Source of the DNA: Oikopleura dioica
Taxonomy: Eukaryota; Animalia; Chordata
Reading direction: 5' to 3'
DNA: 64,000 nucleotides
NCBI GenBank assembly: GCA_907165135.1
Contig: OU015567.1
Coordinates: 12,772,001 to 12,836,000 of the forward strand
In this document: positions 1 through 64,000 of the stretch, piece after piece
How the letters are laid out: each line of letters begins with the position of its first letter
How positions within the stretch are numbered: position 1 is the stretch's first letter
Program-made: the position numbers and the translations under genes
Notes under the pieces: generated by a model
The model's database searches: none
What the model was told of the DNA's origin: nothing
Seen by the model: the letters and a program-made list of their open reading frames with translations, nothing else

Positions 1-684
1 CGAAAACAAGGGTTTTTAAGAGATTTTATCCGACTCGTCTTGCTCAATCGATCAGTATCGCGGGTGGGAAAAAGACTTCATCAGAAGATGTTCAAGAGCA
101 GTTCATTCTTGTGGAAACAAATTACAGAATTTACGCGTACACAGATTCGGAGCTACATTACGCGCTCATCTCTCTCTTTGCCGACGTTCAATACAGGAAA
201 GGCTTGTTACCAGCTTTACAGACTGTCTCAAAAAGGATATGCTGATAAGTCGGAATAAGATTCCCATACATGATTGTTGCCCAAATGTCACGTGATTCAA
301 TCCAGCAATCGGCCGATTATGGAATATCCGCAGAGCAGATTTTGAACTACTTGCGCTCGAGTGCCCACCCTGTGGCCAGGAAAAACAAGCACTGGGTTCC
401 ACAAGTACGGGCTTCTATAATTTATCTTTCAATAATTTCTTTGTTAGGTTGTATCAGATAACATCCATCTTTGGTGCAAAGAACGCGATCGATTGCAGTT
501 CAGCGACGGTCTTCTTTATCACCAGTTTTTGGACCAAGAAGCGTTTGAAATGTTGAAGAGTTATGCGCAGGATATCCGGGCGCTAGTTTGGTCGAACGAT
601 GATCGAAGGTTTATGGTTGTCGCGCCGTGGTCGCATGAGCAAATCAAGGGATACTACAAACAGATCAAAGACGGGATGATGTGA
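1..684 (+). CDS. GTF2H4: TFIIH subunit 4 (p52/Tfb2), 3' part; gene starts upstream of the window
   Basis: Spliced translation KRFYPTRLA...FILVETNYRIYAYTDSELHYALISLF-[intron 197-259]-RFPYMIVAQMSRDSIQQ...-[intron]-NIHLWCKERDRLQFSDGLLYHQFL...YYKQIKDGMM*. This matches the p52 C-terminal half (VETNYRLYAYT, RDRL-F-EG-LY-QF motifs). Confidence 0.93.
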
Positions 685-1053
685 CTCTCTTTTTTCTCTT
701 TCTTTCTGTACAATTTTAATACGTCATGTGATAATGTGTCGATTTTCCCACTGCCCTGTCTGATCCTCCAGCGACGCTCCTCACTTCCATTGTCGACCAA
801 GTGTGTTATTTGTCGTTTAACTCGCCATAGGCGTGAATTCGCCATATCCAACACATACGATACCTTTTTAACATCGGCTGTGATATTTAGAATGGCGAAA
901 GGGCTCGATAAGACAAAATGTTGAAAAAGAGAGAAAATTTATTCATTATTTAAATTTTCATCAACAATGTGGAGCTTTTTAAATTTATAAAAAAGAGGTT
1001 TCTTATTAAATATCAACATTTAGTTTATTTTTTTTAATTTCCCTTTGAAGAGG

Positions 1054-2156
1054 ATGATTATCGAGCCTGATTTAAAGTCGAAGCAAGCGACCTAATCAGA
1101 GATAGTCAAACAGTTTCATGTGAAAAGCTAGCGAATGTAAAAATCACGACAAAAGAGGATGCAGCTCCAATTGTCAAGGCGATTGAGTCCGTCGACAAAC
1201 TCGTCACGCTCAACATCGACGGGATCTCCTTGGGAATCGACGGAGCGGAAGCAATCGCAGATGCGATTTCGAAAACTCCGACGTTGAAAAACTGCGAGTG
1301 GGGCAACTGTTTCAAGGCCAGAATGTTGGAAGAGATTCCTCCAGCGCTGATAAATCTCGCGAAGGGTTTGGACAAGTCTGGCGCTAGAATCAAAAAGTTA
1401 GATCTGTCAGACAACGCTTTTGGTCCAAACGGAGCCCGGGGAGTTAAACCTATTTTGGAAACAGACGCATGTTTGGAAATGGAAGAGCTCTTATTGAACA
1501 ACTGTGGACTTGGAGAGGGAGGAGGCGAAATCGTCGGAGCAGGGCTCGAAATCCTCAATGAAAACATCAGAAAAGCAGGACTTACACCAAAACTGAAAAT
1601 CTTTATCGCTGGACGAAATCGCCAAGAAGTCAAAGGCAGTGCCGCCTTGGCCGTTGGGTTCCAAAAGCTTGGCAGTTTGGAAGAAGTAACAATGCATCAA
1701 AATGGAATCACATGGAAGGGAGCAGCAGCGCTGGCCGAGGCTTTCAAGCACTGCCCTATGAGATTGATAAATTTAAACGACAATATTCTCACTGAAAAAG
1801 GAGCTCACGCCGTCGCCCTTGCTTTGAGACAGATTCCGACTTTGGAAATTCTCGATCTTGGAGATTGTCTTCTTCGTGATAAGGGAGCTCAATCTCTCGC
1901 TGCTGGTCTCAAAAGCTGCCCTAATATCCACACTGTTATTTTTTCATATTCTGCGGTGAGAATCGAAGGAGCTTTGAAAGTTCTCGAAGCTCTTCCGCTT
2001 GATCAGATGGAGAAGATCGACCTTGACGGAAATTGCTTCGGGGATGAAGGCTGTGAGCAATTACAAGCTATCAGTGAACTAGGTAAGGAGAATCTATCGG
2101 TTTGAAGAATGAGTAATTTATTGAAAAGTCAGGATTAGTTTCACATAGATTTATAA
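1054..2156 (+). CDS. RANGAP1: RanGAP1-like LRR GAP domain, copy 1 (N-terminal unit of the tandem locus)
   Basis: ORF 1230-2105 has the RanGAP motifs CEWGNCFKARMLEEIPPAL, LDLSDNAFGPNG, LKIFIAGRNRQE, LEEVTMHQNGI, LDLGDCLLRDKGA and LDGNCFGDEGCEQL. Donor GTAAG at 2083. The start codon and first small intron are tentative. Confidence 0.85.
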
Positions 2157-2476
2157 GAAGCCGGGCTGTATGCCGCTCATCAAACAGATTCTGAATAAAA
2201 TCATATGATTTATTCAATTTTCATAACAGCTCCCGTTTTTCACCGGGCCTTCAGAATTATCAAAAAACGTACGTTGTCGGGAAACCGTTTGAATTTACCG
2301 GGAAAAGAACCGGGTATTCAGCAAGAAGTTGTCCTTTTTCTTTACTTTCCTTCCTTTTCGCTCGCTGGTAGATCAGCTTACACGCATTTTCATGGAAAGA
2401 TCGAATACAATTTTTTCCGAATGTCGTCAAAAAACCAGTTGATCACCTGATCAATATCTTTATGGTTGTCCTTTAG

Positions 2477-4650
2477 TTGGCGATTTGGAAAATGACGAAG
2501 GTGATGAAGATGAAAGCGAGAACGAAAATGCTGTGACAGATTCAGAGGATGAAGCCGAGCATTACCAAGAATCTTCTGTCGACATTGTCACGGAGCTTCA
2601 AGTTGGCTGCATGAAAAACGTCGCCCTTGGTAATGAGCCGAGTGCTGTTGACGAAGAATTCGAAGCGATGCTTGAAGAAAGCACGACAGTTGATTTCCAC
2701 GGAAAGGGACTCAAGGGTAAGCCAATCAATCATCATTAGACGAGGTGCACCTGTCCAACCTTTTTATTCAGTGAATGACGAAAACGATGCGCAACCTATC
2801 ATCGATGCGATAAACCAAAAGGACCGATTGATAACGCTCAGACTTTCAGGAAATACACTTGCACCGGAGGGTGCCAAGGAAAGGAATTTTGAATTTTGAA
2901 ATCATGGAAGAGACCGACTCTAAAAAATCAACCACTTTTACATTCCAAGAAAAGGCGATAGCTTTAGCACTAAAAGGTCGAAATGAGCTTCAGCATTTGC
3001 TCCTCGCAGATATCTTCACTGGCAGATTAAAGGATGAAATTCCAGTAGCGATTCAACATTTGAACGATGCTCTGAATCTTGGAGAGGGATGTCGTCTTCG
3101 AACTTTGGACTTGTCTGATAACGCGTTTGGTCCTAACGGTGCCAAAGCTGTTGAACCATGGCTCAGAACAAAGTGCTGTCTCAAATTGGTTTCTCTGAAT
3201 TGACATAATTTTACGTTAATACTTTTTTAGCAAAACTTACTGCTAAACAACAACGGTCTCGGCGTTTTCGGAGCCAAAATGATCGCTAACGGTCTTGGCG
3301 ACCTGTTCAAGCTCTCGCAAAAACTTAACGTGAAACTGATGCTACGAAAATTCATTGCTGGGCGAAACAGACTTGAAATCGAAGGAACTGCCGCACTTGC
3401 TGAACAATTTGGAAAGATTGGAAGCCTCGAAGATTATCAATCGCCGCAGAATGGAATTCAAGCGAAAGGAATTGAAGCGCTCGCGATCGGTTTATCTACG
3501 AACTCAGGCCTAAAGGTAGTGGTTGTACTCTTGCTTTTTCATAATCTTAGTAGATACTGAATATCAATGACAACATCGTGACCGAACGAGGCGTGGCCAG
3601 TCTTGTGCCCGTGTTTAAAAACTGCAAGAAACTCGAACGTCTCGACCTTGGGGATTGTTTAATTCGCTCCAAAGGTGCGAAAATCGTCGCAGAGAATTTG
3701 CCCGGGCTTCCTAAACTGCGGCAAGTCAATCTCAGGCTTGTGTTTTCACAACATAAATATCAAACACGATTCACGCCAAAGAAAGGCATTTAAACTTTGA
3801 ACTCTCGAGTCTGAAAATTACTCTGTTTGAAAGCACATGGAAGTTTTAACGAAGTCAACGCTAACGCTGGGCTTGCCGTTGCTAATGCTTCTGGCAGTTT
3901 GAAACTCTTGGAAAGCTTGAATCTAAATGGCAATCAATTTGGAGAAGTCGGTTGTGAGGAGATTCTGGAAGCTATGAAAGGTTTTTTCGAGGCTTTGATG
4001 AATATCCTTTCTCATAAATATTTTAGCTTTAAAATCAGAACACAAACTAGTGGAATTAGACGAAGACAACGGCGAGCCAGACGAAGAAGACGAGGACGAC
4101 ATTGCATCAGCAACTGTTGAGGAATTTGTCGAGTCACCATCTCTGGAGACCTTCCTCGGCCTCGGCGAGGGTAAGACCCCTTAAACTTCTTTAAAATGAG
4201 CTCATTATGCTCCTAATGAAAAAACGTACGACGCCGGGTCGCGTGTTTAGTACCAGTAAAGACTTTATGTCTTTTATGCTCGCACTTTCGAATTTTGACG
4301 AGTTTTTTAAGATCGTGTGGAATTGCTTCAAAAAGTCACTGGACAAGCTAAAGAAGCTGCTGAGTTAGCTGTTAAGCTCATGGGCTCCTGTAACCGCAGT
4401 AAATTGCAAGAATCGAATGTCATTTCAGTCGAAAAGGCGCTTGATATGCTGCTGCGAAGTTTGTTCAGGCTAGTGATCAGAAACTTTTTTGTTTTGCATA
4501 ATTTATTGGATATTTTTGATATTTCGGGCAATAGATGAATAGCATTTTTTATCAATAGGCGTGAAGTCAGAAAGGCGCACATGTCAGAAAACGATGGTTG
4601 GAAGTTTTACGATTTTCTTTTTAAATACTATTGAATATGTACAGGGATGA
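2477..4650 (+). CDS. RANGAP1: RanGAP1-like LRR GAP domain, copy 2, with acidic tract and C-terminal domain
   Basis: Exons encode an acidic linker, then VDFHGKGLK|VNDEND, LRLSGNTLAPEGAK, LADIFTGRLKDEIP, LDLSDNAFGPNG, FIAGRNRLEIEG, PQNGI, LDLGDCLIRSKGA, LNGNQFGEVGCEEI, an acidic DEDNGEPDEEDEDD tract, FVESPSLETFLGLG and a probable GVKSE tail. The last exon and stop position are approximate. Confidence 0.88.
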
Positions 4651-4749
4651 AGTAGAATCAAAGTATACAAGAAGTGATAAAATTATCGGTTTCGAATTGA
4701 AGTTACATTGGATAGAAATGAGTTCGGAAGAATAAAGATAGAGTCAACC

Positions 4750-6325
4750 TTACATTGTAAATTCTAATGCGCCGAGGCCTCCTACAGTCATACTTGTTGG
4801 ATCGGACCAGTAGCTTGAGTCTGGCGAGCCATTCGGATCAGGTCCCCAGGTGAGGGCTGAGTTTGGATCTGGATTTCCTCCGCTTCCATACATGGCGTCG
4901 AAAGCATTTCCATATCCGCCGCCGCAGTAGAATTGATCGATTCCGGGCAGACCAGAGCTAGACTGATCGCTGGCAAAGGAAACAGCGCTGCCTGGGGAGG
5001 AGTCTTCCAATCCAGTACTGTAATATCCGTTCTGACACCAGTCGTTCATTGGCGGCATGCTGAGCGGCGGCGAGCCACTTTCATGTGCAGGCAGCATGGG
5101 ATCACCAAGCACGGTGGATCCATCGGGCGAGAAGGTTCTCACAGGTGCTTGAATCGGGATACCCATTGATTGACTGTAGCTTGGCATCATGTTCTGCGAG
5201 CTGAAGTCGATCGAGCTCACTGGCTCTGATTTGGCAACGGGAACTGGTCGTTTGTACGGCTGAGTACGGTTCTCAGCTCGCTTTCGACGGTTGTTCTGGG
5301 CAGCGCTACGGCCATTGTTGCTGTAACTACTGCTGCCAGAGATTGGGAGGTAATCGTTCTGTTTACGCTGCTCAGCGTCGAGGAAGGCCTTGGCGAAGGG
5401 GTTGTGTCGGATCTTGAGTGAAGTGATCTCTTCGTTCTGGTAGGCGGTGACAGCGATGAATCGAGTCATCGGAAAGGGCTGGGTCTTGACGAATTCTTGC
5501 GCTCCAGCGGTTCCGCCGATTTTGATTATGTGAACTCGAGGCTCGTATTTGTGAAGCGAGTGGAGCATGATCTGCTGGCCGTTGTGCTGGTTGAGTTTGT
5601 TCGTGAGCTTGACTTTTGAGAAGCTAAGGGGCTGCTTCATCCAGTGCGAGCCAAAGTTTGGCGAGTCGGGGTGCATGTAAACGCAGGAGGGAACCTGAAA
5701 ATTTTGGTTAGAAAAGATATGTATTTCTGTAGCGATAAATCACGCAAGTAATGGGGAGATGTTCGATCAACCTTATTTTTTGCTCTAAGTTATTCTTGAT
5801 TGATTGTTTGCTCAACGAACAAGTTAGACTTGGACATGAGAATCAAGAGAACGACATAAAACTGTCTGTATTTGGTAGTTATCTTGTAAATTACCACAAA
5901 TGATGAAGAGATAAATTACCTGTGGTTCGGGTTTTCCGCCGGGGACCCATTCGCCGTTGACGTACTTCCAGCGGTGATTGTCTGCTGCGGTGAAGTCGAG
6001 AAGGACGGTATACATGGCATTTTCGTCCAAGCCCTTTGTTCGGACCTGAAAAATTGAATTAAAATCAGTTTTCTGATGACTCTTCTTATACTGACTATTT
6101 GGAATTTTCATTTTCTCTTACCTTCATTACTGGGAACATTCGTCGGCCATTTTTGGTTACGATCATTTCGTTCGTCAAGTTGGAAAATTTGTTCCAGAGT
6201 GGTTCATCTTCGAGTTTGACCTGTAAAATTGTTTTAAATTCCTATTTCACTATCGAAAATATTACCTCGATCTGGTCGGCTTCGCTTGGGGCATCTTCGA
6301 TTTTGATATCGAGTGGGGACATCAT
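4750..6325 (-). CDS. T: Brachyury (T) T-box transcription factor
   Basis: Minus-strand exons give [20 protein letters not shown]|[33 protein letters not shown]|[42 protein letters not shown]|...[13 protein letters not shown]...[14 protein letters not shown]...[43 protein letters not shown] and HPDSPNFG are diagnostic of the Brachyury subfamily. Confidence 0.97.
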
Positions 6326-6686
6326 CTCTGATTTGAGTCTCTGGATAATTTTTGTCACCCAAATGGAATATTTCAGACTGTTGTGAGAAATCTATCCGGG
6401 TTAATTTAGGCACACGTGGTGGGGTTGGTGAGTATTGAAATTCGGATTTTTTGCAGCTATCTGTGAAAAGCTCGTCAATCACTTTGAGGGTCGAGGTTTT
6501 TCTGAGTCTTCTTATGTAGAGCTGTAGCGGGAGGGAGCTATTTGTTTAGTTAGTTGAAGGCAACAACGAGTAAAAGTTGTGTCCTGCTGGGGCGCACCTA
6601 TCACCACCGCGCACGCGCACCCTGCAATGCGGAAAATTTCAAGAACATCAGATACCGATCTACATCCGGGATTATCAAATTTTCGG

Positions 6687-6694
6687 CTTTTATA
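6687..6694 (-). promoter_or_regulatory. Candidate TATA box (TATAAAAG) of Brachyury
   Basis: Plus-strand CTTTTATA reads TATAAAAG on the minus strand, about 360 nt upstream of the Brachyury ATG. Motif match only. Confidence 0.35.
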
Positions 6695-7929
6695 CGCTTG
6701 ATATACAAGTTCCTCCATTCGAACTAAGATTGGTCAGACGATTCTTAGTGACAATAAAATGTATTTTTATAACGTCAATTATCATTCTTTTGAAACTAAG
6801 AGACCCGAAAAGGATTATATAATCAAATATAATTGAAAAGATGTGACAGTGACACTGTTACTCAATCGTTTAATCTAACCTGGTCTGTAAAATGAACCAA
6901 AAATTTATTGCATTCTATCTGATCGTCCTTGATTTCAAAATCTCTATTCAAAATTAAAATCGGGTAGTTTTCTTCAACCCTTTTTGAATCTGGCCCTAAT
7001 GAGCCTTACCTTATTATCTTTGAGCTTCCGTCGACCGGCTGAGTAAAAAAGGGGATTTTTCGGAATTGCCTAAAACAACACAAAAGTTTGGCGTTTCATG
7101 TCTTATGTCGATGCACCCGTCGTTTTGAACACTTCGTTGTTTGTCGTACAAGCATAGTTCAACTGGCCATGATTTTTGTTGCAACAAATAACTTTACTTT
7201 TCGCACTCCAAACCTCCTCCAAAGAAGACGAGCATGATTTATTTGATTCTTGCACCTTCTACGGAGCTTGACTCAGAGTTGGGTCAGAAGCATGTGATTC
7301 TTACTTGATTCTTTCCCTTTTAGGATACTCACAGAAACTTCGAAGGGGATTTAGAATCTTGTATTGAATATACTGTACTTTTGATCGCTAAATATCATCT
7401 TGTTGACGTCTTTACTTTTAATTATCTTTTGAAAGTTCGTTTTATTGGTCTTAATTTTTCGTAAACTTTTGAGATCGAGCTTGGAAATTTTTTTGAGTTG
7501 GCCGAAAGCATGACTAGATTTTTGGAAAATTTCTTCGAAGGGGTGGCAAATGTTCTCAGTTCGGGGGATTTTATCTGTCAATCACAGAGCGATAAGGCAT
7601 TAATTATTATTCTTCTGAGCTTCCCCTAAACACGGCTCTGGGCACACATCAACACATTTATGTAAAGCGAGTAGTCTTGTTTGGCAAAATGTCAGTCAAA
7701 AAGTTATCAGAAGCCGGTAAGCTTGCAGCACCAGGCATTTTGAGTGACAGGTAAAATGCACTGGGAAGTGAGAGAATTTTGCAGAGGATCAGCAGCTGAA
7801 TTAGGCACATTTGTGAGAGGTAGTTCTGTATTTGAGCTCCAGTTTGGAATTTTTTATGAATCAGTTTGTTTCCTGGTCAATTGAACTGAATATAAAATAA
7901 AGTAGCGTCTCATTTATTTGAGCCGGAAA

Positions 7930-8587
7930 TAGATCTTCCCGTTCCCAAACAGGATCAAGAGAAGTCCTCCTACGTCCGGTAGTACTACCATTTAGCACCT
8001 TTCGCCATATTTGCGAACAGGGCCGATCCAGGAGCCCGATATCAATCAGCTTAAAAACATAAGCAAATAGTTTTCTCTTCTGAGCACGAGATGAAAGACA
8101 TCCGCCGATGGAGGCGACCGCGGAGCTCTTCGTTGAACTCGGCCTTTTGAAAGCAGAGGACGACTGCCGACGGAAGCGACTCACACGTCTAATTGACCTC
8201 AAAAACGTCTACTCGTGGCTCAAGACCGAAGTTACAAAGGTATTTACATTTTTATATGCTGACCTGTTTCTTCTTTGATATCTGAGCCTTTGGTAATATT
8301 CAGTTGGTTCAGGATTATCGATAAAACTTCGCAATTAGACAGTAATACTCTTGAATTTCATTTAACAGAATCATCATCTGAAAATCTTGGAACACAACTC
8401 AGAAGCTTCATTGAAATTTTTGACCTTCGATGGCCATCTGCAATCTACGATTCTTACACAGAGTCTCTTGTAGAAGGGCCCTTCTTTGATTAAAATTTTA
8501 GCCCTACTTTCCGCAAATCACGAAAAAGTACCTTCTTACTTTCCTCAACCAGAAGAACGTCAAAAGAATCGCTTCATCTGCCTGTGA
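7930..8587 (+). CDS. Possible small multi-exon hypothetical gene
   Basis: Short open segments flanked by plausible splice sites, e.g. MEATAELFVELGLLKAEDDCRRKRLTRLIDLKNVYSWLKTEVTK then GTATTT at ~8240, and ESSSENLGTQLRSFIEIFDLRWPSAIYDSYTESLVE. No recognisable family; boundaries uncertain. Confidence 0.3.
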
Positions 8588-10411
8588 CGATCGAGCAGTG
8601 CTCCTCTCAGCTCTGTACAAATTCTAGAGTACCCAAAACCCTTCACCCAAACTCAATCCTAGTCTAAATTACGTTTTCCTTCACTTCACTGCTACCCTCA
8701 CTCCTGCACCTGACCCTTCTAGTTCAAGTTCAAACGGCCGAGATTAATCTTACTCGCCGCATATCTTTTGGGCACGCCGCCCCGGGGCAAATTTGAGGAC
8801 GGATTTTGCTTTTCGCGGAACTTTGTCGGATATTTTGCCTTTGATTTAGACCGAAATAAACTGCCGAAGAAATGTTGTTTTAAAACTGTAATAAACACAG
8901 TACCTCTTAGATTCTTCCTATTTTCTTATCAAGGCGATTTTATTGTGGTAATAAGGATATTTCAGCAAATGCAAAATTGCTTGATTGAAGTTGAATTTAC
9001 GTCAGTAGATGATTTATTAGAGTTAATGTAACTCGAGTTATGAGAAGTTACGAAACATATAAACTGAATTTAATATGACTATAAATCATAGACTGACAAT
9101 AAAATGCAGTCATCGATGTGTCCCATTATATTATCATGAAAGCATTTGTTTAATCAGTACCAGGAGCAGCTCGATTTCAAGTTGAAAATCAAAGTAGGTG
9201 TAACTTTGGGATTACAATTTGTTCCGCAAATTGGCGATTTCGCAACGCGCATGTTCCGTACTTCCGCTCACTCCCGCTGCAAGATTTACTCTGGCCGCGG
9301 GCACGAGCCAAATATTTTCACTCTAATTGCATTGTATTCTTTTACAAAGTTACTTTTGACACTTATGCTTCAAAATTCCATTCTAGTCCGGCCGTAAACA
9401 CGAGCTGACACGCGACGGTTTTCTTTTTAATTTGAAATCGAAATTATGCTGAAAAGTTAAAATTTTATTGCTTTACGAGCGGATGCATAAGCGTTTTATT
9501 CCAAGTTTTCATGAAAGAAATTCAAACTCGATTTCTGACAAACTTTTTACAAGTTCGTTTTATGCAATTCTTGCTCAAAAGAACACTAATTATGTGAACT
9601 AAAGTTTCGATTCAAATTATATTAATTCATATAAAATGACAAGTTGAAAAGCTGTAGCTTTCGATAGCTTTTCGTTGACGAACCGTAAATCCAGATTTGC
9701 ATTGTTTTGTGATCAGCTTGAGCGTCATAAATTGATGAACAATTGACTATCGTTTTTGGGCAGTCAGACTTCTCCATTGAGCAGTATCAATTCGGAGCGG
9801 TTATGGAGAAAAATGAAAGTAAAGTTTGAAAGATCGCGCATTCATGATGTTTAGTTACTGTAACGACAGAGTAATGAAATGAGTCACTCTATGATTACTG
9901 TAGCATTGTTTGTTATTGATTTAAAGATTCATCCAGTGCTTCATTTTTACATCCGCCTTACTTTCATTTTTCTTTAAAATCAGCAGCAATGAAAGTCAAT
10001 TACCAAAAGTGAACCAATAAATCACCGCTGCTTCCGGTTACGATAACCGCTTTTCTAGGCGCTTTCATTTTTCTTTTTTTTTCGGCTTGAAGCGCTTATT
10101 GGCCCGCTCGTTCGTTTTCCTCGAGAAAGAGATGCTTGTTTTGGCGAAGAAGTGCGAGCTTATCCCAAAATAAGTGGAGAAGACAAGATGAAACGAAACC
10201 CAGGAAAAATAAGAGAGATCTGTCCAATAACGAAGAATGATATGAAACACTAACTTCTGATAGTTGTTGGTTACCCATTGTTGGTTGCTTTACTAAATGA
10301 AATGCGAATAGAAAATTGTAATTTGTTCTTCGTGAAGAACATTACCGATCTGTAGAATATTTCATAATGATGATAAAAAAATGCTAATGAAATGAAAATT
10401 ATAGATTGAAA

Positions 10412-10815
10412 ATGGCTTCATTCACTAACCCGAACCACGGAAATGACCTCCCGGGCTCAAGCCAGCCTTCCGGACTCGATCAGACAAAAGCACAGGTTGA
10501 TGAAGTTGTTGTTATTATGAAGCAAAATGTGGATAAAGGTACAATACAAACATCTTATGAATGCTTTTAATTTTGAATTTAGTGCTCGAGCGAGACGCAA
10601 AACTCAACGAACTTGACACTCGAGCTGATGCCCTCCAACAAGGAGCCGCCCAATTCGAAACAAACGCAAATTCTCTTCAACGAAAATTCTGGTGGCAGAA
10701 TATGAAGACGAACCTGATCATCGTCGGGGTCGTCGTTCTCATTATTGTCATTATCATCCTCGTCTCTGTCTTGCCCAACTCTGGCGGCGATAACAGCGAT
10801 GACAGTGGATCCTAG
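10412..10815 (+). CDS. Synaptobrevin/VAMP R-SNARE (VAMP2/3-like)
   Basis: MASF...[21 protein letters not shown]|[42 protein letters not shown] followed by a hydrophobic TM segment. One short GT-AG intron. An AG acceptor (TTATAG) lies just before the ATG. Confidence 0.95.
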
Positions 10816-11179
10816 ATCTTTTTAGCCTTTTCTTCAAACATTCGTGATTTATAAAATTCTGTACATACGAAAAAATTGCTGATTAATCAATTTATGAATA
10901 TTATAACTTTTTGACAGTCGCTCAATTCCAAGTCCAAAGAATAAAGAAAAAACTCCTACCTTGCAGATTCTGTTCATTTTTTCTAGTGCATCTATTATTC
11001 TATTATCGATCATTGTGAATTCAATCAAAGAAAGAAACTCTTCAAACTAGCTTCAGTTCAGCTACAGTACTTCAGTCTAATTATTCTATTATTCTAACCC
11101 CTCTTCTGTTTCTAAATTTCTTCAAAAAAATGCAAGTAGCTGATAATAACCAAACCTAGTTCAAGAGAAAGGGAGACAC

Positions 11180-13587
11180 ATGGATCAAGAGATCTTGAAA
11201 CTAATCGACGCCAGTTTTTCCAATGAAAATGAGAAGCGAATCAAGGCAGAAGAAGCACTTGCCCAGTGCGATGCAACACAAGATTTCCCCCGGGCTCTTC
11301 TTCTCATCGGATTGAATGAGGCAGTCGGCCTACAGTACCGACAATCAGCGTCAGTTCTCCTGAAGAACTGGATCGACTATCACTGGAACTCCAGCGGCGA
11401 TAAATTCAAAGAACCAGCGGCGAGCGAAGAAACGAAAGAATTCATCAGACACGGACTCCCACGAGGACTTGCTAATGAATCCAGAGCCGTGAGAAATGTC
11501 TTTGCCGCTGCCTTATCAATTGTAGCTGGCTGGGAGTGGCCCGAAATATGGCCTGATTTCGTCCCAAACTTAATCGAAGCCCTCAACTCCGACAATGCGA
11601 ATATGGTCGACGGAGCGCTTCGTTGTTTGAAAGAGTTCTCGACAGATATTAATGGAAAGTTCGCTCCAGAAATGATCAAAAACATTTTGCCCAAGTTGCT
11701 CGAATTCATGACTCCCAATTCTGGTGCTACTCCAATCATGGCTGCTCGTTCTCTCCAAATTTTGACGACGCTTACGATGCTTCTTAGCGATGCTAGAGCA
11801 AAGACATTAGGTAAGCTGAAAAACATAATATGCTCAAACAGTGATTTCTTGTAGATGATCATTACGAAAAAATCCTGACAGTTTTCCGCGCCTGTATCCT
11901 TCGTCCCGTCGATGAAGAGGACGACTGGCTCATCAAACGTAACGTCTTCAACTGCTTCAACGAGCTTGTCAAGGGCTTTTCAAAGAAGATCGCCCCAATC
12001 TCTGCTCATTGCCTTCAGGATTGCTGGTCCTTTATCGCCAAGCTTTCGAAACAATATCTTGCCATGGCGATCAACAGTGATGAAACCGAAAGCCAAGAGG
12101 ATTCAGACAACGAAACTGCTGGGATCCAAGGAACTGTCGTGGCCGCAATTGAATTTCTCTGTACAATAATTGAAAAGAAAGCGTTTGCGAAAGTCGTTCA
12201 AATTGGTGTTCCTCCGCTAATTCCATCGCTTATGATCTTTTTGCAACCATCGGCCGGGCAGATTAACGCCTGGGAAGATGATCCAGATAGATTCGTTGAA
12301 GAAGAAGACGACGAAGTCATGCTTTGCTCGGTTAGAACAACTGCCATGGATCTCCTTCTCTGTATCGCGAAAGACCACCTCGAAGTGCTTCTTCCGCCGC
12401 TTTTGGAATATGTCGGGGAGTCTCAATCTGGATCAGCAAGTTGGCAGCAGCGTGAATCCGCCTATTACATCATTGGAGCCGTTGCAAGCGCGTTGGAAGA
12501 AGAACACATGACCAAGTTTAACATTCGAGGCTATCTGGAAGGACCGACTCTTCGCGATTTGAAATCAGGTACAGTCACCGTCCGTTTATATTTCCGATTC
12601 TTTTTCCAGGTGAAAGCCCCTTCCTTACTGGCCGAGCTCTCTGGTTCTCTGCTCGTTTCGCCGACAAAGTTCCGCCTAATCTTCTGCAGGCATTCCTCGA
12701 AGCTACTGCTCACGGCCTACAAAATGGACAATCACCGATCGTCCGAATCCAAGCCGCCAGAGCCGTCTACGAGTTCATTACAAACATCCCCTTGGAAAAG
12801 AGAGAAATCCTCGGTTCCTTCGTCACTCAAGCTCTTGGTTCGTTGATTGAAATGTGCTCGTCCGCGCCGACTGAGGTTTCCTGCTTGCTTTTGGAAGTGA
12901 TCACAGAGTGCATCAACGTCGAAGAGGATAATCTTGAACAGTATGGAACGCAACTCACAGACTTGATCCTCTCGACACTGCAAAGTAACAGTTCCGATCC
13001 GCACATCTGCGCGATCGTTGAGGACATGGTCGAGGCACTTGGAAAGAAATTGACGCCACAAGTGATCGGTCAATTCCCGACTGTCTTCTCCGCCTTTGTT
13101 CCTTATTTGATCCACATCATGAAGACCCCGGAAGATGAGATCTCCAAAGATTCAGATGTCTCCAACAGCTTCATCGCCATTTGCCTCGACATCACTACCC
13201 GCTTTGTTCGATCGATTCCAAAGCCGCTTCCGGAAGAGCTTCTTCGGCAGCTTTACCCAGTCATCGTCGAAAAAACTCTTCAATCAGCGGACACTCAAGT
13301 GATTCAGTCGGGAGGCGAAGCTGTCAGAGGATTCTTTGCAGCTGCGGGGGATCAAATTTGCGCGATGGAACATGGTCTTGAAGGTGATTGATTTAAACTT
13401 AATTTATGATGGTGTGTGATCAACGATTGATTTACAATTTATTCCTCTTTATTAAACTCATATTAATAATATTTTATTACTAGCTGCTGAACGCGTCATT
13501 CTCCATCTTCTTGAACCCAACTCGCCAGAATACTCCGCCTCGTTTGCCGGCCGCCTCGTCTGTCTAATTTTGCTCAACACAAAATCC
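11180..13587 (+). CDS. IPO9: Importin-9, 5' portion (interrupted by LTR retrotransposon)
   Basis: N-terminal importin-beta fold (RQSASVLLKNWIDYHW, IAGWEWPEIWP-type motif, GALRCL), WEDDPDRFVEEEDDE...SVRTTAMDLL, WQQRESAYY, SPFLTGRALW, QSGGEAVRGF and LLEPNSPEYSASFAGRLV all match importin-9. The frame runs into the 5' LTR at 13588. Confidence 0.92.
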
Positions 13588-13843
13588 TATTGGGATCTTA
13601 GATTCGTTAGACTCCCTCGTCCCCTAAGGTCACTTGCTTATCTAGATCGAGCTTTGCTCGGTCGCCGCCGTGTATTTCTCTCCATTCGGTAATTCACGCA
13701 GTTCGTGAATTAACCTCTATTTTACTCCAGCTCGAAATACAGACGTCAAAGATACTTTACTCGTTTTCTTCACTCGTCCAGATATAGAGAGCAGGCAAAC
13801 TACGCTAGAAGTGGGAGATTCAGCAGAAGCTAGGATCCCTTCA
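13588..13843 (+). repeat. 5' LTR (256 bp, TA...CA termini)
   Basis: Begins TATTGGGATCTTAG and ends GGATCCCTTCA; same sequence at 19820-20075. Confidence 0.96.
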
Positions 13844-13844
13844 G

Positions 13845-13855
13845 TGGTATCAGAG
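13845..13855 (+). other. Primer-binding site TGGTATCAGAG
   Basis: Lies 1 nt after the 5' LTR and starts with TGG (complement of tRNA CCA). TGGTATCAGAG is the classic initiator-Met-type PBS. Confidence 0.85.
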
Positions 13856-14355
13856 TAGTCCCGTTGGAGAAAAGATAAATTTTTCCGCCATCGACAACCG
13901 AAGTTTCGCAACTTGGACGCTGATTGGCCGTCAGCGGAGTCGAGGGGAACCGAATCACCAACCGCCACCGCGCCGCCGGAGAAACTCCACTCAGAGAATT
14001 TTCCGCACCACACCAACACCACCCCGAGCGAGCGCCACCGCACGAGCGCCACCACGACCCACGCGCCGAAAGTCGCGCCCACGCAACCACGCACGCACGC
14101 CGGGGAAAACCTAAAATACTGAGAAAAACATAATTCTTTCGCCACTTTTCACCAAAAATCGAGAGAAGTTTACGAAGAATCGACCCTTGGACCAGACCTT
14201 GAAATTTCGACAATCGCTGGACAGAGAAATCGTCGGGCGTTTGCGCAAAAAGGCACCTCAGCTCATCATATTGCGACTTTTAGTCGCAGTATTTTCTGAG
14301 GGCCTGAAAGGTAATCCAAGGCCCATAAACCCTTACTGCCGATATATTTCGAGCT

Positions 14356-17300
14356 ATGGCGGCGAACAAATCACTGCTAGAAACCGTCACCGAAATAAGA
14401 AGCATAAACGATCGAGTAAACTACCTCGAAGAACAAGTGCGAAATGACGAATCACTAAAGCCAAGCCTAGAGCCCTTGATCACAGAAAGCAGAGTAAAAT
14501 TAGAACAGCTCAGTACAACGCTTCTTACCTGCGAGCTCGATCAAGGAAAAGACTCTACGAATGCGACAATGAGAGAAGAAGCATGGGTGGCCACTACCTG
14601 GTCTCGTCACGTCCAAGACTTGCCGAAGCTGGACGCCGCATGCAACACATCTTTCAACACCTTCTTGGGCAGAGCCGACATTTATCACCGCGCCTACGTC
14701 CGCGACAGACCTTCACGTGAACAGCCTTTCATCGCAGCAGTGTACAGCCACTTCGACTTGAACATCGAACGCTCACTTGGAACCGAATTTCTGAATTGTC
14801 AAGACTGGAAATCGGCCAAGGCGCTGCTAGAGAAATCATTCGCCGCGAAGAGTCACTACTTACTGAAGCTAAGCGAAGTTTTCGACGTCGAATACGACCA
14901 TTCGAAGCCGTTTGCACACTACACCGCCAACGTCTTGCAAAAGATGAACGAGGCGAAGCAAGCGACTTTGAACTCTTACCGACAAGAGAAGTCAGCCGAC
15001 GCCGGGGTCGATGAAATATTTGACATATTCTCGACGATGATGCTGTACTTGAATCTTAGGAAAGAAGAACCAGACGTTTTCAACGCAATCCTTCCAAGCC
15101 TATCAAAAGTTTACGATATCAACGAACTCTGCCGTCTCGCCCAATCCACAAGACAGAATCGAGTTGACAGCGCGACCGTCTCCCAGCACTTCAACAGAAA
15201 TAAGAACAAAAAGAAGAAGAATGCTAAGCGCGCCAGCAACGATTCTAAGGATGGGAAAGACGATAAACAACCAGAATCCAAGAAGATAAATACGACTAAG
15301 AACGTTGAAGATTTCCAACCATTCGACGTTCACTTTTACACAGTGAAGAAGAAGCGACCAGGAAAGGCTTATTTCGCTTCGGCTACCATCATTACGGGCT
15401 CTAAAAGTCTTGACGTATCGATGGAAGTCGACAGCGGAGCCGAGTCCTCCTGTCTGTCCGCTGCTTACGTTCCCGACGAATTTCTCCAGATGCTGAAGCC
15501 CTGTCCCTTCAAGGTCACCGGTTTCAGCCCAAATATTCCCGCCGAGCAGCCGATGGGTATCCTTCCCTGCCGCTTATCATTCAATGGTGGCCCTGCATTC
15601 TCCCTGAATCTCACCATTATGCCAGGCAGTAAATACCCAAGTCTACTGGGCCGCGATATACTAGAGAATGCGATGACGGACAGCTTCACAGTCGACAATA
15701 AGAATCGTACTCTCTCATTTTGCTACAACGAAGCCTTCACACAAACTGAGACTCAAGTGGTGAAGCTGGACGGAGTGAAGCGGACCAAAATCAAGAAATA
15801 CTTGACTACTAGATCAGCGGTCAAGGATAGCGATCGATCCCGCACTCAACCGCCACCAAAAGTCCCAAAGCTGGACGCACCTAACAAGAACGCAGCCAGG
15901 TGCCCCATTCAGCTAGCGAAGCAAAAACTCGGAATTACCCTACCAGCAAACGCCGACCCGGGGCAAAAGAAGGTGGTCGCCGAGCTGTGTTTGGATTTCG
16001 ACGACAGATTCGGCTGCGACGGTCAAAAAATGGGTGAATTCCCATTCGAGATCGAAATCCCGACTGATGGTACGAGTCGAAACATCAGTCAACACCCTAT
16101 TCCGCAAGCTTTTCATGGCCAGGTCACTGATCACATCTCCGAACTGCTCGATACGAAAATAATAGAAGAGATCAAGGACCAGAAAGGGTTTAATAGCCCC
16201 GTTCTGCCAATCCCTAAGAAATCTGGGGAAATGCGCTTCTGCATCAACTACAAGAACAGCTTGAACAAATGCCTCTCCGACAAATCCGACCCATATCATC
16301 TTCCGAGCATGGAGGATACGATCGCGAACATTGGACCGGGCAACAAGTATTTCGCCACAGTTGATTTGCGGAGCGGATATTGGCAGTGCCCTATTAAGAA
16401 AAGCGATAGGTATAAGACTTCCTTCCAGTGGGGTGGGAAATCTTACGCCTTCTGCAGATTACCTTTCGGTTATCGATGCTCGGGGAATATATTCTCGCGC
16501 GTCGTAAACACGATTCTCGACTCAAGCCCCACCAGGAAGAAGATGCTTTCTTATATCGATGACATAGTATGTTTTGGGAAGTCTTTCAGCTGCTATTACA
16601 ACACTCTCCGAAACCTATTCATCGCGCTCCGCAAGTTTAACGCTAAACTCAAGGGCGAAAAGTGCTCTTTCCTACAATCAGAAGCTCACTTTTTGGGCCG
16701 AATCATCAACGAAGAAGGAATCAAACCGGACCCTGCGCAAGTCTCCGCCCTTCGTCAGATGAAACCCCCACGCTCCCAAAAGGAGTTAGCTTCATTAATC
16801 GGGTCATTGAATTGGATCCGAGGTTTTCTAGAAACAAAAATGGGCGAAGCTATTTCATCCGGTTGCTTCTCGAGCAGAATGAAACCCATAAACGATGTTC
16901 GAAATTCGGCGAACGAAACAAATTGTTTCAAGTGGACCAAAGAAGCGGATTTGGCGCTCAAGGAAATTCAACGACGACTCTCCGAGACTCCTGTCATAAG
17001 CTTTCCTAACTTTGACGAGTCTTTTCACCTCTACACAGACGCGAGCCTGTACGCAGCGGGTGGTGTTCTGCTACAAGAGTATGGCGGGAGAGTGCACCTA
17101 GTAAGCGCGATTTCCCACACCTTCAACAAAGCTGAAAGAAAATGGAACACTTCAGAAAAGGAAATGTTTAGCATTGTCTGGTGCTGCGAGCGACTGGAAA
17201 AGCTCCTGAAAGGTAGATTCTTTCAGATTCACACAGACCACAGATCTTTGATCTTCCTACACAAAAAGAAGTTCAAGAATTCTAAAATAAGCCGATGGCA

Positions 17301-19509
17301 AAGCCGATTGGAAGAATTCGATTTTCACATTGTCTACATCAAGGGATCAGAAAATCAATTCGCCGATTTTATGAGCCGCAGACCTGGCGAGGACGACAAA
17401 TCACTTGGATACGACTCTGAGTTTCCCGTTGGTCGCGAGTACGAAATCGACAAGAATTCACCAGTACGTGTCTTCGTCCCTTTCTGGAACGAAAATCAGT
17501 TTCCGGAGAAAATCACTTTATCAGAGGTGAAGATACATAAGGTAAACGTCAAGGCTATCGCGGCGCCAATGGAGATTCCGTTGGTGTCAGCGAATTATAA
17601 TAACATTCTGGACTATCAAAGGGAGGACTCTGCTCTGAGTGCAATCATCACTTTTCTGGAATCTGGTAAGGAGCCACTGGACATAAAATCGCTGGTGAAG
17701 GACTCCGACCACCGACAATCGTCTCTACTCAAGATGGAAAAAGCTCTGTTCCTGGATAACACTACCGGGTGCTTGATGTGTCAATTCAAATCTGGCGCGC
17801 GGGCGGTGGTACCGGAAGCGGTAAAAAGTCACTTTCTCTTTCTAGCTCACGACTTGTCCGGTCATCTGGGCGAGCCGCGGACTTTAGAGCGATTAGAGGA
17901 CGTTTGGTGGCCTTCATTTCAAGACGATGTTTCTAACTACGTCCACAGCTGCGTCCCTTGCCTACGCAGAAAAGGATCTGCTGGAACTCGTACCAAACCG
18001 CCACTTGGAACCCTTCGTCGTGGAAAAACAGCTGGCGAATCGATTCAGATCGATTTCGCTTGTATGCCTCCCGCTGGCGGATTCAAGTATTATTTGGTGG
18101 TGGCGGACACTTTCTCTCGCTACACTTGGTGCATTCCGACGCGGTCCGACACTGCTATCCGCGCTGCAAAAGCGCTCATCTACAAGGTCTTCCTTCCCAT
18201 GGATTTCTTGCCGAAACATCTACACAGTGACAGAGGTACCCACTTCTGCGCAAGCGTGATTGACGAAATGTGTAAGCTTAACCAGATAAAACATACAATA
18301 AGTACCGCATTTCACCCTCAATCAAACGCTTTCGCAGAAAGAGCGAATCGGACTATCAAAAACAGTCTATTCTGCATGGTCAACTCATCTTCCGGTCGAA
18401 AAACTTGGGCCGACTGCGTTCCCCACGTGATGCGCGCGCTCAATAGTGTGAAAAACAAAAGCACGAAAATTTCACCGCGAGAAGTTTGGTTTGGCCGAAA
18501 AAGTACTTTCACCCACTCTACTGGCGCAGAAATGACAGCGGAAACACCTCAGGTGTTTGGTCTCAATGTTGGAGCTTTAGCGAAATCGGCGGAAGCCATT
18601 GTGAAAACTGCGATGGAAGCTGCTGACCGAGCCATGGAGCACAGGCTGAAAAACGAGCCTAAGCCGAGACCAATCCCCGCTGGCGCTGTCGTGTACATTA
18701 AGCGAGAAAACCTGACCGACGCTAAAAGCAAGAAGGAACGCTGGGTAGGTCCCCTGAAAGCCGTTTCGAGCAACGACTGGGTCGTCATGGTCGAAGATAA
18801 AAAAGGACAACGTGATTTCATCCATCGAGAACACGTGGTTCACGCCGCAGAACGAAATCACGACTTACGCTGGATTGATTACTACGAGGCCGAGTACGTA
18901 TTCCCACATTTAACCGAAATCGTTAAGTCGAAAGTCCCACAAAAATCGCCTGTTCCTACTTCCAAACCGATGGAAAAGTCCGGGTCGAAGTCGCATGGGG
19001 GGAGGAAATCTTCTCAGGTCGCGTCGACTCCGATGGTTGCTATGGAAAAACCGCCAAGATCATCTCTATCACCTATTTTGGAAAGTAGACGCCGATTGGA
19101 CATGGAAAATCTGGGAGATACAACCGCTACATCTATTTTGGACTCGTCGGTAGCTCCAGCCGAGCCGTCAGATCGCTGGTACTCTGGTGGTACTCTTTAT
19201 GAAACTGCCGAGGACATGTCAGCTGATGCTACAGTGATTTCGGAGGTTGCTGCGCCCGACAATAGCCATATGTCAGTCGATAAACAAAATTCAACAGTAG
19301 TTGAGGGCTCAGCAACTGAAAACAGCAAGAAAAGAACCCGTCCAAAGTCTTCACCAGATCGTCAATACTCAGCCGGCGCCGATCCGAATGCGACTTTAAC
19401 CGAAGTTGGAGCAGCTCATCTCCCGAAACATACAAAACGAGCACACCGTGAAACGAGGCCCGTCGAACCTCTAAACATCGGCACAAACTCGGGTCAGTCA
19501 TACGACTAA
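14356..19509 (+). CDS. Gag-Pol polyprotein (1717 aa): Gag, aspartic protease, RT, RNase H, integrase
   Basis: Protease VDSGAES...LLGRDIL; RT PVLPIPKKSGEMRFCINY, DLRSGYWQ, LPFG, YIDDI; RNase H LYTDAS, EKEMFSI, TDHRSL, ADFMSR; integrase H-X5-H...C-X2-C (HDLSGH...CVPC), IQIDF, HSDRGTHF, AERANRTIK. Uninterrupted frame. Confidence 0.97.
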   Translation: MAANKSLLETVTEIRSINDRVNYLEEQVRNDESLKPSLEPLITESRVKLEQLSTTLLTCELDQGKDSTNATMREEAWVATTWSRHVQDLPKLDAACNTSFNTFLGRADIYHRAYVRDRPSREQPFIAAVYSHFDLNIERSLGTEFLNCQDWKSAKALLEKSFAAKSHYLLKLSEVFDVEYDHSKPFAHYTANVLQKMNEAKQATLNSYRQEKSADAGVDEIFDIFSTMMLYLNLRKEEPDVFNAILPSLSKVYDINELCRLAQSTRQNRVDSATVSQHFNRNKNKKKKNAKRASNDSKDGKDDKQPESKKINTTKNVEDFQPFDVHFYTVKKKRPGKAYFASATIITGSKSLDVSMEVDSGAESSCLSAAYVPDEFLQMLKPCPFKVTGFSPNIPAEQPMGILPCRLSFNGGPAFSLNLTIMPGSKYPSLLGRDILENAMTDSFTVDNKNRTLSFCYNEAFTQTETQVVKLDGVKRTKIKKYLTTRSAVKDSDRSRTQPPPKVPKLDAPNKNAARCPIQLAKQKLGITLPANADPGQKKVVAELCLDFDDRFGCDGQKMGEFPFEIEIPTDGTSRNISQHPIPQAFHGQVTDHISELLDTKIIEEIKDQKGFNSPVLPIPKKSGEMRFCINYKNSLNKCLSDKSDPYHLPSMEDTIANIGPGNKYFATVDLRSGYWQCPIKKSDRYKTSFQWGGKSYAFCRLPFGYRCSGNIFSRVVNTILDSSPTRKKMLSYIDDIVCFGKSFSCYYNTLRNLFIALRKFNAKLKGEKCSFLQSEAHFLGRIINEEGIKPDPAQVSALRQMKPPRSQKELASLIGSLNWIRGFLETKMGEAISSGCFSSRMKPINDVRNSANETNCFKWTKEADLALKEIQRRLSETPVISFPNFDESFHLYTDASLYAAGGVLLQEYGGRVHLVSAISHTFNKAERKWNTSEKEMFSIVWCCERLEKLLKGRFFQIHTDHRSLIFLHKKKFKNSKISRWQSRLEEFDFHIVYIKGSENQFADFMSRRPGEDDKSLGYDSEFPVGREYEIDKNSPVRVFVPFWNENQFPEKITLSEVKIHKVNVKAIAAPMEIPLVSANYNNILDYQREDSALSAIITFLESGKEPLDIKSLVKDSDHRQSSLLKMEKALFLDNTTGCLMCQFKSGARAVVPEAVKSHFLFLAHDLSGHLGEPRTLERLEDVWWPSFQDDVSNYVHSCVPCLRRKGSAGTRTKPPLGTLRRGKTAGESIQIDFACMPPAGGFKYYLVVADTFSRYTWCIPTRSDTAIRAAKALIYKVFLPMDFLPKHLHSDRGTHFCASVIDEMCKLNQIKHTISTAFHPQSNAFAERANRTIKNSLFCMVNSSSGRKTWADCVPHVMRALNSVKNKSTKISPREVWFGRKSTFTHSTGAEMTAETPQVFGLNVGALAKSAEAIVKTAMEAADRAMEHRLKNEPKPRPIPAGAVVYIKRENLTDAKSKKERWVGPLKAVSSNDWVVMVEDKKGQRDFIHREHVVHAAERNHDLRWIDYYEAEYVFPHLTEIVKSKVPQKSPVPTSKPMEKSGSKSHGGRKSSQVASTPMVAMEKPPRSSLSPILESRRRLDMENLGDTTATSILDSSVAPAEPSDRWYSGGTLYETAEDMSADATVISEVAAPDNSHMSVDKQNSTVVEGSATENSKKRTRPKSSPDRQYSAGADPNATLTEVGAAHLPKHTKRAHRETRPVEPLNIGTNSGQSYD

Positions 19510-19810
19510 GCGCAAGTACTGCCCCACTCAGGTCCCCTATTCATCGACCGGGGCCTGAAAAGGTACGGAAATTATCACAGTTTACCGTCGCCGACGTATT
19601 TTGAGTTCTTCTACATGTGCAGCTACTCCTTCATGTCATCACCGCTCGGACATCACGAAAACTTCGCATCTGATTCAAGCTTTTTCCCAAAAAAGGGTTT
19701 TTTAACGCGAATCAGACTGCCTCGACGTTTCGAACCTGCCATGTTACTCATCTTACGCTTATACTCCTGCAAAAATCACACACTTTGGCCTTAGAGGACG
19801 TTTCAGTCTC

Positions 19811-19819
19811 ATGGGGGGG
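19811..19819 (+). other. Polypurine tract
   Basis: ATGGGGGGG directly abutting the 3' LTR. Confidence 0.75.
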
Positions 19820-20075
19820 TATTGGGATCTTAGATTCGTTAGACTCCCTCGTCCCCTAAGGTCACTTGCTTATCTAGATCGAGCTTTGCTCGGTCGCCGC
19901 CGTGTATTTCTCTCCATTCGGTAATTCACGCAGTTCGTGAATTAACCTCTATTTTACTCCAGCTCGAAATACAGACGTCAAAGATACTTTACTCGTTTTC
20001 TTCACTCGTCCAGATATAGAGAGCAGGCAAACTACGCTAGAAGTGGGAGATTCAGCAGAAGCTAGGATCCCTTCA
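19820..20075 (+). repeat. 3' LTR (256 bp)
   Basis: Direct repeat of 13588-13843, followed by the TSD ATCC. Confidence 0.96.
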
Positions 20076-21000
20076 ATCCCAAAACCTAGAAAACATTCTC
20101 TCTGCTGTCCTGCTGAAGCTCAACACTGCCACTACTCTCACTGTTCAACAGGCTCTTCTTCTCGTCTTTGCGCGATTGGCTTCGGCGGATACTATGGGAC
20201 TGGTCAACTTTTTGGATTCGAAAAATGCTCTTCAGGTAGAGTTCTGCCCAGAAAGGGGGTGCTATCTAAAATTTAGCCATTGATGCAACTGTGGCTTGAA
20301 AAACAATGCGAAGTTTTTGGCGCTTATGAACGAAAGGTTACAGTAGCTGGTCTTTGCAGCCTCCTTACTCTATGTGCTAATGGCGAGGAACGCTTGATCA
20401 ACTTATCCTTGCGAAAGAAAATTGAAGGTAAGGGTACGTCTGCTATACTTTCTTAATAATAAACGAAGATCATTCTGGAGGTCGATCGACAAGATCAAAA
20501 AAGAAAGTTGAAAAATTCGCTGATGTTCCGTTTTCTCAAATCGCGCTGGAAACGTTAGCTTCTGAGTGGACTAGCCAAAGAGAAAAGGAAGAAGATCTTG
20601 AAGGTAATTGAAAATGATCGAAACATCGGAAAGATATTTATATTAGAAATTTTGGATGACGACGAAGATGATTACGAAGAAGACTCCTCCGGCGAAGTTG
20701 AATCTGACGAGATTAATTTTGGAACGAACGGTCAAACGGCAATTTTGTTGAGCGAGTTACTCGCCGGCCGAGGAGATCTGGAAGACTTGGAGGGAGAAGA
20801 AGAGGACGATGTGAAAAGCGACCCTCTTCATGGAATCAAGATTTGCGAACACATCACTGAACAGATTCGCAATCTCGCTAATTCCTCCCTTATCAGGGTA
20901 TGTTACCTCTGTCGGTATTTGTTTAACGATTGTTTAGGAAACTGCAAGTCACCTGGACGAAACCAACCGAAAGATTCTCGAGCGAGTCATCACTGCGTAA
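20076..21000 (+). CDS. IPO9: Importin-9, 3' portion
   Basis: Removing the element and one TSD restores ...LILLNTK-SQNLENILSAVLLKLNTATTLTVQQALLLVFARL..., then FGAYERKVTVAGLCSLL, GRSTRSK, an acidic DDEDDYEED tract, KSDPLHGI and SHLDETNRKILERVITA* (TAA 20998-21000). This is the importin-9 C-terminus. Confidence 0.9.
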
Positions 21001-21675
21001 ACTTCTCCTGACTGATATTGAAGCTGGAAGCTGCCAATATCTCACCTCACAACATCTGTCACTGTATGAGCATGTGACAGTCACTCCATGCACATTTAGA
21101 ATGAATTAAACATGTTCAATTGTATAACTGCTGCTATACTAATAAACTAACCACTGGAATACAAAAATTATAAAACAATGAGAAATGTTTTATGAGAAAA
21201 AGATGTTTTCTTCTTTGTTTTCAACGTTCCATTTTTCTCGTGGCTTGACTTGATTTTCTGTGTCTTCTGTCTTCATCAGTATAATTGTTGCTGCAATCGA
21301 TGACGTCTTTTGTTTAAAGAAATCGAAGTTTATCATTTTTCTCCGCTTAAAAATTTCAAATGAAAATTTATTAGGGCTTTAGTTTTCGGGGCAATCATCA
21401 AAAATCATCGGTACCTAAATACCTTTTCGTATGGCGCCAGAGCCGGCCGAAACCGAAATTGAAATCGGATTTTCAACAAAAAATCCGCCTCGTTAGACGA
21501 ATCTCGTGGGCTTAACTTTAGAACTAGAAATATCCGGATCTATTACTTGTTACGTTTTTTTACCTGTAAGGCGCGTCGGAAAAATTATTAAGTCTAGTTG
21601 AAATTATCGTCTCAACGCAATTTTATGAGCAAGTCAAAGCCAGATCATCAAAATACTTAAATGTGATCTACCAGA

Positions 21676-22829
21676 ATGTTCGGAATCGTAAATCAGCTCA
21701 AATCGTTATCACTTCGCCCTGTGCGATCCTTGTCCGCTACAGTACCTGTTTCAAACCGCTTGGAAAAACGATGGACAGAAAGGCGAACAAAGCGTCGCCA
21801 ACTGACTAGATTGTGGAAACAGAATTCCGAATACTTCGAAGAAAAGTGGCATCAAAACTATTCGAAGGAAATCGACCGGAAAAAGGATTTTGTCGCCAGG
21901 TTTGATTTTCTTTAAAGCTAAAATTGAGCTGTTTTAGTATTTGGAAGTCGTATGGGTTAGAAAAGGAGCCAGAAAAACTATCAATCGAGGAGAAAGAGAA
22001 GCTCATAGAAAAGTACACTGAACAGGGGGTTTGGAACGCTCCTTTGACTTATCGAGAAGTTCTGCAGTATCAGACAACTTCGCCGACGAATAATACCAAA
22101 TATCAGAAACATAAGCCTACTCTTTGGAGAAAAAACTATCAAGGCAAGCTAATTCTCTCTTTTGTACAATTTTATTGAACTTCTTTATACAGGACTTCAT
22201 ACGGATATTCCTTTGGAACGAATGGTTAACCCTCTTACAGGCGAAAAGTTCACAAAAGAAGATCTCAATCAATATTACACGGAAGGAAAAGAGTGGGAGC
22301 TCGAGCAAAAGAAAAAGATCGGGGAACTCAATCACGAAAATAGACGACACAGCAAGGGATGGGTGAGCATGAGGGACTCAAGAGACTTTGATGGAATCGA
22401 AGTTGGTCGTTGGTTGCCGCTCAAATGGGCTTGTCATCCAAGTAGATGGAGACCTGTTCATAGACCAGCGAAGGGGCATGGAAAGACCGATATGAATCAT
22501 GTTCTTAGGTAGTCGTTTTCTCTTACCAACTTCTTTCAAAACTCTTTACAGAGGCTACTGGGAGTCGGACTTCCCAACCAACTGGAGATTCAATGTTATC
22601 AAGTCAACTGATGTCGATACTGCCTCTACTGGCCTCAACAAACCGGTAGGAATCATATTTTTTCAAAAACTATGAATGTTTTTAGCCAATTTATGATAAA
22701 GATTATGTTCACGGCTGGTCAAATCCCGAAAACTGGAGAAGACAAGCTCATGCTGGCTTTGAATTGAAACGTCGACAAATGCCTGTTAAAAAGACTGCTC
22801 ACTTGAAACGCTGGAAACAGGGTCGATAA
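21676..22829 (+). CDS. Putative mitochondrial-targeted protein (possibly a divergent mitoribosomal subunit)
   Basis: The N-terminus is Arg/Ser/Leu-rich and lacks acidic residues (MFGIVNQLKSLSLRPVRSLSAT), like a presequence. Several GT-AG introns join open exons to a stop at 22827-22829. KGHGK...WRFNVIK...TGLNKP weakly recalls mL41; this is not established. Confidence 0.55.
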
Positions 22830-22884
22830 ATTATTAAATAAACAATTAACAGTACGGAAAAAGCTGAAGTTTTCTATTTTTAGA

Positions 22885-23852
22885 ATGGATTTACCACCGC
22901 CACTAGAAAATGCGAGCGAAGTCGTCCGACAAATAAAATATAAAAAGACGCAAGCTCAGCAAGCCGCAGCTCAACAGACCACCAATTCAACTCTTTTGGA
23001 AGCGGAAACTAAAAAATTCGTTCCATCTCTCATCGCTAAAGAACTGCAGCCTACACCTACCGAAAAACCAAAAGAAAAACAAGAAGAAAAAACAGTCTCA
23101 AAGAAAACAGTCAAGAAAAAAGACAACGGGGGTTTTGCTGGTTTCAAATCAGGGTTTTTAATGTCCGGAAACGCGAAGAAAAAACCAACGCAAGCTAAAA
23201 AACCTCAGTCCTCCAAACCGGAAGTAATCAAGCCAAAAGAAAAGAAGCCAGACAATCCCCTCGTCATGAAAGATGTTCAAGAAGCGATGAATGAAGAATT
23301 CCAATCTGAAGAGTTTCTGAATTCATACAGTAAGTCACGCTCTGTAAAAAGGGAAAATGACGCGCTTTCCTTTTTCAGATAAAAACGAAAAGCTCCTGAA
23401 ACAAATGGCAAACCCAAAATTCGCACGAGCGATAGAGTTTATGGCCAAAGATCCTGAAGCAGCAAAGAAATATTACATGGATCATGACAGAAAATGGTTC
23501 GAAGAAGAGTTTATCAAGTTTTTCGGAGAGAATATGAACATGATGGGCGCTCATGCTGAGAAAGCTGCCAAACGGTAACCGAAACTTGTTGATAATTTTT
23601 ATTAAATATAATAGTGTAATTCCTCAAGCCCCCCTTTCAAAGGCAAAAACCAACGACGAGAAAAAAATGGAAGAAATCCTCAGTCGGCCAGCTGTCAAAG
23701 AAGCTCTCTCGAATCCAGCGGTACAAGAGGTCATTCACTTGCTAAAAACCGACCCAGCAACTGGAGCTAGAAAAGTTGCATCGCTCTCGAATCGCAGCAA
23801 AAAGGACATTCAAGTGCTCGTGGAAAATGGAATTCTAGCTACTCAAATGTAG
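22885..23852 (+). CDS. STI1/HOP-DP-repeat domain protein (putative co-chaperone)
   Basis: GGFAGFKSGFL motif, then two STI1-like helical repeats (LLKQMANPKFARAIEFMAKDPEAAKKY; ILSRPAVKEALSNPAVQEVIHLLKTDP...IQVLVENGIL). Three exons. Confidence 0.7.
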
Positions 23853-23956
23853 AAAAAACTAGTTCTCAAAACACTTTTTCGTGAAAAAGACTTCCTTTTG
23901 TATCTGCCAAAATATATTTTTGATAAAAAAACTCGTTAACTCAAAATTACTTTCAG

Positions 23957-26885
23957 ATGGGAGTTATCGGATTATGGCGAATTCTAGGGCCCGGGACTCC
24001 CATTGACCCAGCAGAGCTTCGGTAAGCAATAATTATAGGAATGGCTCTAGTTTTATTTCTAGTGGTCAATGCTTATCAGTTGATCTGTCAATTTGGCTCC
24101 ATCGGGCGGTCCATGGAACTCGTGGAACTTCCGATGCTAGCCGGCGAGTGCAAGCCCTCAGCTCGCTTTTCAAGCGAGTTTGTGCCCTTTTAGCTATGGG
24201 AAAGGTTAAAATTTCAAGGCGTCGTTAACTACAGTTACAGAAGCGCATGATTTAACCCTATATTCTGGCATCAAACCGATCTTCGTTTTTGACGGAGCTC
24301 CGCCGCAAATCAAGTCTGAAACTCAAAAACGCAGGCGGGAGCGACGAGCTCAAGCAGAAAAAGACAAAATAAGCGCTAGAAAGAACCTCATGTCAAATGT
24401 CCTCAAGATGCATGCGTTGAAAACTGTAACCGACGAAGTAGTCACTCAGAAAGACATTGACAAGGTGATGAAAAAACTAGAAGCAGCGAGAGACGAAGAC
24501 CCAGAGGACTTTGGCTTTGTCTCGTCGGATTACAAAAAACCGGAGATCGTGGAATCAAGTGAGAGTGAAAGCGAAGAAACCAACGAGTTTGAGGAGCAAG
24601 AGATGAGTGCTTTTCAGCTCTCTGTTCGAGATAATATCCTTGGTGAGCTGGTCGAAACTGGAAAAGTCGATACGAAATCAAAGGCGTTCCAAAATCTCCG
24701 ATACTCTGATCAGCTTGGAATTTTAGACGAAGTGCGCGACTCATTCAAGTTTGATCGAAGCTATTTAACGGGTTATATTCACGAGAAAAAGAAAAAGGAA
24801 CAATCTCAAAAGTCACAAGAAGAACAAGACAAGGAATTTTCACAGTACCAGCTTGATGGGCTTCTCTCAAGGAATAACATTCGAAAAGAAATAAGACGAG
24901 TGGAGGATGAGAGCAAAAAGAACAAGCTAAGAGACGTGATTGAAAATTCGCAGGGAAAGCTTCGACAAGCCGGTCGGAAGTATGCTCTTTTCGAACAAGA
25001 GGAAGAGGAGCCAAAAGAAAAGGTCGCCAAATCGATCTTCGATCTTGAAGATAAAAAAGAAGACAAAACTGGGACGCTTTCAGAAAGCTCTTCCGAAGAT
25101 GAATTTGTCTCTGACGACTCAGAATACGAAATGACTCCTGATGAAACGATAAAAGTGCCTTGCACGAGTAGGCAGAATATTCTAGGGCTAAACTCTTCTA
25201 CCGGCGACGTGGAGTCTTCCTCTACCTCGGACATCGTCGACATTGAAATTCCAGAGTCGATCCTAAAAATGGCCCGCCTCGCCGCTGAGAAACGCGAAGC
25301 TGCGGCAAAGATGGAGGCTGACTTCAAAAATAAGATCCTCGAGTCAAGTGACTCCAGCGATGTGCAATTTGTTCATGGCGGGAAAGTGAGAAAGAGCGCG
25401 GCTGATACTTTAAAAAGTGGTGATACGCCTCAGCTGCCTTTGTGTGCATTGAGAAAGTATTTGGAGGAGTCTGAGGATTTTGTTGAAGTAACAGAGGGCC
25501 ATAAAATCGAACAAATTGACGAAAAGAGTGAGCCTGAATCAGAAGATGTTTTTGTGAGGAAAGAGAGTTCAGCTTGGCAGAAAAAGTTTAGCCCAGAAGA
25601 AGATGAGAGCACTCTTTCAACTACAGAAACTTTTGATGAAGGCGAAGAAGCACCAAAAGATGAAATAAAGGAGAAAAAAGTAGAAAATCATTCACCGGAA
25701 CTTTTATCTGATGAGTCCGGAGAAGGGATCAAGGAAGAGAAGGAGCTTATCATTTCTGAAGAGTCAACTATGGAGTCTGATAATAACCAAACTGAGACCA
25801 AGGAAGAAACTGCACATGCTTATTTCAACGCATTTATGAATGAAGCTTGGGAACGAATTTTGAGTGAAACGGTGCAAGAAGAAACTGATTCATATGTTTC
25901 GGATGTGCTTGTCGAAGAATCCTATGAAATCGAAGTTATTGAGGAAACCTTTTCCTCTATTATTCGCAGTTTTATTGAGGACATTACGGCTTTATCGTTC
26001 GCAGACAAGATGAAATCTGAACAACCGCATCAAGAAGCGAAACTTACCGAGCGTATCGAGGACTTTACCGCTGCAAGCATTCTCGAAGAAAATGCAATCC
26101 AGATTCAAAAGCTTTCATCGGCTGTAAAGCTGACTGCCATCCCCAGCCAACAGCTTTATAAAGACGCCGCGGAAATGCTGACACTCTTCGGCTGCGGGGT
26201 TTTCTTTGCACCAGGAGAAGCAGAAGCTCAGTGTGCGGAGTTTGAGATGAATAGAATCACTCAGGTACTGATCCCGATCGAATATTTTTCTTATATTGTT
26301 AAGGGAACAATTACTGATGATGGTGATACTTTCTTGTTCGGTGGTAAAGTGGTAATAAAGGGCCTCACTCTTGGAAACATGGTCCCTATCAAATACGACA
26401 TAGACGAAACTGATTTTTCAAGAGAATACTTGATCGCTCTCGCCCAGCTAACAGGATCTGACTATTGTGGTGGCATAAAATCAGTCGGAAGCAAGACTGC
26501 TTTGAAAATTCTTGAGGAATTCGACGACCGACGATCAGACGATCCTCATCTCACGTTGAATACTTTCGGGAAATGGTGGAAAACTCATCACAAAAGCCTA
26601 ACTACTGGAACAAACGGAATTCCTCTTCGGTCGAAGCTGAAAAAGCTAAATATTGATGCGGACTTTCCTTCCGATAGATCCAGACATGCATATCTTTACC
26701 CGAATGTCGAAAAACTCAAAGATAAGAAAATCCGGTTCACAGTCCCAGATCTTGAAAGGATTCGACGCTATGCTTTGCGAAAACTCGAGTGGCAAGAAGA
26801 AATGATCGATCAACATATTATTCCATTACTGCCAGAAAAAGTTGAAAAGCGGAAAGATATCCGTTTTTACATGAACGCTAAATAA
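23957..26885 (+). CDS. ERCC5: XPG/Rad2 structure-specific endonuclease (nucleotide excision repair)
   Basis: XPG-N: MGVIGLWRIL, VDLSIWLH, GIKPIFVFDG. Long acidic spacer. XPG-I: APGEAEAQCA, GTITDDGDTFLFGG, LAQLTGSDYCGGIKSVG, FPS...AYLYP. The long spacer separates it from FEN1/EXO1/GEN1. Confidence 0.9.
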
Positions 26886-26938
26886 GAAGTTCAAAGTATT
26901 GTAAGTGATTTAATTGTTTCTCTTTAGATAAATGAAAG

Positions 26939-29462
26939 ATGGTTTTTATGACAGCGAAAATATTCCATGAGCTTTGCGAAAGAAGAGAGGACTTCAACAA
27001 TTTCTTTGGTGTCGCTCTCACTTATCAAAAACATAACAGTAAGCTCACCCTCAATTTATCTTTTCTACTATTTTTGAAGATGGATTTGCGGTTGAAGCCG
27101 TGCCAGTGCGTGGCCAGGCGACAGAGGAAAGTGTTGCAAAAGCAACTTCTTTTCTCGGCGCATTTGCTATGTACAACAGCGACAACGAATGCGATGTGAT
27201 TCCGTTTCCCTCAGTTTTGAAACCGCTTTTCAAAGATTGCCTCGGTGGCCATCTGCGAAATATCATAGAAATGGAGAACAATGTCCGTCTCGATCAGTTA
27301 GACTCTTCTTCTCACGATATCGCTATTTTCGGGGACGCTGATGGTCGACTGGAAGTGTTATCCCAGCTGCTTGAATTCAGTGAAGTCATCAATGGGAAAG
27401 CAGCGCCTCCTAACGAGCCCACTGATCACCACGTCCAAGAACAGCTTGAGATGATTTTTCGGGAAGTAAAAGAGCCGGATAGCAACAAACGACAGATTTA
27501 CGCACTTCCCTTTGGCGCGAAACGATTTCTATCGAGATATCTAAATTCAAAAAACATAAATTTCAAAAGAATTCGCGATGAAAATTCACAAGTTCGCGCA
27601 GCTCCAGTTCCTTCAGCCACGCCACCTAGAATCAGAAACGCATTTTTGTCTAATTTCAATCAAGAAGCAGCAATGCGCGCATCACAGCGAGCTCCGACAC
27701 CACCGGAAATAGTCAATCTCCTCGATGATTCCGAAGTTAGCCACCCCAGAGCACCTCCTGCTGAAGTCAACCCTGATCAAATGGGAGAGCGAATTTTTAA
27801 TGAACTACAGGAAATCAATCCCGACTGGGATTTGGAAGGAGCTCAAATGGAATGGCTCGTTTACGTAGAAGACTGCAAGGAACAAAATCGACCTGTAAAT
27901 TACAGGGAAGCGATGGAAAGAATCAAGAAAGTTGCAGCTCCACCAGCCGAGCCTGCTTTCGACACGTCAATTAACCAGGCAATTGGCCAACAAATCATCA
28001 GAGAGATTGAACAGCGACATAAGAACTGGAACATCGAAAAGGCCCAACTTGAGATGTTGAAAATCATAGAAGAGTGCAACGAGAAATCGATGAGGGTTGA
28101 TGTCAATGAAGCTCTTCGAAGAATTGAATTGGAGGCAAGCTTTGATTTGGAAGATTTGACGATTGAAGAGGATGATGAGCCGATGGAGAAGCTTGGAATT
28201 GAAGATGATGTCATCCAAGCTTGGTTTACTGAAAATTATGAAGGTGATTCTTTTGTTGTTGATCGGAAATACTAATTGGATTTCTAGACTCGAAGGCATA
28301 TAATATGAGCATTTACAAAAGCGATCTCTTCAAAGATTTCACATCGCATTTCGAGCTCTACTACTCCGGCGAAAACCACACTCGCCACTACCTCTCCTTC
28401 ATTGAAGTCATTCACAATTTTCTGAGCAAGAACAAGGCTCAATTCCCTAATGTGAAAACGAAGGGAAATACAGGCGTCAATGCCAAGAAGAGATTTCAGT
28501 ACCTACGAAGAAAAGGAACCGACAAGTACAAATTTTTCATTTTCGGCCTTTTTCATCATTTTTAGCGCGCTGCCAGTCGAAATTCCAAGTCCTCGGACAC
28601 AAGAAGACAGTATTCCAGGTTGGACAAATCTCGCTGCGGTGGTTAATCCCCGCATAGCTCCAATTTTAGTCGAGCAGAGCTTCCGATCTGTTCAAAAAGC
28701 GAAGAAAAACGAAGGTGATACCGACAGATACACACTGAAGTGCCCCTGGAATCCGCAATACAGCAATCTTTATCCAGGAGGAGAAGAAGGCGATCCAAGC
28801 TGTCGCCGGATCGTTATTGGTAAGAATAACCGCATTTCCTCTTTTCGAATTATCGGTCTAATTTAGATGGATCCAATATCGCCCGAAGCCACGGGAAAGT
28901 TGGCGAAATTAAACGACAGCACAAGGCAGAGATGTTTTCGATCATCGGAATCAAGATAACTGTCGAGCACTTTTGGAGTCTTGGCTGTCGCTCCGTTACT
29001 GTATTTCTCCCGCATAGTCGACAGGGAAATAAAGGAAGCCCGAAGATTCCAGAGAAGGAAAGAAAACTGCAGGAAGAGATGGAAAAGGAAGACATCATCA
29101 AATACACGCCGGGAAGATACCACAAGGGTACCAAGAAATTCATCCAGGCTTATGATGATAGGTTTTTTTCATTCAGCTGAGCAGAAAAGCTTATCTTCTT
29201 TTAGATATATTTTGGATATGGCAAAGGCGGAAGATGGAATCGTAGTCTCAAATGACCAGTATCGAGATTTGTACGATGAGTTCATGGACGTCATCAATTG
29301 GAGACTATTACCGTTCGTTTTCTTTTCCTCTATGGATGTCATAATTTCTCGTTTAGGTTCGTTATGACAGCAGACAGAATCATGATTCATGCGCAAGATC
29401 TTCCCTTCTCGGCGGAAAAACCACGCGTTACTCTCGAGCAGTTCATCCGAAAAAATAACTGA
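26939..29462 (+). CDS. KHNYN/N4BP1-like protein: N-terminal KH-like region plus C-terminal NYN (Regnase-type PIN) RNase domain
   Basis: The N-terminus (ERREDFNNFFGVAL...ATEESVAKATSFL...FPSVLKPLF...IAIFGDADG) resembles the N4BP1/KHNYN KH region. The C-terminus has RRIVID|GSNIARSHG, GIKITVEHFW, YDDR|YILDMA..DGIVVSNDQYRDL and RLLP|FV, the Regnase/NYN catalytic motifs. Confidence 0.82.
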
Positions 29463-29783
29463 TATTTTCCTGAGCCATAAAAATGGTCCGACCTTCTTTT
29501 GATTATTTGAGCCATAAGGTTGGTTCGGGTAATTATTATACCTGTTCATACACTTTCCTTTGCCGTGCGTGTGTTTTTGCAACTGATACAAAAGAAATTA
29601 TTGAAACAAACAAATACTACTAAAAATGAATATTTTATGCGCTGATTCTTGAAGTTCCATGTCTCCTTTCTTCTTCAGGACTAAACAGATATTACTTCTG
29701 ATTTATCACAAAAATTTGCCTCTTTGAAAACAAGAAAAATCAATCACCAATCACTTCAATTAACTCAGACATTGTGCTTTCAG

Positions 29784-31192
29784 ATGAAAGTGTTGTTTCT
29801 CCACCCAGATTTGGGGATAGGAGGCGCCGAAAGACTCGTTTGTGATGCCGGGCTTGCTCTGAAAAATAAGGGACACACAGTTTCTTTCGCCACAACTTAT
29901 CATGATCCGGGACATTGTTTCCCAGAAACAAGAAATGGAACATTTCCAGGTATCATCCGTTCTTCGCCCTTTTCTTACTTTTTAGTGACTGTGTTCTGCG
30001 ACTGGATGCCTCGGTCGATCTTCGGGAAATGCCGCGCTGCATGCATGTACATGCGGATGATATTCGCCGCTGTCTATCTTTGCCTCTTTTCTACTCAAGC
30101 AAAGGAAGCAGATGTAATATTCGTCGACCAAGTCTCTCATTGTGTTCCAATCTTGCGACTACTATCCAAGGCGAAGATCCTGTTCTACTGCCACTATCCG
30201 GATCAGCTCTTGTCGAAACCCGGCAGTGCGCTCAAAAGCTTGTACAGACTTCCAATGGATAAATTTGAAGAATATTCGACTGGCCAAGCTCACAAGGTAA
30301 AAACTTAACGGAGCAAAAAACTTCTTCATTTTAAGATTCTTGTCAACTCTTCATTCACTCTTCGAGTTTTTCGCGAAACATTCAAGTCTCTGAAAGATAT
30401 TCCAGTTGGAGTTCTATATCCAGGTAAACCTCGTTATTCTATTCCTTCAACTAAAACCATCCTTAGCGCTGCAAACAAAAGTCTTCGCCAAGAAAGCAAG
30501 AAAGCCCAACCGCTTCACAATCCCCTCTGACAAGCTTGTTATTTCATCAGTCAATCGTTATGAACGAAAAAAGGGGCTGATCATCGCATTTGAAGCGCTG
30601 GCACTTGTTAGAAAGCAGTTTCCGGAGACGAAAATTCATTTTATTCATGGAGGGGGATATGATCCTCAGAATGACGAAAATGTCGAGCATTTTGAAGAAC
30701 TTCAGGTTTGTTTCTGGCTATTCTCTGAGTTTTTATAATCGCTAGAAATCGGCTGGTAACCATGGATTCGTTGAAGGCCCAGAAGGCGACTATCAACTTC
30801 TTCGTGACTTGTCAAATGAAGACAAGCTTTTCCTTTTGCAAAAATCAAATGTAAACGTTTACACTCCAATCGGCGAGCATTTTGGAATTGTTCCTCTCGA
30901 AGCCATGGCTGCAGGAGTTCCTGTTATTGCCATGGCATCTGGTGGGCCACTTGAGACTGTGAAGGATGGGGAGACTGGTTTGCTTGTTCCTGAGCCTTTC
31001 GGAAAAATTGAAATGGCGAAGGTATGAGCAAATTATCCTAGCTGATAATTACTCTTTGTTTAGACGATTTCAAAGTTTATTGAAGAGTTCAACAAAACTG
31101 AAAGATCAAGAGTTTGCGCCCAACATGTCGCCGATAATTTCAGCTTCGAAGCATTCACGAGTCAGTTAGACTCGATTCTTACACAGCTTTGA
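29784..31192 (+). CDS. ALG2: Alpha-1,3/1,6-mannosyltransferase ALG2
   Basis: [100 protein letters not shown]. Confidence 0.96.
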
Positions 31193-31363
31193 AAAAGCAA
31201 CTGCTCTCGCAACTTGTTATCGAATCCTACCGTGCCTTGTTAGATTTTTTCTTAGACTACATTTTTAGCTTCTTCTTGCATGCAATTCATGCTTGTGCAA
31301 TATTTAAGGATATATTCTTATTGAAGAAAAATATAGTAAAAGAAGTTTTTCGTTTAGGTTTTT

Positions 31364-32501
31364 ATGAGCTGTGATGTGCGCGAATTCGGACTGTTTCATT
31401 TTTCTGTCGCAGCTGAGCGATACGAAGACCTATTAACCATCAATCAAGGGTACAAATTTACGATTCCATCTGATAATCCTGTGGATATATATTCCGTTGT
31501 TGATGAAGTTGCCGCGGCTCTTGCGAAAAAATGTCTTGACGAAGAATGCGTTGGGGATACAGTTCTTGTGGTCGTAGAAAATGATGCCGGAATCACATTC
31601 AAGCGCGAAGAGTGTCTTTCCAAGAAAAGCAGGGAAAAAGAGATCATTGGTGATGCGATAAAAGAACTGATAAGAATGGAGTTTATGTGGAAAAGACAGA
31701 AAATCAGCATTTTAAAAGTATCGCTCAAGTACAAAAAGGCGATGGAAATCAAGGAAGAGAACAAACACTTCGGGAGTACATTTTTCACGCACGAATGTTA
31801 CCAGGAAAATCGTGATCTTGCAATCATTGACGAAAAGGAACGTAGAGGAAAGGTCAACTGGGTGAAAGCGAAGACAGATAATTCACCCCTCAAAACCAAA
31901 GGAAGAAAATCGAAGAAGGAAATGATTAAGACTAAATCAATCACTGCTTTATTTGCAGAAAGTAAGGCGAAAAAGATAAAGAGAGAAACCAGCTGGAGCT
32001 CGATGAGATCAAACGAAGACAGTAATTCTAGAGAACCCCCTCTTATAGACATGACAAATGTCCCTGGAACTTCAAAGATGAATCTCTTTCTTCCGGAAGA
32101 AAACTCAAACTCAAGGGATTCTTTCGTGAGTTCGACTCCCTCCACTCCTGTCCCAACGACAAAGTTTCCAAAAGCAGCGCCACTTGTCCAAGAGTACCGA
32201 GATATCGATGAAAACAGCATGGATGCGTATTTGGAGAGCATAATATCTGATCCAAAAGAACGAGAGCTCATGAAAAAGTTCTCTGGGCTGAAAACAAAAC
32301 CGATTGTCAATCACGGTAATTTGTTTTTAACGGTTGCAAATTTTATAAAATTTTTCAGTTAAAAAAGAACCACCGAAAACGGCTGCAAAGTCCAAACGAG
32401 GCCGACCAAAGAAGACTCCTCCAAAGATAACGGGATCTGTTCAAAGCAGCGCAATTTTTCAAATGTTCAAAAAGAGCGAAGACAAGAAAAAATCAAAATA
32501 G
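31364..32501 (+). CDS. Orphan protein: isolated Y-family DNA polymerase little-finger-like domain, low-complexity middle, C-terminal AT-hook
   Basis: Residues ~25-125 (TINQGYKF...YSVVDEVAAALAKKCLDEECVGDTVLVVVENDAGITFKREECLS...KEIIGDAIKELIRMEF...ISILKVSL) follow the pattern of the Pol kappa/DinB IMS_C domain by eye. The second exon (after the intron at ~32317-32359) encodes KSKRGRPKKTPP...SAIFQMFKK. Confidence 0.6.
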
Positions 32502-33025
32502 TAACTGCCTCCTTCCAACTTTTCCATATTATCCATCTTCTCTATTTTTATTTGTAAATAAAGTAAACAGATACTAGCAGAGACTTGCAGCAAAAATCCA
32601 ATAAGTATTGTGGAAAAATCCCGTCTTATTGGTGGTTGTATTGCTATTGCGCGGATAGAGCAGGAAAATTGAAAAAATACTGCACTAGCATATAGCATCA
32701 GTAAGCAGGATGTTCTTTAGAAGTTCAGCATTTATAAATCGAGCCGGACTCGCTTTTCTAATCATTGCGAATAAATCTTGAGGTTCATCAAAAGAGTGAA
32801 ATATTTACAAATAAGAACGTCATTGACAACGGTCCAAAAAGAGCGCTGACCGCTGCCTTATAACAAATCCTGTTCCATCAATCGGCAAGAAACTCGACAA
32901 GGTTTGTTCGCGCGGCAAGATTACGAAATCTTGAGAGATCGGGCGTCCATGAAGCAGATATAAAATTTCCTTTTAGTGAAAGAACTTGGTTTCGATAACT
33001 CGATAAGAGATCCAAGCAACAATAA

Positions 33026-34212
33026 ATGAAGCTCTCCACCGTCCTTTTCGCCGCTGCCGCCGCCCAGGATGAAGGCTCCGACCGATGGACTTACTCTGAC
33101 TACTCCGTCGACAACAACCTCTCCCTTTACGGCGGTAAGGCAGGTGCTGCCACCTCTGGCGCATACGGTTACGGTACTGATGGCAAAAAGCACGGTAATG
33201 GCCGATTCTGCCACTCAACCAAGGATACCGTCCATATTTACCGATGGGACGTTTCCAAGTACGGTTACTTCGCCCACTACAACCAGGTCGAGTGCGTCGG
33301 CGAGGAACTCTACTGCTTCATCGAGGAGCGAGCTCATTTTGGTCAGATCATTGGAATCCGAGCCGGTTGTGCTCAGATGATGAACCATCCACAGGTTGAA
33401 CGAAATGACGCCGACAACACTAGCTTCAACGCTCTTCCATTCATCTCCCCCGTTTACAACCAAGAGGCTGCTCGAGGCAGAACATTCGACCAAAACAACA
33501 AAACCGGCACCGCCTACATCTACTACGGTATCGGTGGTTGCTTGTCTCACCCTGCTCAAAATGGTAACGACCAACTCAACTCGCAGTTCCTCACCTCCAT
33601 GAGCAAGAACCATTACGCTTATGGACATGGCGGCTGGTACCAGAGCCAGTGTCTCCGAACTAACGGACCTAATGGTAACGCCGAACTCTTGCCTTTCGGT
33701 GTTTCCGTTTGCCGTGCTTGCTGCCTCGCTACTTACTCCGATGATATGTACCTTGACGCTCCCAGAACACCAGACACTGCTGACACCCCCGGTTCTAACC
33801 GAGGTGTCTGCAACTTCCTTCCATACCCAGCTCAAGGAGGAAATGCGGGTTTACCAAAGATCCCCGACGAAACCGTTTTCGATTGCTACAAAGGAGTTCT
33901 CTCTGACAACCCAATGACTAACAATTGCGACTCTACAACAGTGAGCGATGCTACCGGATGTGATTACTGCACTAAGCAGGTACAAAATCACCCTTAAAAT
34001 CAGTACTAAAAATCATTTAGATCTACCCAACTCTTACCATGTACGAAGTCCCCAGCTACGAGTCGGACTTTTCTCAAAATCTCTTCGAGTCTAACTTTGT
34101 CCGATCTTCTGGAGCTGATGCAGAGGGTCCATGTGCTTACGGTACGCCCGGAGACTACACCTCGACTCCCAACTGCACTCCAACTGGTGTCATCGCCCAG
34201 CCCATGGTTTAA
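33026..34212 (+). CDS. Secreted cysteine-rich protein (three-finger/Ly6-like Cys pattern; candidate house/oikosin-type protein)
   Basis: Signal peptide MKLSTVLFAAAAAQ and strongly C-ending codons. Cys pattern FCHS...ECVGEELYCFIEER...IRAGC...QCLR...SVCRACC...CNF. Intron 33980-34020, then a final exon IYPTLTMYE...AQPMV* (TAA 34210-34212). Confidence 0.8.
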
Positions 34213-34798
34213 AACTTTTAATTTCTGTAAATATCCGATAAATTTGAATAAAAAGTATTGGAACAGAAAGCTATAAAAATTCTTTCTTGACTTCATAATA
34301 GTAAAATATTTGCCCTCTATATGCAAATATATCGCGAGTTTCTTACACATTCTGCTAAAAATTTAGTAGGAAATGCTATTCGGAGAAATTTCCCTCTGAA
34401 AACTGATCATGGAAGAGAGAAATCCGGCCGTGTTGTTGAATTTTTTTTTGTCCAAATTAGAAAAAACCGGCTGTTCTCGAATGCAGCTGCATTTCGAAAC
34501 CAGGGGGTCCATCACATTTTATCTTCCAGCAGACTCCCTCCTCCTTCGCCGCCCATCCTCCATTTCGCTTGACGTAATACCCTCGAAAAAAGATGATTTT
34601 TCCCACGAGAGCCAAAAAATCGAAAAGGACTCCAAATGGAGCAATTGCTTTAGCATTGGGGATCAAAAATAGAGAGAACTTCCCTCTATTTTACCAAGAG
34701 TTTTTGCAAGAAGAATAAAAATCTGTTTCAACTCGAGAGAAATGTTTATCGAATTTTCCATCATAACAGCATTTTTTGTTCAGAGCACAAGAATCGCA

Positions 34799-35460
34799 AT
34801 GTTCAACAGCCAAACTTCAACCAGCCCGGCTTCTACAAATCGTCAGCTACAAGCACTCGAAGGAACGTACAAATCCAGCAAACAGTACGACCAGCAAAAG
34901 AAAATCATAGAAGGCACTCGTAAATTGATGCAGCGAATGCCATCCGAAACCAGCGAGTTTTCTGATGGCGAAGATGCCCAACCTTCCCAAGATAGAAGTA
35001 AGGCTTCGTTTTGTTCTCGTTCTTCTTGTGAAATTCTAGTGACGAGAAAAATGAGAAAGTTCGAGCGAAAGGCGTTGGAAACAACGGAAGAGCATGTCAA
35101 CTTGGAAAATCCTCCCCGAGTCATCGATATCGTAAAAAAATTGCATATTCGAGGATTAATAAGCAGTTCCTTCTTAGAAAAACGATCAGAAAACAGATGA
35201 GTCAATTGAAGAACTTGAGAAACCGGATGAAAACGCAGTCATTCTTGCCATGGTTGATGGTAAATAACGCTCATCTTTATCAATTTTTCTGAGATTTTTT
35301 TTTCTTAGAAAAGATGGACTTGATGCTTGCGAGATTCGAAAAAAGAGAAAAGGAAAGAAAAAGACAAGAGGCTCAACAGAAGAATGTGTTAACAGAGTTC
35401 GGAAATGTTCCGGATAAATTCCGGAAATGCCATTTCAACTTGGCCTCGAAGCCATCCTGA
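34799..35460 (+). CDS. Hypothetical protein (multi-exon, coiled-coil C-terminus)
   Basis: Open exons joined by short introns: MFNSQTSTSP...SQDR|VTRKMRKFERKALE...|...EKPDENAVILAMVD|EKMDLMLARFEKREKERKRQEAQQK...KPS*. No family recognised. Confidence 0.55.
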
Positions 35461-35887
35461 TTTTAGAAACCTATTATAGTAGTCAGTTTTTTCCACGGTC
35501 GACAGTTCTACTTCCCATTTTTGAGAGTTATCCGGCTTTGCGGCGCAAAGTTTGCGCCACTTTATCCCATCAATTAGCCATTTTACCAAGTTATTCGCCC
35601 CTGCCACGCATCAGACTGCGCATTATTATTGAAAAAATCGTTTTTAATAAATATTCAGTTAGAAAATTAGACTAAATTAAGAATGATTTCGAAAAAAGCT
35701 AGTTTCCGCGACCAACCGATAACAAAAAAAGATGACAGCGATTTGAAACAACGATTATAAAACAAAAAGGAACGTATTTACTTTTCTGTTCTCGTCGCTA
35801 AAATTAGTTCTAGCTCTATTTCTGTATGTTTTCGAAATGAAATTAGATTCCAAAGACACCGTATTACCATTTATTTAGACTCCTAGA

Positions 35888-38800
35888 ATGGAAAATATCG
35901 ACGGAGTCAAGAGAAAGCAAAAGCCTTTTCTAGGGCAGAAAGCGCCCGTTGGTTATGTTCCCGGATTGGGTCGTGGTGCCACTGGTTTTACCACCCGTTC
36001 TGATATCGGTCCAGCTAGAGATATCTCCGATCCCACGGATGATCGCCACGCTGCTCCTGGCGAGGTAAGATTCAAATCTAAGTACTCCCTTATCAGCGTG
36101 TTTTTTCAAGAGGACAGTAGGTGACCAGCTCCGAAAACAGCTGCTCGAGGGGAAGTTAAAAATCGACCAACGGCGAACAGATTCTGACGAAGAAGATCTC
36201 AATGACACAAACTTTGACGAGTTCAATGGCTACATGAACATCAACCTCTTCCGCGGCTCTACGTATGACAAAGACGACAAAGAAGCAGACGAGATTTACG
36301 AGTCGATTGATAGCAAAATGGACGAGCGACGCAAAATATACAGGGAGAAGAAGGAACAAGAAATGCTTCAAAAGTATCGAGACGAAAGGCCGAAGATTCA
36401 AGAGCAATTCTCAGATTTGAAAAGAGAGTTGAAGGGAGTCAGCCACGACGAGTGGATAAACATTCCAGAAGTAGGCGACGGTCGAAACAGAAAACAACGA
36501 GGCTTTGGAAGATACGACAAAGAAACGCCCATTCCAGATTCGCTCATCAATATGCAAAGAAATCTCACTCAGATAACAAACACACTCGACAAAAACGTCC
36601 AAGGAGGTACTGCAACTTCTCTAACGGGCGAATTGGACATGGAGAGACTCGGAAAAGCGCGAAATCAAATTATGGATGTGAAACTGAAGCAAGTGTCCGA
36701 CTCTGTGTCCGGACAAACAGTTGTCGACCCGACGGGATACTTGACCGATATGCAGAGTATGCTTCCAAGCTACAATGGGGACATCCAAGACGTGCGAAAA
36801 GCCCGATTGCTGCTGAAATCCGTGCGAGAAACGAACCCCAAGCAGCCACAAGCATGGATCGGCTCGGCCAGATTGGAAGAAGTCGTCGGAAGACTGGCGG
36901 AAGCTAGAGTTTTAATCATGCAAGGCACAGACAAATGTCCCAAATCCGAGGATGTGTGGCTCGAGGCTTCCCGTCTGGCCCCGGCTGACCAAGCAAAGAA
37001 AATATTTGCCGCCGCCGTGGCCGAAATCCCCAACTCGGTCAGGATCTGGTGCGCCGCCGCCAATTTGGAAAAAGAGAAAAAGGCCAAACGAAGAGTTTAT
37101 CAAAAAGCGTTGGAGAATATTCCAAATGCTGTTCGACTCTGGAAAGCAGCAGTTGAGCTTGAAGAGATTGACGATGCAAAAGAGTTACTTACTCGTGCCG
37201 TTGAGGTTTTTAATGCTGTTTCATGTTGATTTTTAAGAATATTTTAGTGTTGTCCAAGTTCAGCAGAGCTTTGGCTCGCCCTCGCAAAGCTGGAGACGTA
37301 TGATAACGCTAGAAAAGTCTTGAATAAAGCTCGAGCTACTATTCCGACTGATAAAAGTATCTGGATAACCGCTGCAAAGCTCGAGGAAGCGAATGGAAAG
37401 GTACTTTTGTTGGATTTTTGGAAGTTATCGTTGATTTTTTTTAAGTCGGAAAGATGTGCAATTGTCATCAAGCGAGCTTTGGAAGCCCTTCGTGCAAATG
37501 CCGTCGAGCTAACTCGAGAAGAATGGATCAAAGAAGCTGAAAAGTCGGAAAAAGCTGGCGCCCCAGCAACTGCACAAGCTATCATCAACGCAATCATCGG
37601 TGAAGGAATCGAAGAAGAGGACAGAAAACATATCTGGATGACAGACGCAGACGAGTGTATTGCAAATCAATCAATTCACTGCGCCAGAGCGATTTATGCA
37701 TATGCACTTGACGAGTTTAAGAACAAGAAGTCGATTTGGCTTCGAGCGGCGTTTTTGGAAAAACAATACGGAACAAAGGTTTGATAAAAACACGGTCTTT
37801 TGGTTCTTTTCATCCTCCTTTTAGGAGTCATATGATAACATGCTCGAGCGGGCAGTAAAAGCCTGCCCCCGCGAAGAAAAGCTGTGGCTGATGGGCGCAA
37901 AGTCTAAGTGGCAACAGGGCGACATCAGAAGCGCGCGTGGTATTCTTGAGCAAGCGTTTGAATCGAACCAGCAATCGGAGGAAATCTGGCTCGCTGCGGT
38001 GAAACTCGAGTCTGAGAATAATGAACTGCTGCGTGCGCGGCAGATTTTGGCCAGAGCGAGAACTTCTGGTAAATTTCATACATCTGAAAGTCGATATAAC
38101 AGGTCTTCAGCTTCTTCTCCTCGAGTCATGATGAAATCGGCGAAATTGGAATGGTGTCTCGGTGAGTTGGAAAATGCGATTTCGCTCCTTGACGAAGGAC
38201 TCGCGAAATACTCCAAATTTGACAAGCTGTGGATGATGAAAGGAACAATCTTCTTGCAAATGAAAGGTCAGAAGAATTACCGCTACTCTTTCTCAACGAT
38301 CGTTTTAGACGCTCACGCGGCGAGAAAAGCCTTTGCGAAGGGAATCGAGCACTGCAAAGATTCCAAACCGCTGTGGATTCTTCTGGCCGATTTAGAGGAA
38401 GGAGAAGGCAGGGGTCTGACATTTTGACTTTTATAACCCGTAAGATTTTGTATCTCTTCGAGTTTACGTCGACCCGGAAAACAGGCAATCCAGTGAAAGC
38501 AAGATCAGTTCTTGAGCGAGCTCGTCTCAAGAACCCTGCTTCACCAGAACTGTGGAAGCGCGCCATCGAATTGGAAAAACGAGTCTCTGGAAATGAAATC
38601 GCAGACCGTCTCCTTTCTAGGGCGATGCAAGAGTGTGCCGCCTCAGGATCACTTTGGGCGGAAGCAATCGAGTGTGCTTCGAGGCCAGCTCGAAAGGTAA
38701 CCTGAAAATTTCACGGTCATAAAAATACCTGAGCTGTGATTGTCGCTCTTATTGATGACTAATTCGCATTTCGAGTTTTCTAGATGTTAAGTTGAAGCGG

Positions 38801-39227
38801 AATTCTTTTCGAGATACCTGTGTTTTTAATTTTCCTTAGACAAAATCAATCGATGCCTTGAAAAAATGCGAGCACGATCCCCAAGTTCTCCTTGCAGTAG
38901 CTCGAATGTTCTGGTCAGAGAGAAGGATTAACAAAGCAAGAGAATGGTTCAAGAAATGCACGAAGATCGACCCGGATTTCGGCGATGGATGGGCCTTTAG
39001 AAGACGATTTGAAGATGCTCACGGGACCGAAGGTAACTTTCATGTCAAGATCAGCTCTGAAATCATTATATTCAGCCCAACTACAGGAAGTCACCATTTC
39101 CTGCGCCAAGGCCGAGCCAAAGCACGGTGAGCGCTGGTGCAAGATCTCCAAGGACATCAACAACTGGCGTCTCAAAACTGCCGATATACTGCCACTCGTC
39201 GCCGATCGCTGTCCAATCACTTTTTAG
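35888..39227 (+). CDS. PRPF6: Pre-mRNA processing factor 6 (U5-102K/Prp6)
   Basis: [85 protein letters not shown] repeats, [14 protein letters not shown]. Confidence 0.97.
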
Positions 39228-39370
39228 ATTTTATCGTCAGAGTTCAACGTTTCTTAAACTTTTGATTAACACAGAAAACACATGCTGCCACATTTAACCC
39301 CCACAATTTCATTTTCTTTTTAGAAAGTTATTGATAGAGAATCTAAATCGGAAGTGACACAAATTTCACG

Positions 39371-42300
39371 ATGGACAGCGGAATCCAGCGACGAATAGGC
39401 ATTGGCCGCGGTCGAGGAGCAATCGCCCGTTCTCCCGTCCCTTCAGCTCCAGTTCCGGAAACGCGACAAATGCAAAGGGATTCCATCAATGCCATCACCC
39501 AGGGAATGCAGGCAGCGACGATTGGCGGACGATACCGACCGTCAGGACGCGCACCAATGCCAGTTACACGATCTCGAGGTCCCAAGGAAGAACATTCTTC
39601 CGACTCTGGCCAGTTCTCTGGAGGTTCTGAAGGCCCTCCGAGTCCCGGTCATGGCTCCCTTGCACAAAGAGTAAAAGCCCAAGAAATGACTAAGGAGCAA
39701 AAGCGATTGGAAGAAGATACTTTCGATCAAAGCAAATTTCTTCAACCTTCCATGAAGTTGAAGATTCAAGAAGGCCAGTTTTACGGAAGCTCTGGCACAG
39801 AAGTCATTCTGTCATCCAATTTTTATCGGGTAAGAAAATAATCTTCCTTTTTATCACGTTATTAACAACCGAACTTAAGGTGGATATGAGAAATATGATG
39901 CGAGATGAGGAAGGTCGCGACATCTCGTGGTATCAATACCGAGTTGATTTCAAACCTTCCGTGGACGATGTTATCAAGCGAGAGGACTTGATCGACTACA
40001 TCGCTGAACAGTTCGCTGATATCTTCCCTCCACTCTACATCTTCGAAGGAACGATGATTTTCTCCTTCAGCCCGATCGACGACAAGAAAGCGATCTTCAA
40101 GGTTGAGGACTGTCGAGATGGCGTTAAAACGGGCAAAATTATCGAAGTGTCGCTGACGCTCTCAAACACTTTCGTCCCTAACAACCCGCTCGGTATTCAA
40201 GTCATGAACTTGATCAATCGAAAAAATATGAAAGGTAAAAGACCATTTGGCCGTCACTCCTTCTTTACTCCTCTTTAGAAAATCTTTCGTTGGAACAAGT
40301 TCAACGAAGCTTTTTCCTCAGATCGCGCGCGGCGGAAGTTCACTCTGGAGGAAAAACCTTCGAGGTTTGGCCTGGCTACACTTTCGCCATCAACACATAC
40401 GAAGCTGGATTGTTCATGGTCGCAAATATCCGTGCGAAGGTCATTCCAAACTTCACCGTCAAAGACGTTCTTCAAGGATGCTACAAAGAATGCTTGGAAG
40501 CGATTGCGACCAAGCCTCATCGTAAGATTTTTGTAATTATCGGTTTTGACGGTTGCTTTTCTAGTGAAAAACCTCGGCTTACAGGAGCTCTTCAAAAAAG
40601 AAGTGTCGAAAAGAATCATCGGCATCCAAGTAAGAACCCATTACAACAACAAAACGTACCGAATCGACGACATCGACTGGACCCAGCATCCACAAAGTCT
40701 TGTCCGAAAGGCAGACGGCAGCCTCTTCACTTACACTGAGTTCTATGCCGATCAATATAATGTAAGTTCTTTCCATAAAACCGTTTATCTATCTTCTTTT
40801 CAAGATACAAATAAAATCGCCTCATAATCAACCTCTTCTGGTAAATCGTCCGAAGAAGAGGCAGCAAAGACGAGCTGTTGGTGCGGATACGAATCATCTT
40901 ATTCCAGAGCTCTGCAACATGACTGGACTTGATGAAAAGACGAGAAAGGACTTTCGCGTGATGCGAGATCTTGCAGTCCACACCCGAAAGAGTCCGCAAC
41001 AGCGAGCGAATGAACTTCGTAAGCTCATAAAATACATGAAGGGCAAAAATGAAACATCAGGGAGGGTTCTTTAGACGATAGAATTTACTTTTCGCTTTGA
41101 ATGAATTTAATTTTGAACCTCAAAAGGCATGGATACGCAGGCCTCGAAGGAATACATGGACAAGTGGGGAATGATGATCGGCAACGAAGATCAACACGCC
41201 GATCGAGAAGAGGAGCTCTTCAACGTCCGCGGCCGTGAACTGCCACCAGAGAACTTGATCTTGCGTAATCCAGGCGATCACGTTCTGAAAATTCTGCCTG
41301 GCAGCAAAGATGGTGACTGGGACAGGACGATTAAAGACTGGCACATGATCGAGACGCAACCTCTTCGAAGTTGGGGCTTCGTTTGCACAAAGAGGGACCA
41401 AAAGAGAGCACATTCCTTCTTCAACCATCTCAAAGATCAGGGAAAAAGGATTGGCTTCATCATTGACGAACCCACAGTTCGATGCGTCGATACTGATCGG
41501 AAGGATGACATTAACTACGCCATCGCGGAGATCTTTGATTCTCATTGGAATCAGGTAAAGATATAAATACACATGTGACTTTGAACTTGTCTTCAATCGA
41601 ATACTATCAGTCAACAATATGCAATCTTAAGGGCGTTCCGACTGAAATGTTATTTGTCCTTTTGCCATCGAGAAAAGCTGATGTGTACGCCAACGTCAAA
41701 TTGGCTTGCCTACAGCGAAATCCTCCTGTAATGAGCCAGTGCTTGCTCACTTCAACCATCATGGCGGATGACAAAATCGCTGCTGTTGCTTTCAAAGGTA
41801 CTAATTTGTCACTTGATTGGGTTGTTCATCTGTTTAGTCGCGATGCAAATGTCTTGCAAGCTCGGTGGTGTTCCTTGGCAGGTGAAGATGAATATCAAGA
41901 ACACCATGATCGTTGGTATCGACACCTACCACGATACTGACCGAAAAGGCAAGAACTTGACAGGATTTGTCAGCTCTTACAACACGAATGCGACGCGATG
42001 GTACTCCCAGATCGTGCAGATGTCCTCCAAGCAAGAAATATCCGACGGCTTATGTATGTGCTTCTTTTTGAACTTCCAAGTCAAGTTTATTTATAGCCCA
42101 CATGATGGAAGGTGCTATCGAAGCCTGGAAGTACTTCAACGACGATAACCTTCCGAGTCGAATTATCATCTACAGAGATGGAGTCGGCGATGGTCAGCTC
42201 GAGTACATTCACAAGCACGAGTTGCCACAGATCCAGGACAAACTCAAAGAATACATCGGGCCTGGAGGTTGGGCGCAGGAACCAGAGCTCTTATACATTG

Positions 42301-42756
42301 TGCTCAAGGAGCGGTTAACGAATCTCAACTTTTATGAAATTTCAAATGAGCGATAAATTAAAAAGTTTTATAACCTAATGATAGAAACAAATCAACCAGC
42401 GTTTCTTCCGGTACAACGACATGGGTGAAGAAGACAACCCCTACCCCGGTACAGTTGTCGATTCCAAAATCACTCGACGAGACATGTACGATTTCCTCCT
42501 TGTCTCCCAAAAAGTGCGACAGGGTACTGTCACTCCCGTCCACTATAATGTGATTTACGATACGACGCTAAACCTCAGTGCGGACAGAATCCAAATGATC
42601 AGCTACAAGCTGACACACCTTTACTTCAACTGGCCCGGTACAATTCGCGTTCCAGCGCCGTGCCAGTACGCGCACAAGCTTGCTACCCTGATTGGAGATC
42701 ATATTCACCACGAAATCACGGATCAGGACTTCGTATCCAAGCCATACTACCTCTAG
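39371..42756 (+). CDS. piwi: PIWI-clade Argonaute
   Basis: N-terminal GRGRG methylation motifs, WYQYRVDF, PAZ (THYNNKTYRIDDIDW), MID, and PIWI (MIVGIDTYHD, RIIIYRDGVGDGQL, GTVVD, YDFLLVSQKVRQGTVTP, HLYFNWPGTIRVPAPCQYAHKLA). The D-D-H slicer residues appear intact. Confidence 0.96.
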
Positions 42757-43762
42757 AGCTGTCCATTATAACAGCGTTTTTTGTAACTGCCAACGCTTTC
42801 ACAATTATTGAAACTAAACTTAATCTCTACATGCCAGCTCATATGCTAGAAACTTTAGCTTTTAATTTTGCTGTACATTTTAATTTGTGCTAATTACAGA
42901 ATTTTCCCGAATTATTTGAAAACTTCTGTTTCTTTGATAAAATGAACCGATCTTCATCGCTCTTATATGTTCTCACTTTATATGTGAATGCTTTTAGTAT
43001 ATTTTTGGGTCAGTTCATTTTACTTCCGGACATTTCTTATGCTAATTATTTTCCTCGGAACTTCCGAGTCGGAAGACGAGCTGCTCCCAAAGTATAGCCT
43101 ATAAATATTGAGTCTTCAATACTCTTCCTTTACCTCCTTTATAAAATCAACTGTTAATAAAGACACAAAGATATCTAGCAACATCCAGGACTCAAAAAGC
43201 TCCGAGTTCTACGTTGGCTCGTCATTCAGGCATTATTTTGTTGAAAGCAAGCAGTTCTTAGCCGCAAGAAAAAATGAAAGCGGATACACTTGGCATCGAC
43301 TTTGAATGCGTTTTATGTAGAACTGTAAATCGCACATAAATACGACGTAAAATGGCTCCCGTTCGACCCCACTTGCTATTTTGCATTCATGGCTGGCTAA
43401 ATTTCAAGCAAAACGGGTAGCAAAAGCATTCCTCGTTGATATCTCAATTTCCATCACTTGTCATTTTTGGCCCAGATGAAATGTTCTCAGCATGCATAAA
43501 CTTGAAACGAAAAGGTCAGGGTTGGATTCTTCTTTATTGTTTGAAAGTTACAGTAACTAGAAAAAGTTGAACACTTTGCAGAAAAAGGATTGTCCCAAAA
43601 ATTATAAGGTTATCGTGAAGAAAGTGCAAAAAAGAATAGTTTCAACCCTGCTATTTTTTTATAAGTGTGTTGTGTCATTTTCGGTGCTTTTTTCTTTGTA
43701 CAGGAACGAACTTGAAGAGAATTACAAGGTGGCTGCTTCATATTGTTTTATCTTTGATATTT

Positions 43763-45847
<2,085 letters not shown>

Positions 45848-47895
45848 CTTTTTCTTCTACTTGGAAAAATACAAAAATCGATCTCCTTCTGTGTGCGCTG
45901 GCTCTGTTTTCAAAAAAAATGGGAATTTTTTTCTTTTGTCTTTTTGGGCTACCAAGGGCGGCGAAATAATGGGGGAAGATTCGATCTGCGATTTTTTGGA
46001 GAGAGCCGCGCGCGACTCCACCCAGCGAAGGAGCGCCGCCTGTTCACACAGAAAAATATCCACTAAACACCATAATTCCTGAAAACAATCAGATTAGTCA
46101 ATGATTGTTCGATCACTGACACGAATTAAAATTGTGGTACTCATGATTTCAATAGATTGGTATTTCAAGAATTTGATGGTCTTAGTAAGACCAACCTTTT
46201 TTGGGACACTGATGATGAAGGCAAATCTAACTTCAGCCAGGTAAAGTTAGCCCTAGTCTTTGTCTTCAGAGTGTTCCAAGATTCTGCCGTATCCAAAGGT
46301 CATATTTAGAAGCACTCTAACATTTCAAAAAGTCTTTCTAAACTGTGCCAAATTTGACACTATTGGCAAACTTTCTGAAAACCGGAAAGTAGGTGCTCGA
46401 GTTTTGGCTTCTTGAGCAGTCAAGATCGCCGCGGCACCGCGTCTTTGACTCCTTGTCAAGATAGATGGTCTCCAATGTTCGATTGGAGGAGTCGGTCAAT
46501 TTTTGACAAAAACAAATTTACTCCCCACTTGATTCTAGGCGCCAAGGTGTTGGCACTGGCCTTGAACGAGTTAAACCAACCAAACATCACAAATACATAT
46601 CAATTCTCAGGGAAAGAGAAGATAAACAGAGAAACATTGGCGGCAAGGGTAATTAAGGGGTCAACAACGATTTTATGAAAGTAAAACAACTTGTAAGAAA
46701 AAATTGTTTCGCCGAAAAATCGTAAAATACAGGTCAATGACATTTTGAAAATCATAAAAAAGCATGATTTCTAAAACAAGACTTTGCTAAAGCTTGACCT
46801 GTTTTTTGACCCTAATCCGCTTTTCTTTCATACTTTTTTCGTCAATCGAGCAAATGTGCACCGAACCACTTTATTAATCGATTCTAATTTAGAAACTCGT
46901 CTTATTAGACGAAAGCTACTGTCCTTCGCAGAATTAAGTTATACTGTCTCGCGATCGATCTCGCAAATCGAGCATGAGCTACAGTGAATCAGAAGCCGCG
47001 ACTACAGTAAAAGACGCTTGCACCTGTCAGTAAAGAGCCTCGTTTTATCTAAATTTCTTCAATCAATATTTGAAAATTTATTGCCTCTGCTCGGTGCTCC
47101 ACAATTCAATAAAATTCTTGAAAATTATACTCGCTGGAATTTTCCAAAAGTCAAATGTTTCGCTAAAAAAAGCGGAGATGACCTTAAAATCCACCAAATC
47201 TTCACCTTTTCCTGTATCAATCCCAATTATCGACGTCAATTTACAAGCATTGAGTTACAGTTATCTGCTCTAATTTCATGCCATGCCACGTGATCAATAA
47301 ACGGCCAACATTGTAACTTAGGAAAATCAAGCTAATTACCATGGATTTTGAAGAGGATGTGGAGGAAAGTTCAGAGATCGCACCAACCGTCATGCTTCGC
47401 CCAGAGTCGGTATACAATTTGCTCTTGCCAGAAGAGCCACTTTTACTGACGATTTCTTACCGCCAGTTGACAACATTGAAGAGGCAAATTACTATGACGT
47501 ACTTTGATCCGTAAATTTGATCCGAATAATTTATAGTGTAAGTCGCGATAATATTTACGCCAATTAGCGGGACTTTGAGCACTTTTCGTTTATAATGTCA
47601 GAGCATCCCGGTCGTCCAGGTGTTCTTGTTTTTCAAAATTGTGACATGTGACACCATGAAACGATAAATTATTAAAATAAATCAAACAACGGATTAAACC
47701 TACAATGAAATTCACATCGTAAAACTCCCTATATTGATTTCATGATTTTGATATTGAAAAAACTCTGTTTAAGTGAATACTAAAAGCAAAATCACAATTG
47801 CGGTCGCCTATCTAAACCAAAAGCTCATTGTAATCTCAAGTTCGCGCTTCCCACACCCGGCCACCAACCATTAATATTAATCTAACAAGCTAATA

Positions 47896-50800
47896 CTAGA
47901 CACGCGTATTTATAACTTCCGATCGTTTTGTTTTGTTTGTCAACTGTTTTCCTGCAGTTTCGACGGTTTGACTGATTGAGGATGGTTTCGCCGTGCTGGG
48001 GCGAACCTGGGTCTTTGGCGATGCACTGACGCTAGAACTTTTGGGCTGGGCGGTTTGAGGACGCGCTCGGATTGATGACTCTGACGGACTTGGACTAGAG
48101 GAGCTCTCAGCTGCGCCGAAATCGTCTTCACGGAGGGATGCTTGTGAAGGAGTTCGAGACACACGACCCAGATCGGTTTCTATTCAGTTTTATTATTTAA
48201 ATCGTCATTTCTTTCGTCACTTACTTTTGTCTCCGAATCTGTCGTTGCTAGCAGTGCTGCTTTGGAGACTGGCAACTGAGCTCTGAAAAGAAATCGCTGT
48301 TGAAATCAAGGAAGAGAAGCGTTTTCAAACCATGCTTCGTTGAACCCGTGCTCGGCTTCGGGTTCGTTTCTCCACCACGATTTCATCATCTGTTGTAGGA
48401 ATATTTAGAGGAGGCTGATTCTTCGATTTCTGACGGTTTTCTGAAGAGTTTTGGTTACGAAAATAGAAAATTCCTCCGCGATCGGTTTATGATGAATTAC
48501 TTCCGATCAAATATCTTTTTCATTAGAGAGATTTATCCGCAGCTGTCTGTCTAGTCACGTGGGAAATTCTGCTGAGTCCGGTGAGGTTAGGTCTATTTGG
48601 CAACAGAAGAGCTCTGTAAATCGCAAGATATATTGACGCAAGCTGCTTCTTACCGATCTCAGCAGTCTTTGCTTTGTGCAGCGAGCGCAGTCGGGATCGA
48701 ATCGCTTTCCGGGCTTCGTAGTCGTCCTCTTCATCGAGCTAAAATTTTCATTAAAAACTAACCCCGCTCATGCTTCCTTACCATCTTTTCCAACTCATCG
48801 ACATCGAAAATCTCATCTAGTGTCTTTTTTCTCGGAGCAACCGTCATCGGGCTCGGACTGTCTTTCTCGCTCAACTTAAAAAAAAACGTCCGTTAGTTTA
48901 ACCCAGCCGCGTAAAAAGTTAATCCCACGAGTTTACCCTGACCTTATAAACGCACATGTACTCTGACGTTAATTTTTTTTTTGCCGTACCGATTGAATTG
49001 GAATTTACTACTGGTGTCAAGAGAAGATCCGCTCTGGTTTGAAAAATGAGGATGTTAATATACCTTTTTGTATGCGGAAGAGCAGAAATCAGAGCAATTT
49101 GGATTTTCTCATATTTGACGAGTTACAAATTTTACAAATATTTGATGCTCATCCAAGTGCTTTGGGAGTGCGATCGAGTTTATACGGAATCATGCGTAAA
49201 ATGATACAAAGGGAATTTTAACAGACAAAATGGGACCAAGTTTTACTACCTTTTTAATAGCTTTAATCTCGTCTCTCGTAAAATTATTTCATTCTCTATT
49301 TATTCACTGATTTCTTTTTCGGTTTGTCGCAAAATTTCAAAAGAAACGATTCTCAAGAAAATAAAATTTTCAGGACAAAATTGAGATATGACGAAGGAGG
49401 CAGGAGAGACTACGGAGAGTTCATAAAAGTGGCGCCTAGCGCACCCGGCTTTATGTGCGATAATGTCAGAAAATGTACTTCTTAGGCACGTGCCGTTTCC
49501 CACCTCAGAAATAGAGAGAAACAAAAAGATAGCAGGCCTCCAAATTCAAAGCCTTTCTCAGTACCTGGCTGGACTCGAGAAGAGATAGTCGCGTTCGCAG
49601 ATCGTCAATAGTATCATTTTGCGTTTTGACCGTTGAGTTGAGCGATTTGACTTCTTTTGAAAACCTCTCGTATTCATCTTTGAGCGTCGCGTTTACGTCT
49701 TCGACTTCTTTCTTCAGGAAATTGTTTTCTTTTGTCAGTTTTGTGTTTTCGTTTTCGACCTTGTCCAATCGAGCCAGGATTTTTGAAGCTAGAATTCGAA
49801 TGAAGCAAAAATAGGATCACAAAAGAAACCTGAGAGTTGAAGGTGTCAGAAATCCTGTCCAAGTCATTTTTCGTCACTTCTGGTTTAACAACTACTGGCT
49901 GGCTGCTTTCAATCTTTTTGTGATTCGTCAGAACCGGTTCTGTTTTCGGCTGATGGTCTCTTAAAAATTTCAGTAAAATTTCAGGTTTTTGCGCCATCGT
50001 TCTTGTCATTTTCTTATTCTAAAATTTATAACTTTATAAGCGGATTGTTCCGTTTTAGACTGGGCTTTATATGGGCTCATTTAGTTATTCATTTTTTGAG
50101 CTTTTTGTTTTAAGTTGATACAAGAGCCTTTGCCGCACGCGCGTCAGAATAATCATTATCTCCAGAGGACGAGTTAATCATGGCTGGAGGGGTTAATTAG
50201 CGAATTTTCTGTATTAACCTGTCATTAGAAGTGGATGATTGCATTTTAAGCTTCGCAAGGACGGGTGCTTTCCGAGATCGATCAGGAGTTCCATTCGCTT
50301 TTGGTGGGCGAGAATCAGTTCCAGATTCTGCATCAGACATAGCAATCATTGAAGTTGGCCTGAATCATGGTTGAAGATCTGTGTGCCCAAAAAGACGGCC
50401 CCTGGCTGATCTAAAGTTTATGGCAGTAAAATATGGATGTTTGACCGCAATTTTTCAAAGGCAAAAGAGCCAGGTTATTCTAGTGTTAAAGTTCTTGTAA
50501 CTATATTAGTCTGGGCGCTGAAAGGATTGACAAATTAGGCGCAAAGAGGCTCACGTCAAATATGCATCCTTGTCGCGTCTTCTGGGCACAGAAGAAGTGT
50601 GGTACGGTACTGTACTTTCCTCCGACACAAGTGGACACGTGTAGTCACCTGCCCGAGGCGATTACCCAGGCCCCCTTCCGATTTATGGCTACTAAGCCCT
50701 TTCTCCGTGCGCTTCTAGGGCATGAAAGAAGAAAGCTACTTTACCGTGGTTGTTTCTCCCGGTCAGTAAGGACTTGCTGAAGCTTTGACATCGTTTTGGA

Positions 50801-52390
50801 GCAGCGAATTGAATCTGGACTTGGTGGCACTTCCGTTCTTTTCGAAGCCATTTGTGGGGAGCCAGAGAACATGGCGAGGGGATGACCTCCGCCGAAAGGG
50901 GTTGATGGGGTTGTTGGAGTCGTGGGATTGCTTTAGTTAGAGTTTAAAGAATGTTAGACGCGCTTGTGGCTTTTTGAAGAGCAATAAGATTTGAAAGCGT
51001 AAGGGTTTAAACCGGAAGTAATGTTAATATTTCCCCTCTGTTTTTCTCTCTGAATTGCAAAAATTAATTTCAAAACTCTTTCCTTGGCGGGTTGACTCTT
51101 CTGTGATTCGTGCTCTGGAGCTTCATCGCCGCGAGTTTCAGGCTCTGACGGAAGCGATCTGCGCCGTCTTCTGCCTGTAGTTGTGTCCGAGGCGTTAGTG
51201 TGACTTCTGATTGAGACCTTTATCGGTTGGTTTAATGAGGTTGAAGAATCTTGTCTGAAATACCGTTGGAGATATGGACGGGCTCCTCGGGTGACGCTCC
51301 TGCCTCTTTCGATAGTGGCACCAGAATTGCCGGATGAGTTTCCTGATGGTTTTACATCATACTAAAATCTTAGTCAATCGATGAAATGCTGAAAATGAAA
51401 AGAAATAAAAACGACTGTGATAATAAAAGTTTCTATCATTTGATAAATATCGCAAAATTCATAACCTTAAATCATTTTTGCCGGTAGGAAAACATTCTCA
51501 TTCAATTATTATTGTTTCGTAGCGATAATATATTTATGGTCTTTCTTTCCGACCATGAAGTCAATTTTAAATCGCTAACCACCCTTGGGTGACAACATTT
51601 TCACTTTACAAAGACGCGCGTACTCCCCAGCTGTGCGCCACTGTGAAAAATGAGCTGAGATGATAAGCGCCGTGGACCTTGTTATCGGATAAATTATTAC
51701 TTGTTATTATTACCTGGGCCGCCGTGGTGTAGTTCACACTTCCGCTCAGGCGATTTGATGATGTCAACAGAAGAAGGGTTCAAATTTGAAAACTATTTCA
51801 AGTTCATCTGAGAATTTTCATTTCCGCTTTTAGTAGGTAACAGGGAAAAATTTGCGAAAAGATGTTATTTTATTTAAACGATTTCTAATAAGTTTTGAAC
51901 CGCTATCTTATTACTAGCGCCTTCAACCATTTTATTAATCTGAATGGAGCTAATCGAGCTCCTACGGTCATCCGAAGGCCGGGCCGTCTGCGGCCTGTCG
52001 CGCATGACGACAGGTTTTGTATCCGTTCGCGCAGAACTGGGTCGATCTCGACCAGACGATCCTCTGCCAAAGTCGTGGTCTTCAATACCAGTCCCTCCTA
52101 TTCCCACTCTCGGCCTTGTCGCGCTCACAGATCGATCCCTGCCAGTCTTTTTGTTTCTTCGTCTTCGCCCTCGACCTGAGCGTTCTTCGGAAGAGTCTCT
52201 TCCAGAATACTCGTCGGAGGAATATCTCTCGTTTCTTGAACTCTTCGTCTTTGTCGAGCGAGCGGCCAAATTCGTCGAACTTAGCGCATCTTTATCTCTG
52301 GCTCTCAAAAACGCTCCAACTTTAATTTTAGAAAATTCTCTTATCACGTACTCGACTCGAGCTGTAGATTACTGTAGTAGGTCAAGGTAC
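47896..52390 (-). CDS. Upstream minus-strand exons including a smoothelin-type motif and a coiled coil (same gene as the CH exons, or a separate gene/isoform)
   Basis: Exons at ~48655-48880 encode LDEIFDVDELEKM|LDEEDDYEARKAIRSRLRSLHK, matching the smoothelin repeat (L-KML...D-EERKLIR-A-R). Coiled coil at 49505-49768. Ser/Arg-rich exons at ~50750-50950, 51083-51360 and 51874-52347. Connectivity not resolved. Confidence 0.6.
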
Positions 52391-54879
52391 AGCTGAGCTT
52401 TGTCTAAACGTCAGAAGAAAGTTTTTTTCACTTTTTATTGTAGTTGAAGTTACGTAATTGAATTATTTTGATTCTAATTAAAGAAGAAGGGTAGTAAAGA
52501 ATAATTATTAATGGCCATTTCCTAAGCTCGGCGCCCGGCGCAATCGTGTGCTCATTCTTGTGGACTTTCTTTTATTGTCTTTTGAGGATCCTAATTGATT
52601 ATTTCATCATTTGATTAGTGTAACGGAAGCATAAAATTTGATTTATCAGAACACCCGACACTGTCATGATGAAATTTAATTACTAGTGTTTGCTTTTTAA
52701 TGAATATTTTCGAATAATTTGCAGATTATACTTCATTTTGTACTTTTTTGAGTAGCTTTCTTTCAGAATTAATAACGTAAGAGATAATATAAACGGACCC
52801 TGTATATATTTAAACGACGATGTTTTCAGAATTTGTCTTCCTTGATTTCAAATCTCTATTCTTTAATAAAAATCTTATCGAGTGTAATTTTAATGTATGT
52901 TTTTTGGATGCAAATGCGGTGAGTTTCGCGATGATTAGACTAGTGGTGATATCTTCCTAGTCCAGAGCTCAATGTGACAATAGCTGGGAGGTAGTAAGCA
53001 CATACAAGCTCACTTCAACCTTTTTTCAAAAAAAGCGTACGCGCCCCAGTACCCAGATTTGCACCAGTCATTGCGCGCTTGTTAATTTGCACATGCGGAT
53101 TAATCAGGAGAAAATTTCTTCAATAAAAATTGTAAAAAAAAAAAATTCCGAGATTGAGCTTGGGTTATTGACCGGAGCTTTTGCGGGGATCGAAGAAGAT
53201 TTGAATTAGAACACACGTCCAAATTCTATCAATTTATTCTTGCTCTATCAATGTTTTTATGGGCCAGATTGGTAAAGAATGAAGAAAGTCAGGAAAAACA
53301 GAAAAGCAAGGAGAAATGTTTGATGCGTCGCCGCAAAAGGGGTTGGCTCAAGCAAGGAGTATGGATGCGACATGTGGGGAGCGTCATCATTTTCACATCG
53401 CCAAATCTAAAATCATAAAAAAACGCAAGGATAGCGAAGATTAAAACTGACCATTTCGCAGTCCTTTATCTCCTGGAATTGTTTCAACCAGTACCTGTCC
53501 CTCAACGTCTCTATATCTAAAAACGCGATAAGCAACTCCAGTCAGTATTCATGCTTACCGTCTTGTTCACAATATCCGTTATGCGTTGATACCAAATCAA
53601 GCCTCTCTTGGAGCTTTTGGCACGCGCTTCTCATATTTTCTTATTCGCTTCTTGATTCTAGCTGTTTTGGGACGTAAAATAAAAGAGCTCTGCCGGTATT
53701 CTTACACGTAAATCCGTTAGACCTTTTCTGACATTTGAATTTTCTGGCGCATCTTCCATAAAAACAAAACAAAACAAAACATAATACCAAAAACAGTCGC
53801 TAATTTCCCGTATATTTGAAAGAAAACAAGAAACTGTCTATCATCAAAATATCAAGACTCTTCCCTGGCCACGTTTTTGAGAGTGCTGATGTCGACTGTC
53901 AGACAGAATTGTAATTCCTGTTTGCGATTCCGACTCTACTCGCCGGATTATTGTCCAATGTTGCCTTCAAATACCAAAACAAGCTAAGCCACGGCAAGCA
54001 AGATAAATATTTCCCTCGAACAACCTTTTCTCAATTACAGAGCCACACAATCGTCACCCAAAGGACCCCAACACTTGGTTTTAATTACAGTTCACAAAAT
54101 AAGCTCTTTCAAAAAGTCCCAAAGTGTTTATTTTGCTTCCTAAGTTCCGGCGGAACCTGAAATCTCTTCCTAAGGAGCTCGTAAAATCTGAGTCGCTAGA
54201 ACAATCGATTTCTCTTGAATTTTTCGGATTGTTTTTTATTTTCATACTGAATTTTTGCATTTTAACGTTGACCGAGTCGACGTCTTCTTTCTCCCTTCTC
54301 CCCGGTTAAATTCGTCTATTTTGGGAACAAGAATTTATCCAATAATTTGACTCGTTAGATCTGCTGCAGCTGTCGCTCGGACAATAATCTGAGGATCAAC
54401 ACATGTTTCAGAAGAAATTGAACATTGATGACTACAGAATTTTCGACTCATGAGAAGTACCAATTAATAATTTGCAATGATACCATCAAAACGGTCGTAA
54501 TTCTATTTCCAGCTATGAAAATATAATATATTTGTTATGCAGCTATTTAGAGTCGGAAAGAAGTCATCCTTCTAAATTCTCGCTTTCGCTAATTGATTAT
54601 CAAGTCTAAATTGGCCAATTGTCTAAGTAATGAAGACGAAGATATATTTTAAGAAGACTGGAGTTAACTTTAACAAGCGGCTTTGCAAAAATACTGCTTC
54701 TGGAGCAATTATCTTGAGATGGTGTAAAAACCAGCGAAGATAGTGCCAAAAGTTACCGAAAAATTCAGATAGCGGCTGGTTTCTATGATAACGAAAAGAA
54801 TTCGAGTCCGTTAGATATTGAGAAGGAAGGAAATTTTATTCTGGGAAATCAACAGTCAGGAATCATCTTGGAACAGTAT

Positions 54880-55516
54880 CTATGCAGAAATTTTTGAATC
54901 ATGCAGACTTAATAATTCTGAATAATGACCTTTGTGAATGCTCATCACTCCAAGTTTTGCTTTTGCCATATCCTTGTCATCGAACCAGTAGATTTCGATG
55001 TCCACCAAGTGATTCGGACCGGTTCTTTTGAATTTATCTTTTTCTGAAGGACAATCATCTCTTTGCAATGTTGAATGACTACTTACCGAGAGCAGTGATG
55101 ACTTTAAAATTGTAATTGTGCTCGTCTGTCTCATCATCCAAAATATTGTCCTTCGTAAACAGCTCCGGGTCAAAAGCCTAAAAACTTGAATTTCTAAACG
55201 ACGAGACTCTTATTCTTTAAAATCGAGTTCACGCTCAATCCTCATCTTTTAGATTTTTCTTGAAAAAATTGGTCATTTACGCTACCGTAATTTTAATTGT
55301 TGCTGGATAATCTTCCCCTTTCCGTCTATTCCAAAACTCATGATTGACCAGGACAATATCTCCTTCTGCCGAAATCAATTTGTCGGCAATTCCGACTTCG
55401 AGAAACCATTTGCCGCCCTCTTCTTCAGTCTCTCTTTTGAATTTCATACTGTACTCTTTTACCCAGTACTCTAGGTAATCCTTTTTGAGAAAATCGGGAT
55501 ACTCGTAGGAGGTCAT
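54880..55516 (-). CDS. Hypothetical protein (multi-exon)
   Basis: Protein-like open segments MTSYEYPDFLKKDYLEYWVKEY..., AFDPELFTKDNILDDETDEHNYNFKVITAL|gtaag and DDCPSEKDKFKRTGPNHLVDIEIYWF...KISA*, separated by short introns. No family recognised. Confidence 0.5.
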
Positions 55517-57932
55517 TTTTAGCCTCAGAAATCTTTAAAAAAATGAAAAATAGAGCGCTGAGTGTTGGTTGGCTTCATTTTTACGAGTTTTTTATTTGAC
55601 TAGCTAATATTTAACAACTCAATTTCAAATTGACAGTTTGTCAAAATCAAGCCAGATTCAGAATTTTTATTTTTTCGAATTTTATTTGAATTAAATATAA
55701 ATTTATTTATTTTTTATTAAATGAAAATTTTCTAAATATCAAAAAAAAAAAATTTTTTTTAAAGCGATCGTCAATAATATAAATTTAGTGATTTCAGAAC
55801 AGGAGTCTTTAGTTGTCTCTGAAAGAAACCGTGAAAACCCTAATCGCATTTCTCTCCGCTCCAAAAATACAATTCCCGTACTGTACCATTTCTAACTCAA
55901 TTTAACGCCATTAAGAAAACATCAACTCAGCAGAACTTAAAATTCAAATATATGAGAAAGTGTTCCTGCCAAACTTGATTTTGGTCTTATCGGCATCAGC
56001 TTATGCTAATGGTACAACCACAAATCCTTCCTGATAGTGGTGATCCGAACCGAACTCGATGATTAAAAATGCTATTACTTGCATGGTCTATCCAGTTGTT
56101 TTTAAAAATGCAAGAAGGAACCGGCAGACTTTCTTAATTATAAATCATCTCTGGCATTTCAGAAAACTTTGTAGTTCCAGTAAAGTCTTTTTGATTAAAT
56201 AAAACGTCCCCATTTTCGATGACAAGTGAAGATAGTGTCACAACGATTTTGAAAATATTGTCCGGTGACGTCTTTTTCCTTTGTCAAAATTTATATCTTT
56301 CAAAATTTTGAAAAAAATTGTAATTACAGTCATTTGCGCTGTTGTTGGCAAACAAAGGAGAAACTTATCTTTTAATGCCTCGGCAATAGCTCTTGAATAA
56401 GTTCCATTGAAAGAAGTGGCCGGCAAGAGGGATCAGCGTATTTTTGCGCTTCTCGAAAGGCCAAGTTTTCTAAAAATCCTGAATTGTTAGACAAGCAAAG
56501 GAGCAGGTTATCGACATAATTTACACGACATTAAGTTGTCATCTGTTTTTACGAGGTAAATTAGATCCTGTGAATTGTTTTAGAGCTAATTTAAAGCTGT
56601 AAAATAAATGTTTGAATACTTGAGGGTTCATTGGAAAAGACAGTAAAGTATCAGCAAAAAGCCTCCACAGAAATTGACGCAAGAATCAATCCCTTTGATA
56701 TTACTAGAGCGAACTGACCAAAGATGGTGCACCAAAATGCCCTTCTTGTCGATGAAGGGTTAAAGTGTCAAAAAAGTGACTTTTTGATGTATATTTTACA
56801 GTAAATTCACGAAGGGATGATGAATTATTATGAACCCTAATGACTCGGGTTTATTTTTGGCGGAGCTGGCTCTCGAACGCGGTGTTGGTGGTGTCGCTCG
56901 AGCGCCGGCGCGCGGCTCAGCCGACAAAATGCCTCTAACCAAACGCGCCCGGTGATCCCAATTTTTTTCAAAATATCTGAAACTTGCACTTGAAAAATCA
57001 ATACATATACTTTTTTATTGTTTGTTTGTATCATGGGTTATCATTAAATTAACCCAAAAGAGATTCTAAAAGAAGAAAAACGAAGAAAGAAAGAAAATAA
57101 ATTGGTAAAAATTAAAGAAAGAGAAAAAATAGAAAACGAGGCTCGTTTTGGTCAATATTGGCTTTTGGCGTTTGCATTTCGTGGTGAACATGAGTTAAAT
57201 ATGACGGATAAGTCATCATTTTTTAGGATTGATCAGAAAATAAGTGTTTCTTTCAGGAAGTTCTTTGAAATTTTACCGAGCGTGTTTTTGATAAATGATA
57301 ATTTTTAGTTGATTGATCGAATTTATCAAGATGATGAATTTATTTATGAAAATTATTTTAATAGTTTCAATCAATCATTGAAATTTCCCTCGTCGTCCAT
57401 AAAATTAATTCTCAAATAAATTCTATTCATCATCACATTCATTTTTTACTACTCTGGTAACAGAACAATGAAACATTTTAACCTTCAATAACAATAAAAA
57501 TCTATCGATTTTTCAATTACCAATTCTATTTTCTGAATAAAAACAAAAAACTAGCAGCGCGAGAGAATAGCGAATTGAAAATTTTCGTTGAAAAGAGGAA
57601 GTCGGTTGAAAGTGCTCGAGAAGGATAAGTGTCGGCTTAGACAAAAGGTTATGATAGCTAAGCCTGTTCAACTTGTATACGCTGTTTTTCTTACGTAGCG
57701 TTGTTTGCTTTTTGATTGCGCTAGAATCGGTAGAATTGAGAGGATATTTAGTGGTTCAGATGCGATTCTAGGGCTGTTGAAAGGCATGAAGAATGTGATC
57801 AATTCTCGGTTGCATTGTTGATAAATTGGGTTTTCATTAAATCAACATTTTTATGTGATCCTCGGCCAAATATTTAGAGCTAAGGTGAGATTCCCTTTGT
57901 GGTCGTAAACCTTGTCATTCGTCGAGGAAATA

Positions 57933-58092
57933 GAGTCACGCTAACTTCCCCAAGACGCTAACTTCCCCAGACGCTAACTTCCCCAGACGCTAACTTCCCC
58001 AACGTTGTGCAAGTTAGCGTTTTGGGCGAGTTAGCGTTTTGGGGAAGTTAGCGTCTGGGGAAGTTAGCGTCTTGGGGAAGTTAGCGTGACTC
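57933..58092. mobile_element. Foldback/Mutator-like MITE (160 bp) with tandem-subrepeat inverted arms and 9-bp TSD
   Basis: Begins GAGTCACGCTAACTTCCCC and ends GGGGAAGTTAGCGTGACTC (inverted). The left arm has 4 copies and the right arm 5 copies of a ~16-nt unit (ACGCTAACTTCCCCAG). It is flanked by direct GAGGAAATA at 57924-57932 and 58093-58101. Confidence 0.9.
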
Positions 58093-61000
58093 GAGGAAAT
58101 ACGGTCATTGGAAGTTGTCCAAAAAAAAAACAGAAATTGCTTTCTTCCGAGAGAAAATTTTAGCCGCTTTCATAAAAAAGCATTCTTTGGGCAGAATTTC
58201 CTTGATAATTCGAAGAAATTATTATTTATTCTGACGAGCAAAATTGCTAGTGAAAAATTTTGTCTCTGTAAATTGTGCTCGTTAAAAATGAATATACGCC
58301 CGTTACGTAAATTCTGCATATCTGACTGGCTATCTGGACGCTGGCGATTTTCATAAACGAGGTCGTTTCAAATCAAATCTCCATCCTAATGTCCTCATGC
58401 ATGTCAGCGGGCTATCGTCCCTAATTTTCCTATTTTTCGAATTTTCGAAGTCTTTGAAATTTTAAGATGCTTTCGGCGGATTTTGAGGGTGGAGGACACT
58501 CCGGAAATGAATTGAATTTTGTTTTGGTTGTTTTTGTTGAATTGATTCGGACTCAGGCGCTAGAAATATCGAAAGAAGGGACGATCTTCCGGAGAGGTAG
58601 CCGAGAAATTGCCATTTTCACCGAGAAAGTCGCGTCTAAGGGGGAGCCAGAAAACAGCAGAAAGCGAGCTAGAAGCTTAGACAAGCCAATTTTCTGATTT
58701 ACCGTGTTCCGAAAATATCAGAAGAAAATAAACTCAAATAAAATGAATGCTTTTTAAGGAAATACAATATTTTTTTTCTGAAGCTTTTCTTTCATTAGTA
58801 TTCAACAATGATTCTTATTCATCAAAATAACGAGCGTAAAATTTGTTGAGCATAAATTAACTTGTAAATATCAAAAAAGCAAAATTTGCTCCCAGCCCAA
58901 GAATTCGAACAAATTGGATAAAATCGAAATTGTTTGTAAACCCGGCTCGAATGTGACATAACATTTGGTGGGGAAACGTGATTACTAAACGGTAACTCGG
59001 GAAAAACTAATAACGAGAGAACGCAAGCGACGTAGACTGATGTCAAAACATTTACTTTTTTGGGAAAAATCAGGAAACTGATTACTTAACAAATGTCTTC
59101 TTATTTTGTACAAACTTTGCAGTTATCATTCAATGCGATATTTTGTGCATGTTTTTTTTGAGTCATTATTGCATCTAATGAATGACCTGTTCTTTGAAAT
59201 ATACTTCATAACTCGAAAAAACATTGACAAAAGAGAGGTCATTTTTGGAATGTTTCTGAGTTGCGTCGAAATATTTCTTGCTGCTCATTTTCTGGCGCCT
59301 GATTACGCATGCTTGGCGATGACCCTTTTTTTCTGTTCAAATTCAGCTTCGAACTCGTGTGCATTCTTCCCCTTCCTCTGGTTCAACGAGATGTTAATTA
59401 ATAATTTTCTGAAAAGCGGATGGCCGGATCCTGGAGCTAATTTTGGCTATCTCTAAATCTGCATTAGATAGCTCCAATTTCCGAAAAAATGACTTGCTCT
59501 CGAGTTCCATGGCGATAATTTCGTTGTTTTAACATTTCAGTAAAAAGCACCTGCTCTTCAAGTTTTCAAAAGTGGCTCCTAAAGTGGCTCCGTTCTGAAA
59601 AAAGGGATGAAAAACGAAGCGGATGAATCCTTTTAGTAGAAATCTCGGGGCGCTTCCGACACCTTTGTAAAACATTTTCGCTCATTTCTTTTTCAAGCAT
59701 TTCTCAGGGCTACAGCAACTGCTCATTTTTAAACCAGTCAGTTGAGAAAATCTGCTTACGCTTATATTTCTTAATACTTGTGGTAGCTTTCTTGGTTCTA
59801 AAATCAGCGCGCTGTTTTTTCGAGCCCGTTTAAAATATCGAGCATGTTTACACGATGTCATGTGATCGTGATGTCAGCACATGTGTGTATGTCTCGCTTT
59901 TCCTCTTTCGAATCTAGTGGTTGTGGTTTTGCCAGCTTCTGAGGTTTTTTCTTATCGCACTTGGACACACTTAAGTTTGTCCAACGTGATTTTTGAAGCT
60001 TTGGATATCTTGAGTACAAATTTTGATATATGAATTTATAAAAAAAATGCTACCGAATATTTAGTCGGACACCCTTATTTTACAAAAAGAAAGATCTCAT
60101 TTTAATCCTAAAAATTTTAATTTTCGCATTCAAATCTTTCCGCAAAATCTGTTCTCAATCTGTCCACCGCCTTCGAGAAAAACAGCCACGTTTTGTTATC
60201 AATACAAAAATGCAGCAATTCAGAACCTAAAACAGAGTCCGAGTAATCGCCCAGTCGCGAGACCGCCTTATCCCGGCCAAAGCGCTGAGCCTAAATTTCG
60301 TTCCAAATCCGGAAGACTTCGCCACCACGGATTTTTAGCAAAGCAAAATTACACGTTTTCCGAATCTTATAATTCCCAGACTCGAGTTTGAGTTGCTCTT
60401 TCGAGATTTGAAATGAACTTGGAAATTTCAAATTTGTATGACGATGGAATTTTGTCTTACATACATTCCAAGACGTTATTTTAGATGCTGAACTACTCTT
60501 CCTTGATTTCCAGATGGCAAATCATTATGATCTGCGAAAAATTAGATTGAGTCGTGAATAGAGTGTCGATTCTAGCGTCGCATGGCGCAAGACCCGCGCG
60601 TACCGTAAATTTCCGTGAATAAGATTTAGAAGGTGTGTCACTCACAAAAAAATGAGATTATCTTCAAAGCCAGACAAGATAGAGTTGCGGGTGTTGCCTT
60701 GAATTTGACAGGCTCCCTTAGTCGTTATTCAACTTATACAATGTTTTCTTCTTCAAAAAGGCTTAAGGGTGTGCGCATGATAGGAGAAAATGATAAAAAT
60801 CAGCGTTGTACACCCTAAGGGTTAATAATTAAGGCTTAATCCGATTTTCTTCACTTGATCCATCCACAGCTGGAGAATATTTTCTTCCAAAAAATTGGAG
60901 GGATGAGTGAAGAAAGCAATTCGACATGGATCCGTCAAATCTGATCCGCCAAGTGTCTCGAATCTTATTTCTGGGATTATTTGGTTCCCGTAAGAGCCCA

Positions 61001-61427
61001 CCGAGAGGATCAGCCAGCGGAGGTTTCGGGCGAAAGCTTTTTATGTGAGGAAGAGAGGTTTAAACAGATTTTCTTTCAGAAGTAATTTGTATTCTCAGAA
61101 TCTGAGAATACTGCAATTTTGGTTTTAGATCGATCAAAGAAGTTTCGTATTTTTTAAGAGGAAATTCATTTTTCTGCTTTTTATTGCAAACGCGAGACTG
61201 CTGGCTTTTATTGTAAGAGATCGCTTTTTAATCCAGTATTGAAATTTCAAATCTCAAAAGTGAAAAACTCCGTTATGGTCTTTTTTTATTACGAAAATCA
61301 AAACGTGATGAAAACCACTTCCAGCTGAACTTTAATTCTGTTCACCGCCAAAAAGCACCGTCTTGAGCTCGAATTAACCCGGATTTTCGCCGCTCACGTG
61401 ATTCACTAACGTTTCATTCAGATTCTG

Positions 61428-61485
61428 ATGAGAGGCAATTTTTCTATACGACATCTGCTCGGCCTGCTTCTTCTCTTCAAACCTG
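61428..61485 (+). CDS. Candidate first coding exon (signal-peptide-like) of a gene continuing past a long intron
   Basis: TTCATTCAG acceptor 6 nt upstream, ATG, MRGNFSIRHLLGLLLLFKP, then a phase-1 GTAAGT donor. No downstream exon was identified in the window. Confidence 0.35.
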
Positions 61486-64000
61486 GTAAGTGGACAATTA
61501 TTTTACTGTGTTCAAGTTTGAAATTCGAAAAAAGTAGGACTTGTCATTTTTCATTCTGCGTTGAAATTGGATTCATTGACTTCAAAAGCGCGCGAATTCA
61601 ATTAACCGTCTTCTGATCCACTCTAATGACGTGTTCGCGACTATTTTGGACACGAAAGGTGATGATTTTCAAATTTGTTCCAAGGGTTCAAAAGAGCTTT
61701 CGTTTCCCGCAGCTTGAGCTTCGGCGGAAGTAGAAAGGAGCAGAAAGGGTTGGGGAGAAGGTGAAGATTTCGCGCGTAAAATTCTTGTGGCGGCGCGTTC
61801 CAACCCGCTAATCCCTTTTACGAAGTCATTTGGGGAGCTAAAAAGAGATCCAACAGATCTTTGAAAACCTGCATTTTCCCCTTATGGATAAAATTTATGA
61901 CCCAAAATTTTTTTTTCAAAAAAATTCAGATGTCAGTTTTAGGTTCTAAAAAGTTGAATTTTTTTGCGAATTTTTCTGTTTGAAACATAAAAGGTGCAAT
62001 TCAAACATGACCCTCTAACCCCAGGTGTCTTAATCCCCGATAAGCTTGCATTCCAATATAACACAACAACGTTCGCAACAACGCGATAAACAGACTCAAC
62101 TGACGCAACTGCCGCCGCACATGTGTTTCGGTCGGTTGCTGACGCGATTGAGTTCCTCGCACGTGATCGCAAACTCTAAGGTGAATGCAGCCACAAGAAG
62201 ATTATCCTAGTGACCAAAGACGGACAGGAATTTTTATTGCGGCAAACCGCAACTAGACTTCCGCTTATGTAAGCTTCTCAGAGGAAATTTTAAGAACTTA
62301 CAAATTTTCTCCAAGAATCTTCATAATGATTTAAAATCAAGAACGATTACGATATTTTATTGAAATCATCATTTTTATAATCTTAATTTCTTTATCAAAA
62401 AGATACGTGTCCGCTCAAATCCCCTTTTCTGCGATAATTGTCCCCCAAAGACCAAAATTATGATAAAGCCCCGCTTGGAAAAGGCGCCAAACGTCCTTGA
62501 TGAAAATTGCCAAAGATAAAATTAACCGGTTCACGCGATAAATTGAGAAAAGAAGCAGCTTTTGGAGGTTCGGGGAAAATGTTCAACCTGTCAAAAGTCG
62601 CGTCATGTCCTGTCAGCCGAGCTAATGACTTGAGCTTGCTTGGATGAAGAGATTTCCATCAAAAAAATTGGAATCTCCCTTTTTCGTTCACCTATTCCAA
62701 TATTATCCTTTTCCGTAAGCGTATCTTTACGTAGCCGCGTTGAAGTTTCCTCACTCTTTGCCCACGAGAAAATATACTAAAGTCAAATTACATAAACTAC
62801 TTTTTCCCCGCTTTAGTATAAATATTTTAAGAGCTCTAAGTAACACTACCTGCTAGTATGTAAATCTGCGGTAGCACAAAGATTATCAACGTGCGGAAAA
62901 CAGAGCGATAAGATCGTATCTAAAGTTTGGCTAATTTCTTACGCCACGTGATTTGACTGGGGAACCTGGTACTCCAAAATGGAGAGCTTGACATCCCCTC
63001 TACTTGTACATATTGGCCTGCAACCGACCGAGATAGGCTCAGCCTCGCTGGCTCATTAAAATGTTTAGAGGGGCGTTTCAAAATTCCAGAGACGCGTTAT
63101 CGTTTAGAAAAAACAGGGGAGCAGAAATATTCTCACCTGCGTATGTACCTTGCTCTTAATAAGAGTCTTGTTAGATCCAGCTTTCTAAAATGACATAAAT
63201 CCAGCTTGAAGATACTTTGTTATTAACACATTTCAAGAAGGAAAACAAAGCACAACACTTTCAAAATCGATCCTTTCTGGGAATCAACAGAGAGAACAGC
63301 ATCGCGAATGGATCGTCTTAATGCACGCGTAAAATCATAATTATGATATTATGCAGTCGTGTACCCGCCAATTAACATAACCCTCTGACTCCCCTTGCGC
63401 CTTTTTTTTCGTCCTCACGTGACGCAATGCAACGATGGAACCATCTAATGCGGATCATAAGCTCTTGATTAGACCCAGATCACTTGATAGCCTCAATTAT
63501 AAGGTGCACCACCTCAAATCTGCGAACTACTCACCTCAAGAAAACCTGCTTGGTTTTCTAACATTTTCGGAAAATACTGATTTTGCGATTGACATTTGAC
63601 AAGGATCAGATTAGACCATGATCTATTACATAGGCTCAATTGAATAAATTCCAATAAAGCGGCTCAGCTTTTCTCAAAAAAGCCCGTTAGACATTTTACA
63701 TAAAATAACATTTGTCCCAATTTCTCGCCTGCCTCGAATTATGCTCGACCTGCTCCTCTCCATAATTGCCCTAGAATCTTTTTTCTCACTCGAAGTCCAA
63801 TAGATCCAATTGCTCAAAATAAACCAAGTTCATTTGATTCAACCACGTTTTCTAGCGCCAATTTTAGATATTTTTAAAATAGCCGATCTCTATTTCAGCA
63901 GATTCAAGACTCGAGTAATTGAATTCAAGAACTTGGGAAATCATCCCTTCTTTTGTCATCTCAAAAAACGTGTCGCATTTCTTATCACCCCGCACTTGAG

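What the first reader, a model, noticed from the sequence alone, without database searches (positions are those of the whole stretch)
13584..20079. Intact, very young LTR retrotransposon inserted inside a coding exon of importin-9
Seen: LTRs identical by eye, intact 1717-aa ORF and TSD ATCC. Deleting the element plus one TSD rejoins the IPO9 frame (LLNTK-SQNLENIL). As assembled, IPO9 reads into the LTR for 34 foreign codons and stops at TAA 13690-13692, losing its C-terminal HEAT repeats and acidic loop. Known: importin-9 imports H2A-H2B and actin and is normally conserved. Inference: this is a recent, probably heterozygous or haplotype-specific disruptive insertion from an active element.
Basis: partly seen in the sequence, partly recalled or inferred. 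Interest (0 to 1): 0.8.

Follow-up and report, generated by a model that had tools for sequence, protein, structure and literature searches.

The report
Young retrotransposon splitting the importin-9 gene
A freshly jumped 6.5-kb virus-like mobile element sits in a coding exon of the single importin-9 gene in this Oikopleura dioica reference, but unbroken copies of the gene exist in DNA and RNA of the same species, so it is a real but ordinary low-frequency insertion of a known kind.

Summary
There are two 256-nt LTRs with no differences, a 4-bp target-site duplication ATCC, an open 1717-aa gag-pol frame in Ty3/gypsy order, and an importin-9 (IPO9) exon that rejoins in frame when the element and one ATCC are removed. 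As assembled, IPO9 reads 34 foreign codons and stops at 13690-13692.

The genome's size statistics match the Okinawan Oikopleura dioica assembly OKI2018_I69. That assembly comes from one male with 3.6% heterozygosity, merged to one haplotype. The window lies on an autosome. IPO9 is single copy and its downstream exons are intact.

Contigs from public runs show the empty site exactly as predicted: one RNA run and two DNA runs from two studies. The insertion is therefore polymorphic, and an unbroken allele is expressed. No listed contig bridged the filled junction, so zygosity in the sequenced animal remains inferred.

The family is in a burst:
- At least 44 copies are present.
- All 22 copies examined have identical LTRs and 4-bp duplications.
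- The copies do not avoid coding-like DNA.

Hemizygous, rare insertions of this kind (Tor elements) were described for O. dioica in 2015, and this scan noted the same family in exons of other genes. This is a new member of a known kind, of modest interest. The main practical point is that the reference IPO9 gene model is broken.

The parts
13584..13587 (+). Left copy of the 4-bp target-site duplication ATCC. These are also the last bases of the left half of the IPO9 exon.
13588..13843 (+). 5' LTR, 256 nt, starting TATTGGGATC and ending GGATCCCTTCA, with imperfect terminal inverted repeats.
   Evidence: 100% identical to the 3' LTR, with no extension of the match beyond either end
13690..13692 (+). 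TAA that ends the IPO9 frame after 34 LTR-encoded codons, as assembled.
13845..13863 (+). Primer-binding-site-like stretch TGGTATCAGAGTAGTCCCG, one base after the 5' LTR. The matching tRNA was not identified.
   Evidence: Its complement occurs 39 times exactly in the genome. Most of those places coincide with element copies listed, and the two other places checked were also element copies with no tRNA gene.
14356..19509 (+). Single gag-pol ORF of 1717 aa plus stop. No separate env ORF follows it.
15427..15669 (+). Aspartic protease region. A DSG motif is visible in the translation.
   Evidence: RVP, E 0.007, below Pfam's cut-off
16210..16701 (+). Reverse transcriptase domain. The motif YIDD is present.
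   Evidence: RVT_1, E 1e-22
16933..17319 (+). RNase H domain.
   Evidence: RT_RNaseH, E 8e-29
17809..18318 (+). Integrase: zinc-binding H2C2 domain and catalytic core.
   Evidence: Integrase_H2C2, E 4e-13; rve, E 9e-14
18319..19506 (+). C-terminal tail of the polyprotein, about 400 aa, rich in Ser, Pro and Lys. It matches no family and shows no obvious membrane segment.
   Evidence: no Pfam match at E up to 1
19813..19819 (+). G run (GGGGGGG) directly before the 3' LTR, in the position of a polypurine tract.
19820..20075 (+). 3' LTR, 256 nt.
20076..20079 (+). Right copy of the target-site duplication ATCC.
11158..11807 (+). IPO9 exon 1. The ATG is at 11180. It contains an importin-beta N-terminal domain. 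An RNA contig carries 20 foreign letters before 11158, which look like the species' spliced leader.
   Evidence: loose end and joint; (IBN_N, E 7e-12)
11852..12565 (+). IPO9 exon 2. Boundaries are within about 3 nt.
   Evidence: GT..AG joints in RNA run X1; human IPO9 residues 313-488, E 2e-16
12607..13381 (+). IPO9 exon 3.
   Evidence: joints; (human IPO9 residues 491-729, E 3e-29)
13482..13587 (+). Left half of the interrupted IPO9 exon.
   Evidence: joint 13381 to 13482; human IPO9 residues 745-771, weak, E 0.18, but collinear
20080..20235 (+). Right half of the interrupted IPO9 exon.
   Evidence: human IPO9 residues 780-826, E 3e-4; loose ends at 13587 read exactly these letters
20277..20999 (+). 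Four further IPO9 exons, at about 20277-20428, 20469-20602, 20646-20898 (acidic loop) and 20939-20999. All are open, with GT..AG introns of about 40 nt. The stop is TAA at 20997-20999.

Best explanation
An autonomous-looking, env-less Ty3/gypsy LTR retrotransposon integrated very recently, in sense orientation, into a coding exon of the single-copy importin-9 gene. It is most likely one of the Tor elements of Oikopleura dioica. The site corresponds to about residue 779 of the 1041-residue human protein.

Integration made the usual 4-bp target-site duplication. The allele carrying the element is one of several at this locus. Unbroken alleles occur in DNA and are the ones seen in mRNA.

The reference is a haploid merge of one highly heterozygous male, and at this locus it shows the filled allele. 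Inferred: the sequenced animal was heterozygous. Inferred: the filled allele is a recessive loss-of-function allele, because its product would end 34 codons into the LTR. That product would lack the last quarter of the protein, including the C-terminal HEAT repeats that form one jaw of the H2A-H2B clamp. Inferred: such insertions are removed by selection before they age.
For: Anatomy.

IPO9 identity and collinear exons.

Intact downstream exons.

Single copy: searches find only the gene itself. Elsewhere there are only a 255-bp fragment and 198-nt fragments.

Empty allele:
- RNA run X1 has a contig that is spliced 13381^13482, runs to 13587, and then carries 249 further letters. These begin with 30 of 30 letters of 20080-20109.
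- DNA runs X3 (study P1) and X6 (study P3) do the same, with one SNP.

Activity of the family:
- The genome holds 21 or more full-length copies at 98-100% identity and 44 PBS-bearing copies.
- All 22 copies examined have identical LTR pairs and 4-bp duplications of varied sequence.
- This copy differs by 2-4 substitutions from six others.
- An element RNA contig is present in X1.

Assembly context:
- The genome has 64,281,565 bases in 19 contigs, with contig sizes 17.09, 16.16, 14.53, 12.96 and 2.92 Mb. These match OKI2018_I69.
- That assembly is from one male with 3.6% heterozygosity, reduced to a HaploMerger2 reference sub-assembly. Its two largest scaffolds are autosomes (PMC8008620).

Precedent: Tor insertions are hemizygous, present in under 5% of animals, and none was found homozygous (PMC4402516).

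What is lost: interface 3 of Importin-9 with H2A-H2B lies in the last three HEAT repeats (PMC6453568).
Against: - No contig listed bridges 13587/13588, so the filled junction has no support independent of the assembly. 647 pieces were not shown, and contigs break at repeats.
- I cannot say which run, if any, is the sequenced animal, so heterozygosity in that animal is inferred.
- Placement among the named Tor groups was not tested. The nearest database protein is only 63% identical and carries no name.
- The tRNA primer was not found.
- No chimeric IPO9-LTR transcript was seen.
Confidence: 0.85

Rival explanations
1. The sequenced male was homozygous for the insertion. In that case the animal lived with only a truncated importin-9, and the empty alleles seen come from other animals.
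For: The assembly shows only the filled form. No run could be tied to the sequenced animal. From memory, not checked here: importin-9 loss is compatible with viability, though not fertility, in Drosophila.
Against: - Empty alleles occur in runs of the same study and culture period (X1, X3).
- The locus is autosomal in an animal with 3.6% heterozygosity.
- No homozygous Tor insertion was found in the published survey.
- The insertion has no LTR differences, so it has had little time to rise in frequency.
Confidence: 0.08
2. Assembly artefact: a repeat copy was wrongly placed between two halves of the exon by chimeric long reads or by haplotype merging.
For: No listed read-derived contig bridges the junction. 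The assembly is Nanopore-based, with a stated error rate of 1.3%.
Against: - A complete element is bounded by a perfect 4-bp duplication of the target, and its removal restores the exon frame exactly. Misjoins do not duplicate four target bases.
- All 22 sister copies show the same 4-bp signature.
- The X4 contig stops within one base of the insertion point, and an X3 contig breaks 61 bases before it. This is what a branch between two alleles would give. It is indirect evidence only.
Confidence: 0.03
3. The interrupted gene was already a dead copy, and a working IPO9 lies elsewhere.
For: Small IPO9-like fragments exist elsewhere. One is 255 bp at C5:5732069-5732323. Another is a 198-nt acidic-loop fragment inside a repeat with three copies.
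Against: - All nine exons are open, with good splice sites and a conserved C-terminus.
- The gene is transcribed, spliced and apparently trans-spliced.
- Three large exons used as protein queries find only themselves in the whole assembly.
Confidence: 0.02
4. The element is removed from the pre-mRNA, as a new intron, so the filled allele still yields normal IPO9. The 'empty' RNA contig would then come from the filled allele.
For: The RNA contig in X1 matches the window haplotype over the 30 letters after the site and nearly so before it. From memory: O. dioica uses many non-canonical introns.
Against: - The skipped stretch 13588-20079 begins TA and ends CC, which is not a splice signal.
- The same junction exists in DNA contigs of X3 and X6, so no RNA processing is needed to explain it.
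Confidence: 0.02

Closest known systems
Tor elements (Ty3/gypsy Oikopleura retrotransposons; Volff et al. 2004, from memory; Henriet et al. 2015, PMC4402516)
   Same: - Same host species, by assembly match.
- Ty3/gypsy domain order.
- 4-bp target-site duplication (4 or 5 in the paper).
- Near-identical LTRs and intact ORFs.
- Insertions absent from other haplotypes.
- The family is transcribed.
- The assembly paper states that TORs make up 2.97 Mb of this genome.
   Different: - There is no env gene. The paper notes that a few Tor elements lack env.
- Gag and pol form one 1717-aa frame with a long unassigned C-terminal tail.
- Placement in Tor1-Tor4 was not tested.
- The nearest protein in the large database is only 63% identical over RT-integrase. 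This Okinawan family is therefore probably not one of the Bergen elements described.
Ty3 of yeast and Tf2-type Metaviridae elements
   Same: RT, RNase H, H2C2 zinc finger and DDE integrase occur in the same order. Tf2-type polyproteins are among the hits.
   Different: No chromodomain and no CCHC gag knuckle were detected. No sign of targeted integration was seen: the duplicated 4-mers vary, and coding-like DNA is hit as often as at random.
Importin-9 / Kap114 (human IPO9, PDB 6N1Z)
   Same: The N-terminal importin-beta domain is present. The exons are collinear with human residues about 1-1041. An acidic loop lies near the C-terminus.
   Different: Here the reference allele is cut at the equivalent of residue 779 or so. 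Sequence identity to human is low, as is usual for this fast-evolving species.

Membership tests
LTR retrotransposon, Ty3/gypsy (Metaviridae) | Two direct long terminal repeats flanked by a short target-site duplication | tested here: met
   The LTRs are 256 nt and 100% identical, with duplication ATCC. The same holds in 22 of 22 sister copies.
LTR retrotransposon, Ty3/gypsy (Metaviridae) | Pol order protease, reverse transcriptase, RNase H, integrase | tested here: met
   RVT_1 at residues 619-782, RT_RNaseH at 885-988, H2C2 at 1152-1207 and rve at 1227-1321. The protease match at 358-438 is weak (E 0.007), but a DSG motif is present.
LTR retrotransposon, Ty3/gypsy (Metaviridae) | Primer binding site complementary to a host tRNA next to the 5' LTR, and a polypurine tract before the 3' LTR | tested here: inconclusive
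   A TGG-initiated stretch lies one base after the LTR and a G7 run lies before the 3' LTR. The two non-element-listed complement hits checked were further element copies, and no tRNA gene was found there.
Tor elements of Oikopleura dioica | Pol groups with Tor1-Tor4 in a phylogeny | not tested
   No named Tor reference sequences were at hand. The closest database protein (P0001, 63% identical) is an unnamed metagenome contig.
Tor elements of Oikopleura dioica | Host is O. dioica; insertions are young and polymorphic or hemizygous | tested here: met
   The assembly statistics match OKI2018_I69. The empty site is found in three runs labelled as the same organism.
Tor elements of Oikopleura dioica | env gene after pol (present in many, not all, Tor elements) | tested here: not met
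   Only 310 nt lie between the pol stop and the 3' LTR, with no ORF there. This feature is not obligatory for the family.
Importin-9 (IPO9/Kap114) | Importin-beta N-terminal (Ran-binding) domain | tested here: met
   IBN_N, E 7e-12, 45.7 bits against a cut-off of 21.
Importin-9 (IPO9/Kap114) | Closest to Importin-9 rather than to other karyopherins, along the whole length | tested here: met
   For four exons, Importin-9 is the best match among solved structures, and the only one for three of them (the 52-aa piece also gave weaker matches to designed repeat proteins), in collinear order. HEAT_IPO9_c reaches only 21.4 bits, below its cut-off of 27.
Importin-9 (IPO9/Kap114) | Imports H2A-H2B | not testable with these tools
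   Function is inferred from homology only.

The most novel reading that the evidence does not exclude
The sequenced male, or part of the culture, carries the insertion on both chromosomes. O. dioica would then tolerate an importin-9 that lacks its C-terminal histone-clamping repeats. That would point to a redundant H2A-H2B import route in this stripped-down chordate genome.
Probability: 0.06. Interest if true: 0.65.

Novelty: new member of a known kind. Interest (0 to 1): 0.3.

Why it matters
- **Annotation.** The reference gene model for importin-9 in this assembly is broken by an allele that is not the common one. The same family breaks other open frames, so gene sets, orthology tables and BUSCO-type scores built on this reference will miss or truncate real genes.
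- **Biology.** All 22 copies examined have identical LTRs, and the copies do not avoid coding-like DNA. This fits the published picture of constant transposition balanced by fast removal in a very compact genome. It also offers a tractable family for measuring transposition rate and selection against insertions in culture.
- **Limits.** None of this is new in kind.

Tried and rejected
- **Sister protein look-up.** I looked for the exact 1717-aa product in public assemblies, hoping to see this or other insertion sites in other animals. Nothing is on record.
- **tRNA primer.** I searched for the tRNA primer through the complement of the PBS. The places checked, and those overlapping copies already listed, were element copies, and ARAGORN found no tRNA at the two non-listed loci tried.
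- **Target motif.** Contigs in X3 and X4 start matching at 13584, which suggested a shared ATCC target motif. Two other copies simply have flanks ending ACGATC(A/G), and the duplicated 4-mers of 22 copies vary. Rejected.
- **Preference for coding exons.** I tested whether the family prefers them. 14 of 22 copies have a junction-spanning open frame of at least 100 codons. The same is true of 50% of 3000 random positions in this window. There is no preference and no avoidance.
- **Telomere pattern search.** A search meant to size the contigs gave an unusable list. Contig lengths came instead.
- **Fetching 20 more copies.** Those copies on C1-C4, including the X-specific scaffold, were left out. 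The comparison of X-linked with autosomal copies was therefore not made.
- **HaploMerger2 rule.** The paper does not state a 'longer allele' rule, so I do not claim one.
- **Joined sequences.** The rejoined exon and the spliced coding sequence were examined only in local scripts.
- **Consensus.** No consensus of the element copies was built.
Full report
**1. The observation**

A repeat search finds a single pair of long direct repeats in 12500-21500. They lie at 13588-13843 and 19820-20075, are 256 nt each and are 100% identical. A script confirms identity and shows that the match cannot be extended by one base on either side. The four bases before the first repeat and after the second are both ATCC.

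Between the repeats lies one ORF, 14356-19509, of 1717 aa. Pfam places reverse transcriptase, RNase H, an H2C2 zinc finger and the integrase core along it in that order, all far above threshold. A weak retroviral protease match lies upstream. The translation shows DSG, YIDD, the H..H/C..C finger and plausible D, D, E integrase residues.

A TGG-initiated stretch lies one base after the 5' LTR, and a run of seven G lies directly before the 3' LTR. No ORF fits in the 310 nt between the pol stop and the 3' LTR, so there is no env gene. The first 350 and the last 400 residues match no family.

**2. The host gene**

Removing 13588-20079 joins ...LLNTKS to QNLENIL... in one open frame. As assembled, the frame runs 34 codons into the LTR and stops at TAA 13690-13692.

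Searched exon by exon against solved structures, each exon finds human Importin-9 as its best match (for three of the four, its only match). The order is collinear:
- 12064-12843 matches residues 313-488 (E 2e-16).
- 12609-13379 matches residues 491-729 (E 3e-29).
- 13483-13587 matches residues 745-771 (weak).
- 20080-20235 matches residues 780-826 (E 3e-4).

The first exon carries the importin-beta N-terminal domain. Downstream of the element, four more exons are open, with 40-nt GT..AG introns. They include the acidic loop and a conserved C-terminus, and end at TAA 20997-20999. The gene is therefore about 1000 codons long and is cut after about codon 747. Its 3' part shows no decay.

In human Importin-9 the last three HEAT repeats form interface 3 of the clamp around H2A-H2B. 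Deleting one loop there lowers affinity 15-fold (PMC6453568). All of that would be missing from the truncated product.

**3. The genome**

The window is C5:12772001-12836000 of a 64,281,565-base assembly in 19 contigs. The five large contigs are 17.09, 16.16, 14.53, 12.96 and 2.92 Mb.

The figures match the published OKI2018_I69 assembly: 64.3 Mb, 19 scaffolds, longest 17.1 Mb, N50 16.2 Mb (PMC8008620). That assembly comes from one male with about 3.6% heterozygosity. A 99-Mb diploid draft was reduced by HaploMerger2 to a reference and an allelic sub-assembly. The two largest scaffolds are the autosomes. C5 is the second largest, so the locus is diploid in the sequenced male, and the reference shows only one of his two alleles.

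**4. IPO9 copy number**

Three large exons used as protein queries find only themselves in the whole assembly. DNA flanks find two kinds of fragment:
- A 255-bp piece at C5:5732069-5732323, made of part of the interrupted exon, the intron and the start of the next exon (73% identity with a 44-nt gap).
- A 198-nt piece of the acidic-loop exon at 91% identity, sitting in three copies of a non-coding repeat of at least 2.9 kb.

Neither is a paralogue.

**5. Reads**

One search for runs gave four runs of one 2020 study (X1-X4), one of a 2022 study (X6) and others. Only contigs, not raw reads, are kept for these. I laid X1, X3, X4 and X6 on 10600-14600.

X1 is in fact RNA. Its contigs skip 11808-11851, 12566-12606 and 13382-13481 at GT..AG. 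One contig carries 20 foreign letters before 11158 that, from memory, are the end of the species' spliced leader.

One X1 contig of 463 letters covers 13274-13381 and 13482-13587. It then continues for 249 letters that do not lie on the LTR. Its first 30 such letters equal 20080-20109 exactly. X3 and X6, both DNA and from two studies, each have a contig that does the same, with one T-to-C difference.

The predicted empty site therefore exists in DNA and is the form seen in mRNA. The skipped stretch starts TA and ends CC, and the same junction is present in DNA, so this is an allele and not a splice.

No listed contig bridges 13587/13588, but 647 pieces were not shown and de Bruijn contigs stop at repeats. 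The X4 contig stops at 13586, and an X3 contig breaks at 13526. This is what a branch between two alleles would give, but it is indirect.

X1 also holds a 2022-letter contig identical to the element's interior over the 524 letters laid. The family is therefore transcribed.

**6. The family**

The whole element finds 21 or more full-length copies at 98-100% identity. The complement of the PBS occurs 39 times exactly and 5 times with one mismatch. Extra hits that I checked are further copies.

I examined 22 full-length copies. All 22 have no differences between their own LTRs and a perfect 4-bp duplication whose sequence varies. Twelve keep the 1717-aa frame. The others differ by small indels that may be Nanopore homopolymer errors.

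The IPO9 copy differs from six others by 2-4 substitutions in 6.5 kb. A second subfamily is about 0.8% away. Against 3.6% heterozygosity, these events are extremely recent.

I asked whether hitting an exon is unusual. The longest open frame spanning the reconstructed empty site is at least 100 codons for 14 of 22 copies. The same holds for 50% of 3000 random positions in this gene-dense window. Integration is thus neither drawn to nor kept out of coding-like DNA.

First readers of this scan noted what are, by coordinates, the same family in exons of a USP9X-like gene and of midasin. My loci L038 and L037 are those copies. They have spanning open frames of 512 and 127 codons.

**7. What is known**

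Henriet et al. 2015 (PMC4402516) described Tor elements of O. dioica with these properties:
- near-identical LTRs;
- 4- or 5-bp duplications;
- intact ORFs;
- insertions present in one haplotype only and in under 5% of animals;
- no homozygous insertion found;
- turnover under strong purifying selection.

The assembly paper reports 2.97 Mb of TORs. The present case is one more such insertion. The nearest protein in the large database is 63% identical over RT-integrase and lies on an unnamed 6.6-kb metagenome contig. This Okinawan family is therefore probably not one of the named Bergen elements. I could not place it in Tor1-Tor4.

**8. Verdict**

The mechanism is ordinary retrotransposition into a gene, giving a recessive, probably heterozygous, loss-of-function allele that the haploid reference happens to display.

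- Shown: the anatomy, the host gene, single copy, the empty allele in DNA and RNA, and the youth and activity of the family.
- Inferred: heterozygosity in the sequenced male, loss of function, and removal by selection.
- Interest is modest (0.3).

The practical lesson is that this reference contains gene models broken by rare insertion alleles.

Noticed in passing
L013:1461-1658, L014:1501-1698, L015:1461-1658 (G000 C16:43420, C4:5133572, C1:6017197); window 20642-20839: A 198-nt piece of the IPO9 acidic-loop exon, 91% identical, sits inside a repeat of at least 2.9 kb. The repeat has three copies that are 97-99.6% alike and has no long ORF. It looks like a gene fragment captured by a non-autonomous repeat.
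   Followed up: partly
L016:1501-1755 (G000 C5:5732069-5732323, minus strand): A 255-bp IPO9 fragment covers part of the interrupted exon, the intron (with 44 extra bases) and the start of the next exon. It is a small DNA-level duplication, not a paralogue.
   Followed up: partly
window 13044 (IPO9 exon 3): All four runs have contig breaks at 13044-13077. An RNA contig of X1 joins 13044 to 255 letters whose last 30 are absent from the whole assembly even with two mismatches. This may be another insertion allele or a chimeric contig.
   Followed up: partly
window 11158: An RNA contig carries 20 foreign letters (TCCGATTTCGATTGTCTAAC) directly before 11158. From memory this is the 3' part of the O. 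dioica spliced leader. If so, IPO9 mRNA is trans-spliced 22 nt before its ATG.
   Followed up: no
G000 C1:6267476 and C5:9248923 (L032, L033, L039, L045): Two copies of the family have the same six bases, ACGATC, before the LTR. Contigs in X3 and X4 show similar flanks.
   Followed up: partly
L039 (G000 C5:9240900-9250500): Two LTRs lie only 4.8 kb apart. This may be an internally deleted copy of the family.
   Followed up: no
window 18319-19506: The polyprotein ends in a tail of about 400 aa, rich in Ser, Pro and Lys, that follows the integrase and matches no family. Its role, for instance in tethering or targeting, is unknown.
   Followed up: partly
L046, L047 (G000 C2:1296931, C5:12124369): One-mismatch matches to the PBS complement have no LTR of this family nearby. 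They may be a related family, a tRNA-like sequence, or chance.
   Followed up: no

What the first reader, a model, noticed from the sequence alone, without database searches (positions are those of the whole stretch)
31364..32501. Stand-alone Y-family polymerase little-finger-like protein with AT-hook and PIP-like motifs but no catalytic core
Seen: the N-terminal ~125 aa parallel the Pol kappa thumb-end and little finger as I recall it (YSVVDEVAAALAKKCLDEECVGDTVLVVVEN...R...KEL vs YSLCQELCSELAQDLQKERLKGRTVTIKLKN...R...KEL). ALG2 ends only 171 nt upstream, leaving no room for palm or finger domains. The tail has KRGRPKK (AT-hook) and two PIP/RIR-like stretches (KSITALF, SAIFQMF). Known: little fingers bind DNA, Pol kappa contributes to NER repair synthesis, and Oikopleura has a remodelled repair toolkit lacking canonical NHEJ. 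Inference: a non-catalytic DNA/PCNA-binding adaptor or TLS regulator, possibly co-transcribed with XPG. This is the best candidate for an undescribed component in the window.
Basis: inference. Interest (0 to 1): 0.75.

Follow-up and report, generated by a model that had tools for sequence, protein, structure and literature searches.

The report
Polymerase-kappa little finger without a polymerase
The tunicate Oikopleura dioica keeps, under selection, a small gene that encodes only the DNA-gripping "little finger" domain and the disordered docking tail of a translesion DNA polymerase (closest to Pol kappa), so the protein cannot copy DNA and probably works as a non-catalytic adaptor.

Summary
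A two-exon gene (31364-32315 and 32359-32501, + strand) starts 171 nt after the ALG2 stop codon. It is the unnamed model g7605 of the OKI2018_I69 assembly.

- **Domain identity.** Residues 21-128 form a Y-family polymerase little finger. Pfam IMS_C matches all three Oikopleura lineages (best E 3.5e-7; this copy 0.0024, below Pfam's cut-off). The AlphaFold core (pLDDT about 80-90) matches the human Pol kappa little finger, residues 411-518, at Z 16.4 and rmsd 2.2 Å. Other Y-family little fingers score at most 13.8 and unrelated folds at most 9.7.
- **No catalytic core.** Neither the ORF nor the 64-kb window holds palm, fingers or thumb.
- **Real gene.** The start codon, a TTTAG six bases before it, the terminal intron and the ALG2 neighbour are conserved in a lineage about 25 My apart. 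dN/dS is about 0.25. A spliced RNA contig exists in the sister lineage.

Binding to PCNA, REV1 or DNA is inferred, not shown. The mRNA 5' end is unobserved, and I could not test whether a catalytic Y-family gene exists elsewhere in the genome.

The parts
31270..31316 (+). Conserved 47-nt block upstream of the start codon, containing the TATA-like TATTTAAGG at 31301. Possibly a core promoter or regulatory element.
   Evidence: 41 of 48 aligned positions match the L001 lineage, while the rest of the intergenic DNA does not align. The block is absent from the third lineage (L002/L009). Its function was not tested.
31353..31357 (+). TTTAG, a 3' splice-acceptor-like site 6 nt before the ATG. Candidate spliced-leader acceptor. 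Its TAG is also an in-frame stop.
   Evidence: TTTAG-N6-ATG is invariant in all four sequence groups: window, L001/L007/L010, L002 and L009. Its use as an acceptor is inferred.
31364..32315 (+). Exon 1: 317 codons plus the first base of a split codon.
   Evidence: The same start is used by NCBI model CAG5113501.1 (P0002).
31370..31405 (+). Conserved N-terminal peptide CDVREFGLFHFS (residues 3-14), predicted disordered. Function unexplained.
   Evidence: D4, R6, F8, G9, L10, F11, F13 and S14 are invariant in three lineages. pLDDT is 27-38.
31424..31747 (+). Little-finger (IMS_C / polymerase-associated) domain, residues 21-128.
   Evidence: Pfam IMS_C. AlphaFold strands 24-36, 62-73, 78-89 and 114-125, helices 39-60 and 92-108. 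Human Pol kappa residues 411-518 match at Z 16.4, rmsd 2.2 Å over 105 residues. Foldseek and ESM Atlas searches agree.
31772..31795 (+). GSTFFTHE: a conserved S-x-F-F motif resembling a REV1-interacting region.
   Evidence: S138, F140 and F141 are invariant between lineages (NSPFFANK in the other lineage). Binding was not tested.
31841..31936 (+). Basic stretch, residues 160-191 (RRGK...KGRKSKKEMIKTK). Candidate nuclear localisation signal or DNA contact.
   Evidence: Net charge is +5 and +4 in the two 20-residue bins covering residues 161-200. K179, G180, K184 and K185 are invariant.
31934..31960 (+). KSITALFAE: PIP-like motif 1 (I-x-x-L-F).
   Evidence: I193 and F197 are invariant; the other lineage has ANILTMF. 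AlphaFold places a low-confidence helix at 191-204. Not a canonical PIP box.
32027..32089 (+). Conserved block SREPPLIDMTNVPGTSKMNLF (residues 222-242), function unknown.
   Evidence: Model P0002 splices out 31962-32048, which includes the start of this block, but the sister-lineage RNA contig retains the region.
32168..32314 (+). Most conserved part of the tail (residues 269-317: PKAAPLVQEYRDIDENSMDAYLESIISDPKERE...VNH), with three weakly predicted helices.
   Evidence: Runs of invariant residues. Helices at 272-278, 283-293 and 297-307 with pLDDT 57-68. No Pfam match.
32316..32358 (+). Phase-1 GT-AG intron, 43 nt.
   Evidence: GT and AG were checked. The same intron position is spliced out in sister-lineage RNA contig L006 (VNH|SKLQ) and in models P0002 and P0005.
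32359..32501 (+). Exon 2: the basic C-terminal tail ending at TAG 32499-32501.
32394..32414 (+). KRGRPKK: AT-hook-like RGRP core, or part of a nuclear localisation signal.
   Evidence: RGRPKKTPPK is identical in the Bergen-type lineage.
32445..32468 (+). SSAIFQMF: C-terminal PIP-like motif 2 (I-x-x-M-F followed by KK).
   Evidence: IFQMFKK is identical in both lineages. The position at the extreme C-terminus after a basic stretch resembles Pol kappa and Pol eta (my own knowledge).
32557..32562 (+). AATAAA, a candidate polyadenylation signal 55 nt after the stop codon.
   Evidence: Read directly from the sequence.

Best explanation
This is a real, expressed Oikopleura gene that descends from a DinB/Pol kappa-type Y-family DNA polymerase. 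It has kept only the little-finger domain and the disordered regulatory tail. The N-clasp, palm, fingers and thumb are gone, so the protein cannot polymerise DNA.

The most likely mode of action is non-catalytic. The basic stretches (AT-hook-like RGRPKK, possible nuclear localisation signals) would take it to the nucleus and DNA. The little finger would supply a DNA- or clamp-facing surface. The short conserved motifs (S-x-FF and two I-x-x-[LM]-F) would dock it on the hubs that normally recruit translesion polymerases: PCNA, and REV1 if present. It would then act as an adaptor or a competitor at stalled forks or repair gaps.

Shown here: domain identity, absence of a core in the ORF and window, conservation, purifying selection, and transcription with splicing in a sister lineage.

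Inferred: every binding partner and the cellular role.
For: Domain identity:
- Pfam IMS_C matches 3 of 3 lineages, best E 3.5e-7, and is the only Pfam match in exon 1.
- The AlphaFold core has block-mean pLDDT 79-92 and the beta-alpha-beta-beta-alpha-beta order.
- An exhaustive search of 48,161 solved chains puts human Pol kappa residues 411-518 first (Z 16.4 and 16.1, rmsd 2.2-2.4 Å, 19% identity). Pol eta, REV1, Pol IV, Pol iota and Dpo4 score 13.1-13.8, and unrelated folds score 9.7 or less.
- All top 50 Foldseek hits are Y-family. ESM Atlas searches agree.
- PDB entry 1unn shows that an isolated Pol IV little finger is a stable clamp-binding module (listed).

No catalytic core:
- The little finger begins about 20 residues after the start codon.
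- An in-frame TAG lies two codons (6 nt) before the ATG.
- tblastn of E. coli DinB against the 64-kb window gives a best E of 1.
- No annotated neighbour carries the IMS family.

Real gene:
- Orthologues at 49% identity share the start, the motifs and the intron position. ALG2 next door is 89% identical.
- The order XPG, NYN RNase, ALG2, this gene is conserved between the Okinawa and Bergen assemblies.
- dN/dS is 0.24-0.35, with an excess of synonymous changes at p = 0.007 and 0.0002.
- Logan contig L006 is spliced at the terminal intron.

Tail: it is disordered and carries the conserved FF, I-x-x-[LM]-F and RGRPKK motifs.
Against: - No binding was tested.
- Neither PIP-like motif is canonical: both lack the Q, and both have L or M where an aromatic residue is expected.
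- There is no UBZ zinc finger; no C-x-x-C was found.
- The little finger is slightly acidic (net charge -2, pI 5.3), whereas the E. coli Pol IV little finger is +1 with pI 8.1. DNA binding by the domain is therefore not assured.
- Sequence searches against solved Y-family polymerases found nothing, so the homology rests on the Pfam profile and on structure.
- The gene evolves fast (49% identity in about 25 My; and PMC11067885), which suggests weak or shifting constraint.
- The mRNA 5' end was not seen. The RNA runs I laid belonged to another lineage and gave no reads on the gene.
- A published list of repair genes thought absent from O. dioica does not include POLK, POLH or REV1 (PMC4122922, Table 2). 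A catalytic Y-family enzyme may therefore exist elsewhere, which would make this gene a partial paralogue.
Confidence: 0.6

Rival explanations
1. Split polymerase. The catalytic core (palm, fingers, thumb) is encoded by a separate gene elsewhere in the genome, and this little finger joins it in trans to rebuild a working Pol kappa-like enzyme. The conserved N-terminal peptide could be the docking element.
For: The little finger connects to the thumb by a flexible linker in all Y-family structures (established knowledge). The first 20 residues, which are not part of the little finger, are strongly conserved yet disordered, as expected for a docking peptide. POLK is not on the published list of repair genes absent from O. 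dioica (PMC4122922).
Against: No core-only gene is known or was found. None lies within 30 kb on either side. The tail carries its own recruitment motifs, so the protein looks self-sufficient as an adaptor.
Confidence: 0.12
2. Incomplete gene model. The AG at 31356-31357 is a cis-splice acceptor, and the mRNA continues from distant upstream exons that encode the catalytic core, with ALG2 lying inside a large intron.
For: The 6 nt between the AG and the ATG contain no stop in any of the lineages, so an upstream exon could join in frame. The 5' end of the mRNA was not observed.
Against: The ATG lies exactly 6 nt after TTTAG in four sequence groups, as expected for a start codon after a leader acceptor. 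The OKI2018_I69 model, built with transcriptome hints (PMC11067885), starts at this ATG. The upstream same-strand genes are ALG2, a NYN RNase and XPG, none with the IMS family, in two lineages. DinB tblastn finds nothing in the window. Oikopleura introns are mostly tiny (my own knowledge).
Confidence: 0.08
3. The domain has been co-opted for a job unrelated to translesion synthesis, for example a chromatin or DNA-binding protein that uses the AT-hook and the little finger. On this view the FF and I-x-x-[LM]-F stretches are not PCNA or REV1 ligands.
For: The motifs are degenerate. The gene evolves fast. There is no UBZ. The RGRP core and basic stretches are the best-conserved features of exon 2. 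The most conserved tail block (residues 269-317) matches no known family.
Against: The order of elements (little finger, then FF, then a basic stretch, then a C-terminal hydrophobic motif at the very end) mirrors Y-family polymerase tails (my own knowledge). The aromatic and hydrophobic positions of all three motifs are invariant between lineages.
Confidence: 0.15
4. A decaying remnant with no function, still open only by chance.
For: Fast divergence and loss of the catalytic domain.
Against: The ORF is intact in at least three lineages, the intron and start are conserved, dN/dS is about 0.25 with a significant excess of synonymous changes, and spliced RNA exists.
Confidence: 0.05

Closest known systems
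DNA polymerase kappa (POLK; DinB branch of the Y family), little-finger/PAD domain plus C-terminal regulatory tail
   Same: The little-finger fold is the best structural match (human residues 411-518, Z 16.4, rmsd 2.2 Å, 19-21% identity). Behind it lies a disordered tail with an FF motif soon after the domain, basic stretches and a hydrophobic clamp-type motif at the extreme C-terminus. The layout of the Pol kappa tail is from my own knowledge.
   Different: There is no N-clasp, palm, fingers or thumb, so no catalysis. There are no UBZ zinc fingers. The PIP-like motifs are non-canonical. The protein is about 364 aa by my count of 317 + 1 + 46 codons, against 870 aa for human Pol kappa (my own knowledge).
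ImuB, the catalytically dead bacterial Y-family homologue that serves as a clamp-binding adaptor in the ImuA-ImuB-DnaE2 mutasome
   Same: A Y-family derivative that has given up catalysis and is thought to work as a hub through a clamp-binding motif. This is the nearest analogue in mode of action (my own knowledge).
   Different: ImuB keeps the whole polymerase fold and has lost only the catalytic residues. Here the core is deleted altogether. ImuB is bacterial and this gene is from an animal. No relationship beyond the shared family.
Isolated little finger of E. coli Pol IV (PDB 1unn) and truncated IMS_C-only proteins in metagenomes
   Same: 1unn shows that the domain is stable alone and can bind a sliding clamp. 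ESM Atlas holds clusters of 167-204 aa that carry only IMS_C.
   Different: 1unn is an engineered fragment. The Atlas clusters are bacterial and often labelled as fragments. None is a conserved eukaryotic gene with its own tail.
REV1 as a non-catalytic scaffold
   Same: It is a Y-family member whose main role in translesion synthesis is scaffolding rather than synthesis (PMC13250573 abstract, listed).
   Different: REV1 retains a complete catalytic core plus BRCT, UBM and C-terminal domains. Its little finger matches less well (Z 13.3).

Membership tests
Y-family DNA polymerase (functional enzyme) | Palm domain with the catalytic carboxylates (Pfam IMS, PF00817), plus fingers and thumb | tested here: not met
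   Pfam at E up to 10 finds only IMS_C in exon 1. The little finger starts at residue 21. No DinB-like core is in the window or in the annotated neighbours.
Y-family DNA polymerase (domain homology) | Little-finger / IMS_C domain (PF11799) with beta-alpha-beta-beta-alpha-beta topology | tested here: met
   IMS_C matches 3 of 3 lineages, best E 3.5e-7. This copy scores 16.7-18.7 bits, below the 20.7 cut-off. Topology. Structural Z 13-16 to ten Y-family entries against 9.7 or less for other folds.
Pol kappa / DinB subfamily | The little finger is closest to Pol kappa rather than Pol eta, Pol iota or REV1 | tested here: met
   Pol kappa scores Z 16.4 and 16.1 with 19% identity; the next best are Pol eta 13.8 and REV1 13.3. 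The Foldseek top ranks are DinB-type enzymes and Pol kappa. Orthology itself is not proven.
Pol kappa / DinB subfamily | N-clasp and UBZ zinc fingers of animal Pol kappa | tested here: not met
   The protein has no N-terminal region before the little finger, and no C-x-x-C anywhere in the sequence.
PIP-box proteins (PCNA ligands) | Q-x-x-[ILM]-x-x-[FY]-[FY] | tested here: not met
   A regular-expression scan finds no canonical PIP box. There are two conserved I-x-x-[LM]-F motifs, at residues 193-197 and at the C-terminus.
PIP-box proteins (PCNA ligands) | Physical binding to PCNA | not testable with these tools
   Needs pull-down, ITC or a complex prediction. Only single-chain folding was available.
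REV1-interacting region (RIR) | Two consecutive Phe preceded by an N-cap residue (S, T, P or N) and followed by helix-prone residues | tested here: inconclusive
   GSTFFTHE here and NSPFFANK in the other lineage are conserved. The motif is short, and the presence of REV1 in this genome was not tested.
AT-hook | R-G-R-P core flanked by basic residues | tested here: met
   SKRGRPKKTPPK here and KTRGRPKKTPPK in the other lineage. DNA binding was not tested, and the stretch could equally be a nuclear localisation signal.

The most novel reading that the evidence does not exclude
Oikopleura has discarded Pol kappa catalysis but domesticated the enzyme's little finger and docking tail as an independent, selected gene. 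That would be a eukaryotic counterpart of the bacterial ImuB idea: a non-catalytic protein that manages traffic at the clamp, or caps DNA ends or gaps, in a genome that repairs breaks without classical end joining. Alternatively, the gene is one half of a naturally split Y-family polymerase that assembles in trans. The divergent extra PCNA paralogues that this scan reported elsewhere in the genome could be its partners; this was not tested.
Probability: 0.3. Interest if true: 0.75.

Novelty: new variant of a known kind. Interest (0 to 1): 0.55.

Why it matters
Y-family polymerases are treated as indivisible, with the catalytic core and little finger together. Their non-catalytic roles in recruitment, scaffolding and competition at PCNA are hard to separate from synthesis.

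A natural, conserved protein made only of the little finger and the recruitment tail would isolate those roles in an animal. That animal belongs to a chordate lineage with very fast sequence evolution, extreme genome scrambling and no classical end joining.

The finding also gives a name to proteins that databases list as uncharacterised (CAG5113501.1, E4YRZ7, E4YI43). It shows that the Bergen gene models are cut short at the N-terminus.

If a catalytic POLK is absent genome-wide, this would be a clear case of a polymerase accessory domain outliving its enzyme.

Tried and rejected
- **Sequence searches of solved structures.** Searches with this protein, with P0006 and with two profiles found no Y-family chain. 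hhalign against E. coli DinB found nothing. Sequence-level homology therefore rests on the Pfam profile alone.
- **Exhaustive HMMER profile search of 1.84 billion representatives.** It returned only three clusters, all copies of this gene itself (P0003, P0001, P0006). No longer relative or fusion was detectable.
- **RNA reads.** The only raw-read RNA runs with the species label belong to the other lineage. They gave 8 partial reads on the ALG2 end and none on the gene.
- **L007 as possible evidence for a polycistronic transcript.** It turned out to be unspliced genomic DNA.
- **The tail.** Pfam found only a sub-threshold TC1 match in exon 2, which I judge to be low-complexity noise. ESM Atlas features scored 0.76, which is noise. 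AlphaFold gave only weak helices. A ubiquitin-binding UBM or UBZ reading has no support.
- **Rfam on 31000-33000.** Nothing meaningful.
- **Literature.** No paper in the library links Oikopleura with Pol kappa, the Y family or translesion polymerases. A search for a stand-alone little-finger protein found none.
- **Genome-wide search for a Y-family catalytic core in O. dioica.** No tool here searches a eukaryotic genome or filters by taxon. A DinB query to the large protein database would return only bacteria, so I did not run it.
- **Pseudogene reading.** Rejected on dN/dS and the spliced RNA.

Full report
**Where the window is and what the gene looks like.** The window matches chromosome 2 of the Oikopleura dioica OKI2018_I69 assembly (OU015567.1, about 12.80 Mb). 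The finding is the annotated but unnamed gene g7605 (CAG5113501.1, P0002).

On the + strand an ORF starts at ATG 31364. GT at 32316 and AG at 32358 bound a 43-nt phase-1 intron. Exon 2 (32359-32501) ends at TAG. An AATAAA follows the stop codon at 32557.

I did not build a hand-joined protein. Where a joined sequence was needed I used the database proteins P0002 and P0005.

**Is the N-terminal domain a little finger?** Yes.
- Pfam finds IMS_C (PF11799) as the only family in exon 1. The match covers residues 34-120 at E 0.01, below the curated cut-off.
- When the first 145 residues of three lineages are scanned one by one, all three match IMS_C, with a best E of 3.5e-7.
- AlphaFold2 with a four-sequence alignment gives a confident core (block-mean pLDDT 79-92 for residues 21-120). 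The strand and helix order is beta-alpha-beta-beta-alpha-beta.
- All top 50 Foldseek hits in the PDB are Y-family polymerases, best E 8e-8.
- An exhaustive aligner run over 48,161 representative chains, independent of Foldseek, ranks the human Pol kappa little finger first: residues 411-518, Z 16.4, rmsd 2.2 Å over 105 residues, 19% identity. Pol eta, REV1, the E. coli Pol IV little finger, Pol iota and Dpo4/Dbh follow at Z 13.1-13.8. The first unrelated fold scores 9.7.
- ESM Atlas feature and shape searches give the same family.
- Plain sequence searches against solved structures, and a profile comparison with E. coli DinB, find nothing. The similarity is therefore remote in sequence but unambiguous in fold, and it leans towards the Pol kappa/DinB branch.

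**Is the catalytic core really missing?**
- The little finger begins about 20 residues after the start codon.
- An in-frame TAG lies two codons (6 nt) before the ATG. It belongs to a TTTAG that sits exactly 6 nt before the ATG in all four sequence groups I could compare: the window, the L001/L007/L010 lineage, L002 and L009.
- That geometry fits a spliced-leader acceptor just before a start codon. O. dioica resolves same-strand gene runs by trans-splicing (PMC11067885; PMC4122922). A 171-nt gap falls within the 500-bp rule that PMC11067885 uses to call operons.
- The upstream same-strand genes are ALG2, a NYN/Zc3h12a RNase and XPG, in both the Okinawa and the Bergen assemblies. None of them, and no downstream neighbour, carries the IMS family.
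- tblastn of E. coli DinB against the whole 64-kb window gives nothing better than E = 1.
- The 5' end of the mRNA was not observed, so a distant upstream exon is unlikely but not excluded.

**Is it a living gene?**
- Relatives exist only in Oikopleura. An exhaustive HMMER profile search of 1.84 billion representatives returned three clusters, all copies of this gene.
- The Bergen/North-Atlantic-type orthologue (L001, L005, L007, L008, L010) is 49% identical over 319 residues. The neighbouring ALG2 exon is 89% identical. These lineages split about 25 My ago (PMC11067885).
- Despite this speed, the start, the domain core, the motifs and the position and phase of the terminal intron are all conserved.
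- Nei-Gojobori dN/dS is 0.24-0.35 within the Bergen-type lineage: 8 synonymous against 8 non-synonymous changes over 191 and 769 sites, p = 0.007. It is 0.24 between two copies of a third lineage (L002 against L009, p = 0.0002).
- Logan contig L006 (SRR26184005) lacks the terminal intron (…VNH|SKLQ…). The gene is therefore transcribed and spliced in the sister lineage. The contig starts inside the little finger and says nothing about the 5' end.
- The RNA runs offered for this species proved to be that other lineage and put no reads on the gene. The single read-laying run was then spent.

**The tail.** The full exon-1 model is disordered from residue 128 to 281. It has only weak helices at 272-278, 283-293 and 297-307. 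The conserved short motifs are:
- S-x-F-F at residues 138-141 (GSTFFTHE here, NSPFFANK in the other lineage), right after the domain.
- A basic run at residues 160-191.
- I-x-x-[LM]-F at residues 193-197 (KSITALF here, ANILTMF in the other lineage).
- An unexplained block, SREPPL[IV]D..TN[VI]PGTS.MN.F.
- The best-conserved block, residues 269-317 (EYR.IDENSMDA.L..II.DPKERE), which matches no family.
- In exon 2, RGRPKKTPPK (an AT-hook core or a nuclear localisation signal) and a terminal IFQMFKK.

No canonical PIP box, no UBZ-type C-x-x-C and no UBM match is present. The N-terminal peptide [QE]FGLF[HY]FS is invariant but predicted disordered, and it remains unexplained. The little finger itself is slightly acidic (net -2, pI 5.3), so DNA binding may depend on the basic tail.

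**Interpretation.** The domain architecture is what remains if a Pol kappa-like protein is cut at the thumb/little-finger linker: little finger, FF motif, basic region and a C-terminal clamp-type motif.
- The protein cannot be a polymerase.
- My best reading (0.6) is a non-catalytic adaptor or competitor. It would use the retained recruitment motifs and DNA-binding elements at PCNA- and REV1-type hubs. This is functionally analogous to bacterial ImuB or to the scaffold role of REV1.
- The rivals are: a split polymerase working in trans with a core encoded elsewhere (0.12); co-option for an unrelated chromatin or DNA-binding role (0.15); an incomplete gene model (0.08); and a functionless remnant (0.05).
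- The published list of repair genes thought absent from O. dioica (PMC4122922, Table 2, after Denoeud et al. 2010) does not include POLK, POLH or REV1. A catalytic Y-family enzyme may therefore exist elsewhere. I had no tool to search the rest of this eukaryotic genome.

**Novelty.** In the paper library I found nothing that links Oikopleura with Y-family or translesion polymerases, and no description of a stand-alone eukaryotic little-finger protein. Databases list the protein as uncharacterised. I rate it a new variant of a known kind. Interest is moderate (0.55) and would rise if the genome-wide search shows that no Pol kappa core remains, or that the enzyme is split.

Noticed in passing
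window 31270-31316; L001 4341-4388: A 47-nt block between the ALG2 stop and the start codon is 41/48 identical between lineages whose proteins are only 49% identical, while the surrounding intergenic DNA does not align. It contains a TATA-like TATTTAAGG (TATTAAAGG in L001) about 60 nt before the ATG. It may be the gene's own promoter or another regulatory element. It is absent from the third lineage (L002/L009).
   Followed up: partly
window 31962-32048: NCBI model CAG5113501.1 (P0002) removes an in-frame 87-nt GT-AG segment (29 codons, SKAKK...PPLID) as an intron. The homologous segment is coding, partly conserved (SREPPL[IV]D) and retained in the spliced RNA contig of the sister lineage. It is either an optional intron in the Okinawa lineage or a prediction artefact.
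   Followed up: partly
L005 7836-8000 and L010 8836-9000: The Bergen reference models CBY38239.1 and CBY35154.1 (E4YRZ7, E4YI43; 310 aa) start at an internal Met. The open frame with the conserved N-terminus (MKPCDNREFGLF...) begins 165 nt further upstream, so both models lack the first 55 residues, including half of the little finger.
   Followed up: yes
window ~24390-32501; L004; L005; L010: The same-strand run XPG, NYN/Zc3h12a RNase, ALG2, little-finger gene is kept in the same order in the Okinawa and Bergen assemblies, although these lineages are reported to be extremely scrambled (PMC11067885). In the annotated Okinawa locus (L004), the gap between XPG and the RNase gene is only about 60 nt.
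   Followed up: partly
L002 505-860; L009: In a third lineage, known from Japanese metagenomes, the gene has an extra intron directly after the little finger. The DNA there is full of short repeated GACAGG/CCTGTC units. The upstream neighbour also seems to differ from ALG2.
   Followed up: no
window 31055-31196 (end of ALG2): RNA runs labelled with the same species name (X7-X9) match this window only at 90-95% identity, and only on the conserved end of ALG2. Their overhanging sequence equals L001. These public runs therefore come from the other cryptic lineage and cannot be used on this assembly.
   Followed up: yes
window 33026-33997: The next gene downstream has a 323-aa exon rich in Cys, Gly, Tyr and Asn with a signal-peptide-like start and no Pfam match. 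In the Okinawa annotation it is a 381-aa protein with no family.
   Followed up: no
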